Assembly (NCBI RefSeq): GCF_035594765.1
Contig: NC_085845.1
Coordinates: 140,074,897 to 140,138,896 of the forward strand
DNA: 64,000 nucleotides
Source: Anolis carolinensis
Lineage: Eukaryota
Direction of reading: 5' to 3'
Shown here: in pieces, positions 1 to 64,000 of the stretch
Position numbering within the stretch: position 1 is the first letter of the stretch
Layout: every line of letters begins with the position of its first letter
Position numbers and translations under genes: made by a program
Notes under the pieces: generated by a model
Database searches by the model: none
What the model was told of the DNA's origin: nothing
The model's input: the letters and a program-made list of their open reading frames with translations, nothing else

Positions 1-2975
1 GGCCCAAAAGAAACAAAAACAATATATCAATAAAATAGAAGAAGGAAAAAAATTTACCAAACAAAAAGAGATAGAAGAACAATTTACTAAATACTATAAA
101 CTCCTATATGCCGATAAGAAAATCCCAAAAGAAAAACCAATACAATATATAGGGAAACAAAAGATAAACAAAGTTACGGAAGAGCAAAGAGAAATATTAA
201 ATGGGAAGATTAAAGAAGAGGAAATACAAGGAGCAATTAAAAACTTACCCAACAACAAGGCACCTGGGCCAGATGGCTTTACCTCAACATATTACAAAGT
301 CTTTATATTAAAGTCTATATATTAACAATACCTCTAAAAAAAGTAATGAACAGGGCATTAGAGGAAAGACAAATACCACATACATGGAAATTTGCAAATA
401 TAACCCTAATACCAAAGGAAAATACAGACAACACAAAGTTCAAGAACCTGATTATTGATTACAAAATTTTCACAAGTATATTAGCAACCAGACTAAAAGA
501 AATATTAATAAAACGGATTGACCAAGAAGACCAGAGAGGCTTTCTACCAGGTCGACACATTAAAGATAACATCAGGACAATCATAAACGCAATTGAACAT
601 TATGATAGAAATAAGCAAAAAGAAGTTGGCTTTCTCTTCCTTGATGCAGAGAAAGTCTTCAATAAAGTCAATTGGAGTTTCATAATAGAATTGTTGAAAG
701 AAATGGACACAGGTTACTATTTCATAAATGCCATTAAAGCCATCTATTCCCATCAATATGCAAATATTATAGTTAATGGTGAAACAACAAAAGAAATTAG
801 CCTACATAAAGGAACAAGGCAGGGCTGCCCCCTCTCTCCCTTGATTTTTATCATGACTTTGGAAGTCTTACTCACAAGAATAAGGAAAAATGAAGAACTA
901 AAGAGACTGAGGGTAAAAAAGGAAAATTATAAATAATGCGCGTTTGCAGATGACGTGGTATATATAATGGAAGATCCGGCAAACCAATGGAACCAATGGT
1001 GGAGTGAACTAGAAGCTTATGGAGAGGTGGCGGGACTTAAAATTAACAAAGAAAAAACTAAAATGCTAATAAAAAACACACCAAAGGAAAAGAAAGAAGA
1101 ATTAATGAAGAAGACAGGTATTAATATTGTAAGAAAAGTAAAATATCTGGGAATAGAGTTAACACCAAGCAATGCACAACTATTAAAAAATAACTATGAC
1201 AAAAAGTGGTCCAAAATTAAGGAAAAGATGAAACGATGGGGGAAACCTCTCCCTTTTAGGAAGAATAGCTGTGATAAAAATGCAAGTTTTACCAGAAGTA
1301 CTCTATCTGTTTCAGACAATCCCAATAATAAGATCCATAGTAACAATCAACAAATGGGAGAAAGACATAAGGAATTTCATATGGAATCACAAAAAATCAA
1401 GAATAAAACATCAAAATCTGAAGGATGACAGAAGACGAGGGGGACTGGGTCTACCAGATATACAACTCTATTATGAAGCTGCTGCATTAACATGGGTTAA
1501 GGACTGGGTAACACTGGACAAGAAGAAAATCCTCACCCTGGAAGGGGAAGATCTAAGGTGAGGCTGGCATGGCTATTTATGGAAAAGCAAAGTAAAAATA
1601 GTTTTTTGTTTTTTTTAGAAATCATGTCATAAGGGCCTCACTAATCAAAATATGGAATAAATATAAGGATACACTGTATACTAAACCACCCCATGTGGTT
1701 TTCTTCAAGCGAGGCGAACCATAGAAAAGAACTCCCCAGCGACAAATGGATAACATACAAACAACTGGTAATTATCAAAAATCAAGAGGTATAATTAAAA
1801 CTGCAAGAACAATTAAAGGAACTAGACCCTACTATAAACTGGCTAAGATACTGTCAAATTAACGAAGAATTTAAAGAAGATAATAAGAAAGGCTCTCAAA
1901 TCGAAGAAACATTCTGGGATAAGATATTGAAGATAGATAATAAACTAATAAGATTAATATACAAACAACTACTCACTTGGTCAATAGAGGAAGAACAAGT
2001 AAAGGAAGTGATGGTAAAGTGGGCCAGAGAAATAGGCCACACAATCAGTATGAGCCAGTGGGAAGAAATCTGGGCCAGAAAGCTAAAATATGCATATGCA
2101 GCCGAGAACAGAGAAAATTGGTTTAAAGTTTTTTACAGGTGGTACCTGACACCGAACAAAATAGCCAAATACAACAAAGGCAAGACTGACGGGAGGTGTT
2201 GGGAATGTGAGAAAAGTATTGGCACATTCATGCATATGTGGTGGGGATGCAATAAAGTGAAGAAATTCTGGTATGAGATACATAAAACAATAGGGAAAAT
2301 TCTACAAAAAACAACTAGAATTTAAACCAGAATGTTTCTTATTAGGTATAAACAACTCACAGCTAGACCAGAATACAGACAATATACTATTTTATCTCAC
2401 CACTGCCACCAGAATAACACTAGCCCAGATTTGGAAAACCAAAGAGTTACCTACGATTGAAAAATGGACCACCAAAGTTCTGGATATAATGAACATGGAT
2501 TTGCTAACGCAAAAACTGTCTCTGAATAGAGCACCAGCTAATAGAACAGATTGGAAAGTGCTGTTAGACTATTTACAAAGAGAAAAAAAATAATGATCTG
2601 TACAAAACTAGACTAAAGAGAGCCCCAAGGAATAATTCAAATAGATATACAGATATGTATATAAGGAAGAGAGAAAAGTAAAAAAGAAAAGAATCAAAGG
2701 AGTTGCTTGAAAGCTCTGGAAGTAATAGAATATTATAGCAACACGACCTCATGTGTGGTGGGTGGATCTCCCATTCCTTTTTTTTCTTTTGCCTTTTTTG
2801 TTTTTTATTTTGTTTTTGTTTTGTTTTTTGTTGCCTTTTCTTCTCTTCCTTTCCTACTTTTGCTACTATGCATTGTTCACCCACTTTTAATGTAAGATAT
2901 AAAACAATATTGGAGAAAAAAAATAAGTTGAACAAAGTTGCTTGTAGAGTATAAATAAAAATGAATATATATAAA
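1..2975 (+). mobile_element. L1-clade LINE, 3' part of ORF2 (RT plus C-terminal CCHC zinc knuckle) and 3' UTR; inactivated
   Basis: KAPGPDGFT near 257-283; RT motifs QRGFLPGR, LDAEKVF, GTRQGCPLSP, FADD (immediately after an in-frame TAA at 934-936) and KYLGI; GGLGLP; CWEC...HMWWGC near 2197-2250. Several stops and frameshifts. T-rich 3' UTR and A-rich end near 2955-2975. Runs off the 5' edge of the window. Confidence 0.95.
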
Positions 2976-3269
2976 GAACAACTTACTAAAACAAGACAAT
3001 TTCAAACCAGCTAATCCCATTTAAGATCATGCTATCCATAATGCATATGTAAATTAGATAAAATTAACTACCCCCTAAAGGCAGCCATAAAAACATATTT
3101 AGATGTGATACTGGAATGGCACCAATATTGGGAGAATATTTCATAGCCCGGGTGCCACAGCAAAGAAGGCCCCTTTCCATATCTTCCCTTGGTGTATTGT
3201 TCCTACTGGTAGGACACAGTGTAGGGATCTCCAATAAATCTAAATTACCAGGAAGTAATGTATTGGGAA

Positions 3270-3480
3270 GCCTAAATATCCTAAAGGCACCAGATCCTGT
3301 CTGATCTTAGAACTTAAGCAAGGTCAACCTTGATTAGCATTTGAATGGAAGACCATCTCCAAGTGCATGTACAGTAGGCTATATTTCAGAGGAAGGAACT
3401 GGAGAAACCACTTCTGAGTATTCCTTGCCTAACAAAAACCTATGAAATAAATGGGGTTTCCATTGGCTGACAGGTCACTA
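3270..3480 (+). mobile_element. 5S rRNA-derived SINE (5S-Sauria-like)
   Basis: gcaccagatcctgtctgatcttagaacttaagcaaggtcaaccttgattagcatttgaatggaagacc aligns by eye to the 5S rRNA segment GCGCCCGATCTCGTCTGATCTCGGAAGCTAAGCAGGGTCGGGCCTGGTTAGTACTTGGATGGGAGACC, followed by a non-5S SINE body. Confidence 0.8.
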
Positions 3481-3660
3481 AGCTCTTGCTACAAGGAAAA
3501 TGAAGCTTCTGACAGATCTGATCTCTCCCCTCCCCTTGTGTGTGTTTCTCAAAGCTTCAGAGCTCTATTTCATAATTCAGAGATTTGAATGATGTGTTAA
3601 TACAAATCTTCAAATTATTAATCAGACTGGGACTCCTCCGAAGCATTAAGAATTGAGACA

Positions 3661-4124
3661 AGTGCCTCTGCTGTCGCTGTGAGAAGGCCCTCCAATGTGC
3701 ATGTGGCAAGGCTCAGACTGCATTGTAGTATGTGGCCTGTGGTTTGCTCTTCTCCACACTCGCATGCCATGGACTCCACTTTGTAGCTTCTTTTATTAAG
3801 ATTGGATCTGCATCTCGTGGTACCAGAGCACAGTCTGTTCAGCGCCTTCCAAGTTGCCCACTGTTCTGTGTGCCCAGGGTGGAGTCTCTCATCTGGCGTC
3901 AGCCACTGATTGAGGTTCTGGATTTTAACATACCACTTTTGGACTTTTGCTTGCTGAGGTGTCCCTGCAAGTATTTCTGTTGATCTTAGGAAGCTGTTTC
4001 TTCTGGTCAAAGGAAATTTAGCATAATGCCAAGTTTTTAACTTTGTGGCTTTTAAAATACATTACAACTGTATTCTCAATTTGCTTCTGACACAATAAAT
4101 AAAACAAAATTGCATCAGAAAAAA
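3661..4124 (+). mobile_element. 5'-inverted, 5'-truncated Ingi/Vingi-like LINE 3' end (3661-4002 inverted on minus strand; 4000-4105 forward)
   Basis: Minus-strand ORF WATWKALNRLCSG...CECGEEQTTGHILQC (C-terminal zinc knuckle); forward 3' UTR ending cacaataaataaaa; flanking TSD aagaattga(g/a)aca at 3648-3660 and 4125-4137. Confidence 0.75.
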
Positions 4125-4604
4125 AAGAATTGAAACAGAAGCATCTAAGACATTTTAGAGAGATTAGGAAAGATTTGTTGTTTTGGAGCATTTCAAGCTG
4201 TGTTTTTTTAAAATGTAACATAATCTGTAATTATCTGGGGTGGGAGGGGGGGTGAGTGGGCTGAGGTGATTGACAACAACAACTGGCAACTGTAGGCTGT
4301 CCCCCCCCCCCTTATCAGCCAATCAGAAGAAGAACCAAGAAGAAAGCCAATCACACAGCTTTCTACAAAGTTGATTTTCTCCCCATAGCGTCTGTGTTTC
4401 TAATATTTGTGGAGTTACAATCACCTGATACTTGCTGGCTGTCTTGGCCATGTTTTTAACCTGCCTGAGGAGTTTGTGTTCTGCAAGGCACCGGTGGACT
4501 GCATGCTCCTGGAGGAACCAGACCAGATCCTTCTTGGGCAGTTCCTTGCTCCGCAGCTGCTCAGGGCTTCAGTACCTCAAGGGTAGCTCCATGATAACAG
4601 TAGT

Positions 4605-4700
4605 AGTAGTAGTAGTAATAATAAATTATTTCTACCCCACCACCGTCTCCCTGAAGGGACTCGGAGTGGCTAACAAAATACAGCGAAGTGCCGCTTATAA
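4605..4700 (-). mobile_element. L2-type 3' tail fragment
   Basis: Microsatellite tail plus ...gggactcggagtggctaaca, the reverse complement of the L2 3' stem-loop seen repeatedly in this window. Confidence 0.55.
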
Positions 4701-5289
4701 ATGATACATAAATCTAAAACAATAAAACCATAAAATTACATAGCTTTGCCATTCAGTGACATGCCTCCTCTAGCTCCTTGCCATCCCACTTTCGCCTCAT
4801 GGAGCTGGGACTGTGTTTCCCAGGCTGCCCTGCAGAACAAGCACTCCCTATAGGATGAATGACACACCCGTCAATTATGTTTTCCTCAAGGCAAAGCCAG
4901 TTGGCCAATAGGATTGTGCCATAGGATAGTCTTCTGGAAATGGCACCCAAGGCAGGCTGGGCAATGTAGCTGGAATTACCCCTTGAAGGCTATTGCCTGA
5001 GGGAACTTGTCTTGTTAAACCATCCCCTTTCATATTCCGCTCTATCTTTTATGAGGCCTCTGCGCAAAGTATGCCGAGAAGCATGCTTCTGCTCTGTGGG
5101 CCCCTCATGGAACAGCTAACAAGACATCTCTTTATTATTCTAGTTATATAGCTGCCACCTGTCTGTGAAGAGCTGAGATAAGCATCATGGCCAAGGAGTT
5201 AGTAGGAGAGAAAGACGTGTGTTCTCATTCTGTGGTTTGTTAACACTTAAACTAGTAGCTTTTTGATAATTCTGTTTTTTCTGTACCTT

Positions 5290-5942
5290 CATATAACTTT
5301 CTTCTGTTGAAATTATCCAATCCCAAACTTATATGTGCTGAAATTGAAAAAATTCTTAAAAATGGACGGATAGAATTATTGTTCTGAAACTTGGCAAGCT
5401 TGCTGTCATGCTCATATTGTCTCACTGTGCAACAGTTTGATGGGATATCTTTAGTAGTTTTAAAAAAATAATTTTTAATTGAAAAAAACTTTTAAAAATT
5501 ACTAAAAATTACTAAAATTACTAAAAATCAGTAAATGAACAGATCTTTCTGAAACTTTGCATGAATGATGTCTGTTTGTGGAGAAATTGAAGAGGATACT
5601 TCTTAAAGTTTTTTTTAATTATTTGTAAAGATTTTAAAAATTTCCTAAAAATCAATGGATGACCAAAACATTATGAAACTTGGCAGGCTTAAAGTTGTAA
5701 ATATTGCCTACAAGTGTGTTTAGTTTCATCCTGCTAACCGTAAAAATGGTGGAGAAATGAGCCTCTAAATTTTCCTCATGGCCTCCAATGGAACAAATTT
5801 TAACCAAACAATTACAAAGGTGCAGAGATTCAGATTACTAATTGAAATGGGGCCTCTCTGAATCTTTACAAAACAAAGCGGGGACCATCCAAATTTCCAA
5901 AACAAATTACTAATTGGATTTCAGCCACTTCACACACCTCTA
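5290..5942. mobile_element. Degraded non-autonomous DNA transposon (hAT-like) with internal subrepeats
   Basis: Repeated gaaacttggca / ctaaaaatca units. Composition resembles the subterminal region of the hAT at 53749-55545. Left end not found. Confidence 0.35.
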
Positions 5943-6584
5943 ATTCTAAATACCTTGTGCTCCTCCTTTGTTCAGCGCAGTCTATTGCCTTCTCCTTTGC
6001 AGTGTTGTTCTCAATGTTTTGCTTTTACTGCTTTCTTTCAGACTCAGCCTTTAGGAAGTGTTTTGATAATTACAAAAAGGAAGATATTACATGACAGACC
6101 ATTATAGCTTATCAGTAGCTGTGCAGCCCTAGTCACCTTTTCACTGTAGTGACATGGAACTCAGCCAATATTATAGACAGAAAGGGGATACAAGTTTGGG
6201 TTTAGAACTTCAGAGATTGACAAAATGTTAGGGGGGGGGGGGGGGGAGAGAGAAAGACCCAGTAAGTCATTTTGCTCCTTCCTGTCAGTGCAGGATCATG
6301 ACCTGTTGTGTCACATCTATTCTCATGCTCTGCTAAATAAAGAAGGAAAGTGGTGGGGCTTAACAATACTTTCATGGGAGAAACTATTTTGCAGTCTTTT
6401 AGGATTTGCTGCCAGGATTTTCTTTCCAAGATTACGTATCTAAATTTAACATATGTCTCACTATGATGTTACTCATTTTTCTTCCACTTTCATCTGTGTC
6501 TGCTATCTTTATGCATGAAGACGGCTAGGCACCTGCTTCCTTTGTTTGCTAGTTTGAACTTTTGAACCTGTCTTTGTTGGGTAT

Positions 6585-6766
6585 ACAGTTGATCTGCATC
6601 TATGGATTCGAAATATTTTAAAAACTCCAAATGCAAACCTTGATTTTGCCATTTTAGGTAAGGGACAACATTTTACTATGGCATTGTGTATAATGACACT
6701 TGAGCATCCACAGATTTTGATATCCATGGGGTGGGGTCTCCTGGAACCAAAACCCAGCAGATATCA
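6585..6766 (+). mobile_element. Tigger/mariner-type MITE, partial
   Basis: Shares gcaaaccttga.tt.gccatttta...ttgagcatc...ggaaccaaa.cccag with the copy at 56956-57174. Confidence 0.65.
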
Positions 6767-7051
6767 ATTTTGGGTTTCTTTTAAATATGTGGTTACTTCC
6801 ATTCCATCTGTTCCAGTGTCTGAGAATTATTCTTATGACTTGTAGTCAGGAAAGATATTCCTATATAGTACTCTAATTATTAATGTTATAAACCCATGTA
6901 TATTCAGGCAGGGGTAGCTGGTGGCTCACATGTTACTAGGCCAGTGAAGCTGTCCAGGGTGCTGAAGCCTATCCCCCACTGAGTATTTTCATTAAAGTTC
7001 AAATTAAATGCGGGAGACCCCTTGGGGAGATGGAGCAGGATACAAATAAAA

Positions 7052-7075
7052 ATGATGATGATGATGATGATGATG
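7052..7075. repeat. (ATG)n microsatellite
   Basis: About 8 ATG units. Confidence 0.9.
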
Positions 7076-7140
7076 GTATGTGGTATGGAAGACACCAATG
7101 GCAACTGCAATGCAGGTGCACAGCAAATATGAATTTGCAT

Positions 7141-7582
7141 TCAGGCTTTGCTTAGGTTGGTGGTCAGATTTCCTTAGAGGAGGGCCAAAACATGCCTTAT
7201 GAAATCCACTGCATTTTCTTGTGTAGAAAGCCAGTCCAGATAATGGAATGGCCAACCATGCTGTTGTTCAGATGCCCATACTAGAGAAATTCCACCCCTG
7301 ATATTAATAGTCCTTTACTCCTTAGTCCACTGCACGCAGGACACATCACAGACTCACTGGACATGCTTTCTGTCATGGTGTGTGATTCCCCCCCCCCCCC
7401 CACTTCCCTTACTTACATCTGGGCTGTGAACATGGTTGGCAATTCCATGATCTGAGTTAGCTTTCTACACAAGAAAGCACAGTGGATTTCATAGGGCATG
7501 CTTTACATAAGCCTACCCCACTCCATTTGTATTTAGATCATGAATGTAGGTGGTTGCACGGGATTTCATATACTTAGCCTGA
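7141..7582. mobile_element. Foldback MITE with long inverted arms
   Basis: 7191-7274 is an imperfect reverse complement of 7416-7500; ends tcaggct / agcctga. Confidence 0.65.
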
Positions 7583-8221
7583 TTTGATACATTTGAAAAA
7601 TGGGATATATTTCACTGATCTCACTTTATTTCTGGTTTCCAGATATCTTTTACGGATCCCTTTTACCCCTGTTGGCACCAGAAACTTTACTATGTTCAGC
7701 TCTTTATATGGGCTGGATTCTTACATATGGAACATACCATAGATTCCAGGTTTGTGTGGGTTCTGCATCTCTAATTCTATGAATATGGAGTAGTGGTTAT
7801 ACATAACCGGATCCTTCAACTGTCCTAATTTGACAGGGTAAGTCCCTATTAATCCTCTACTATACCTTTTAAGCTTTAAAAAATGTCCTGGTTTCTCTCT
7901 CCTCTTCTCACTTTTTCCCATTCTTTTTGACTTAATTCAATTGTTGTAAACTGAGTTCAAAACGAAAAAAGTAATTTGCACACATTGCAGCAGGCAAAAA
8001 AGGAGAGGAGTGGGAAATCTTGCACTCCCCAGCAGCTTCTTCTAGCTTGTCTGTTCTTCCTTGTTCATAACTTGCCATCTTGAACACACCCTTATGTTGT
8101 TTGGTCCCATGAGTCAAAAGTTGGAGAGCATGCACTTCCCACCCTGAACAATTTCTGTGTTTTCAAAGTTTGAAAATTTAGCAGTGAATGGCTGTTGGGA
8201 TCTAAATCAGTGGAAAAGATA

Positions 8222-8592
8222 CCGTATATACTCGAGTATAAGCTGACCCGAATATAAGCCGAGGCACCTAATTTTACCACAAAAACTGGGAAAACTTATT
8301 GACTTGAGTATAAGACGAGGGTGGGAAATGCAGCAGCTACGGGTCAATTTCAAAAATAAAAATAGATATTAATAAAATTGCATTATTTGAGGCATCAGTA
8401 GTTTAAATGTTTTTGAATATTTATATTAAACTGTAATTTAAGATAATAATAAGACTTTAATAAGATAAGACTGTCCAACACTGGATACCTATATACTCAA
8501 GTATAAGCTGATCTGAATAGAAGCCGGCCAGGGGAGCTTTTTCAGCCCTAAAAACGGGCTGAAAAACTAGGCTTATACTCAAGTATATACAG
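8222..8592. mobile_element. Tc1/mariner-superfamily MITE
   Basis: TIRs ccgtatatactcgagtataagc / gcttatactcaagtatatacag; TA on both sides (8220-21, 8593-94). Confidence 0.9.
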
Positions 8593-10571
8593 TAATTTGT
8601 ACCTGGTTTTAGGCTGTTCTCCTGTTAGCTGGAGAACAGCTGTAGCCTTTTTTGGTCATGCCACCAAGTTTTTACTGTATTTTAAGAGGGTGAGATATTG
8701 TTTAAATTGCACTGTAAACTGTTTTCAGTTGCCTTTTAAATTGTTTTGATAGCCACGACTATTTTAATGTTCTATTAATGTTCTATTAGCCAGTTCTATT
8801 TTAATGTTGATCATCATTGTTATTTTAATTGGGGTGGGCTGGGGTTGGGGTATAAATAATGATCATATAAATTAATCTGAACAATCACAGGGGCTGCCCA
8901 TCCTCCAAATAGTTTGGGCATAATTTATGAAAAAAGTTTTAGACTACCTTATAACAACCTCTACTCTAGTCTTTGGATTCACTTATTACTCTGTCATACA
9001 TTATTTTGAGAAGATCTTGATCCATTCAGTTATCTTTTCTGAATTTGTCTTCCATTGTGCTCTCAACAACTCCCCACTCCTTTGCATTTTGAATGTCCTG
9101 TGTGCTAAAGGATCCTTGTTATATTCCTGTTTGGTCCATCCTGCTTTCAATGTAAAGCATGTTAGTCCCCTTCTCTAATTGGCAGAGTTGGCCCTACCAT
9201 TAGCCGGAGTAAGGCAGTTACTTCAATTTGCAGATTTAGTGTATTGTTGAAAGTAACATGTTTTCATTTTGTATTATTGTAGTTTTGCTGTCAAAGGAAA
9301 GGAGAGAAAAGGGAGAGATGTCTGTGGGATTTTTATGCCACATATGCCTGAATAACTGGGCTGGCTTGGATACTCATATTTTAGAGTCATATTTTAGAGT
9401 TTTGAATAAAATATTACTTCAAAGTATTAATTTTGGGACACATCAGTTCTTACATGTAGCTGTTGAGTGATGTCGGTAACATTGCTCAGTGAGCACAAAT
9501 CTCAATTGTCAGTCCAAGACTCAACAATGAAATGTATAACCAAGACTTTAAGAGGGACTTAATAAGAAAGAAACATCCATGAGAATTCATAACTACGTTA
9601 TTGCATTATTGATGTTGCTTAATAGCCTGGCTTTTGTTGGTTCTATGTATTTATATTTTTGAAAACACTAATGGGAAGTAGTTTGACAAAGATGTCTTAG
9701 AAATTACTGAGAATAGGTTATTCACCTCATCTGTCCCAAGTCTCTTAATAACCATTTCTATCAGCATAATGTCTAAAGAAAGTGTTTTAACATGTGCCTT
9801 TATAAGTATTTACAAACTCACTCATAACAGCTGTTTAAAAGCCATTATTGTCTAACAGGTGCATAAAATGCATTTTTGAAGGGTCTTCATAATGTATTTG
9901 CATAATGGGGGAAAAGGTTGTGATCTACTGGGAAAATGGGAAAATTAAAAGACAAGAAAATAGCAATACTTATCAGATTGGTGCAACTATCACTTGACTG
10001 AAGTTATTGGAAAGAAGTCTGATTAATTTCTTGTAGTTAGGTATTAGAGCACTTTGCAAGCTATTTAAAGTTAATGCAGACCTTGAATAATCCCAAAATA
10101 TTCTCGTTTTTTTCCTTTGGCAATTACCTTTTTGCCTTCTACTTCAAAGGCTTTTATTAATGGATTGCTCTTGTTCTAATATTTAAACTCATTTGTGTGA
10201 GGTGGTGGCATTAAGTTAAAGATGGGGGATTTTGCTTTGTTCCTCATCTGTCAGGAGCCCAGAATCAAAAGCAGGAGAGATTATCTGATATGTGAGACAT
10301 GATGTCCAGATTCAACTGGAGATGTTAACATGAGTCAGAATTAGTAATTTTAGTCCAGGGATCCTACACTGCAAACTGGGGTGATACTACTGATAGACAT
10401 GGGGAGGAGGCAATTTTCATTTATATCTTTTTTCCCCTTTGATCTCCAAATATGGGCTCTGGAGCAGAGGTGGCTCAGAAAACACTGGGAATTTGTTTTG
10501 GATTTCAGCCTGAACTTTAAAGAAATTATTAAAGGCACCAAAATTATTCCCAAAACAGAATAAGTACCTTG

Positions 10572-10765
10572 GAGCACCCTTATATCTGCAGGGGATATAA
10601 TTCCAGACTTCACATGAGTATAAAAAACTGTGATAATAGCGAACTTTACTGGAATGAAGAACTTCTGGTTTAGGACTACTACGGAGTTGCACTGGAGAGC
10701 CTCGAAAGGACTTATCAAATGTGGATAAATAAAACCACTGCCTGGAGATATGGGAGGTCATACTG
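10572..10765. mobile_element. Degraded Tigger-like MITE
   Basis: cccttatatctgcagggg ... gatatgggaggtcatactg|ta terminal similarity. Confidence 0.5.
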
Positions 10766-11103
10766 TATAAACCCTATGGTTTTATTTTAACACTCTCTGC
10801 GAATTGTGCACATTTTTACTTATTGTGCCAGTTTGTACCAACTTTTGAAAGTGTCTTACCTCATTTAACACAATACTCAGCCTTGTCCAAAGCAGTGCTT
10901 TGCAAATGTGATTGGCTGCAACTTCATGCTGATTGGAGTTATGAAATTGAGATCCAGTCTATCTGAAGTGCATTTCATGTATTACTTGTGAGTAAGCCCT
11001 ATTGAACACAGTGGAGTTTAAATCCTGTGCAGAAGTAAATTGCCTTGTCCAATTCTTGATGGATTGTCACCTTGTTGTGTTGAGCGCAATCACCAGAGTC
11101 ATG

Positions 11104-12749
11104 TGTCGCGCCCGTCAATTGGGGTTCTAAATTTGCAACCCCCTTTCTTCAGAAGCTTTGCACTCTGGTTAAGGAGAATACCCAACACAAACTGTCTCTT
11201 TAACAAAGAATAGGTTTATATAAAGGTATTTACAAATACAGCAGAGTCCTTGGATTTTTCAGCTGCTTCCACACAATGAATAGTAAACAATAAAGTCCTT
11301 ATCTTCAGCAAGATGCCACAGTCTTGTTCTTCAGACGTTGTAGCAACAATACACCTCCGGCAACTCCAACTTGGACAAAACAGCTCCAGCAACTCCACCT
11401 CAGCATTCAATCTCAGGTGCCAAACTCCAACCTCGAGCTCCAAACTCTCTCCAACCTTCAAACCTCAAGCACCAACCTTGAGTAACATAATGTACTTAGT
11501 CTCTACTTGTAGTACTCCATCTCTAACAGGTGGCTTGATTGTTGCTGGCCATACAATAAATAGTAAACAATAAAGTCCTTATCTTCAGCAAGATGCCACA
11601 GTCTTGTTCTTCAGACGTTGTAGCAACAATACACCTCCGGCAACTCCAACTTGGACAAAACAGCTCCAGCAACTCCACCTCAGCATTCAATCTCAGGTGC
11701 CAAACTCCAACCTCGAGCTCCAAACTCTCTCCAACCTTCAAACCTCAAGCACCAACCTTGAGTAACATAATGTACTTAGTCTCTACTTGTAGTACTCCAT
11801 CTCTAACAGGTGGCTTGATTGTTGCTGGCCATACAATAAATAGTAAACAATAAAGTCCTTATCTTCAGCAAGATGCCACAGTCTTGTTCTTCAGACGTTG
11901 TAGCAACAATACACCTCCGGCAACTCCAACTTGGACAAAACAGCTCCAGCAACTCCACCTCAGCATTCAATCTCAGGTGCCAAACTCCAACCTCGAGCTC
12001 CAAACTCTCTCCAACCTTCAAACCTCAAGCACCAACCTTGAGTAACATAATGTACTTAGTCTCTACTTGTAGTACTCCATCTCTAACAGGTGGCTTGATT
12101 GTTGCTGGCCATACAATAAATAGTAAACAATAAAGTCCTTATCTTCAGCAACATGCCACAGTCTTGTTCTTCAGACGTTGTAGCAACAATACACCTCCGG
12201 CAACTCCAACTTGGACAAAACAGCTCCAGCAACTCCACCTCAGCATTCAATCTCAGGTGCCAAACTCCAACCTCGAGCTCCAAACTCTCTCCAACCTTCA
12301 AACCTCAAGCACCAACCTTGAGTAACATAATGTACTTAGTCTCTACTTGTAGTACTCCATCTCTAACAGGTGGCTTGATTGTTGCTGGCCATACAATAAA
12401 TAGTAAACAATAAAGTCCTTATCTTCAGCAAGATGCCACAGTCTTGTTCTTCAGACGTCGTAGCAACAATACACCTCCGGCAACTCCAACTTGGACAAAA
12501 CAGCTCTAGCAACTCCACCTCAGCATTCAATCTCAGGTGCCAAACTCCAACCTCGAGCTCCAAACTCTCTCCAACCTTCAAACCTCAAGCACCAACCTCC
12601 TACCTTGAGTAACATAATGTACTTAGTCTCTACTAGTAGTACTCCATCTCTAACAGGTGGCTTGATTGTTGCTGGCCATACAGTGATTAGTAATGATCCT
12701 TACAATCATTTACCCATTTTCAGTTAAGAAATGATATAAACCTCTGACA
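11104..12749 (-). mobile_element. Solo LTR (TG...CA) containing a 5x 280-bp tandem array
   Basis: Termini TGTC...GACA; perfect 5-bp TSD tcatg (11099-11103, 12750-12754). Orientation inferred from strand composition only. Confidence 0.85.
11279..12682. repeat. 280-bp tandem repeat, 5 near-identical copies
   Basis: Units start at 11279, 11559, 11839, 12119 and 12399. Identical ORF calls recur every 280 bp. Only a few variants, mostly in copy 5. Confidence 0.97.
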
Positions 12750-12985
12750 TCATGCACTCCCGGGGGTGGGTGGGTGCAAGGGAGGTTCCAGACCGAGCAC
12801 AATCCAAAGACCTCAGTGGTGGATCAGGCAGATGACAACATCTGAGGTCGATATGACATGAATCAAGGTGCACGCAAAGGTGTTAGTGGACAAATTTAAC
12901 TATACATGCATTTTAAATTTTATAATTCATGGTTTAATAGAGTCTAATTAGAGTTTTAATTGATGTGGTACTGTTTTATTGTTTA

Positions 12986-13160
12986 CTAGCTGTGCCCGGC
13001 CATGCGTTGCTGTGGCCAGGACTTAATTTTTCTTTTCTTTTTGTTGTATGAACGTAGAGGCATGGATGAGAGTTTGTGCTGTCAATTTCAAGGTTGTGGG
13101 GCATTTAGTTTAGTTGTTTTGTCCGGTGCCGTGATTCCATTACCCTTTTATATATATAGA
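12986..13160 (-). mobile_element. Non-autonomous Helitron
   Basis: Minus strand starts TC(TATATATA), ends CTAG, has the subterminal hairpin gccacagcaacgcatggc, inserted at A|T with no TSD. Confidence 0.85.
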
Positions 13161-13285
13161 TTAATATGTCGTTGTTTTATTGAATATGTTTTGGGCAATG
13201 TAGTTTGCCAACTGTTGTAAGCCGCCCTGAGTCCCTCCGGGTGAGAAGGGCGGGGTACAAATGATGTAAATAAATAAATAAATAA
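13161..13285 (+). mobile_element. L2-type 3' end with (TAAA)n tail
   Basis: tgtaagccgccctgagtccc...gggcggggt...aaataaataaata. Confidence 0.75.
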
Positions 13286-13884
13286 GGGCTGTGAAGGTAG
13301 AAGAAGACTGCAACAGATTTAGAAGCTACCATCATCATGTTAACCACTCCACTGGTTGGGACCTTCACTCTGTGAAGATTGTGTGTTGATCGACTGGGCA
13401 CTGACCTCCACACATTAAAAAATTCATGTGCAGGTGTCTTTCAAGAACTTGGAAGGCCATCATACTCACACAACAAGAAATCACCTAAGTAAGAGTTAAT
13501 TTATATATTAAAATCAGGGATAGAAATAGGCTAATGGAAGACACTTCATGAAAGACACTTCCATGGGGATACTATACAATGTTCATCATGTAATTTACTT
13601 CTGTTTGCACAGGCTGAGTTTCTCTTTGGACTACAACACCCAGAATCCCACATCTTCCCCTATGAACTAGCACGGGCTCTAAGATCTGCCAGGGAGGCCC
13701 TCCTCTCAGTCCTGCCTCCATCACAAGTGTGGTTGGTGGGGACGAGGGAGAGGGCCTTCTCAGTAGTGGCTCCCGGCTCTGGAACACACTCCCTAGGGAA
13801 CTTAAACAAGCCCCTTCACTACAATACTTTAGGAAAGAGTTTAAAACTTGGTTTTTTTCAGCAGAAATTTGATAACATTAAGAC

Positions 13885-14439
13885 CAGTGGTCTGATACAG
13901 AACATATGCCATCCAGTAGTTGCCATCTAGGGGCCCTGGTGGCACAGTGCGTTAAAGCGTTGAGCTGCTGAACTTGCGGACCAAAAGGTCCCAGGTTCAA
14001 ATCCCGGCAGCGGAATGAGCGCCCGCTATAGCCCCAGCTCCTGCCAACCTAGCAGTTTGAAAACCTGCAAATGTGAGTAGATCAATAGGTACCGCTTCGG
14101 CGGGAAGGTAACGGCGCTCCATGCAGTCATGCCGGCCACATGACCTTGGAGATATCTATGGACAACGCCGACTCTTCGGCTTAGAAATGGAGATGAGCAC
14201 CAACCCCCAGAGTCGGTCACGACTGGACTTAATGTCAGGAGAAACCTTTACCTTTACTAGTCACCATCTACTCACCAACAGAAAACCATATTTAATAATC
14301 TAGAGCTGATGTAGTCTATCCAATGTAATGGTCAACTCTGCGGAAAGGAGCGGAAATAAAATAAATAAAATAAATGAATAAAGAGGGAGGTTCATGAACC
14401 AGATTTTCATTCTCACGGCCCACATGTTGAGAACCACTA
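13885..14439. mobile_element. hAT (Charlie-like) MITE, internally deleted, interrupted by a Sauria SINE
   Basis: cagtggt...gttgagaaccacta; 8-bp TSD attaagac / gtttagac; same family as 24834-25281. Confidence 0.75.
13930..14257 (+). mobile_element. Sauria SINE
   Basis: tRNA-like head with B box ggttcaaatcc, conserved body ctgccaacctagcagtt...gtgagtagatcaataggtacc, (ACCTTT)n tail; TSD tagttgccatcta / tagtcaccatcta. Confidence 0.95.
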
Positions 14440-17371
14440 GTTTAGACAGTAACCAGAACTGATTGCCAATCACTTAGCACTTTATATCTACATTCTGTAC
14501 GTTCAACTGGTCTGCTACATTGACTACATGGATCTTTTAACTGATTCTATTTTAACAGAGGTTGTTTTATCCAGTTTATATACCTGACTTATGTAATGTT
14601 ATTATTGTTTTCATGTTGACATATTTAATTTTATGTATTATGTATGTTATGTATGGCATCTTTGTGTGCTATTTTGTCAGCCACCCTGAGTCCCTATGGA
14701 AGATGGTGGCAGGGTATAAATAAAGTTTTATTATTCATTATTATTATAAGCAACTACAGCTGCAGTCCAAAATGGTAACTTCCCCAATCTGTGGCAATTT
14801 AATGAACCAGTGTTCATGTTGCATATGCAGTGGAGGCTCTTTGGCAGCCTTTATATGCAATGGTAATGGGTAAACAGGCTCTTAATTAAGAATTTGTTTC
14901 CTGTAGAACTTAAAGCATTTGTGTATTTAATGGAGGTTAAATCACATGAACTGTTAAAAGGGGGGGAGAGAAAAAAAAACTTCCCCCTATTATGGAACAA
15001 TAATGTTGCAATTCGAGATTGCTAACAGCAACAAAATGGCTTTACTGAGCGGCTACTGCATACAGAGCCAGCTCTGCCCTCATTATGTTTTCAAGAGGCT
15101 CCCTTACATTTGGAGTCTGCAGTACTGCTGATAGCCAACAAAGTGGGGAAAACGCAGCCTTTTGATATCCATTGTGGTGGATTATTTTTATACCTGGCAG
15201 TTGTTCCTATGTTGAGTGTTTGTTTCTACTTTAATGAGGATATCAACTTTCATCCGGCGAGATGTGTGGGTCACGTTGGAAGTACATGCACACACACACA
15301 CACACAGACGAAAGTGATACACCAGCTGGAAATTTTGACTTTCCGCTGAATTATGTCTGCCCGGCAAATGGTTTTCTTTTTTGACATATTTTAATGCACC
15401 TGCACACTGTGAGGAAGAGTGGGTGAACAGAAAACAGGCTGTTTTATTAACCCAGCAGTCACCTTTGAGGTTCAGAAATGTCCACTTTTTTCCCTGCCTT
15501 TGTACATAATCCCAAGAGACTTGTACCTGGCTTCCCTTGAAATAACAAAGTCCGCCACAAGCCTCCAAACATGATTGTTAACTGAATGCCAACTGTTTCT
15601 TCTCATCTTTTATTTTATTTTTAGGGGTGCATTAGAGATTGTGTCCTTATAGGTGCACTGTAGCTGTCATAACATTAATTTAGCTCTCTATTTAAAGAAG
15701 CTTTCTCTCATTGTAACAGACTGGCATTGTAGAAAGGAATTAAATTAGTATTTCTACATTATTTTTTCTGTTTTTAACCAAGATTTCCTCTCTCCGTGCA
15801 ACTGTAGCAGAGGCGGAACAGTAAAAAAATAGAGCACAGAAGCATTTTAGGAGTGAAGAAACTCTGTGAAACTGGATGACAGATACCACCAGGAAGAGAC
15901 CAGTTTGTCCTATTTAGAGCTTTAAATCTTTTCTGTCTCTTTTTGGCTATTAAAGTGTGCTAGATACAATAGACATGTTTCTGTTGATACAAGTGTGCCT
16001 TTAATTCCAAAATACAAGCCACATCTAAAGTATCTGGTTTGTTCCAGTCATGCCAACATCCAGCAAAACATGTAATAGAATTAGCCCATTCAAAATGTTT
16101 CCTGGTTGGATTATGAACCAAGGGATCAAGGCAGTGTAAAATAAAAAAAATAAACTGGATGAGCTCAAAATGTGGAGCTTGATATGGTGAGGTTTTTTGT
16201 AAACAAACAAACAAACCCAAAACTAATTCTGTATTTTCTGACTTAAGAACTCAACACTTGTAACCCCATGTTTATTTGAACCATGATTTGCACTCAATGA
16301 ATGGTGTTCAGTTTGTACTACATTTTGCTTTTTCCCTATTAGGTTTTAGAGAAAAAGTGCTCAATAGTTCACTTAATTCTCCATTTTATAGTAGAAAAGT
16401 CCTCGTTGAGTGTTCCTAATGTTAGTATCGGTTCACAGCAAGATAAATTAATACAATTAATTGACCATATCACCAATGCAACTAATTGATATCAATATTT
16501 CTTATTTAAAGAAAACATATTTCTTATTTATCTCTATCTACATCAAGAATAGAATCAGCAATAGAACTGGCAATCTGTGATAAATGCAGGGTTCAAGCAA
16601 AGCCTGGAGAAGTTATCTTTTTGGTCTACAACTGTCAAGAAACTCTAGTGACCATGTTGCTTTGACTATTTTGGGAGCTGCAGTCCAAAAAGAAACACAG
16701 TTCCAAGTTCTGGGTTAAAGGCCAATGGCACAAGTGAATTCAAGACACCAAAGTGAAGACTTAGGTTCTCTAGGTGTTGTTGGATTGAAGTTCCTATAAT
16801 TCCTCATCCTTTGCTATGCCAGGTAAAGCTGCTCAGAGACATAGACCAAAATAATTTGTAAGGTCACGCAGTCCATCCCTGCTGTACAATTTTATTTAAA
16901 ATATGTGCTGTTGAATCCAGGAACCATGCCGAGCATTGCAGCTTAAATTTGACTCACAAAGCTAGAACAGGTTTCTTTGAGCAGATATACTCAGAAATAG
17001 CATTCTCTCAGTAAGCAATTCATAAGCAAGTCAAAAACATGGACTATGAACACAGAGAGCTGCATTATACTCCTTAGGCTATTTGTATATCAGGTCTATT
17101 ATCACATACTGACAGCAGCTTTTTATGGGTTCAGCCTAAGCATTCTTCTTGTCATCTCCTTTGGTCATTTCCATCAAAGGTCCCCAGAGCATTCACTCTC
17201 TTTTTTAGGGCATGTGTATTCTGGGATACCAAATCAGATACAAGAGAGATTTGGGAGTTGTCAAGAAAACATAGGCATTAGCTTTTTAGTAGATTAGCCA
17301 AACAAAGCATTGAATGAGGGATGTCTATAGCTCAACATTAGGCAGATTCGTAATTGACCTCAGCATTCCCT

Positions 17372-17562
17372 GAGGCCTTTCATGATATACAAATATAGCA
17401 TTTATAGTCCACTTTTATTGTCACTGCAACAGCCAATGGACTCCTGGGATTGAGAGTTTAGCTAAGAGCTAATCAAATTGCAAACTCCAGGATTCCATAG
17501 GATGTTGTCATGACAGCTTAAAGTGGAATCATACTGTTATAGCTGTGTATTGTGAAAGGCTC
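17372..17562. mobile_element. Palindromic Harbinger-like MITE
   Basis: gccttttca...tgaaaggc ends; internal ccacttt / aaagtgg symmetry shared with 24112-24333 and 24814-25470. Confidence 0.5.
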
Positions 17563-18172
17563 CAACATAGAGTAGAATAGAGGTCCCCAGAACTGAATCC
17601 CCAGAAGTTGTTTAGCTTTAACTCCGAAAAATCTAAGCCAATATGTTCAGAGATTTGAGAACTACTGTATTGTTGATACTGTCATAGATGGATTATGGAT
17701 TTGATATTAGGTTTAATATTAGACAGTTTGTTATAGTTTAGTCAAAGGTGGACCAATTGGGGCTCTGAAAACCTTGTTTAATTGCTGCTTCTGGTAGTCT
17801 TGTCCAATATAGTCATTGGTGAGAGATTATGAGAACTGCAGTCTAGACATTTCTGGAAAAGTAGGTCACTCGTGGTTTAGTCATACTGAAAACCAGGGTT
17901 CAAGATTGAGAGCAGATTTTTTAAAGGTACTCTTCTTTCTTTAACTCTCTTGACCCAGCATGGCCATGAAATCCATGTGTATGCTTAAGAGGTGACCTTG
18001 ACAATGAAAACATACAACACCATTGAGTGGGAAGATGAGCATAAATTTTATAAATTTTAGCTAACATCCTCTTCCTTTTTAAATAAAACCATCACATGGT
18101 CCATCCATTATGTCAAGGATGGAAAACTTGAAAATGTTCCAATGTTGGACTGCAACTCTGATCCCTATACAC

Positions 18173-18306
18173 CAGTGATTCTCAACTTGGGGTCCCCAGA
18201 TGTTTTTGTCCTTCAACTCCCAAAAATCATAACAACTGGTAAACTGGCTGTAATTTCTGGGATTTGTAGGCCAAAAACATTTGGGGACCCCAGGTAGAAA
18301 CCACTG
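18173..18306. mobile_element. hAT MITE (URR1/Charlie-like)
   Basis: cagtgattctcaac ... aaaccactg; 8-bp TSD ctatacac / ccctacac; palindromic body. Confidence 0.85.
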
Positions 18307-19411
18307 CCCTACACCATTGACTGTACTGGCTAGAGCTGATGGAAATTTCCATTGAACAATATTGGAGAGAGGCACAGTTGCGATCATTGCATTCCATGGA
18401 TGAAATAGCATCATTGATAGAATGTTCTGTTTTACCTCTCCTGTCTTCTAGAACAGCTTACTGCATTCGCTATTCAGAATAGAAACAACAGTGAAGGAGG
18501 CAATAGTAATTATGTTCATGCTCCCTTCTGTTATGAACTCATTCATTTTACAGTCATTATTAAAAGATTAGAAAAAATACCAGTGACATTTGATTATGAC
18601 TTTGGCATGGAGAGGGAATTGTTTTAGAGTGGCTAGTATTTTGTTATTGTTATTCAGATTCTTTAGTGACAAGACAGTGACTATCTGATACTATGAATAC
18701 AGTTATCAATACATATTGAGAGTATATGTTGACTGCTAATGAGCTTCCTCAGCCCAGCTTGCCTCCTCCCTTTCTTCCCCCTTATCTGGCGCCCTCGGTG
18801 TACCATTTGTTTCACTTTCCTCCACTCTTGCCTGGGGAAATGAAGGATATTTTTTTTTCCAAAATAGAGTTTTTATTTATTCCTCAGTGTTTAAAGGCCC
18901 TGTGGGCATTTGTCTCCTACCTGAGTTAATGTGCTGTAATGATCTGCTCCTGCCATCCATTCCTCTCCCTATCAATCAAGGAGAAAAAATGCTGATTGCG
19001 AGGACTGCTAATAAGACCTAAGAGGAGGCCAGTTCACATGAGTGCGGTGTGCCAACTTGCTTTGTTTTTCAGGCAGCTCTGCCTGTAATTGGGAGCCAGG
19101 CACCAGACATGCCTGAGTGTTGCACAGCCAGGGTCCTGCCAATCTCCTTCTTTAAGAAGGCAAACCAACAGCTTTATCTATGGCAGTGACATCTTTTGTT
19201 TTACCCTTCTGGTTGTGGCAATCTGAATCTACCCACTGCATTGGCTAGCAGTTGATTAAAGCTCTAGAAAACCCCGACAACAGGAGTTGACAATATATGG
19301 CCCTTTAGCACCTGTTGGACTGTAGTTATTACCAAGCCTAGCCAGCAGGTGAGACATAATGGAAGTTGCAGTCAACACGCTCAATACCCACACTTGCCAT
19401 ATACAATTACC

Positions 19412-20288
19412 TGTTACACCCCAAGGTTGCGAGGGCACCTTGAAAACCACACTGGAGCCAGGATCATAAGCAAAGCGGTTTATTGAAGGATATATAAATG
19501 CAAGCAAATAGCGCTAAAAGTCAATAGAGAGAATAGTCCATAATATATTGTCCTTAACTGTTCAAAAGCAAGTCCAATAAAGTCTTTCAATATTGTAATC
19601 CACAAACAGAACTCGTTAGTTCTACCAAGAAGCCAGAGTTAGTCTGTAAACGCTGTCAAAACAGGATCAGCCAAAAGTTGCAAGGAACAGGAACAAGACA
19701 CTGGAAATCCATAAACTATAATCCACATGGAAAGCAACCACTTAGGAGTCATAGAACCGAGGTTAACAAGGCAAGGTATACTCGAGAGTCACAAGGCATG
19801 AACTCGGCTTGGAAGTCATGAAGCAAGGTATGGGAACAAGGCAAGGAGCAAGGTACTGGAACATACATTCTTCTTCCATGGATGGCAAAGTTGACACCTC
19901 AGTGAGAACAGGAAGCAAGGCACCTTTAAGGAGTTTTCAGGGCTACAAGGCAGTGAGAGTTAGGACCCACAGAATTTCACATGGGAAAGTTAGTCATTAG
20001 TGTGCCTGAGAGCCAAGCGCTGACTTCGTCTCACACCCTCCCTTCAACCCCTTTCTTTCACAAAAGATCCTCTCCGATCAAAAGCAACATCCTCCCCTGC
20101 AACAACATCTGGTGAAACCAACCTTGACTGAGCATCGGAATGTTCTCCAATTAACGGATCCTCTGTAAGCACAACTTCGGGCACCTGCAAAGCCATTGGG
20201 CTTTGGTTCAAATCCTGGATGGGCCTGAAATCCGAATCAGACTCTGATTCAAATTCCATCTCCTGAGGAAGGGCAGATCGTGACAACA
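19412..20288 (-). mobile_element. Solo LTR (877 bp) with an acidic ORF remnant in U3
   Basis: TGTT...AACA termini; perfect 5-bp TSD ttacc (19407-11, 20289-93); AATAAA on the minus strand at about 19478-19483. Confidence 0.9.
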
Positions 20289-21311
20289 TTACCTTTGTGT
20301 AAGGACATTATTATACAGGGCAAGCAAACCAGCACTGCTGCTAGATATTCAGTTTTGGGTATTGTCCCTATTTCACAATTTCATGCGTATTATGCCTGTG
20401 GTCTACCTCCTACCTGTGATTATCCTGTTCCTAGCAAAAAATAGGTAAAACCAATCAACAACTCCTAATCCCACAATTTTCCTGCCACTTAACTTGGTGC
20501 GATGGGTCACTTCTTTTTCTGTGCTGTTATGCTGGCTATGAAATGACATCAGGGGTGGGATCCTTATCTCCCGCCCCCTTCGCACTTTTCCCAAGATGTC
20601 CATTTTATGTTTATTTCACATCTTATTATATTTGCCTTTTTTGTTTTTCAAAGCTGAAATTTCAGAATTGCTCTAAAATAAAAAAATAAACATTAAAAAA
20701 AACTACAGAAGTCATACAGGTAGGTGGGATTAGCAGAGTATATATAAATATGATCACAGGACCATAAATTGGCAAATTCCATAATTTCAGAATTGTAGGG
20801 GCGGGGCATGATATCAAGGGTACTGAATTGGGTATGTATCCACTATCAGTGATAGCACAACTGTAGTGGAATAGTGAGTATGTGCAATGAAATTCATGGT
20901 CTTAAGTCTGAATTGGATACAAACCAAGTGGATCATTTGAAGAAATACTCGTGACTTGTGTTCACTATATTTTAATCTTTGATCTGTGTATTTTATATAT
21001 GTATTTGTAGAAATACCTTTTAATATATGCATTTTATAATGCATATGATGATTGATTATGTGTTTTAGCTATGTTGTAACCTGCCTTGAGCCATGAGAAG
21101 GGTAAGAAATAAAATTATCACCATCACCACCACCACGTTTTGGTTCCATTCAATTCAGTGAAACAAATGAATCATAGTGGATTTATTCAGAGGAAGTTTG
21201 TGATTGCTTTTGTCTAAAGCTGAGAGAATGTGATTTGCCTAAAGACACTGCATTGGTTGTATGGTGAATTCAAACCATGGTCTCCAGAGTTGTAGTCCAA
21301 TATGCAAACTG

Positions 21312-22020
21312 TGAGTGCTTCCAGACAGCACCAAAATGCAGATTTTCAAAAAGGGATAAACAAACCCCTGGCCTGTCTTCCCCCACAATCCTCACAGCCC
21401 CCCCTTTTTTTGTCTCAGAATAAAATGGAGGGCGAATGGGAAACATCAGTTGAAAGTTTTTTTTTTAAAAAAAATACTTTGTTATGTGCTGATCCTCATA
21501 TGCGCACATGCAAATACCTAAATATAAAATATGAAGAGATTCCCATGTGCATATATGAGGATCAGTGCATAACGGAGGGATTTATTTTTTTTTAAAAAAA
21601 ACTTTTCCAAGTTCTTTCTTTCCCCAATTTTCATACTCTGTTTAAGTTTAGAAACTTTAAAATAATGATTTTCAGAGAGCTCCAATGGCTCTCCTTCCTG
21701 CTCTGTTTAAACCAGCTGCAAATCAGCAGTGTCTCTAGGACAGCCTGGACAGCTAATCAGCTGTTTCAAGCTTCTTTAAAAAGGATCTGTGGTCTCCACA
21801 GGGAGGTGGGATGAAAATCTTGCATTTTGCATGTCTGCAGAGATAGATAATCATGCAGAAAATGTGCATTTCCCAGCCAGAACTGGGATAAAGGAGCACT
21901 TATTTGTCCTGTGTTTTGGTTGCGTTGCTCCAATTCAGCGCGGATTTACCGGTAACGTCATCTAGCCCCCCCCCTTTAATCTGTTCTCTCTTGTTTCTTT
22001 TGTGCTGTGTGGAAGGGCCC
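21312..22020. mobile_element. Harbinger-like MITE with an internal foldback
   Basis: Ends gagtgcttccagacagcacc / tgtgctgtgtggaagggccc; internal inverted arms at 21454-21510 and 21544-21604. Confidence 0.55.
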
Positions 22021-22069
22021 TGTATATCATACTGTCCTTAGGGATGCTCTGTCCAACTAAGGACTTTAT

Positions 22070-22400
22070 TGCCTAACGGATTTAGCATACATAGTGGTGA
22101 ATCCATGGGTCCCCTTGGGGGGTGTGGGGAACCCGTTGTCCCACATCACCAAACTTACTGGGGACCCCATCTTACTGGAGGAAGCATCCTCCACCTGGCT
22201 TCCCCCTATTATTCTGAAGGCAACACAGGAAGCTCCTCATGTTGCCGCAGCAGCAACATATGCTACTTGTTTTCCCCTTTTGGCATGGAGCCTGGCTGGA
22301 AGTACAGATGCGTCATGTAATGGGCTCCATGCCGAAAGGGTGTATGATGGGCAAAGTAACCCATCTGATGAGGGCATAAGAGCCAAAGGACAGATAGCAA
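22070..22400 (+). repeat. Unclassified dispersed repeat with a terminal hairpin (other copies at 37420-37735 minus, 57995-58310 plus)
   Basis: Shared ggatt.g....tg.tgaatcc.tgggtccc...cccacatcacc motif order. Confidence 0.6.
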
Positions 22401-24111
22401 ACAAACAACCACAGTGTTTTCAATTGCTGGCTCTCCAAACTGCAGGGTGCTTCAGCAGAAGAATTTTTGAATGATGTGCCACTCTTAAAGATACAGGAGC
22501 CTGCCTGGAAAGTGGAAAAGCAAAGCAAAGCTATGAATTCCCTTGTTGAAAGGCCCAAATAATGCCCCCTGCGCCTTTGGCTAACAGTTTCATTGTGAGA
22601 GCTATAATGGAGATGTATCCAATAGACTGACACACAACCGACATGCAAGTTCTGAAACACAGTCAAGTGGAAACATCCCAGCAACGGGATCTACTTGTGA
22701 AGTGCTAGGGCTGCAACTTTTCTGGCAAAGGCTGTGATAATTGAATTTTGAAAAGATCTGACATCTGAAATGAACAGCATTAGTAATTATGCGACATCCT
22801 GAAGGATGATATTAATGATTCTTATGCAAGTGTTTGTTAAACCTGTAATACAGATTTAATGACTATCCAAAAGCCTTTATTACAAGGAAGAGAAACTCTT
22901 ACTTTGCTCCTGAGTTTAATCTCCTTTGAAGAATTTCTTTCCCTCTCTCTCTAGAAAGCTGGAGATGTTCACCTTCAATTAGCAACTATCCAAGTGAGTG
23001 GGCGAGCTTCACTGCCCATTTATGAAAGCAAAAAACATCACAGCTTTGCCACAACGATAACGTTTCATGGTTGTGTGACCCTTTGGGATATTACAATTGT
23101 TCTTGAATGATTTTTTTTTAAAAAAAGATAATCTAAGAACGTGAAGAAATAACTGTTATTAGAATCCTGTGAATAATTAGTTCTATTATGAAAGTGGTGA
23201 TTGAGTTCTTTCTGCATTTGAGGAAAAAAACAGGTGGGCAGGGAAATTATTTTGCAAGATGGACCCAGGCGTAATAGGGAAAAACCAATCACACAGACAG
23301 TGGTTGGTCTTATTTTCCGGACTTCAAACCAAGTCTGATTTGCAAAAAGCATTAAAATGTCTCTGTGCCATGGGCAAGCCCCCTGGAATGCTTATGTTCC
23401 TCCTTTTTTGCTATTCTTTATTTATATCTTTTCCCGAATGTGTGTGTATGTCTTCATCTTCATATATGTGACTTTACAAACTTGAGATCTGCACCGTGTT
23501 CTGTTAGCAATCTCGTTTATCCACCAGATTGATTTGAAACAGCTACCTTATTTTGTAAACCTTTAGAACAAACCTGTTTTAGCCATACTAATTAAAGGAG
23601 ATGTTCAAAAAAATGCAAGGCTCACAAGAATGCAAAGCATTTAGAAGGCTGCAAACATGAATCTGAGCACTTGCCATTTGGTCTTGTCAACCTGTAAATA
23701 CTTTCCCCTCTTCCTTCTTCACCTAAATTAATCCCATATGCCATTTTTTCTAATTAGACACAAGATGCAGCGGTTTGAAAAAGGACCAGAATTGACGCAA
23801 GCTGCCAAATTAGCCTTGCTTTCACAGAGAGGGTGTTCTTCTCAGGTCAAGGAACAGATAACAAACGAAGCAGTGTTCAGAGGCATGCACTGGGCTGCTT
23901 GTATAAGAGCTGGCTTTTGGATTAATACAGGAATGCAGCTTTTAAGAACTGCAAGTCCCCTAAGCTTTGTAAAGAATGACAATAATTCCTCCATGTCTGT
24001 TGTATGCTCCTGTTTGGATATATAGACCACAAAGGCAACAGCTACAGTTCCCATGGATGTTTTTTACACAGCCAATGAATGAAAAATACAAATTGCACTT
24101 CCATTGAGTTA

Positions 24112-24333
24112 GTGTGCAATCTACATTTTAAAATTAATGCAGTTTGATACCACTTTGACTGCAATGGCTCGGCGCTATGGAATCATAGAGTTGCAGTCAC
24201 AAGGTGTTTAGATTTTCCTTCCAAAGAGGGCTGGTGCTTCACCACACTACAACTCCCATAATGTTATAGCATTAAACCACGGCAGTAAAAGTGGTGTCAA
24301 ACTGCATTGAATTTACAATATAGATGTGCCCTT
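24112..24333. mobile_element. Palindromic Harbinger-like MITE
   Basis: aatgcagtttgataccacttt / aaagtggtgtcaaactgcatt inverted arms. Confidence 0.7.
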
Positions 24334-24833
24334 AGACACATACTGACATGGGGCTTTTTCACTTCGTATAATTACAGAGCTGTGATTCTACTTTAACTTT
24401 CATCGTTTCATCCTATAAAATACTGGGAATAGCCATTTGAATTTTCTGTCAGAAGCTGTCAGATAGTTCTAGCCCTTCACCAATATACCAGGCACTGTGA
24501 CAATCAAAGTGTGACCAAAGTTTTATAATTCCATAGTGTGAACTGGTGACTTTACCAGAAAATGACAGTAATGGATCCCAAGAGGACAGGGCACCAGTGC
24601 TGCTATGCTACCTGCTCACGCAGCTATCTGGACTATAAACGAGCTTTGGAGCAGACCAATTTGGAATGTAGACACAGTATATGTTGCTGTAAAGGTAGAA
24701 GAAAGACATTTGTATGAGTCCACCTTACATCCTCACATTGTCATTGGTCTACGAAATGAAGCAAGCCAAAATGTCAGTGGTTTATCTAACTTTGTCCTAT
24801 ATTCAAAACACTAAGGGCCACGTTGCACTACAC

Positions 24834-25281
24834 CAGTGCTTCCCAACCTTTTTGTGACCAAAGCTCACTTGACCAGGGCCCACTTTGACCAGGAACCACT
24901 TGAATAGGGGCCACCTTAACCAGGGACCATTTTGATCAGGGACCACTCTCCAAAAGGGTTACAAATCAGTTTTGGTCAACTTTAGATTCGGTTTGGTTGT
25001 TTGGGGTGCTGATTCAGAAAATTGCATTGGCTTGACCACATCAGCTCTAGTTTCTGATACAGAACATATGCCATCCAGCAGTCATCATCTGGTCACCCAC
25101 AGAAAACCACATTTAATAATCTAGAGCTGATGTGGTCTATCCAATGCAGTGGTCAGCTCTGCAGAAAGGAGCGGAAATAAAATAAAACAAAACAAATAAA
25201 TAATGAGGAAGAAGGTTCATGGACCAGGTTTTTGTTCTCATGGCCATTGCTGAGCCACATCCCACAGGTTGAGAACCACTG
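24834..25281. mobile_element. hAT MITE inserted into a Harbinger-like MITE (about 24814-25470)
   Basis: cagtgcttcccaacct / aggttgagaaccactg TIRs; TSD cactacac / cactacaa; internal gaccagggaccact subrepeats. Confidence 0.88.
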
Positions 25282-26777
25282 CACTACAAAATTACAGCAC
25301 TATGATTCCACTTTAGCTTCCATGGCTGCATTCCTTGAAATTCTGGTGAGGCACCCTCTGGCTGTGAAATCTAAATACAGCTCCTTGAGCTTCAAATCCC
25401 AGGATTCCATATAATGTTGTTATGGAAATTGAAGTGGAATCATAGTTCCAGAACAGTGTAATGTGAAAGGATCCCGTAATCTGACTTTCGCCTGTATGCA
25501 ATCTCCAGGATTTTCAGTAAGAGTGTTTCTCAGCTTCAGCTGGAGATACAGAGATGTAATCTGGACTTTATTGCATGAAGAACATGTGCTTTGCAGTTAT
25601 TCCATTGTGGCCTGCTGATCTTGTGCTGCTCAAGTGATATGAGATGCTACCTAGCAGACAATGGAAAAGAACACTGTACTATCTATTTGAGTCCTAAGAA
25701 GGTAAGCTAAAGAATACGAAAATTGATAAAACATTGGAAAGAACTTGGTTGAGGAGAAAATTTCTAAGATAAAGTGGGGGGAAAAATCAAAGGTTATCTA
25801 AAATAAATAACATAATGGTTCTTGAATCCTACTTTTCATAATTTCCTGCTTTGTTTTAATATTAAGAGACTCCACGTGCATTTTCAAATTTGTCAGGATG
25901 ATGTAATTCCAATGACAGGGAGGCATTTGTAAAAGTGACTAAAGAGACTGGGGGGAGAATTGCTTAATCTTTCCTGCACCTGGATTCATCTGAGCAAATG
26001 CTCCTTTTCAGTGACATTGCTCATTGCAAATCTTGTTACCCCATTTGTATTCCGGAATGTTTCATTGAATACAAGTGGGGCAACAAATAGTGTTACTAAT
26101 ATTGGAGTGGTGTACTGAGACTTGGAAGATCCACACTCCAGTATCTATGAATTAATGAAATGCACAATTCTGACCTTGGACCTGTTACTCTCTTGAAATC
26201 CTACCATATAGGGTTGTTATGAGGATCATAGGGAAAGGAGGGAAGATCACCTTGGAAGACTTCTAAATTTATTAGAACTTGTAGGAGTTCCAAATCCTCT
26301 ATTTACTCTGTATTTTGGTGTGGAATTTTGGGTTAGCCTCTTCAAGGTTTTTTAGAAATGTTTCGTTGTTTTTAAAAGTTTCTGTTGTTTCCGTAATTGA
26401 TTACATAGGTATTTAGATCTATGATATCACTGCCAAAACATCAGTATTAATACATTTTTAAAAGGAATAGAGAAGACCTAGTATCATTAATTCATAGGAA
26501 CCTGAGTCATTTTCCATTCAAGAGAAAAGCAGAATATAGAATAAAAACTGGAATCCTGGTGGTTATTCCAAATTAAAGTAGATCAATTGAATCAGTTGTT
26601 GAGGTAGAGAGTCAACGCTTAAGTAAATTCCATTGATTCAATCGGTGTACACTAGTCAGGACATATAACAAGTTTTATGCCATCATCTTTAACATTTTCA
26701 CATTAAAGTGATGCATAGAAAGAAAATAGTCTGTACGAATCAAAGTAGGCTCATCTGCTAGAGAAAAAAATGTCACC

Positions 26778-27958
26778 TGTCATAGACAGAACGCCACCAA
26801 ATAGAGTACAACACAGTTTATTGAGGTTACAGAACTAAAAAATGCCCGTAGGAAACAAAGGACTAGGCAAACACTTGTCTTCAGTGTGAAAAGTAACAGA
26901 AACAGCTTCGTTTGAATTAAAACGGTTCGAAAGAATAAACCGGATTTAACAGGAGTTTAATCCGGATTAAATCAAAAGTGCTTACTTCAGCCTGGCAATT
27001 TAAACAAGCAAAAGTTGGTAAACAGAGGTCAAAATGAACACAAAAAACTGGCAGCAGATTCCTCTCTGCTACTCAAAAGCTACAGATGAGTAACTCAGGC
27101 TGTTTACTCTTCCGTGCAACGAGCGAAATCCAGGTCCAGGCACATCAATCAGGGTAACGGCGGTCAGCAGGGTCCCAATCCGGTCCAAGGTCGAAAGCCA
27201 AGCGCAGACGTCTAAAGTTCCACAAGTTCCACCGATAGCCACAGAAGGGATAGTCCAAGGTCGTAGTCAGTCAGTCAGTCCAGCGTCAATCCAGAGTAGG
27301 TAATTAATGTCCGTCAAAAAGACGACGGAGGTCCAAGCTATCAAGATTAAACACAAGTTGCACAGAAAAACCCCACACAGTTCCTCCCGCCGTCTATGCC
27401 CAGTGTCCTTGGTAACTTACGTATCCAGCAACGAATCACACCCGTCTTCAGGAAGTTCCCCAACAAGAGCCCAAGCGTTCGTCCAGATTACCTTGCCCAA
27501 CGCAATTAGCCATTGATCCTAAACCCCATTTTATCCCAGTTCATAACTCCTCATCGCTGTCAGCTGCTATCCTAATTCCAGGTGCCTCATCATCATCATC
27601 CTCATCAGAACTAAAACACCTTTGACTACGCCCCACAGCATCCCCAGCTGTGGATCCCGCTCCATCCCTCCAGCCCGTCCATGGGTCTGATCCTGCAACC
27701 CGCCAATCGTCTCCCATACTATCATTGCCGGTGACACCCAAATCCTCCCTTACACGAGTCCACTCCATGTCATCCTCCTCTGAGCTAACCATCTCTTCCT
27801 CCATTCGCTCGGTAAAACCCTCAAATGAGTCTTCATCTGTTGGTTCTGCAAATAAGTCCCGGAGCCGTTTCCTTTCGCGCTCCTCAAAAGAGTCTGACTC
27901 TCGAGGAGTCTTACGACCCCGTCTCCTAGTATCGGAGCCAGAAGGCTCAACCATAACA
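26778..27958 (-). mobile_element. Solo LTR (1181 bp), same family as 36021-37256
   Basis: Minus strand TGTTATGG...CTATGACA; TSD tcacc / ccacc; AATAAA near its 3' end; colinear with the second copy. Confidence 0.93.
27541..27954 (-). CDS. LTR U3-encoded acidic protein (137 aa) with an FxGF motif; probable retroelement Pol/integrase tail or accessory ORF
   Basis: ATG at LTR position 5; intact and homologous to 36025-36453 with mainly synonymous differences. The upstream MEFQVYTINLG of the ORF track is flanking host DNA. Confidence 0.65.
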   Translation of the reverse strand: MVEPSGSDTRRRGRKTPRESDSFEERERKRLRDLFAEPTDEDSFEGFTERMEEEMVSSEEDDMEWTRVREDLGVTGNDSMGDDWRVAGSDPWTGWRDGAGSTAGDAVGRSQRCFSSDEDDDDEAPGIRIAADSDEEL

Positions 27959-28809
27959 CCACCCAAATTAATAGTGTAGACCTGAAATTCCATTTTTCAT
28001 TGTGGCAATACAATGCTTGGTAGATTCTCAGATATTGTTGGAATGCAAATCTCAGCAGTTCTAGACTGCATAACTATTAATGAGACTGGAGTTGTAGTCC
28101 AATATCCCATCCCTAGGATAATGGAATGGCAATTAACATGTTGTAATTTTGTAGGTAAATGAAATAAGACAGAGATGGTCAACAGTCACTGAAATTGCAG
28201 CTGTACTGTGGTTTGAAGTTCTGATGTCTTTTGGATTAAGTCCAGTAGTCTGCTAAGGAAATCTCATTGCAGCTAGATAACATATTTATTCTAAATTGAA
28301 AAAAACTTTACAATTAAAACTGTAATGCAAAGATTGGTAGGTCAACCATTCTGATAAAAACGTCTATATTAAACTAACGCTACCCACTCACATGCCAGAG
28401 CACACAACTAATTAGCATTCTAGCCTTTATCTACCTATTGTATTTTCAATTTAGTAAGTGAAAAGCTTTCTTAGGCTTACTGTCTTAGGAAAGTGACAAG
28501 AGGGCATTAGGCTGGGGCAATAATTACACCACTTATTTCGGCTTGTTGTCAAATATCAACCTTGTTCCAAGAAATTGGGCATTGATACCAATTAATCTTA
28601 GACCTTTGTTTTCTAATGTCACTGCGGGGAATCTTGGTTGTTCAAACAGCAACATTTTTTTTTAAAGCCATACTACCCATATGACTTATTTTTGAAAAAT
28701 ATACTGGCAACATCCTCACTCTATTTGTTCAGTTTGTGAAATTAAGTTCCATATTTACAACAGATCCTAGAGCACTCCTCTTTAGGAATAATGAATTAAT
28801 GAATGAGAC

Positions 28810-28895
28810 TTTATTTCTATCCCACCCTATCTCTGCAGTGAGGACTCAGGGTGGCTTACAACATATAGAGAGGCAAACATTCAATGCCGTATAAA
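28810..28895 (-). mobile_element. L2-type 3' tail
   Basis: cccaccctatctc...ggactcagggtggcttaca. Confidence 0.65.
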
Positions 28896-31578
28896 AATAC
28901 AAAACAACATAAACCAAAAGATAAAATCCAATGTACATTTACACAAGCCACAATGACAACCAGACAATTGAACACAGACCAACAAATTCACGTTTCATAT
29001 TTAACAGATTTTTAAAATTCAAAGTTTAAAAGATTAAATTAAAATTAAAAGCATTTAAAAGCCAAATCCATTATTATAAAGGTAAATTTCAATCTATGGA
29101 TTGTAGGAGTGTGGATTTTGCTTTTTAAAATATGTTCAACTTCAATTTGGAAACAGAAAACAAATAATAGGATGTACAATAGAAGCAAATTGGCCAAATA
29201 CAGCTGCACAGCAAATGCTAACCCAGGAAAGATGGTAGAGCAAAAAATGTAGGTTACCGTCAACAGAAACCTAACAATTCTGAATAAATCCTTAGATACT
29301 GACTATCACAACTTTATCAAAGAAAAACATTTTAAAGCAAAAGCGAAGAGAGTAAGGGGAAAACTCTAAGCAATTGCCTTCCACCATGATGAGAAGGCCA
29401 CTTTCTTGGATGCCAAAGCTATGGCATCTAGTGGAGAAAGGTAGCATGCTCCTTCTTCCCAGCTGACCAGCCAACATAACACATTCTGGTGGGATGGGTA
29501 GGGGGTGCAATGAACAGGCCAATATAAAGGAAACTTCTCCCTCAGGAGCTTCAATATCTCCCTAGGTAGAATGACTTCATTTGGCCTCTCTCTTATTCGC
29601 CTTTCCTCTTTTGGTACCCAGATATAGTTCTTTGGTGTCCAAATAATTATAATGGGATTGTGTGATGTAAATTGTTATTACCTTTAATACTTTTCCACAT
29701 TTTGATGTTGCGGGAGGGCTCACTCATGTTTGTGCACTCTCCAGATTAAGGACCCTGGTTAATTTGTGGGTCATCTAATCTTTGGAACCATTCCCTGAGT
29801 TGTGTCAAGGTTTTCTCCTGTAAATTTGAGACTCCATAAGATACAACCATGACAGTTAAAGTTATACCAAAGATGGACACGCCACAGGAGAGGTTTTCAT
29901 TGTACAATTGCTCTGCTTGATTCAAAGGACTCTTCTCCACAAGCATTAAAATCCAGCTTGAAGCTGACTCAAAGTTGGGATGTCAACAAAATGCACACCC
30001 CAATGAAAGATACAGCACAAATTCAGCCCAAAACAGGGTATTAAAAAGCTCACTGGAAATTCTGGATCCAGCTGAAAAATCAGCTGAAGCTAATCTGTGT
30101 ATAAACAATGTGCAGCAGAAAGATGAATGCCAAGTGCAGAGCACTTATGTAGACAGGGCTATTGCTGCAGCAATTGGAGAGGGAACCTGGATACACAGCT
30201 TACTCGGAAAACATATTCTTCTTACATAACAAATACACAACATCAGAAGAATGATGCCAGTGATATGCCCCAAGAGAGAGCAATAGAAAGTGGAGAGAGA
30301 AGGAGGACTGCCTGTTGATTTTGCAGCAGTTTGATTATTCAAGTCAGATCATAATGAACAAAGTCAGCTCAGTTCCATCAATAGATTTGATGGAATTGGA
30401 ACTATGAAGTTTACTGATGAGAAAAACTATTATAAATGACTATTGATATTATAGTACTAAAATCATAGGTGAACGTAACAATATTCTAGGATGGTCATCA
30501 TCCACATAATACAAATGGTTAAAAAAGCCAAATTATAGAAAGTGTGTGGGTATGTGTAGATTGGGGAAAAGGTAGAGACGAAGAAAGAACTAAAATTCCA
30601 CATTCCACTTATTTTATCCAAGGCTGCATATTTATTTGGAGATTAATTTGGTGCATGCAGTGTGTATTTGCCAAGATTTCCCCCTATTTAAATCTTCAGT
30701 TCCAAAGCTATGTTTTTAATCCTATTACTGCTAATTGAGCGAAGTCTACAGTCTTTTTCAGTTAGGTGAAGTTCAAATTGTAATTGGTGTGTGTGTGTTG
30801 GCCAACTTAAGAATGAAATATATTTAATGCTTGCAATGTTATTATATCTACTTTAAAATCACAGCAGTGGTTGAAAGTCCTTAAAAAATAAGCCTTGGGA
30901 AACACTGCGTTGGAGACCAAAGGCGGAGAATGTCAGAGAGACTATTAAAGAAATATATGCATTCATCAAGACTATGTATAAAGTTGTATGCTAACTCTTC
31001 AGTGGCATTCATAGTTCTTAGTTTTGTCAGTGTTTTCTGCTATTTTGACTTTAAAAAAAACAACCAGAATAGAACTCTGTTTGCAAACCTACAGTGAAGA
31101 TGAATATGTCACCTCCAGAATTTGTCTGTTCCAACACGAAACAATTTTCACAATTAGGATGTCTTCCTAAAACAGCATACAGATTGAACCTCCCTTATCT
31201 GAAATGGTTGGGATCAAAAGTATTTTTGGATGTTGGGTTTTTTTTTGTAATACCTGTATGTGCATATACATAGTTATGGTGGAAAGAAAAGAGAGGGAGA
31301 TTCCATTTTTACAGGGCCCCTGTCAAAAAGTAGACATCCCGTAGTCTTCTCTGGCTCTTCCACCTTTTTAGCGAAGTAGTCTGAATAAAGGGGGAAATGC
31401 TCCCCTCTGCTCCTATGCATCTATTTAATTCTCCTTGGGCTTGATCTAGGTGGCAGTCAATAGGGGCCTCTCTGTTTGCTCTTGTGGTCATTTCTAGTGT
31501 GCTTTCCCCGTTCTGCTCTCGGCTAGGCAGAACGTGAGTAAAGAAGTGTCTTGTACATCTGCTTTTCTAGATAAGGGA

Positions 31579-31888
31579 GGTAAGAGGTAAAGATTTTCCC
31601 CTGACATTAAGTCTATTCTGGGGGTTGATGCTCATCTCAATTTCTAAGCCGAAGAGCCAGTGTTGTCTGTAGACACCTCCAAGGTCACATGGCCAGCATG
31701 ACTACATGGAGCGCTGTTACCTTCCCATCTTTTGATCTACTCACATTTGCATATTTTTGAACTGCTAGGTTGGCAGAAGCTGGGGCTGACAGCGGGAGCT
31801 CACTCCACTCCCCGGATTCGAACCACTGACCTTTCAGTCAACAATTTCAGCAGCTCAGCAGTTATCTATGGAGCCACTGGGGGCTCCA
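31579..31888 (-). mobile_element. Sauria SINE
   Basis: Reverse complement of the Sauria consensus; 11-bp TSD tagataaggga (31568-78, 31889-99). Confidence 0.93.
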
Positions 31889-31915
31889 TAGATAAGGGAC
31901 ACTCAATTTGGATTT

Positions 31916-33072
31916 ACCCGGGATCTTTACGTCCCTTTCTGAAGGTTCTCAAGGCCAAGGTGTTCCCCATTGCTTTGTATGGAGCTGAAATATGGGGGGA
32001 TCAAGATCTGGCATTGGTAGAAAGATTCCAACTTCGCCACTTGAAAATTGGCTTAGGTGTGGAGAGATCATCCCTGTCAGCTGCTGTGAGAGCAGAGATG
32101 GGGGTACCCCCAATTTCCACAGTAATCCTGAAGAGACAGATCAATTGGTGGTACAAAATAAGACAAATGTAACCACATAGACTCCCAGCCATATGCCTAT
32201 TAGAACAAGAAAACCACAAAGAGTGGTCATCATGGCTAAGCAGACTTGGTCACACGGTCAGCAAGATAGGTTTTGCCCCACACGAGCTAATAAATTTCGG
32301 GGCTAAAGTGTGCTCAATTGTATACCAAAGAGCCCTTGACATTGCTGCACAAAATGATCTTATGATCATAGCGCAAGCTAGAGCCACTCCATACCTGGCC
32401 AAATTTAAATGCAATGTGGGCATGGAAACTTACCTCTTCTTGACTCTTCCATTATATATTAGAAAACTTTTTACTCGGGCTAGATTCGATCAGCTCGACA
32501 TTAAGTCCAAGCTAGGAAGACATCAGAATATCCCCTATATGCAGAGAACCTGTGGGTGTCGTGAGGTAGATGCAGAAGTGGAGGACTCAGAACATTTCTT
32601 CTTAAAATGCCCCTACTGCACCAGGATTCGATCTCTCTATTTAGACCCTCTGCTGGAGAATCATACTCACTTAGAGAATGAGGAGAAATTGCATATCTTT
32701 CTACAGGGTTCAGATAAAAACTCAATTTTAAAACTGGCCCCTTTTACACAAAAAGCGCTGGCCATTCGTGAGAAGATGAAAGCTGAGAGCTGATACATTA
32801 TTGCCACTAACAAAATCCAAACTTAAAATTTACTATGGACAAGACACTTGTTTTACTTACCCCTGTCCTTGTTCAAACCTTTCCTTAGGAAATTACTAAT
32901 TTTAACCTTTTTACTCTGTATTTGTCTAGGAGCGGGTTATTAGGCTGCAGGTCGGGATGTTTTGTATCTTTACATGGTTTTATTGTGCGTAAGTGTGTAC
33001 GTATTGTATGTTTTACATGTTTTGATATGGTCAAAAGTGACTAATTAATAAAGAATTGTTGTTGTTGCTTCT
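31916..33072 (+). mobile_element. RTEX-like LINE 3' fragment
   Basis: VFPIALYGAEIWG and C-terminal RTCGC...EVEDSEHFFLKCPY; (TTG)n tail after AATAAA; 13-bp TSD tcaatttggattt (31903-15, 33073-85); internal stop at 32170-72. Confidence 0.85.
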
Positions 33073-34254
33073 TCAATTTGGATTTGGATTTCATCAAAGT
33101 GATAAAAATCTGTTATGAACAAACAAACAAACTACATGACTGGAGTATTGCATTCATTTTATCTTACATTTTCATCACAGCTGCCATTTAATTATATTCT
33201 GTAGTTGTAATTTAATTACCTAATCAAGATCATTGAAGATCATTAAAGATATTATACTTCCAGGCACATTCAAACCTGTCTAAAAAGATAGTTGGAAAAG
33301 TACAGTAGTTGCCTAAGAGTTCAACCCCAAACAAACTCTCACCCAAGCAAAAAGTAGATTGGAAAAAATACCTGTAATACCAGAATTCAAAGAATTAGAT
33401 TGCTTTTTATTCTTGCAATCCTCGTTAAGTGCTATATCTGTTTCTAAGAGGTAAAATCTAAGTGGCAAGGCAGATTGAAAGTGATGGAGACACAACTATT
33501 ACTGGGCACAGTGCCTGTCTGTAGACTTAGTTGACACATTTATATAAAGCTGCATCTCCTTGCCTATTATTAGCAGAGGAAATGATGGCGACACCTTCAA
33601 AATGATCTTCCAGTGCTGTGCTAGTTATCTCTCTGCTTAATGGCTTTCCTTGCAACAGAAAGTAGTTCCTCCTTTAAAAAAGTGGCCATTTTCTACATCC
33701 TCCTGTTTTGATTATGCAGTTGATTAAACCCCCTCCCCCCAATAATCCATAAGCAATGCTTTTTTTTTTTTGCAAGAATAACTAACATATTGGCAGAAGT
33801 GGACTGTTACCAACTATTTATTCCCCATGTTGTTGGTTTAGCAGCTGTGTTGCATATTCCTCTGAAATACCTGTTACTAATGTACAATATGTGTATGCAC
33901 ACTCATACAAGTACAGTTTGGGGCCTCTCAAGTCACGACATATATCAATTCACCTATTTATTCTTCTGGCCAAGTCTCTTGCATTCTGAACTCTGTAAAA
34001 TGTATGCTTGTGGTTTTGATTTTCGAAATTGTTTTCAAAGGACCTATTTACAAATTATATATTATCAGAAATTTCATAGTAACAAAGATATAATTGCATT
34101 ACAGTACAATTGTAACTTAGCAAAAAAATAACTGGATTCTATTGCTGTTATAAACGTATCTTTACTAAAGGAGGTGGAATATTACATAGTTACAGTGCCA
34201 ATTTGTGCTGTGCCTTCTGTTACCGCCTCGTGCTTTATTTTACATAAATTTAAA

Positions 34255-34440
34255 GCAGACAATTAAGACATTGAAACAGTTCCAGCTTTCCCATATCTTG
34301 ACTCAATCACTAATCAGAATGGAGATTTCAGTCAAGAAATCAAGAAAATTAGGGTTGGAAGGAGGGTAGCTATGAAGCAATGCAATATTGACAGGAATGT
34401 TGCAAAGGCCCAAATTGTATAACGCAAGTGGAATTCACCT
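34255..34440 (+). mobile_element. Old RTE (BovB-like) LINE remnant; further pieces at about 35140-35210 and 37745-37810
   Basis: Translates DIETVPAFPYLDSITNQNGDFSQEIKKI; later EAKIIK...YFGHI (frameshifted); RTE-type tail catagggtcaccataaat. Confidence 0.55.
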
Positions 34441-34674
34441 CCCCGTTGAGGGGAATGCTTTGTTTTTGGAAGACTTGGAAGGGAGGTATTGAATCCATGA
34501 TTGGCTTTTCGGTCGAGAAAAATGACCAGGTAGACACCTGTCACTTTTTGTAACATGTTAAAAGTTAACTTAGATTTGGTAGGCACCATGGCACCCCCTT
34601 TGTGAGTGAAGGATGGCCTTCTGGAATGGTCTCTTTAGGATCTCTACCTTGGTGGGCTGGGAAAAGAGCCACCC

Positions 34675-35105
34675 TTATTTATTTATTTATTTATTTATTT
34701 ACAGTATTTATATTCCGCCCTTCTCACCCCATATACACATAGAACCGAGACAGAGACAGACGCAGAGTCAATTTCACCTTCTCCTGAGGGGATGTTTGAT
34801 TCTGGCCACAGGGAGGAGCAGCTGCTTCATCATCCACTGTGATAGCACTGTGATGGCACTTCCTCATTCCAACGTCGTAAATTAGTTAAATTTGCCTCCC
34901 CACTTTATAAGTGGTACCTTATTTCCTATTTGATAGATGCAACTAACTTTTGGGTTGCTAGGTCAGCAATGAGCAGGGGCTATTTTTTATTTTTTTAATT
35001 GACGGGTGCTCACCTCGCCACGGGCTGGCCTCGAACTCATGACCTCATGGTCAGAGTGATTTATTGCAGCAGGCTGCTCACCAGCCTGTGCCACAGCCCG
35101 GCCCC
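34675..35105 (-). mobile_element. tRNA-derived SINE with an L2-type tail (Anolis SINE2-like)
   Basis: Minus-strand head ggggccgggctgtggcacaggctgg (A box) ... gagttcgaggcc (B box); (TAAA)n tail. Confidence 0.8.
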
Positions 35106-35329
35106 TTGAGGCTAGAATCTCTCAAGTCTGAACAATCACAAGAAGCCAAGATCATTAAACAGACTGTTGTACTTTGGCCATATTGAGACAACAAACGACT
35201 CACTATAAAAAATCAGGTTGTATGCATAAATTTCAATGTTTTTACCTTCTTTTGCTTTGTTTAGATTCTGATTGTTTCTTCCCAATGTAATATGCAGAAT
35301 GGTATATTTATGTTATTATTTAATTCTTG

Positions 35330-35487
35330 TTAATCTGTGATTACCTTTGATGTAGATGTTATTTGTTTTGGGTTGGGGTGCGGTGGATTGTTTTATCTCA
35401 GTCTAGTTTTTATGGCATTAAATATTTGCCAATATCTGTTGTTAACTGCCCTGAGTCCCCTTGAAGAGATAGGGTGGGATATAAATA

Positions 35488-35535
<48 letters not shown>
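35330..35535 (+). mobile_element. L2 3' UTR and tail ending in (TTA)n
   Basis: ctgccctgagtcccc...gagatagggtgggatataaata followed by (TTA)n. Confidence 0.7.
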
Positions 35536-35537
<2 letters not shown>

Positions 35538-35663
35538 TGTATGACACAGCTAACAAGACAGATATGCTGGATTTCGTATCACAAAATCACAAGTCGAACA
35601 CTTCCCAAGTATCTAGGACTGTGTGATGTATTTTCGGATGATGTGTGCAGATCCCAGTAGGGT

Positions 35664-35664
<1 letters not shown>
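35536..35664 (-). mobile_element. R4/Dong-clade LINE 3' end inserted in (TAA)n
   Basis: Minus strand encodes TLLGSAHIIRKYITQS*; flanked on both sides by TAA/TTA repeats. Confidence 0.75.
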
Positions 35665-35722
<58 letters not shown>

Positions 35723-36020
35723 TTTAGCCCCCAGTGGCACTGTGGGTTGAACCACTGAGCTGCTGAACTTGCTGATCGAAAGGTCGGCGGTTCAAATCTG
35801 GGGAGCTGGGTGAACTCCTTCTGTTACCCCCAGCTTCTGCCAACCTAACAGTTCGAAAACATGCAAATGTGAGTAGATCAATAGGTTTCACTACGGCAGG
35901 AAGGTAACGGTGCTCCATGCAGTCATTTTGGCCACATTACCTTGGCGGTGTCTACAGACAACGCTGGCTCTTTGGCTTAGAAATGAAGATGAGCAACAAC
36001 CCCCAGAGTTGGACATGACT

Positions 36021-37256
36021 TGTTATGGTTGAGCCTTCGGGCTCCGATAATAGAAGAAGGGGGTATAAGACTCCTCGAGAGTCAGACTCTTTCGAGGAGC
36101 GTGAACGAAAACGGCTCCGGGATTTGTTTACAGACCCGACAGATGAGGACTCATTTGAGGGTTTTTCTGAGGGTTTGGAGGAAGAGATGGCCAGCTCGGA
36201 GGAGGATGACATGGAATGGACTCGTGTGAGGGAGGATTTGGGTGTTGGGGAAACAGGCAATGAAAGCATGGGAGGTGAGTGGCGGGTTGCAGGATCAGAC
36301 CCATGGACTGGCTGGAGGGATGGAGCGGGATCCACAGCTGGGGATGCTGTGGGGCGTAGTCAAAGGTGCTTTAGCTCTGATGAGGATGATGAGTTTGGGG
36401 CGCCTGGAATTGGGATGGCAGCTGACAGCGATGATGAGCTTGAACTGGGATAAATTGGGGTTTGGGATCAATGTCTAATTGCGTTGGGCAAGGTAATCTG
36501 GACGGACGCTTGGGCTTTTGTTGGGGAACTTCCTGAAGACGGGTGTGATTCGTTGCTGGATACGTAAGTTTACCAAGGACACTGGGCATCGACGGCGGGA
36601 GGAACTGTGCGGGGTTTTTCTCTGTGCAACTTGTGTTTAATCTCAATAGCTTGGACCTCCGTCATCTTTTTGACGGGCAATACCTACTCACACTGGATTG
36701 ACGCTGGACTGACTGACTTCGATTCTGGATTATCCCTTCTGCTGCTTATCGGTGAGACCTTTGGATTCCTAGACGACTACGTTTGGCTATTGACCTCTGG
36801 ACCGGATTGGGACCCTGCTGACTGCCGTTTCCCTGACTGCTGAGCCTGGACCTGTATATCGTTGGCTGTTGAACCTTAAATTGAATCCTGACTACGACCA
36901 CGTTTTCCTTCGCTGCAGCGAGGAATAAACAAGCCTGGTTTAGTCTCCAGCTGTTTCTGAGTAGCAGAGAGGAATCTGCTACCAGTCTGTTGTTTACATT
37001 CTGACTCCTGTTGATCCTCCTTTGTTTGCATTGTTTGCCAGGCTGAAGTAAGCACTTTTGATTTAATCCGGATTATACTTCTGTTTAACCCGGTTTTTCT
37101 CTTTGAGTTGTTTAAGCTCAATCTGAGTTGTTTTTGTGTTACCTATCACACTGAAGTCAAGTGTTTGCCCTGTTCTTTGTCTCCTATGGGCATTTTTAGT
37201 TCTGTAATCTCAATAAACTGAGTTTTGCTTTACTCACTGGCGTTCTGTCTATGACA
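36021..37256 (+). mobile_element. Solo LTR (1236 bp)
   Basis: TGTTATGG...CTATGACA; perfect 5-bp TSD tgact (36016-20, 37257-61); AATAAA at 37212-17. Confidence 0.95.
36025..36453 (+). CDS. LTR U3-encoded acidic protein (142 aa) with a basic NLS-like patch and an LxxLF-acidic-FxGF motif
   Basis: Intact ORF from LTR position 5; homologous to 27541-27954; the only internal indel is an in-frame 6-nt event. Confidence 0.65.
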   Translation: MVEPSGSDNRRRGYKTPRESDSFEERERKRLRDLFTDPTDEDSFEGFSEGLEEEMASSEEDDMEWTRVREDLGVGETGNESMGGEWRVAGSDPWTGWRDGAGSTAGDAVGRSQRCFSSDEDDEFGAPGIGMAADSDDELELG

Positions 37257-49646: not shown

Positions 49647-50678
49647 TACTAAGGTGAACCTATCATGGGTCTTTCTGGGGCTGAGAGTATGTGATTCACC
49701 TGAGATCATCAAGTGGGTCTCCATCAGACCCTGATTTCCAGAATTGTAAGTCCAGTGTTCCTTTTCTTCAGGATATAAACAAATCAATCATTGTGTTTGT
49801 GTTTTATAGGACACACACACGCATGCATACACACATATGGACACACACAGGATCAGGCTGAAAGAAAGCTGTTTTAGGGATCAACTTTCTTTCTCTAGTA
49901 ACACCACTGCCCCTTCATCTACCAGAAGATGGAATCATTGCTCACCAAATAAAACCGAGTAAGATGTTCTTTAATCCCATGGATTTCAGTCAGATCAACA
50001 TTAGCATGCCTGAGTAACTTTCTTCCACATATCTTCATGATTTCTTAGGTAGATCTTGAGTAGTGATGTAGGATTGTTCTGATGCCCCTATGCTTTTTAT
50101 ATAAGAAAACTTTTATTAGCCCAACATCCAATTTGGTCCATTTAAGAGTCTTCATTCAGACTTCTAATCTTGAAGGCAGATAGATAAGCAGACTATGGGA
50201 AGTCACTTATTCATGAGACAATTTGTCTCATGAATAATTTTAAAATAAGAAATCTCTAATGTCAAATGAACTTTTTTCTGATGCTTCCAGCGCATCTTGC
50301 TGATGCCAGTTGGACAAAACTGGGGTAAATAAATTTAATTTGTCAGACAATGCAAATTTCCAGATGAAACTGTTGATGCGAATACAATATTGCCATCCTA
50401 AAACTAAAACTAAGTGGGGAAGAATATATGTCACTTGGGCTCTGTATTTTCTGCCCAATTGTTGTATGTTCTTCCTCAATAATGGATTTAATCTCTGAGA
50501 TTTTTCTTGGTTTTCCTTCTCTGAAACCTAAAGGCTGTAGAGCAGAGGCCTTTTTTGTGTAACCTTTTATTTTGATGTATGCGTTACTATTCCAAGTCAT
50601 CATTTTGAATTCTCTACTGAGATATTAAGGGATAAGAGAATGGTAATGTCTCAAAAAAGGGAAGAGGGTATTCTAAGC

Positions 50679-50901
50679 CAGTGTGGTCCAACCCGTGGCC
50701 CGTGGGCCGTATGCGGCCCAGCAATTCATTTTTGTTGGCCCTTGCCCTTCTTACTGGTCTTCTTAATAAATGCTTCATATTTTAATTATGTAATTCAATA
50801 TTAATTATGTAATTTGTTTTCTTTCTGGAATGTCTATGGCTCTCACATGCATATGCTAAAGTTTGATTGGTCCTTGGGTAACTAAAGGTTGGACTACACT
50901 G
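50679..50901. mobile_element. hAT-Charlie MITE
   Basis: cagtgtggtccaacc / ggttggactacactg; perfect 8-bp TSD ttctaagc. Confidence 0.92.
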
Positions 50902-52112
50902 TTCTAAGCAATTGTTCTCTTTGTTTTGGAAAGGGAAAACATTGGGTTGTTGTGTGTTTTCCAGGAAAACATTCTCATACATTTTCATAGAGAAATCTGG
51001 GATCTCTTTTGAGAAATGTATGGCTGACACCAATGAACAAATTTGAATCTGCATTATTTTAAGGGATTCCTTTTACTATGTTGATCCCCCACCCAATTCT
51101 TCTCTCTAACTTGTAGTAGTTTCCTGATGCTATACATAGGATCAAAGCCTGGAAAATTATGTTTTAAGAAGAATGCATATAAAGACATGTTGCTTATGGT
51201 CCAATAACTGAATAGTGGTTGGATGATGTTTCGAGGCTCAGAGCATCATCCTTACACTGTTCTTTATGGATGGCCTTGGCATGTTAAAACATTCCTTCTT
51301 CTTCAAAGGAAGAGAGAAACTAGGACATTTTAAAAGCAACCAAAAAGTGTGTCAGCAGAGAATTAACCAGGGTTGTCCTGCCTAGTTGGGACAGTTGGAG
51401 TGAATGATTTTCAGATAGGAAAAAGTGAACTTCACCTTGATTTGTCAAGTCAGTGGAATGAGTCTTGCTTTCTTTGTTAATGGATAAATTGAGAAACCGT
51501 TGAGTGGTGCCCTCAGTAGCAATAGTGATGAAGAATATTCTCTCTCAGTTTTGTAACTCATACTAAATGCTGATACAAAGATCAGGGAAGCCACTCCTAT
51601 GAATCAGTCCATAATTGGCAAAGGAGTAATTAATTTACATGCACATGTTCTCTCTATAATTAAACTTATAGTGCTTGCTTTGATACTGATTGGTTAACAT
51701 GCTGTTTCCAGTGCCAACTGAACAGAGATCATGACTCACAATTAAATCATTTTAATTCTATAGCAACTCTGTTACGCCATACCTAACTAAGGTTAAGCAA
51801 GTCATGGAGGTTTTGATGTGTTCTAAAATTAAATTAGTTTTTTTTTCAAAAGTGAGGCAGCAACAGTAGTAATCTTCCCCGAGGATAGTGCTGGCATGTT
51901 AAATGTTTCCAAATCTTGCAGCACATATACAGAGTATTTTTCTTCCATCTCTTTTACCTCTGCATGACAATCTTCAACACATTTTTAATTACCTAAACTG
52001 TGATCTGTAGTGTAAAAAGAAAAGTTAACATTGCACACCTTTCTCTGTGAAATAGCATCTGTTGCTAAAGAGATTGTGCTTCTTTGTCTTTCCAATATAG
52101 TAGAGAGATATA

Positions 52113-52496
52113 CTGTGTTTCCCCGAAAATAAGACAGTGTCTTATATTAATTTTTGCTCCCAAAGATGTGCTAGGTCTTATTTTCAGGGGATGTCTTATT
52201 TTTCCATGAAGAAGAATTCACATTTATTGTTGAACAAAAAATGAACATTTATTATATACTGTACAGTAGTTGTCATCACAAACCAACCTAACTAGATAAA
52301 CTCTGAATCCTATCAAGAATTTCATGTACAGCTGGTATGTACATTTACCAATCCTGCATGCTCTGGTGTTCTGTTTGGCGGGCATGCTTCCAAACAAAAA
52401 CTTTGCTAGGTCTTACTTTCAGGGGAGGCCTTATATTTAGCAATTGAGCAAAACTTCTACTAGGTCTTATTTTTCGGGGATGTCTTATTTTCAGGG
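52113..52496. mobile_element. Tc1/mariner-superfamily MITE, right TIR truncated
   Basis: ta|ctgtgtttccccgaaaataagac ... gtcttattttcaggg; internal ggtcttatttt repeats. Confidence 0.8.
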
Positions 52497-53974
52497 TACC
52501 TAAAGTATATCCTGAACTGAATATCTAATACATGTGTTGTGGCACATGGTTTTACCCATGTACCTCTTGTCTCATGGAATAATGTTTTGGGGAGTTTTTT
52601 TTAAAAAAAGAATTATTTTGAAAGAATAGTTAATTAATTTGAAAATGTAATTTACTACTACACGAAAACATACATATTCTGAAATGGATGTACTCACAAA
52701 GACTGAAGTGTGTTTCAGGAAACCATTATTTACATTTGAGGAAGCATGACAAATCCCTTCCACTTCTCCCAGTTGGCCACAGTGAAAGATATTTCTGTCC
52801 GTTTCAGGAAATGTTTATTCACCTTTTGGAATCAAAACAGATTCCTTCCAAATCAGTCAGCTAGGCTGAACAACATCTCCTCTGTTGCCAAATTGCTAAT
52901 CTCAAAAGAAAATCATAACATGAATTCAAAGTTGTCTAAATAACTCCAGGTGCCTAAATAGTTTAATTCATTTTAATCTTGTCAGTAATTTAATCCCATT
53001 ATCACACTCAGTTTTTGTAGATTTTAGCTGCATTTTTAAAAATTGTAAACCACATTGAGTCTCAATTTCTGGAAAAAAAAAAGTGATATATAAGCGAACT
53101 GATTCATAACTGAAAAATGAGAGATGATTATAAGAAAAGTGGAAGACTTTGTTGTTTTTACACAATCACTGCTGTTGTGTGGTAGGCTTCCAAGAATATT
53201 TATTAGATATTTGTATTGGGTGTGGAATCTCTGCATAAAAGAGTTGGCATAGTACATGTTAGTTGGGCAGCACTACATTCTTATAAGAACGTTTACTCTA
53301 GTTTCTTTTGGTATTAATTCCCACTCATTTCCCCAGAGAATAAGAAAATGCCTTCAGATGATGGAGTACTTTATTCTCCATTAGTTTAGAAGCCCAGTAG
53401 TATATTATAATTTACAATGTACAATGATAATAAAGTTATTCTGTTTTATTCATATGTTCTAAAACAGACATTGTGAGAAAGCCCTGACTTAAATTCAGTT
53501 TGAAGACTAACACTAAGACTAACCCTACCAGCAAAAATCTGTAGGTCAGACTAGATGAGACAATGATAATAATCTATCTTTAATAAGATTGCAGTTTCAT
53601 TCGCGTGCAAAGCAAAAGTTATAGGTGCTCTCACATGTGCACAACATCAACAGGAGCTCATCCTGTTGATGTTGGGCACCTTCAAGTAATTTCTGACTTA
53701 TGGCAAGTGTATGGCAAATCTATCAGAGTATGTTTTTGACATAATTTGTAGGCTTGCTCAAATAATTCGATTTCCCCGTTACCCGTTATTAATTCGTTAT
53801 TTTCGTTTGTTTTGAAGCAATATTGAAGCCTTGATTGTCCACACGTCTGGATATCCGGTTTCGAATCGCTAGAGGCAGTTTTTTCTTATTTCGTCGTTTT
53901 TTTCGTTAGGAAAAAAAAGCTTTTGCAAATCACCCAAACTCCCACCATTCAGGCCCTTTCCTTTTGCCCCTCAG

Positions 53975-54085
53975 CAAAAGGGGCGTCACGGGCTCAGCCA
54001 ATGGGAGGGGGCGAGGGGGAAGGAGGCCGAGGAGGAGGAGGAAGACGGAGGGGAAAAATGGCCGCCGCCGCCTCGCCTCAGCTCA
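53975..54085 (+). promoter_or_regulatory. CpG-island-type promoter cassette inside the hAT element
   Basis: CGTCA at 53984-88, AGCCAATGGG (CCAAT 53998-54002), GC box at about 54008-17, YY1-like AAAATGGCCGCC overlapping ATG-GCC-GCC-GCC. Confidence 0.5.
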
Positions 54086-54089
54086 GGCC

Positions 54090-54368
54090 TGATACTCAGA
54101 GGTTTCCACGTCTGTGCGAAGCTAGGCAAGTGGGGTTTATATATCTGTGGAAGGTCCAGGGTGGGAGAAAGAACTCTTGTCTGTGGGAGGCAAGTGTGAA
54201 TGTTGCAATTGGTCACCTTGATTAGCATTGAATAGCCTTGCAGCTTCAAAGCCTGGCTGCTTCCTACCTGGGGGAATCCTTTGTTGGGAGGTATTAGCTG
54301 GCCCTGATTGTTTCCTGTCTGGAATTCCCATTTTCTGGGTGTTGTTCTTTTACTGTCCTGATTTTAGC
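54090..54368 (-). mobile_element. Penelope-like element 3' UTR/pLTR fragment
   Basis: Minus strand ctaaaatcaggacagtaaa...gggaattccagacaggaaacaatcagggccagcta...gatatataaaccccacttgcctag recalls the Anolis Penelope consensus. Confidence 0.7.
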
Positions 54369-54490
54369 TTTTCTGTAGCTAAAAATGCATATAAAATTGA
54401 TTCTATAGGGAGGATAAATGATTGGATTTCAACTCCTACAGCTTGGCTTTCTCTGCCAATAATGGTACCCATCTTGGATATTGTAAGGGA

Positions 54491-54540
<50 letters not shown>

Positions 54541-54650
54541 GACCTTGCTCCCAGGAAGGTGCCTTCGCTGTGGCTCCCAACTTATCTATCTACCTTTCCA
54601 CATATTCTCCACATTGTGTGTATGTGTATGTATATTATATATATATACAT

Positions 54651-54979
54651 GAGCCCCGATGGCGAAGTGTGTTAAAGCACTGAGCTGCTGAACTTGCAGA
54701 CCGAAAGGTCCCAGGTTCAAATCCCGGGAGCAGAGTGAGTGCCCGCTGTTAGCTCCAGCTTCTGCCAACCTAGCAGCTTGAAAACATGCCAATGTGAGTA
54801 GATCAATAGGTACTGCTCTGGCGGGAAGGTAATGGCACTCCATGTAGTCATGCTGGCCACATGACCTTGGAGGTGTCTATGGACAACACTGGCTCTTGGG
54901 CTTAGAAATGGAGATGAGCACCAACCCCCAGAGTCAGACATGACTGAACTTAACGTCAAGGGATACCTTTACCTTTACC
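54651..54979 (+). mobile_element. Sauria SINE
   Basis: Full head, body and (ACCTTT)n tail, inserted in a TA/CA microsatellite. Confidence 0.95.
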
Positions 54980-56955
54980 TATACACACACACACACAAAC
55001 ACACACACACATATGCAGGGACTATATATATATATACACAGTATATATCACACACACACCAATTTAACAAAGTTTCAGCCACAAAAACAAAGTTTCTGAA
55101 GTAGAACAATGACTTTCACAGTAAAGACAACCCAATTTAACAGGAAATAAGACTTTCAAACCAGGAACAGATTTCTGCAATTATTAAAAAATGGTTTATT
55201 ATAAAAGCTATGAAAATTCGCCAAAAATCAGAGGATAAGGGAAACGTTCCAAATTTTGGTGAGCTATCAGTGTTAAATGTGTTCTACCACTGTACCAAGT
55301 TTGAAGAAGATCACTCAAAAAATGAGGGTGGGAAAGTCCTGTAAAGTCCTCTCCCTCTGTGCTGTTTTTGGAAATTGCGCATGCGCGTCCGCCATTAACG
55401 AATTAATTTAGAAAATAACGAATTTTCGTTAATTTCAAAAAATTTTGGGGGCAAAATTTGGAAATACCTTCAAAAACGAAATGCTGCCCCCCTCTACTTT
55501 TGCAACGAGTTTAGAATCAAATTTTTCGTGGATCGATCAAGCCTAATAATTTGTTCAGAAGGATTTATCTTTCTCTCAGACTGAGAGTGTGTGACTTGAC
55601 CAAGGTGATTCAGTTGGTTTTCACGGCCAAGCAGGGATTCAAGCCCTGGTTTCCCAGACTCCTGGTCCCATACTCAAACCATTACACATCGTTGGTTCTC
55701 AGTATGGAACCATACTGGATAAAAAGTCATTGAACCCAAGAGTGGTGGTGATAGGCAGTCCTTACTCTGGACAAACCTTTTGTGTTAAAATTAAATATAT
55801 CTTTTTTTTCTATGTCAGCAGGATAAGAAGATATATCAATATTCATATCTGTCATTAGTTTAGTCACATATTAATAGTAACCCCTGTCCCAATGAAGGTA
55901 TCCTTGCCTTTCTTGTCCGCAGTTGACAAGAAACCCGCAGTTGGCTGTGGGTTCTGTTGAGAAGCAGAAAGTGGACAAGGAAGTTCAGAAGATGATGGAC
56001 ACAGTGAAGCCACTGATGACACAACTGCAGCCACCTCTCAGGGTCTGGAATGCCTTGAAAAGACCTCTGAGATCAGGTTTAGCTGGCTATTCTTACTTTA
56101 AAAAAATGTGCAATGGGACCAAAGAGAAGGTTAACTAGCTGATGCTGCCTTTAGTACTGGCAGAATACAGAGTGAAAAATTAAGGAGCCATGGATGCCTT
56201 TTCACTCCCCAGTTGTGTAAGGTTTCCAAGACCTCCTTCTTCTACAGCAAATGTAGAAGAATTAGTAGCAGTTGTTAACTTCTGTTAATAAAACCTTTAC
56301 CCCAAATTTGAACTGTTCTATCAACAACTTTAATAGGAAAAATACAAGAACAAGTGGACTGGAACGTTGAGAATCCAAAAAAAGTATAAGACATCTTTAT
56401 ATGCTGCTCATATAAACATACAGAATTCTAAAGAAATCATTCTTTGGATTACAGTTACAATGTTCATTTTTAGAAAGCCGAATGCTACCACACCATAAGG
56501 TGAAAGGAAAATGAACAGTTTCTCATTTTTAAGTTTGAGTGGTTAAAAAACTCTTTTTCTCCCCCATCCCCTTTTTTGTTCTGTACAAATTAGACTACAG
56601 TCATCTTCTTAATTATTTTTATTCTGTCAAGTTAAATAGGCTATTTAAAGTATGTACTAAATATAGGGTAATAACTCTTATGCTTTTAAGTAATTATGGT
56701 ATTGCTCAACATATTTGTTCTAAGACCTACACAGCTGGCCTTTGTTAATTCAAAGAAGCATAGGCATTGTTCACTTTTAATTGGTCATTTCAGAGTATAC
56801 ATTTCACCAAACGTTGGTATGCTTTTTGGTAATCTGCTTTCTATAAATGCTTAAAACATTATCTGTTCAATGTGTTGAAGATAGGTAGAATATACTATTT
56901 TGTTCAGCATTCTCCCATCATTTATTCATTTTCAGCAGGCTGAATGTGTGAACTG

Positions 56956-57174
56956 CAGTTAGCCATCCATATCCACAGATTCTGCATCCATGAATTCCAC
57001 CATCTATGACTTGAAAATACTAAAAATTAAATTAAATTAATTAATAAGCAAACCTTGAATTTGCCATTTTATATAAGAGACACCATTGTTTATAACAGGA
57101 GTTGAGCATCTATGGATTTTGGTAACAACAGAGGATCCTAGAACCAAACCCCAGTGGATATCAAGGTCCCACTG
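56956..57174. mobile_element. Tigger/MER2-like MITE
   Basis: cagttagccatccatatccac ... gtggatatcaaggtcccactg|ta. Confidence 0.75.
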
Positions 57175-57367
57175 TATTATTTGGTCAGCACTGCAATCAG
57201 CGACTCAAGTCAGCTAAAGGAACAAAAGCACAAGAATATGTAGTAGGTTACATAAGGACCTTATGAATGAACTCAGTTAGCATTGACATGGATTGGATTA
57301 AGGCTTCTGATGGATGATTGGCATATATATTCGGTGTGGCACTGTGTTAAATTTTTTATATATTGTA

Positions 57368-57840
57368 CTAGCTGTGCCCGGCCACGCGTTGCTGTGGCAA
57401 AGTGGTGGTGGTATTGGTTAAAAATCGTTGTGTAATTTTTATTTGACGTTATTTGTATTTTTTAATTAATTTTATTGTAAATTATCTTTTTATTTATTAT
57501 ATTTTATTATTTTCTTGTATTATTTTTAGTTATTTTCTGTTATTATAGTATTTTATTGTATTAATTTTTAGTGTTTTTAATTATTTTTAGTGTTTTTTAT
57601 TATTTTTTATTGGGTTGCTAGGAGACCAAGTTGGAGGAGCTTAGCCTTCTAACTGGCAGCAATTGGATAAAAGCAATTATTCCTCTCTCTCTAATTAGGA
57701 CTTTATTTTTCTTTTATTTTTCTTGTATCAACCTAGAGCTGTGGATGATGGGTTGTGTTGTCAAATTTCGAGGTTGGGGGGCCTGTAGTTTTGTTGTTTT
57801 GTGGGTCACCGTGATGCCATCACTCTTTTATATATATAGA
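57368..57840 (-). mobile_element. Non-autonomous Helitron, longer relative of 12986-13160
   Basis: 5' TC, 3' CTAG, hairpin gccacagcaacgcgtggc, A|T target. Confidence 0.88.
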
Positions 57841-57992
57841 TTTTACTATGTTATTTAACTATTTTAACTGTTTTATTCTTATTTTATTGTATTATGATGT
57901 ACTGGTAGTGATCCTACCAGTTGTGTAAGCCGTCCTGAGTCCCCTCGGGGAAAAGGGTGGGGTAGAAATACTGGAAATAAATAAATAAATAG
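57841..57992 (+). mobile_element. L2-type 3' end with (TAAA)n tail
   Basis: tgtaagccgtcctgagtcccc...gggtggggtagaaat...aaataaataa. Confidence 0.75.
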
Positions 57993-60544
57993 ATTAAGGA
58001 TTCGCCTTGCATTGTGATGAATCCGTGGGTCCCAGCGGGGGCATGGAGAACTAGTCATTCAATGGCCCACATCACCTGCCTTACCTTGATCCCATTCCAT
58101 GGGGGTGGAGAGGAACATCACCACCCGGCTTCCCTCCATTGCTCCTAAGACAACATGGGAAATGTCCTGTGTCATTGTGGTGGCATTGTGTGCTGCTTCC
58201 TTTCCTCTTTCACCATGGAGCCCGGCTGGATGTTGATGTGTATTGAGGGCAGGGCTCCATGGAGAAAGAAGAGAAGAAGTGGCATACAATGGGTAAATCA
58301 GCCAGTCCTTTGAGGCCATAAGACCAAACAAAAAAGTAAGCAGAAACACGGTGTTAAGGATCTCAATGCAGTAGACAGCTCCCTATGCACCAGTGATTCC
58401 CACAAAAGCTGAAGGCTTACTGAGACTTTCAGAAAAAAAAACCTTTTAGATTTTCTCTCGTAGACTCCATCCCATCAGATGAGGAATTTGATCCCCATAA
58501 CCTTAAGATATCCCCCCTTGGCCTGAAGCTAACTGCTTCTCTTCTTTGTGACTTCTTGCTCTTGGGTAGGTGTTATGGAAGAAGTCTTCTGCTGAAGGAA
58601 AAATGAGTTAGAATAACCCCATCTTGTTGTGAATTTCAATCAATTCAATTGTGAATTTCAACCAACTCAACCTTGAGTCAGCAGAGGTGGAGTCTCGTGT
58701 CTATAGTGGACTGGAAATCAGCATGACTGTCATATTATTCCACCTGAGAGGCATTTCACCTTGTAATGTTAGGTCTCTCAAATATGCTTTCTATGTGGGC
58801 TTCAGAGTCCAAAAGATGTCTTCAGTTCCCCTCAAGGGAACAAATGCCAGTTTAACCACAGCGGGCTCCACTGCTCTAGGAGTTTTTTAAACTCATATGC
58901 TCTTAGATATTTCTTAACTGATTCAGAAGCGTCTTTCTTTTTTATGGAGGATATTCCCTGAAACAATTTCCAACCAATTATAAACACCAACAGGAATCCT
59001 GGTTTATCTTCATCTTTAATAACATGATAGTAAATTGATATATTCCTGCTTCTCATCCAAACTGAATTAATCAAACTTATCTTTCTCTTTGATTTCCACA
59101 ACATTTATTCATGATGCATTCTGCAAAAAAATTGCTCAAAGGGTTAAATTAAACATGAAATGGAATGCAAGATTTGGTGGAGCATAAAAACCCTCCCATT
59201 TAAATTATTTTAAAACGTCTTGTTATGGGATGAGCTGGAGAGTTCCTGCTTTATTTAATAATGTTAATTTTATTCTTAATGATAAAATATAATTCATTTA
59301 AAGTTAATTATTGAAATTAAGAGAAGACATGTCTTGCCATCTGTTTCAAAGAGAAATCAGAACAATTACTTTACTGTGTGCCTGAATATTATTTGAAGTT
59401 TTCCATTTAGATGAGAGTCTCATTATTTGGCTAGAGTCTTACAAAGTATCTGTAATAATGTTAATTGTACTGATTTTATAATTTTAAAAATCTGCTTTTT
59501 AAAATTCCTAGCAATGCAGCTGAACTTGAAGTATCTATAGACTGGTTACTGAAAGATATTTTCTAAAACCTTGTCAACTGAGCCCACTAACAGTGCATTT
59601 CCTAGCATAGGTTATAAAATATCACAGGCCTAAGCACATACTATAAAAATAACTGAAAAATATGTGCCTAGTCAAAGTAGGAAGGTTAGGGGGTCAATGA
59701 CCTTCTGCTCCTAATATAAAAACAAAGGCGGTATTCAGTAAAATTAAAAGCAATACTTAAAAACTTAAATGGACATTTAATGCTGTCACAAGACCTTGCT
59801 GAAAGCAATAAACAAGATATTGTGTGCTCATGGCATATGGGATAGAAGCAAAGAGAATAGGAGGCAAAATTTTCTCATAGCTAGCAGGGACTAACAACCT
59901 GATTCTGTCATTTCTTCAATTGGCAATGAACATCATAGAAGTGAGTACTATCTATGTGGATCTTAGACCTATAAAGGTCTGATGGCATTTTCTACCTTCC
60001 TGGTCAATCAGGCTTCTGATTTATGTTATTCTTGAAACAATAAAGTTTGTAATACTTATTGGCTCAAGTCAAAACTTACATTGCATTGAAATGAGTGGAG
60101 ATTTGTTTGGTTATGGTATCTTTTCCCATGGAATTACATTCACCATAACCTTCACCGTGGTGGACACTTCTTCTCTTACCCCCGTTCCTCTTCAAAATCA
60201 CATCCAAAGACAGCTATGGGGGATTTCCAAACCCTCTGGAGTAGGTTAGGGAGAGGGGAGAGGGGAGAGGAACACATATGGGAGGGAACAAAGTGGTTGA
60301 ATCATAGGTCATGGTAAAAATGATTTAATTCAAGGAATATTTCATGGGGGTGTAGGATTATCATGGGAGGCACCCATGGGACGGAATATTGCTAGTTTCA
60401 TTGATGGAAGCAGTCCCATCTATAAATGTACCCTGCCAGATCCTTCCCATTAATTTCATGGGGAACGATAGAAATGTGTCTTAATTAATATAGTCTGGAT
60501 CCAACCAATTGTAAAAGAATACTATAAAGAAAAATATCATAATG

Positions 60545-61280
60545 TCAGCAATGAGTAAATCTTTTCTTGTTTTCCATTTTATTATCTGATGAGTGGGAGG
60601 CATAGAGATGCTCGACAAGCCAAGAAGCTGCATTGTCTTGAATCATTCCCATCTGCTGCATGTATTGACCAATGGAGGAAGAAGGGACAGGATTTCTGCA
60701 TGTCTGTCACTTTCTGGTTGTAAGAAATCATTTTATCCAAGTAGGAACATGAACAATCAATAGATTTTTCTCTTTTGCTTAAGTGGAATCCAACACAGAA
60801 ATTGAGCTCAGGTCTATTTTTTGAATTGGTTTGTTCCAGTTTAATTTTTCTGCTGTTTGGACTATGTGAACTCACATAGTTAGGGATGTTGGTAAAAGTT
60901 TGAGAGGAGAGATCTTTCATCCACAACCCTCCAAACTTCATTATGTGTATAATGTTAACTTTTTTCAGTTCTCTCACCTTCCATTTTTGGCATGTGCTAC
61001 CCTTTCTTTCAAATACTGTACATATATTTGGGACAATCTTAGGTTGCTGACATGTCATTGATCAAATATGGCTTGAAATGTCATATCTAGGCAATATGCT
61101 CAGTTCACTGAAGATGTTTAGTTTGAGTAAATCTGGGAATACAATGATTTGGATCATAAGGGCAGTGCTTGAAGCAATAGAAAGAAAAAGCCACATAAAT
61201 ACAAACCACACAATTTGTAGGCCTAATTGATAAACTTTCAAGCAGTCAAATTTTGGACTTATTGACATTTTACTTGGATA
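60545..61280 (-). mobile_element. Ancient L1-like ORF2 3' remnant; more pieces possibly at 58400-59110 and 62430-63040
   Basis: Frameshifted RLSQIY...TCQKW...IIHI resembles the L1 C-terminal zinc-knuckle region; strong strand A-bias. Confidence 0.35.
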
Positions 61281-63103
61281 AATGAGTTAGTATTCATCAC
61301 AGGCATGGAAATGCAAATTATTTCAGAATGAGAAAGAAAATGTGTGAATAAGCCTTAAGTAATACCCCCAGGATCGGAAATCTGATTATTTTATTTCCTT
61401 AAAACTGTACAATTGTTGCTTGTTATGTGGATCTCGGGAACAATTCCTGATTATTTCACATTTTTGTCTGAAAGAAGAAAACATTGTGTTTGATGGGGGA
61501 GCATGTAACATTACAAGAAAGCCAATATTATGCAGTGGTTTGAAAACTAGAATAAGATTCTTGATTAGAATAATTCAAAAATCCCAACTCAGCCACAGAA
61601 ACTTCGCTAGCTGACCTCGGGCAAGTGATTTTCTCTCAAGCCAAGAGGAGGGCGATGGCAAACTCATCTGAATAAATGAACCCCTAGGAATTGATTTCCT
61701 GAGTTAGAATTGATTTGAAGACAACAACAAAAATGTTGTCATATATGTTTGTTTACACAGAATATTCACATGTGTTAGTATATATATGTTATTTATTAAT
61801 TCTGGTTTTATTTTATCTCTGATATAGTAGATATTTGAAACCCCAATTCTCTAATATGATGAAACAGCAAGATCATGAAGAAGGGATCTTCTTTTTTGCG
61901 TGTGTGTGTGTGAAGAAGCAGGTTCTCATCTCAGCAGTGATTTACAAATATGAGTTATATAAAAGGATTTTAATTGAAATCTCAATGGATTTTTGAGTCT
62001 TTCAATCAAACCCTAGCCTGTAAACTAGTGGAAGGTAGTAGCACACCGTTGAATTATTTTTGATCCTGAAAGTAAAGACTGGGGTGTAGCAACTGAATTA
62101 ATTCACTTGAAAATGACATTGATCTTTCTTTGATGACTACAATAGTTCATATAAAATTACCCTTTGTTCAAGCAAGTCTGAGTGCTTGGTGCAAGTATAT
62201 ACTGATGCCAACTTGTTATTGTTCTGGAAATGACTGGACTAGTCATACGGTGGCATTATTCCATGAGCGTTGCTGAGATATATATGTAAGGTGTGTGTAT
62301 GTGTTTGTGTGTCATTGTCTCTGCTGGATATCTGCACAAATGTGTTTAAAAGCAGGACTTCTTTGAGCACTTTATTTCTGTGTAGCAGGAGATAATTAAT
62401 GATTCAACCCCTTTTCTATAGTTTGTTGTTATCTTTCATAACTCTGCATGATCTAGGATATATTGTCTTGAAAGGTGGACATTTGTAAGAGAGGCAGCTG
62501 GGCTATTATTGAGACTTCTTGAACACTTAGATATACAATAGGAGAGAAGAAAAGAAACACTGCAAACCATTTTGGCAGAATTATTAGGAAACAATCCATT
62601 TGTCATCCAAGTAGAGCTTAGAATGCTGAGTTCCGCCACTAATCATTCATGACAAGCAGACACAAAAAAATAACAGCTGCGTTTTAGGGATAGAACACAA
62701 CTGTTACTAGGCATTTAAACCTATTTCACCCTGACAGAACATCCTCAAGATATATAACCCAAGTATTGTCCACTTTAGTTTGTTTTCCCCAAACCTTCTC
62801 TGCCATGTGTCATGACTCAGGTTTCTTCATTTGAAGGAAGTCTTGAAACAAACTTCTTGATTGTCCAAGAAAAGCTATAATTGTGTTGAGAGCAGACATA
62901 GTATGCCTACACTTCATTTCTCCCAAATGGGGTGATACTGGTGCCATCTCTTCTTGCCCACTTTCATGTGCTCAACATCATGGCAGGCTTGTCAATAATC
63001 ACAATGAAATGGTCACCTCAAACTACAGGTGCTTGGGAGACATTGAGTTTGAGAGATTGTTGGAGGTTAAAGGTCTTTGTGTACCTTGTGGCTCTGCACC
63101 TCC

Positions 63104-63256
63104 AAGGTTGGCTCTACACTGCTATATAATGCAATTTCAGAATGTGGATTAACTGCATTGAAACAGATTATATGGCAGTGTAGACTTATGTAAGCCGGTT
63201 CAATGTAGTTCATCAACATTCTGAAACTACATTATATGGCAGTGTAGATCCAACCT
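63104..63256. mobile_element. Palindromic Harbinger-like MITE
   Basis: ggttggctctacactgctatataatg / cattatatggcagtgtagatccaacc arms. Confidence 0.75.
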
Positions 63257-64000
63257 AAGATAGCCTACTGTGTTTAATTTTCAGATAGCTCCTGTATGTG
63301 GACCTATATGGAGCTATCTTACAGTGTCCTTTATCTGGACTGGCCCTGATCACTATGTAGTCTACTGTAATAATTCAATTTTACAATATAAATCTTGGGA
63401 AGCCATATCTCATTTTTTCCCCAGATTACATAAAAACTTCATCTATCTTGAATTTTTTTAAAAAATGTATCAATTGGATTTTTTAAACACTTAAACTATT
63501 TACCACATTGGTTTAACTGACTCAAGACGTTTCTGTGCCCAATGTAGGGAGTTTTAGCAACAGTTAAATAAAATATATAGTAGTAAACAAAACAGACAAC
63601 TTGCTGCTCTTCTGAGACCTCAAATTCATGCTTGCGTTGGAAGCTTTTTTGTGTACTTTGCTTAATCATTTGGTTGCTTGCTTACTTTGGAAACTGAATA
63701 GTGGACTATATGAGCTGGTGGTCTGCCCCAGAAGGTTTTTTTTGGTGTGTTCGTATGACTAATGGAATATAAAATAAATGTTATTGGATGTTCTGAATCA
63801 TTGCTCTGATTAACAGATAATACCGACCAAAGATGCAGTGAGCACTTTTCTTCTGAATAAAGACTCTGATCTTTCCTTTAATGTGTTATTACAAAATATT
63901 TTCCATTTCAAACCTTCCTTATGTAGTTATCGTATCCCAATTCCCATGACTTCTGCCAAAAAGATACGATTCCTATAGGATTATGATCTCAAAGTTGCTT

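Follow-up and report, generated by a model that had tools for sequence, protein, structure and literature searches.

Origin of the open reading frame in two solo LTRs

The window, as the whole stretch of 64,000 nucleotides of Anolis carolinensis DNA analysed here is called, contains two solo LTRs, each of which opens with a reading frame of about 140 codons, and the question raised by this locus is whether that frame has been translated and, if so, as what kind of protein. In the initial annotation, which was made from the letters of the window, the two LTRs were regarded as independent insertions, and the frame was regarded as a product of the U3 region comparable with nef of HIV or sag of MMTV.

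LTR A (minus strand) and LTR B (plus strand) represent different subfamilies of the same Ty3/Gypsy element (Table 1). They lie in inverted orientation, share 82% identity overall and have different 5-bp flanks; the target-site duplication of A (GGTGG/GGTGA) contains one mismatch, while that of B (TGACT/TGACT) is perfect, and the two are thus independent insertions as annotated. LTR A is 98-99% identical to either LTR of the full-length copies L031-L033. Since near-identical genomic copies are numerous for each LTR (2544 and 1362 first-look candidates, of which 40 were scored each), the divergence between A and B arose in the active parent elements.

The frame is open from LTR nucleotide 2 in both copies, upstream of the ATG at nucleotide 5 from which the annotated ORF of both starts. 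It ends, again as annotated, at or just before a TATA-like GATAAA: the stop codon of A is located at nucleotide 418, six bases before GATAAA (nucleotide 424), and that of B lies inside GATAAA. The complement of the primer-binding site is found at LTR nucleotide 456, about 30 nt 3' of GATAAA, and is paired in the fold. The transcript is likely to start near this 11-nt self-priming complement, and the ORF would therefore lie wholly within U3.

Table 1. Features of the two solo LTRs, with positions counted from the first letter of the window
Feature	Position	Strand	Details
Solo LTR A, Ty3/Gypsy	26778-27958	-	1181 nt, TG...CA, flanks GGTGG/GGTGA
Solo LTR B, other subfamily of the same Ty3/Gypsy element	36021-37256	+	1236 nt
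U3 ORF, copy A (almost certainly the Pol/integrase C-terminal tail)	27541..27957	-	138 codons, 30% D+E
U3 ORF, copy B	36022..36453	+	143 codons
TIM/IBM-like motif, copy A	27814..27867	-	codons 30-47 (helix end, 8-residue acidic linker, FxGF)
TIM/IBM-like motif, copy B	36112..36165	+	
Most constrained block	27742..27786	-	codons 57-71, acidic run and W-x-x-V start
TATA-like GATAAA, copy A	27530..27535	-	directly 3' of ORF stop; putative promoter role
11-nt complement of the primer-binding site (full-length copies)	27493..27503	-	self-priming
AATAAA polyadenylation signal	26817..26822	-	close to LTR end

An 83-90-nt deletion in R (LTR nucleotides ~538-625, window 27334-27421) recurs across several subfamilies, both A-like and B-like, and may reflect a hot spot or recombination between subfamilies. 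The window also contains a tandem repeat at 11269-12688, with a 280-nt unit in about five copies of 99% identity, and an inverted 615-nt pair of another repeat family (32308-32922 / 41220-41834, 86% identity), of which a third, partial copy lies near position 48953.

Purifying selection on the U3 reading frame

For codons 1-47, 11 synonymous differences (codons 5, 10, 12, 13, 23, 26, 28, 33, 34, 38 and 41) and 4 nonsynonymous differences (codons 9, 14, 36 and 37) had been listed by hand between A and B, and both lists are exact. The accompanying statement that the only internal indel is 6 nt long is correct in that this indel is present, but an extra 1-nt difference at the last codon shifts the stop by three codons. 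Over 136 codons, A and B differ by 25 synonymous and 19 nonsynonymous changes (dN/dS 0.17; binomial p 4e-7), third codon positions taking 30 of the 46 differences, and none of 5000 simulations in which mutation types and CpG context were preserved reached 25 synonymous changes (mean 13.1). The ratio is 2.3 for the other two sense frames. Along the ORF, dN/dS between A and B is 0.09-0.14 over codons 1-90 and 0.46 beyond.

The same comparison was extended to genomic copies, using pairwise counts between real copies in place of branch-wise estimates. Twenty-five loci were kept after two tandem duplicates and one deleted, one truncated and one broken locus had been removed, and dN/dS between ten clusters, from 264 non-independent pairs, is 0.23 for the U3 frame, which is not near 1, and 0.08 for upstream pol. 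Young copies come closer to neutrality in their private changes, with 18 synonymous and 42 nonsynonymous changes in 58 copies (ratios 0.58 and 0.79). The indels found within LTR nucleotides 1-408 across 24 loci are -3, -162 and +6, none of which is frameshifting, as against about 67 frameshifting bins among 75 downstream of nucleotide 408 in the same number of loci, a count that is inflated by alignment jitter. By both dN/dS and the indel spectrum, the annotated proposal of a translated U3, kept under purifying selection while the parent elements were active, is borne out.

An explanation at the DNA level, such as constraint on a U3 enhancer sequence or CpG decay acting without translation, might draw on the CpG sites involved in 15 of the 46 A/B differences and on synonymous divergence that is low close to the LTR start and at codons 102-131. 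It conflicts with the codon periodicity and with an indel spectrum that is purely in-frame within the ORF, and the CpG-matched simulation and the ratio of the other sense frames also speak against it, making it extremely improbable. Local effects of this kind may nevertheless occur, as the codons at the FxGF side of the motif described below (F44, E45 and F47) are free of synonymous changes across the 10 subfamily representatives and may be subject to DNA-level constraint.

Selection on the protein is uneven, the block at codons 57-71, outside that motif, being the most constrained (pN/pS 0.06) and the last third only weakly so (0.38, with some pairs above 1). At window positions 27600-27690 (codons ~88-117), A and B are almost identical, with one third of synonymous sites differing in the flanks, which may result from recombination or from an overlapping promoter constraint.

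Continuity of the U3 frame with pol

Full-length elements have paired LTRs 5.2 kb apart and a total length of 6.4 kb, the 4.0-kb interior being filled by gag-pol, which encodes Gag, protease, RT, RNase H and integrase in that order, followed by SH3_Tf2-1, with no env. This gene order, the TG...CA ends, the polypurine tract and the short target-site duplication place the element in Ty3/Gypsy. Domain search detected no PF00385 chromodomain in L031, L033 and P0004, a domain carried by 103 of 117 relatives outside the family. Tandem arrays with shared LTRs at 5.2-kb spacing are present at L067-L069 and at G000:C4:80501367-80521436.

A pattern for the junction of polypurine tract and LTR, in which the ATG was required, matched 253 sites and none in the reversed control. 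The first 30 junctions were analysed, all of them on C1 and three in one tandem array, and the GPY/F-SH3 motif and the LTR ORF share one open frame in 28; of the other two, one has an altered motif with the frame still open and one has a stop six codons upstream. The part of the frame within the LTR, hereafter the tail, reaches at least 138 codons in 27 of the 30 junctions, the rest comprising one in-frame deletion and two early stops. By hand count, 36 of 150 hits contain one open frame of 1209-1216 codons, and in the database proteins P0002, P0004 and P0005 integrase and tail form a single chain. The seven named matches to the tail are all proteins of Anolis carolinensis. In two full-length elements an early stop occurs just past the helix-acidic-FxGF motif.

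A lizard Ty3/Gypsy element thus almost certainly ends its Gag-Pol/integrase frame with the U3 ORF, which makes up the final ~140 codons. U3 is copied to both ends of the element at each insertion, and the presence of the frame in solo LTRs is a by-product of this; there it is placed 5' of the putative promoter, which would not drive its expression.

The nef- or sag-like accessory gene of the initial annotation, that is, a separate small protein starting from the ATG at LTR nucleotide 5 and translated from its own spliced or read-in mRNA, is not supported. The ATG is present in both window copies and was part of the pattern that found the 253 junctions, and a 137-aa product (P0246) appears among gene-caller predictions, but the ORF continues the pol frame across the polypurine tract, is situated 5' of the likely transcript start, is preceded by a purine tract and not by a pyrimidine tract, and has a counterpart in the same frame of a sister family without an ATG at that place. 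A separate protein is therefore very unlikely. In four contig runs, none of them recorded as RNA, that were compared with the internal region plus the 3' LTR, no joint was seen by which the U3 frame would reach a short mRNA, a result that carries no weight either way. A contig of run X1 lacks 1112 nt of the LTR (L032:722-1835); the skipped segment has GT..AG ends when read on the strand opposite to the element.

In a quick tree, the family groups with squamate elements and adjoins the Podarcis motif families with a support of only 85-88; this tree contains 63 of 120 rows, with long branches and no outgroup, and the nearest rows are squamate, some of them with a chromodomain. A second anole Gypsy family, which keeps the chromodomain, also has a pol frame reading 93-98 codons into the LTR in 14 of 15 loci. 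Its U3 extension has a dN/dS of 0.28-0.40 in five pairs and contains no FxGF, so that pol read-through into U3 does not need this motif. This second family (L098-L112) and one from Podarcis (P0131, P0134 and P0135) have in common a chromodomain, pol running into the LTR and a terminal RRS-x-R-I/L motif, which resembles the nucleosome-binding core of HMGN.

A putative TND-binding motif in the tail

The motif definition used here was drawn from reviews, where the TND-interacting motif is described as a helix, an acidic S/T-rich linker of 8-16 residues and FxGF, the last being required in every known partner of LEDGF and HRP2 (PMC9987994), with the consensus D/ExExFxGF (PMC8022399); a fly case is described in another report (10.1101/624023). 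The tail contains a region closely resembling this arrangement. A helix is predicted at codons 23-34 (low-confidence single-sequence model, block pLDDT 59-73), and L31, L/I34 and F35 are conserved as candidate helix anchors. They are followed by a linker of 8 residues, of which 4 are acidic, with one CK2-type site, and by FxGF, which is invariant in 19 of 19 rows. P0006 and P0246 contain the full D/ExExFxGF consensus, while the window copies agree at 5 of 6 positions and have D where the consensus has E.

The anole genome itself encodes similar motifs. Three helix-acidic-FxGF exons are located upstream of two zf-4CXXC_R1 genes, one at CDCA7 and two at another gene, which, having two, would be CDCA7L/JPO2. 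The window motif aligns without gaps with the motif of the first CDCA7L/JPO2-like exon, 8 of 18 residues being identical (11 of 18 for P0246). The score of the motif-to-host alignment is 48, as against a maximum of 35 in 5000 shuffles and a best value of 29 among 303 other Gypsy-related proteins, the p values of the shuffle test being not blind because the motif had been picked by eye beforehand. Recent capture of the motif from a host gene is not indicated, as third-position identity with L138 is 8 of 18.

Few of the broader relatives have the FxGF motif (4 of 131 tails, where shuffling gives 1.6). The tail has no match in Pfam, and searches of PDB with the whole ORF, a 30-mer and an 8-row motif profile yielded no meaningful match, solved IBD-peptide fusions being absent from the matches; among the best 150 hits from 1.84 billion representatives, no tail homologue outside the family was found. 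Complex prediction for residues 400-490 of anole LEDGF with a 41-residue motif, alignments being unused, gave 0.33 in three runs, against a mark of 0.34 and controls of 0.00-0.01, and speaks neither for nor against binding. The host genome encodes PSIP1 with the IBD. It also contains an intronless PSIP1 (LEDGF) copy with a stop (L094:1500-2050), 95% identical to the anole protein, which is likely a processed pseudogene. Judged from sequence, the tail probably carries a TND-binding motif.

Recurrence of the motif in other squamate families

An older sister family came to light in the motif scan, as a decayed LTR at L142:7851-8351 on the minus strand (loci L145-L172). It comprises 1201 candidates, its copies are about 10% diverged, and its protein is 27-46% identical to the tail. 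The U3 of this family encodes three tandem helix-acidic-FxGF motifs, where F, G and F are fixed, x is E, L and V, and the codons differ. Both of the downstream two motifs are present in 15 of 25 loci, one in 9 and none in 1, and the upstream motif is seen in 16 of 17 examined loci. Of 3 junctions, 2 show integrase reading into the LTR; a chromodomain is absent, and there is no ATG at LTR nucleotide 5. In the window family, codons 57-71 correspond by homology to the beginning of the third sister-family repeat and may represent a motif without FxGF.

Seven Podarcis (wall-lizard) proteins, falling into two groups, contain one or two motifs behind a chromodomain or chromodomain-like block, and P0263 and P0299 likewise contain one or two after a chromodomain-like block. 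The motifs of all these proteins apparently sit before the polypurine tract, and the tails of the Podarcis motif families are otherwise unlike the window tail. This recurrence across families is a stronger argument than the host-motif alignment.

It also bears on the proposal that the Pol tail was selected for nuclear import and generic acidic spacing, with FxGF as an incidental feature. The basic clusters at codons 10-15 and 26-32 are conserved, and Ty1 integrase is reported to have a C-terminal nuclear targeting signal (PMC2490736). Three tandem motifs with F, G and F fixed and x varying, the reappearance of the motif in Podarcis families with unlike tails and the gapless likeness to host motifs all argue against this proposal, which is regarded as distinctly unlikely.

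Proposed mechanism and insertion pattern

The pol frame reads through the polypurine tract into U3, and the tail encoded there has been selected as protein. The tail would stay on integrase, its basic clusters would help nuclear entry, and the helix-acidic-FxGF motif would bind the TND (IBD) of host LEDGF or HRP2, with a binding that may be tuned by CK2. The PWWP of LEDGF/HRP2 on H3K36me2/3 would in turn place the integration complex on transcribed chromatin, and this tethering would replace targeting by the chromodomain. This whole chain, from the U3-encoded tail through LEDGF/HRP2 to an integration complex held on transcribed chromatin, is given slightly better than even chances.

The share of copies on microchromosomes (C9-C17, 13% of placed sequence) served as a weak stand-in for intronic versus intergenic placement. 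Internal hits on microchromosomes number 8 of 147 (three unplaced hits dropped), against 2 of 150 in the chromodomain family (p 0.06), and are below the 13% share in both families (p 0.004 for the 8 of 147 of the window family). For LTR hits, the numbers are 8 of 78 (two unplaced hits dropped) against 0 of 80 in the chromodomain family (p 0.003), a comparison confounded by paired LTRs, tie order and the mixing of solo with full-length states. The direction of these differences fits targeting, and their weight is small.

A Pol tail with a genuine TND-binding motif could be put to another use, such as retaining the complex on chromatin, recruiting repair or elongation factors to the new copy, or binding another TND protein (IWS1, TFIIS or ELOA). 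Such a use would be served by the same motif evidence, and is compatible with the acidic tail and the weak insertion-site evidence, but the tail occupies the place of the chromodomain of the 103 of 117 relatives, a place assigned to a putative targeting domain in one study (PMC3059260), and FxGF is described in a review as specific to LEDGF and HRP2 binding (PMC9987994). This alternative is thus considered unlikely, and tethering to LEDGF/HRP2 remains the preferred reading.

Comparison with known systems and significance

In plant CRM group A (centromeric chromoviruses; PMC3059260), the polyprotein frame runs into the 3' LTR and fills U3, as it does in the lizard element, which differs in its lizard host, its helix-acidic-FxGF motif and its copies on all large chromosomes. 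Vertebrate and fungal chromoviruses of the Sushi/Tf1 type (PMC3601003) share with it SH3_Tf2-1 after the integrase core, self-priming complementarity and AATAAA near the LTR end, hairpin priming being described there for some chromoviruses. A further link to this type is the PF00385 chromodomain carried by the nearest relatives of the lizard element, which itself is without a chromodomain and has ~140 Pol codons inside U3.

The TIMs of JPO2 (CDCA7L), MLL1, IWS1 and JIL-1 (PMC9987994, PMC8022399, 10.1101/624023) contain a helix with hydrophobic anchors, as predicted for the lizard motif, and share with it an 8-residue acidic linker with a CK2-type site, and FxGF. Tandem motifs also occur in both settings, with two in JPO2 and three in IWS1 as well as in the sister family; unlike the host TIMs, the lizard motif is encoded by a retrotransposon LTR, and the window copies have D for the consensus E. 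The coding sequences of HIV nef and MMTV sag overlap U3 as the lizard frame does, but they are separate genes with their own mRNA, whereas the lizard frame is fused to pol. Lentiviruses engage LEDGF/HRP2 by a folded integrase surface, whereas the lizard element would rely on a linear motif of host type within its disordered tail. The proposed common end result is an integrase tethered to H3K36me2/3 readers, as described for lentiviral integrase (PMC9987994).

No published TIM/IBM in a retrotransposon integrase, and no such read-through in lizards, was found in a search that did not cover subscription papers and Repbase. The present case is a known architecture, with pol running into U3, in a new form and with a specific host-mimicry hypothesis. 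A broader proposal, whose chances are about even, is that this lizard Ty3/Gypsy lineage swapped its chromodomain for one to three host LEDGF/HRP2-binding motifs and moved them to U3, thereby taking the lentiviral route by mimicry, and that squamate U3 regions generally serve as chromatin-motif cassettes.

The continuity with pol explains the thousands of solo LTRs in this genome whose open, selected-looking frame is annotated by gene callers as a protein. Tethering by LEDGF/HRP2 is known for lentiviral integrases, and a retrotransposon that mimics the host motif would, if true, have reached this host factor independently. The families would then form a natural series, from chromodomain through chromodomain plus motif and motif only to three motifs, for a targeting switch between chromatin marks.

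Follow-up and report, generated by a model that had tools for sequence, protein, structure and literature searches.

Two copies of a long terminal repeat (LTR) in a 64,000-nucleotide stretch of the Anolis carolinensis genome (hereafter, the window) encode a short peptide resembling the motif by which host proteins bind LEDGF. Which protein carries this motif, and what might it do there? Both copies are solo LTRs of ~1.2 kb, as established by their TG..CA ends and target duplications. The first (36021..37256, + strand; subfamily A of a Tf1/sushi-type Ty3/gypsy family) is flanked by the 5-bp duplication TGACT. It sits inside a SINE-like repeat, presumably a Sauria SINE, of which other copies occur elsewhere in the window. 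The second (26778..27958, - strand; subfamily B of the same family) is flanked by GGTGG/GGTGA (4/5 match); the two LTRs showed 82% identity across 1243 columns. Translation confirmed that the motif is present in both, as LRDLFTDPTDEDSFEGF at 36115..36165 (+) and LRDLFAEPTDEDSFEGF at 27814..27864 (-). It lies in an open frame of 142 codons (36025..36453, +) in the first copy and of 137 codons (27541..27954, -) in the second. The motif of the first copy consists of a predicted hydrophobic helix (LRDLF), an 8-residue acidic linker with a CK2-type Thr (36139-36141), and FEGF. The basic patch reported ahead of it in the initial annotation was found immediately upstream, as RKR at 36106..36114 (+), where the predicted helix begins; it is a putative NLS. 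Further downstream are a TATA-like element that overlaps the stop codon of the frame and may belong to a promoter (36448..36456, +), an 11-nt self-primer that pairs with the primer-binding site of full-length copies (36481..36491, +), and the polyadenylation signal AATAAA near the LTR 3′ end (37212..37217, +). An exact 21-mer from the LTR had 4,080 matches in the genome; a control had 0.

The window contains several other features. What is probably a third solo LTR, belonging to another family, is located at about 19400-20290 (-), with an acidic frame that continues past a stop to RRSQRL. At 11269-12688, a 280-bp unit is repeated five times in tandem, with 99% identity among four of the repeats. 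Pieces of reverse transcriptase frames of the non-LTR type occur at 346-2325 (+), 32308-32922 and 41220-41834, the last two forming an inverted pair that is 86% alike. A GC-rich frame at 54001-54225 (+), beginning MAAAASPQLRP, is possibly a first exon, and had no convincing Pfam match.

In full-length copies, the frame proved to be the end of Pol. The SH3 domain and the LTR frame were in one reading frame across the polypurine tract, together with Gag and Pol, in four of four paired-LTR copies; these had been chosen solely by the presence of two LTRs 5-6 kb apart, blind to frame. In 10 copies selected for long frames, the Pol frame spanned 1119-1219 codons without interruption and ended at the LTR stop. 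Because the polypurine tract does not break the Pol frame, which goes on into the 3′ LTR, the motif belongs to the C-terminal tail of integrase, and the frame at 36025..36453 corresponds to the last 142 residues of that protein. In Pol numbering, the LTR-derived Met has number 1078, and the motif spans 1108-1124. Pfam analysis of full-length Pol revealed protease, reverse transcriptase, RNase H, integrase and a Tf2-type SH3 domain (989-1045), in PR-RT-RH-IN order, and only 32 residues separate SH3 from the LTR. No chromodomain (PF00385) was detected in Pol at E 0.1. Relatives P0003, P0316, P0339 and P0129 carry Chromo at the corresponding position; by sequence comparison, the motif tail occupies the slot where relatives have their chromodomain.

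Of 14 full-length copies examined, 13 had a recognizable primer-binding site, and in 11 of the 13 the LTR contained its complement. The complement was at LTR offset 455-461 in 9 correctly anchored copies, and the complementarity survives a base change in subfamily C. Self-priming is described as a hallmark of the Tf1/sushi group (PMC6317226, accessible part). In our tree, from which Sushi-ichi and Tf1 were absent, the family fell in a clade with squamate chromodomain elements (support 100/100). The domain order, SH3 domain, self-priming and grouping with vertebrate chromoviruses establish a Tf1/sushi-type Ty3/gypsy element. It shares with Tf1/sushi (V-clade) chromoviruses Gag followed by Pol, the SH3/GPY-F domain and the 5-bp target duplication; it differs from them in having an LTR-encoded tail with a motif like TIMs (TND-interacting motifs; TND, TFIIS N-terminal domain) and no chromodomain after SH3, and thus falls outside the strict definition of a chromovirus. 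In one copy (L034, about 5250-6100), an LTR resembling that of the chromodomain family is apparently inserted within integrase.

We compared real copies from the four subfamilies, which are close to one another, for signs of selection. dN/dS of the LTR-encoded tail was 0.14-0.24 in 6 of 6 subfamily pairs. For the 17-codon motif it was 0.05-0.09 in the 4 unsaturated pairs (2 were saturated), similar to the SH3 domain (0.04-0.09). Neutrality was rejected for the tail (p 1e-7 and 1e-9) and for the motif (p 4e-5), and the excess of silent over amino-acid states was greatest in windows covering the basic helix and motif. These codon comparisons indicate that the tail is under purifying selection. 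An 8-residue acidic linker with [ST]-D-E-[DE] is present in all four subfamilies, in agreement with the CK2-type site proposed for the linker Thr, which is a prediction from sequence. A candidate fifth subfamily, P0283, was rejected since it appears to be a frameshifted copy. Among 30 copies picked by an upstream 21-mer, L-x-x-[LI]-F and FxGF were unchanged in all 30, and the linker site was Thr in 16 and Ser in 14, with no other residue; these copies are young, so their constancy adds little. At 110 loci, a tail could be parsed in 109 cases; all of these, again from young copies, had FEGF. In the comparison named initially as a refuting check, the motif was not significantly more conserved than the remainder of the tail (Fisher p 0.27; second test p 0.078), invariant residues numbered 12 of 17 in the motif and 22 of 30 upstream, and the RKR patch was conserved to the same degree as the motif.

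According to the available text of PMC9987994, a TIM joins a helix to an acidic linker 8-16 residues long and may also include FxGF; FxGF is carried by all LEDGF/HRP2 TIM partners known there, and many TIMs rely on the helix alone. The M1 motif of JPO2/CDCA7L (PDB 6EMO) and other TIMs share with the lizard motif the predicted hydrophobic helix, the acidic linker (8 residues) with a CK2-type Ser/Thr, and FxGF. The JPO2 motif given in the initial annotation was confirmed from 6EMO: at the same spacing, subfamilies A-D are identical to human M1 at 7, 7, 11 and 9 of 17 residues. When the window peptide was searched against PDB sequences, the matches were limited to 5 de novo proteins (E 0.066 at best), JPO2 not being among them. 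The anole LEDGF domain is identical to the human one at 88 of 99 positions, as counted from the alignment. The lizard motif differs from JPO2 in being borne by a retrotransposon integrase, its binding being predicted, and in its flanks, which match the lizard CDCA7L exon at 12-16 of 60 nt. Because the flanking DNA shows no likeness to this exon, mimicry is likelier than recent capture. We rejected recent capture on the random identity of the flanks and on codons shared at 3 of 11 identical residues in subfamily C; the motif may be an old capture from CDCA7L. In the same survey, CDCA7L-like lizard exons were observed at L149:8402-8452, with an M1 that matches 6EMO, and near L150 position 2221, with M2. 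An intronless PSIP1-like copy (L089:1474-2049) with a stop within the integrase-binding domain is probably a processed pseudogene.

A complex model of the motif with anole LEDGF, as proposed initially, scored 0.34, at the mark, versus 0.01 for the best of 3 controls. Runs shared at least 85% of contacts, with no alignment used; at a partner pLDDT of 57-58, the helix stays a prediction. In calibration, scores of 0.60 or less were obtained by 5 of 78 solved complexes and by all 4 passing mismatches (of 180), so that a low pass is more often wrong than right unless binding is likely beforehand; the score is uncalibrated for peptides. Similar complexes have already been solved (6EMO), and the score may thus reflect memory. 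Read in this way, the model is weakly suggestive of LEDGF binding.

An explanation of the motif starts from a tail that is in frame with Pol, stands where no chromodomain is present, is under purifying selection and resembles JPO2, and from a conserved host domain. We suggest that the tail is retained on mature integrase. CK2 would phosphorylate the linker Ser/Thr and raise affinity, and the helix and FxGF would occupy two pockets of the LEDGF/HRP2 domain. The LEDGF PWWP domain would then determine the target, the intasome being tethered to transcribed chromatin. We hold this sequence of events to be somewhat better than an even bet. The same motif evidence would apply if the tail bound LEDGF/HRP2 for chromatin retention or stability, for stimulation of strand transfer or for transcription of new copies, with no part in site choice. 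This second reading agrees with the density of the 21-mer marker in the first 45 Mb of C1 (100 matches), which is the same as the genome-wide average of 2.2 per Mb. It also agrees with excerpts of PMC7561263, which speak against the tether: anole Gypsy insertions, taken together, were consistent with no insertion preference and were rarer in gene-dense regions of high recombination, although families were pooled in that analysis and selection masks insertion preference. However, the motif lies at the targeting-domain position of Ty1, Ty5 and CRM elements, in place of a chromodomain, and we consider a role unconnected with targeting unlikely, if still credible. A comparison of copy counts on micro- and macrochromosomes was dropped; it drew on the best 150 candidates only, with ties weighted to early contigs.

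Alternatively, the likeness may be due to chance, FEGF happening to occur in an acidic disordered tail that is conserved because of its charge or a role in nuclear import or particle assembly. The tail is acidic and of low complexity, 2 of 2 LTR-encoded tails had 0 Pfam families, an atlas search with the tail gave no match at 0.9, and conservation extends, as described, over the entire tail. The strict helix/acidic/FxGF pattern was written after the motif had been seen, and plain FxGF appeared in 0.8-1.9% of anole tail shuffles. Against this, the strict pattern occurred in 0 of 20,000 shuffles and the JPO2 spacing is exact; in the six-frame translation of the window (127,996 residues), the pattern was found at these two sites only. 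Of 336 proteins retrieved, 34 had the pattern, and each of these belongs to the present family, the P0339 cluster or P0129; the pattern recurs in a dissimilar sequence context in a second clade. In 148 post-SH3 tails of diverse relatives, FxGF was absent from 146; the two positives were P0129 and P0130, the latter without an acidic linker and failing the strict pattern. A second set of 123 tails had FxGF in 11. TIM-like motifs accounted for 5 of these (two from anole, three from Podarcis) and duplicated reverse transcriptase for 4; the other 2 were unrelated. We therefore regard chance as improbable. The initial call of a TIM-like motif is upheld by the JPO2 spacing, purifying selection and recurrence in a second retrotransposon clade, with weak support from the model.

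In P0339 (Podarcis) two TIM-like motifs in tandem follow the chromodomain, and in P0129 the motif is also located after the chromodomain. The x of FxGF varies (R/W/Q) in 10 of 12 members of the P0339 cluster that retain the tail. The tandem pair of P0339 and P0399-P0408 (Podarcis muralis), an arrangement as in JPO2, appears to lie 5′ of the polypurine tract, as judged from protein only. P0339, P0129 and P0130 form a separate clade (100/100). The best tree requires 2 motif changes, and 0% of 200 bootstrap trees require 1; a larger tree was built by a quick method. A single origin of the motif is disfavored by the best tree, yet one clade survived the AU test (p 0.105, with 17 rows, of which two were less than half filled). 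A search of the anole genome for the Podarcis-type lineage returned chromodomain-family copies, at ~40% identity. Tails of the anole chromodomain family had FxGF in 0 of 61 and HMGN-like RRSxR[ILV] in 56 of 61; the HMGN acidic-patch motif is given as RRSARLSA in the accessible part of PMC12487698. The tail position therefore houses host-like chromatin motifs. Chromodomain relatives (L156-L215; P0003, P0316) were also seen to enter the 3′ LTR, via the same GDSVM junction as the motif family, and to end in RRSARI or RRSARL.

A third reading keeps the TIM and changes the partner: IWS1, TFIIS, Elongin A, MED26, PNUTS or another TND protein would read the tail via its helix and its acidic linker. 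Constraint on the helix and on the basic stretch ahead of it is as strong as that on FxGF, and helix-only TIMs are many (excerpts of PMC9987994). However, FxGF is described there as special to LEDGF/HRP2 ligands, it is present in all four subfamilies and the second clade, and JPO2 is the closest match. We rate this reading a little lower still than chance.

The initial annotation took the frame to be a stand-alone U3 protein, a premise overturned by the full-length copies, in which it is the integrase C-terminus; the idea of a role in integration is thereby strengthened. The position of the self-primer suggests a transcription start near 36481, after the stop codon at 36453. With the start downstream, the frame would be U3, made as the Pol end from the 3′ LTR. 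Solo LTRs likely never express it, and the window copies would be non-coding relics. Contigs of 4 runs, whose RNA nature is a guess, covered 30 of 30 bins, one spanning the integrase-LTR junction, and contained no GT..AG joint, a pattern that is neutral as to expression. That the LTR ATG starts an independent protein of 142 residues, in solo LTRs included, is very hard to credit: most copies among the matches listed have an open frame, with an ATG 4 nt into the LTR, but the start site set by the self-primer is about 30 nt 3′ of the stop codon, the ATG is part of a conserved LTR end found also in the chromodomain family, and open frames are a consequence of young age.

The preferred reading, an integrase tail that tethers the intasome through LEDGF/HRP2, was compared with known systems. 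Lentiviral integrase contacts LEDGF through folded domains. The lizard Ty3/gypsy element differs in using a linear, host-type motif in a presumably disordered tail, with the same predicted host domain and the same predicted outcome. In lentiviruses, LEDGF/HRP2 tethering leads to integration into active gene bodies (PMC9987994, accessible part). Judged from the peptide, the element is likely convergent with lentiviruses on LEDGF/HRP2, but via the host's own linear motif. Ty5 (TD-Sir4), Ty1 (TD-AC40) and MLV (integrase-BET) also have short tether motifs at the integrase C-terminus, that of Ty5 being phospho-regulated; their tethers are proven and have other host partners, whereas that of the lizard element is predicted (available text of PMC7459421). 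Ty3 tethering resembles LEDGF binding in topology only (bioRxiv 2021.07.27.453949, in excerpt). In plant CRM group A, the coding region likewise runs into the 3′ LTR; its CR motif is unrelated, with an unknown partner, and belongs to centromeric elements of another clade, whereas the lizard element is of the vertebrate sushi type and its candidate partner can be named (excerpts of PMC3059260). The accessible part of PMC3601003 makes no mention of any Anolis element or LTR ORF, and our search of the open-licence literature, with Repbase and subscription papers outside its scope, found no report of a TIM in any retrotransposon. What is likely new is a predicted integrase targeting tail with a LEDGF-type TIM, tail tethers as such being already known.

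LEDGF tethering has been regarded as a lentivirus speciality, and target choice by vertebrate LTR retrotransposons is poorly known. The partly LTR-encoded integrase tail of squamate sushi-type elements is possibly a swappable slot, an idea to which we give rather less than even weight: it would hold an HMGN-like acidic-patch motif in chromodomain families or a LEDGF-binding TIM, the TIM having arisen perhaps on two occasions, with decay or loss of the chromodomain. Here the host partner is predicted from sequence, and one genome contains thousands of young copies together with a co-active chromodomain family as an internal control; the idea is therefore testable from existing population data. 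If it is true, a non-viral element has independently reached the HIV integration cofactor, and LTR U3 DNA doubles as a targeting coding module in vertebrates, as in plant CRM elements. A heterochromatin reader would then have been swapped for an active-gene tether in a family that is still spreading in wild anoles.

What the first reader, a model, noticed from the sequence alone, without database searches (positions are those of the whole stretch)
36021..36453. Reading-frame phase suggests the U3 ORF is an integrase C-terminal extension read through the polypurine tract
Seen: the LTR begins T|GTT|ATG, so the frame is open to the LTR edge (x-Val-Met). Established (recalled): in many Ty3/gypsy elements pol runs through the PPT into the 3' LTR in this same phase (...GG(S/T)V...), and integrase C-termini carry targeting motifs (Ty5 TD binding Sir4, Ty1 IN binding AC40, chromovirus chromodomains). 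Inference: the protein is the disordered tail of integrase, so every solo LTR preserves the element's targeting module. Alternatively, the ATG at position 5 starts a separate spliced accessory protein.
Basis: inference. Interest (0 to 1): 0.7.

Follow-up and report, generated by a model that had tools for sequence, protein, structure and literature searches.

The report
Retrotransposon integrase tail with LEDGF-binding-like motif
This is the end of a lizard jumping gene's integrase, encoded inside its terminal repeat; it has lost the usual chromatin-reading domain and carries a short motif resembling those host proteins use to bind LEDGF, the tether HIV exploits, hinting that it may steer insertions toward active genes.

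Summary
Confirmed and extended. 36021-37256 is a solo LTR (5-bp TSD). A second copy lies at 27958-26778(-). Their U3 ORFs are both open and under purifying selection (dN/dS 0.17, p=1e-8). Anolis carolinensis Gypsy pol models (RT-RNaseH-integrase-SH3) run in frame through the PPT (…FVRGDSV|M) into this ORF, 94% identical in the closest. So it is the integrase's disordered C-terminal tail. Read-through into the LTR is known (plant CRM). What is new: this chromovirus-lineage family has no chromodomain, and residues 23-47 form helix-F / acidic linker / FxGF, the layout of the LEDGF/HRP2 IBD-binding motif (TIM). A relative's whole tail retrieves only the LEDGF-JPO2 complex from the PDB (E 1.6, 11/15 identical). 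The window protein alone did not. Podarcis-clade integrases with degenerate chromodomains carry one or two such motifs upstream of the PPT. Only 1 of 170 tails with an intact aromatic cage matches. Best reading: the chromodomain was replaced by a host-motif mimic tethering integration to H3K36me-marked active chromatin, convergent with lentiviruses. Binding and targeting are untested. A separate accessory protein is unlikely: the ATG lies in the att inverted repeat, upstream of the TATA-like box.

The parts
36021..37256 (+). Solo LTR copy A of an Anolis Gypsy (chromovirus-lineage) family; termini TGTTATGG / reverse complement TGTCATAG
36016..36020 (+). Left target-site duplication TGACT (right copy 37257-37261)
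36022..36453 (+). U3-encoded C-terminal tail of integrase (Val codon 36022, ATG 36025, TAA 36451-36453); 28% Asp+Glu
36091..36132 (+). Predicted helix, residues 23-36, ending in L34-F35 (the TIM anchor helix); includes basic RKR
   Evidence: pLDDT 79 for residues 21-30; model overall 56
36127..36165 (+). F35 - 8-residue acidic/Ser/Thr linker - F44-E-G-F47: LEDGF/HRP2 IBD-binding (TIM)-like motif
36193..36237 (+). Second conserved acidic stretch plus Trp65 and short helix (residues 57-71); role unknown
36449..36454 (+). TATA-like GATAAA overlapping the stop codon, at the start of the most conserved part of the LTR (93-98% between copies over LTR nt 401-600); putative promoter (inferred)
36491..36569 (+). 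Two splice-donor-like sites (AGGTAA at 36491, GTAAGT at 36564) conserved in both copies, downstream of the TATA-like box
37212..37217 (+). AATAAA conserved in both copies; putative poly(A) signal, implying a very short U5
26778..27958 (-). Solo LTR copy B (1181 bp), TSD GGTGG/GGTGA
27541..27954 (-). Copy B U3 ORF, 137 aa, motif at 27852-27814
35729..36020 (+). SINE-like repeat interrupted by copy A, resuming after 37256 (name Sauria SINE recalled, not tested)

Best explanation
Shown, at the level of database gene models: the ORF is the last ~140 residues of the pol polyprotein of an Anolis Ty3/Gypsy chromovirus-lineage family. Pol runs RT, RNase H, integrase (zinc finger, core, SH3), ~30 residues, through the PPT and into U3 of the 3' LTR. 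Reverse transcription copies U3 into both LTRs (established), so solo LTRs keep the ORF as a passenger, and the purifying selection seen belongs to the replicating lineage. Shown: the family has no chromodomain where its relatives have one. Inferred: the tail's helix-F / acidic linker / FxGF motif binds the integrase-binding domain (TND) of LEDGF/p75 or HRP2, whose PWWP domain reads H3K36me2/3, and so tethers the integration complex to transcribed gene bodies. The family would thus have swapped a methyl-lysine-reading chromodomain for a mimic of a host short linear motif, possibly tuned by CK2-type phosphorylation of the linker.
For: Pol fusion: 7 of 800 longer candidates matched; four of them run from the SH3 domain into the ORF (P0002 94% identity; P0006 and P0007 stand for 46 and 75 member sequences), and three are fusions to unrelated TE sequence. 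The same PPT-to-LTR register occurs in sister families with unrelated tails (P0010, P0044, P0059, P0180, P0183, P0185, P0186). Omega 0.17; residues 23-47 show 7 synonymous-only codon changes against 2 amino-acid changes. F35, F44, G46 and F47 are invariant in 8 of 8 family sequences. A TIM is defined as helix + 8-16-residue acidic linker + FxGF, and FxGF is essential in all known LEDGF/HRP2 partners (PMC9987994); AlphaFold gives a helix at 23-36 and disorder elsewhere. The whole 137-aa relative P0021 has a single PDB hit among 177,635 sequences, 6EMO (LEDGF IBD-JPO2 M1), aligned on the motif, E 1.6 (11/15 identical by eye). A profile of 8 retroelement motif segments gave 3 hits: 6EMO, 2MSR (KMT2A peptide) and adiponectin. 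Ten more motifs occur in 7 Podarcis-clade integrases, 9 of 10 with S/E two residues before FxGF as in the published consensus. Shuffle chance of F-x8-10-FxGF per tail is 0.00008-0.011. All 11 squamate-clade motif-bearing tails have at most one chromodomain cage aromatic or no chromodomain; 1 of 170 tails with an intact cage matches the pattern, and that match (P0096) is not acidic.
Against: No binding or insertion-site data. The PDB matches are not significant alone (E 1.4-2.3). The window protein, its 30-aa motif segment and the three-tail profile retrieved only de novo designed proteins, so 2 of 5 PDB searches found LEDGF ligands. The profile was built from segments I picked for their FxGF, so it is partly circular. 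Both window copies have D, not S/E, two residues before FxGF, although an S-to-D mimic raised HRP2 binding in DPF3a. The rest of the tail is also conserved (residues 93-121: 0 amino-acid changes), so selection is not specific to the motif. The chromodomain/motif anticorrelation rests on only two lineages, and a single origin was not rejected (AU p 0.123). Another Anolis family ends 21 residues after the SH3 signature with neither chromodomain nor motif, so loss of the chromodomain does not require the motif. Pol continuity comes from predicted proteins; the DNA of a full-length copy was not seen. No host exon flanking the two insertions was identified.
Confidence: 0.65

Rival explanations
1. 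The tail belongs to integrase and the motif is a real TIM, but its partner is another TND protein (TFIIS, ELOA, MED26, PNUTS, IWS1), or it serves chromatin retention, nuclear import or escape from silencing rather than site selection.
For: TIMs share one layout and bind several TNDs (PMC9987994). No insertion bias could be measured here.
Against: The FxGF part is described as the feature specific to LEDGF/HRP2 recognition. The motif sits at the integrase C-terminus, the position of putative targeting domains in chromoviruses (PMC3059260).
Confidence: 0.17
2. The tail is a selected but generic acidic extension (solubility, nucleic-acid mimicry, chaperone-like activity, or an unknown partner), and the FxGF resemblance is coincidence.
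For: 28% acidic residues. Read-through tails without the motif are common in sister families. FxGF alone arises in 0.5-9% of shuffled tails. PDB E-values are above 1.
Against: The full pattern recurs at 8-9-residue spacing in otherwise unalignable tails, often twice per protein, on both sides of the PPT, and is nearly absent from intact-chromodomain tails (1 of 170).
Confidence: 0.12
3. The ATG at LTR position 5 starts a separate accessory protein from a spliced subgenomic RNA, instead of or in addition to the integrase fusion.
For: The ATG has G at -3 and +4 (sequence; Kozak rule recalled). Two splice-donor-like sites are conserved downstream of the TATA-like box. A stand-alone 137-aa protein exists in the library (P0021).
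Against: The ATG lies within the terminal inverted repeat (TGTTATGG vs TGTCATAG), and several relatives read through without a Met (P0059, P0038, P0075, P0170). It lies ~425 nt upstream of the TATA-like box. The sequence before the LTR is purine-rich by its codons, unlike a splice acceptor (inference). P0021 is explained as a gene call on a solo LTR.
Confidence: 0.06

Closest known systems
Plant CRM group A chromoviruses with the CR motif (PMC3059260, PMC3605345; passages)
   Same: Chromovirus whose pol extends into the 3' LTR, where a non-chromodomain putative targeting domain replaces the chromodomain.
   Different: Plant, centromere-targeted, partner unidentified in those papers. No sequence similarity was found in searches (not compared directly). 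Here the motif points to a named partner family and to active chromatin.
Tf1/sushi-type vertebrate chromoviruses (nearest row P0010, Podarcis)
   Same: RT-RH-IN order, SH3_Tf2-1, same PPT-to-LTR reading register.
   Different: P0010 keeps a chromodomain with an intact aromatic cage and has an unrelated LTR tail without FxGF; this family has no chromodomain.
Cellular IBD-binding motifs / TIMs of JPO2 (CDCA7L), KMT2A, IWS1, PogZ, DPF3a, JIL-1
   Same: Helix ending in F, acidic Ser/Thr-rich linker of 8 residues, FxGF, in a disordered region; same spacing as JPO2 M1.
   Different: Carried by a retrotransposon integrase and encoded in the LTR; D rather than S/E at -2 in the window copies; binding untested.
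Lentiviral integrase-LEDGF tethering (PMC9987994)
   Same: Proposed host tether and outcome: integration biased to transcribed gene bodies.
   Different: Lentiviruses bind the IBD through the folded integrase (recalled), not through a linear FxGF motif.
Ty5 targeting domain-Sir4, Ty1-AC40, MLV-BET (recalled; Ty1 paper PMC7459421 seen as search listing only)
   Same: Short motif in the disordered integrase C-terminus that tethers the element to a host chromatin factor.
   Different: Different element classes, motifs and partners; not LTR-encoded as far as recalled.

Membership tests
Ty3/Gypsy LTR retrotransposon | pol order RT-RNase H-integrase | tested here: met
   Pfam on P0006 and P0007
Ty3/Gypsy LTR retrotransposon | TG...CA LTR with short TSD | tested here: met
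Ty3/Gypsy LTR retrotransposon | PBS, gag and PPT seen at DNA level in a full-length copy | not testable with these tools
   Only solo LTRs in the window; no eukaryotic genome collection on hand; PPT inferred from the codons of the junction
Chromovirus (Tf1/sushi) lineage | Integrase groups with chromodomain-bearing elements; GPY/F-SH3 signature | tested here: met
   Sister to P0010 at 95/92 and 83/95, on a long branch; SH3_Tf2-1
Chromovirus (Tf1/sushi) lineage | Chromodomain at the integrase C-terminus | tested here: not met
   No Pfam Chromo hit and no hit to a custom chromodomain HMM: a chromodomain-less derivative, not a typical member
LEDGF/HRP2 IBD-binding motif (TIM) | Short helix with a hydrophobic anchor | tested here: met
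   Predicted helix 23-36 ending L34-F35; prediction only
LEDGF/HRP2 IBD-binding motif (TIM) | Acidic linker of 8-16 residues rich in D/E/S/T | tested here: met
   8 residues, 4 D/E and 3 S/T
LEDGF/HRP2 IBD-binding motif (TIM) | FxGF | tested here: met
   FEGF, invariant in 8 of 8 family sequences
LEDGF/HRP2 IBD-binding motif (TIM) | S/E two residues before FxGF (consensus S/E-x-F-x-G-F, PMC7337902) | tested here: inconclusive
   D in the window copies, E in P0007 and P0021, S/E in 9 of 10 Podarcis-clade motifs; a D mimic binds in DPF3a
LEDGF/HRP2 IBD-binding motif (TIM) | Disordered context | tested here: met
   mean pLDDT 56, pTM 0.20, no Pfam family; low confidence from a shallow alignment also looks like this
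LEDGF/HRP2 IBD-binding motif (TIM) | FxGF-dependent binding to the IBD | not testable with these tools
   No IBD sequence turned up among the session's sequences, so no complex was modelled; needs experiment
Plant CRM CR motif | Sequence similarity to the CR motif and centromeric location | not tested
   Only the architecture is shared; tail homologues were found only in this family (3 proteins at E<=1e-30 in 1.84 billion, 2 by the tail)

The most novel reading that the evidence does not exclude
[quoted passage not shown] They would be LTR retrotransposons using the same chromatin tether as HIV by a different molecular route, with living intermediates (intact cage, degenerate cage plus one or two motifs, no chromodomain plus motif). 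Each solo LTR would also be a dispersed ATG-initiated cassette for a potential LEDGF-competing peptide.
Probability: 0.45. Interest if true: 0.85.

Novelty: new variant of a known kind. Interest (0 to 1): 0.72.

Why it matters
Host partners of integrase targeting are known for a handful of yeast elements and retroviruses; none turned up for a vertebrate LTR retrotransposon in my searches. This finding names a testable partner (LEDGF/HRP2) and a 25-residue motif. It predicts that sister families in one genome differ in insertion preference according to chromodomain and motif state, and it offers a natural series for how a targeting module is replaced. If true, tethering to LEDGF evolved convergently in lentiviruses and lizard retrotransposons. 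The read-through architecture itself is already known.

Tried and rejected
Pfam found nothing on either ORF. PDB searches with the window protein, its motif segment and the three-tail profile gave only de novo designed helical proteins, rejected as chance. The adiponectin hit is treated as chance. P0003, P0005 and P0008 are gene models fusing the LTR ORF to unrelated non-LTR sequence; they were rejected as evidence of pol fusion but show the x-Val-Met edge. BEL and Copia were rejected on domain order. The open antisense frame (35955-36359) is taken as a mirror of the coding frame (inference). P0096 and P0123 FxGF matches lie in sequence unrelated to a retroelement tail and were not counted as motifs. 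Independent origin of the motif in the two clades was tested and not established (AU p 0.123 on 26 selected rows; the first tree used 51 of 284 proteins). Host-gene context: Pfam on 267 of 330 six-frame ORFs of 55 aa or more and a crude exon finder identified no host exon near the insertions, so context is unresolved. The bacterial promoter scan was uninformative. Cluster-member listings and Atlas look-alikes were not obtained, so the share of the 46 and 75 cluster members with an intact tail is unknown. PMC6065015 was not held. Viral and metagenome contig collections stayed unchecked.

Full report
Observation. The finding's coordinates are exact. A 1236-bp element at 36021-37256 begins TGTTATGG, ends CTATGACA and is flanked by the duplication TGACT. 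It interrupts a SINE-like repeat whose halves are contiguous in other copies in the window. No internal retrotransposon sequence flanks it, so it is a solo LTR. The frame T|GTT|ATG is open for 142 codons to TAA at 36453. A second solo copy, 27958-26778 on the minus strand, is 81.7% identical and has the same frame open for 137 codons. Between the two ORFs dN/dS is 0.17 (20 non-synonymous and 27 synonymous differences, Fisher p 1.4e-8), differences by codon position are 10/6/31, and 17 amino-acid changes compare with 32 in a neutral simulation (0 of 20000 runs as low). The ORF is real and was selected as protein.

What it is. A search for longer relatives gave 7 hits among 800 candidates, all labelled Anolis carolinensis. 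Four run from a Gypsy integrase SH3 domain into the ORF: P0002 (94% identical to the window ORF), P0004, and the near-complete pols P0006 and P0007 with RT, RNase H, integrase zinc finger, core and SH3_Tf2-1. All four have the junction FVRGDSV|M, compatible with a purine-rich PPT followed by T-GTT-ATG (inference from codons). P0007's tail departs from the others in its last part, and P0009 lacks a tail. The other three hits fuse the LTR ORF to unrelated non-LTR sequence and are gene-model artefacts or read-ins. These are predicted proteins; I could not see the DNA of a full-length copy. The same register (G-D-S/G-V-M/V or V-D-V, then an LTR-encoded tail) appears in sister families with unrelated tails, so read-through is a clade trait. 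The tail itself has no relatives outside this family among 1.84 billion representatives. Read-through of a chromovirus pol into the 3' LTR, with a non-chromodomain targeting region there, is published for plant CRM group A elements (PMC3059260 and PMC3605345, passages).

Lineage. Integrase trees place the family among chromodomain-bearing squamate elements, sister to Podarcis P0010 (95/92 with 51 rows, 83/95 with 26 rows, long branch). P0010 has SH3, a chromodomain with an intact cage, PPT and tail. In the Anolis family only about 30 residues separate SH3 from the PPT, and no chromodomain is detected.

The motif. Residues 23-47 read FEERERKRLRDLFTDPTDEDSFEGF. AlphaFold predicts a helix at 23-36 in an otherwise low-confidence chain. 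A review of TND-interacting motifs (PMC9987994, main text read, figures not seen) defines them as a helix with a hydrophobic anchor, an acidic 8-16-residue linker and an optional FxGF that is essential in all known partners of the H3K36me readers LEDGF and HRP2. Another paper gives the consensus S/E-x-F-x-G-F (PMC7337902, passages), and JIL-1 uses DFxGF (10.1101/624023, passages). The resemblance was first recalled and then tested. The whole related tail P0021 retrieves one PDB sequence of 177,635, the LEDGF IBD-JPO2 M1 construct 6EMO, aligned on the motif (E 1.6; 11 of 15 residues identical by eye, 7 of 15 for the window copy). A profile of eight retroelement motif segments retrieves 6EMO, the KMT2A peptide 2MSR and adiponectin, but those segments were chosen for FxGF. 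Three other PDB searches (window protein, window segment, three-tail profile) did not find these entries. None of these E-values is significant alone.

Recurrence. Of 263 post-SH3 tails (from 284 proteins fetched), 12 match F-x8-10-FxGF. Four are this family, one (P0096) is a non-acidic chance match, and seven belong to the Podarcis clade (P0170, P0171, P0173, P0174, P0177, and unnamed P0038 and P0075) with ten motifs, three proteins having two. These lie after a degenerate chromodomain and, where the PPT signature is seen (5 of 6 checked), upstream of it. All seven have at most one of the three cage aromatics, whereas 1 of 170 tails with a full cage matches; only 61 of those 170 are 150 residues or longer, and many tails are gene-model fusions. 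Shuffle probabilities for the pattern are 0.00008-0.011 per tail. The different position and unalignable flanks suggest two origins, but one origin is not rejected (AU p 0.123), so the anticorrelation rests on one or two events. An Anolis family that ends just after the SH3 shows that chromodomain loss can occur without the motif.

Mechanism. Shown: the ORF is the integrase tail, it is selected, and the chromodomain is absent. Established: U3 of the 3' LTR templates both LTRs, so solo LTRs carry the ORF passively; LEDGF and HRP2 tether IBD ligands to H3K36me2/3 chromatin and steer lentiviral integration. Inferred (0.65): the tail binds the LEDGF/HRP2 IBD and biases integration to transcribed genes. 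Binding could not be modelled because no IBD sequence turned up among the session's sequences. No host exon was found near the two insertions, so they say nothing on targeting.

The separate-protein alternative. A TATA-like GATAAA overlaps the stop codon at 36449 in the most conserved part of the LTR, followed by two conserved donor-like sites; a conserved AATAAA lies at 37212. The ATG is thus about 425 nt upstream of the likely promoter and sits inside the terminal inverted repeat, and several relatives have no Met at that position. A spliced accessory product is not excluded without transcripts, but nothing requires it.

Novelty. Ten literature searches listed no paper whose title or abstract opening reports an FxGF/IBD-binding motif in a retrotransposon integrase; two searches returned zero papers. 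The library lacks most subscription journals, I read only seven papers in part or main text (also PMC7835958 and 10.1101/2021.07.27.453949, passages), and no supplements were consulted, so this is limited evidence of absence. PogZ, a domesticated transposase, is a known LEDGF partner (reference title). New variant of a known kind, interest 0.72.

Noticed in passing
P0170, P0171, P0173, P0174, P0177 (Podarcis muralis), P0038, P0075: A Gypsy clade with a degenerate chromodomain followed by one or two F-x8-9-FxGF motifs upstream of the PPT, then a further LTR-encoded tail; P0171's motif closely resembles the DPF3a peptide printed in PMC7337902.
   Followed up: partly
window 36193-36237; P0038, P0170, P0174 tails: An acidic run ending in Trp follows the first motif in both clades (SSEEDDMEW here, EEESDW there); it may be a second binding element or a trace of common origin.
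   Followed up: no
P0180, P0183, P0186 (Anolis): Intact chromodomain plus an LTR-encoded tail containing DEEENLGF, an incomplete FxGF-like stretch.
   Followed up: no
P0011-P0015, P0017 (Anolis): A Gypsy family whose integrase ends 21 residues after the SH3 signature, with neither chromodomain nor tail; a natural control for insertion-site comparisons.
   Followed up: partly
window 36301-36387: Tail residues 93-121 show no amino-acid change between the two copies and are highly conserved in the family (DPW..WRDG.GSTAGDAVGRSQ.C); function unexplained.
   Followed up: partly
window 4326-4568 (-): Pfam BTHB match (E 3e-15) in a degraded-looking frame; probably an FKBP3-like pseudogene fragment (gene name recalled).
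   Followed up: partly
window 241-2325 (+): Broken non-LTR retrotransposon ORF2 with RVT_1 matches, in several frames.
   Followed up: partly
window 11269-12688: Five tandem copies of a 280-bp unit, four at 99% identity.
   Followed up: no
window 31702-32922 (+) and 41220-41846 (-): Two inverted copies (86%) of a LINE-like 3' end with open frames and no Pfam match.
   Followed up: no
window 53801-54200: Small CpG-rich island with a GC-rich leader and ATG-Ala-Ala-Ala-Ala; possibly a host gene's first exon on the plus strand.
   Followed up: no
window about 42540-42760: Assembly gap; the window holds 180 N.
   Followed up: no
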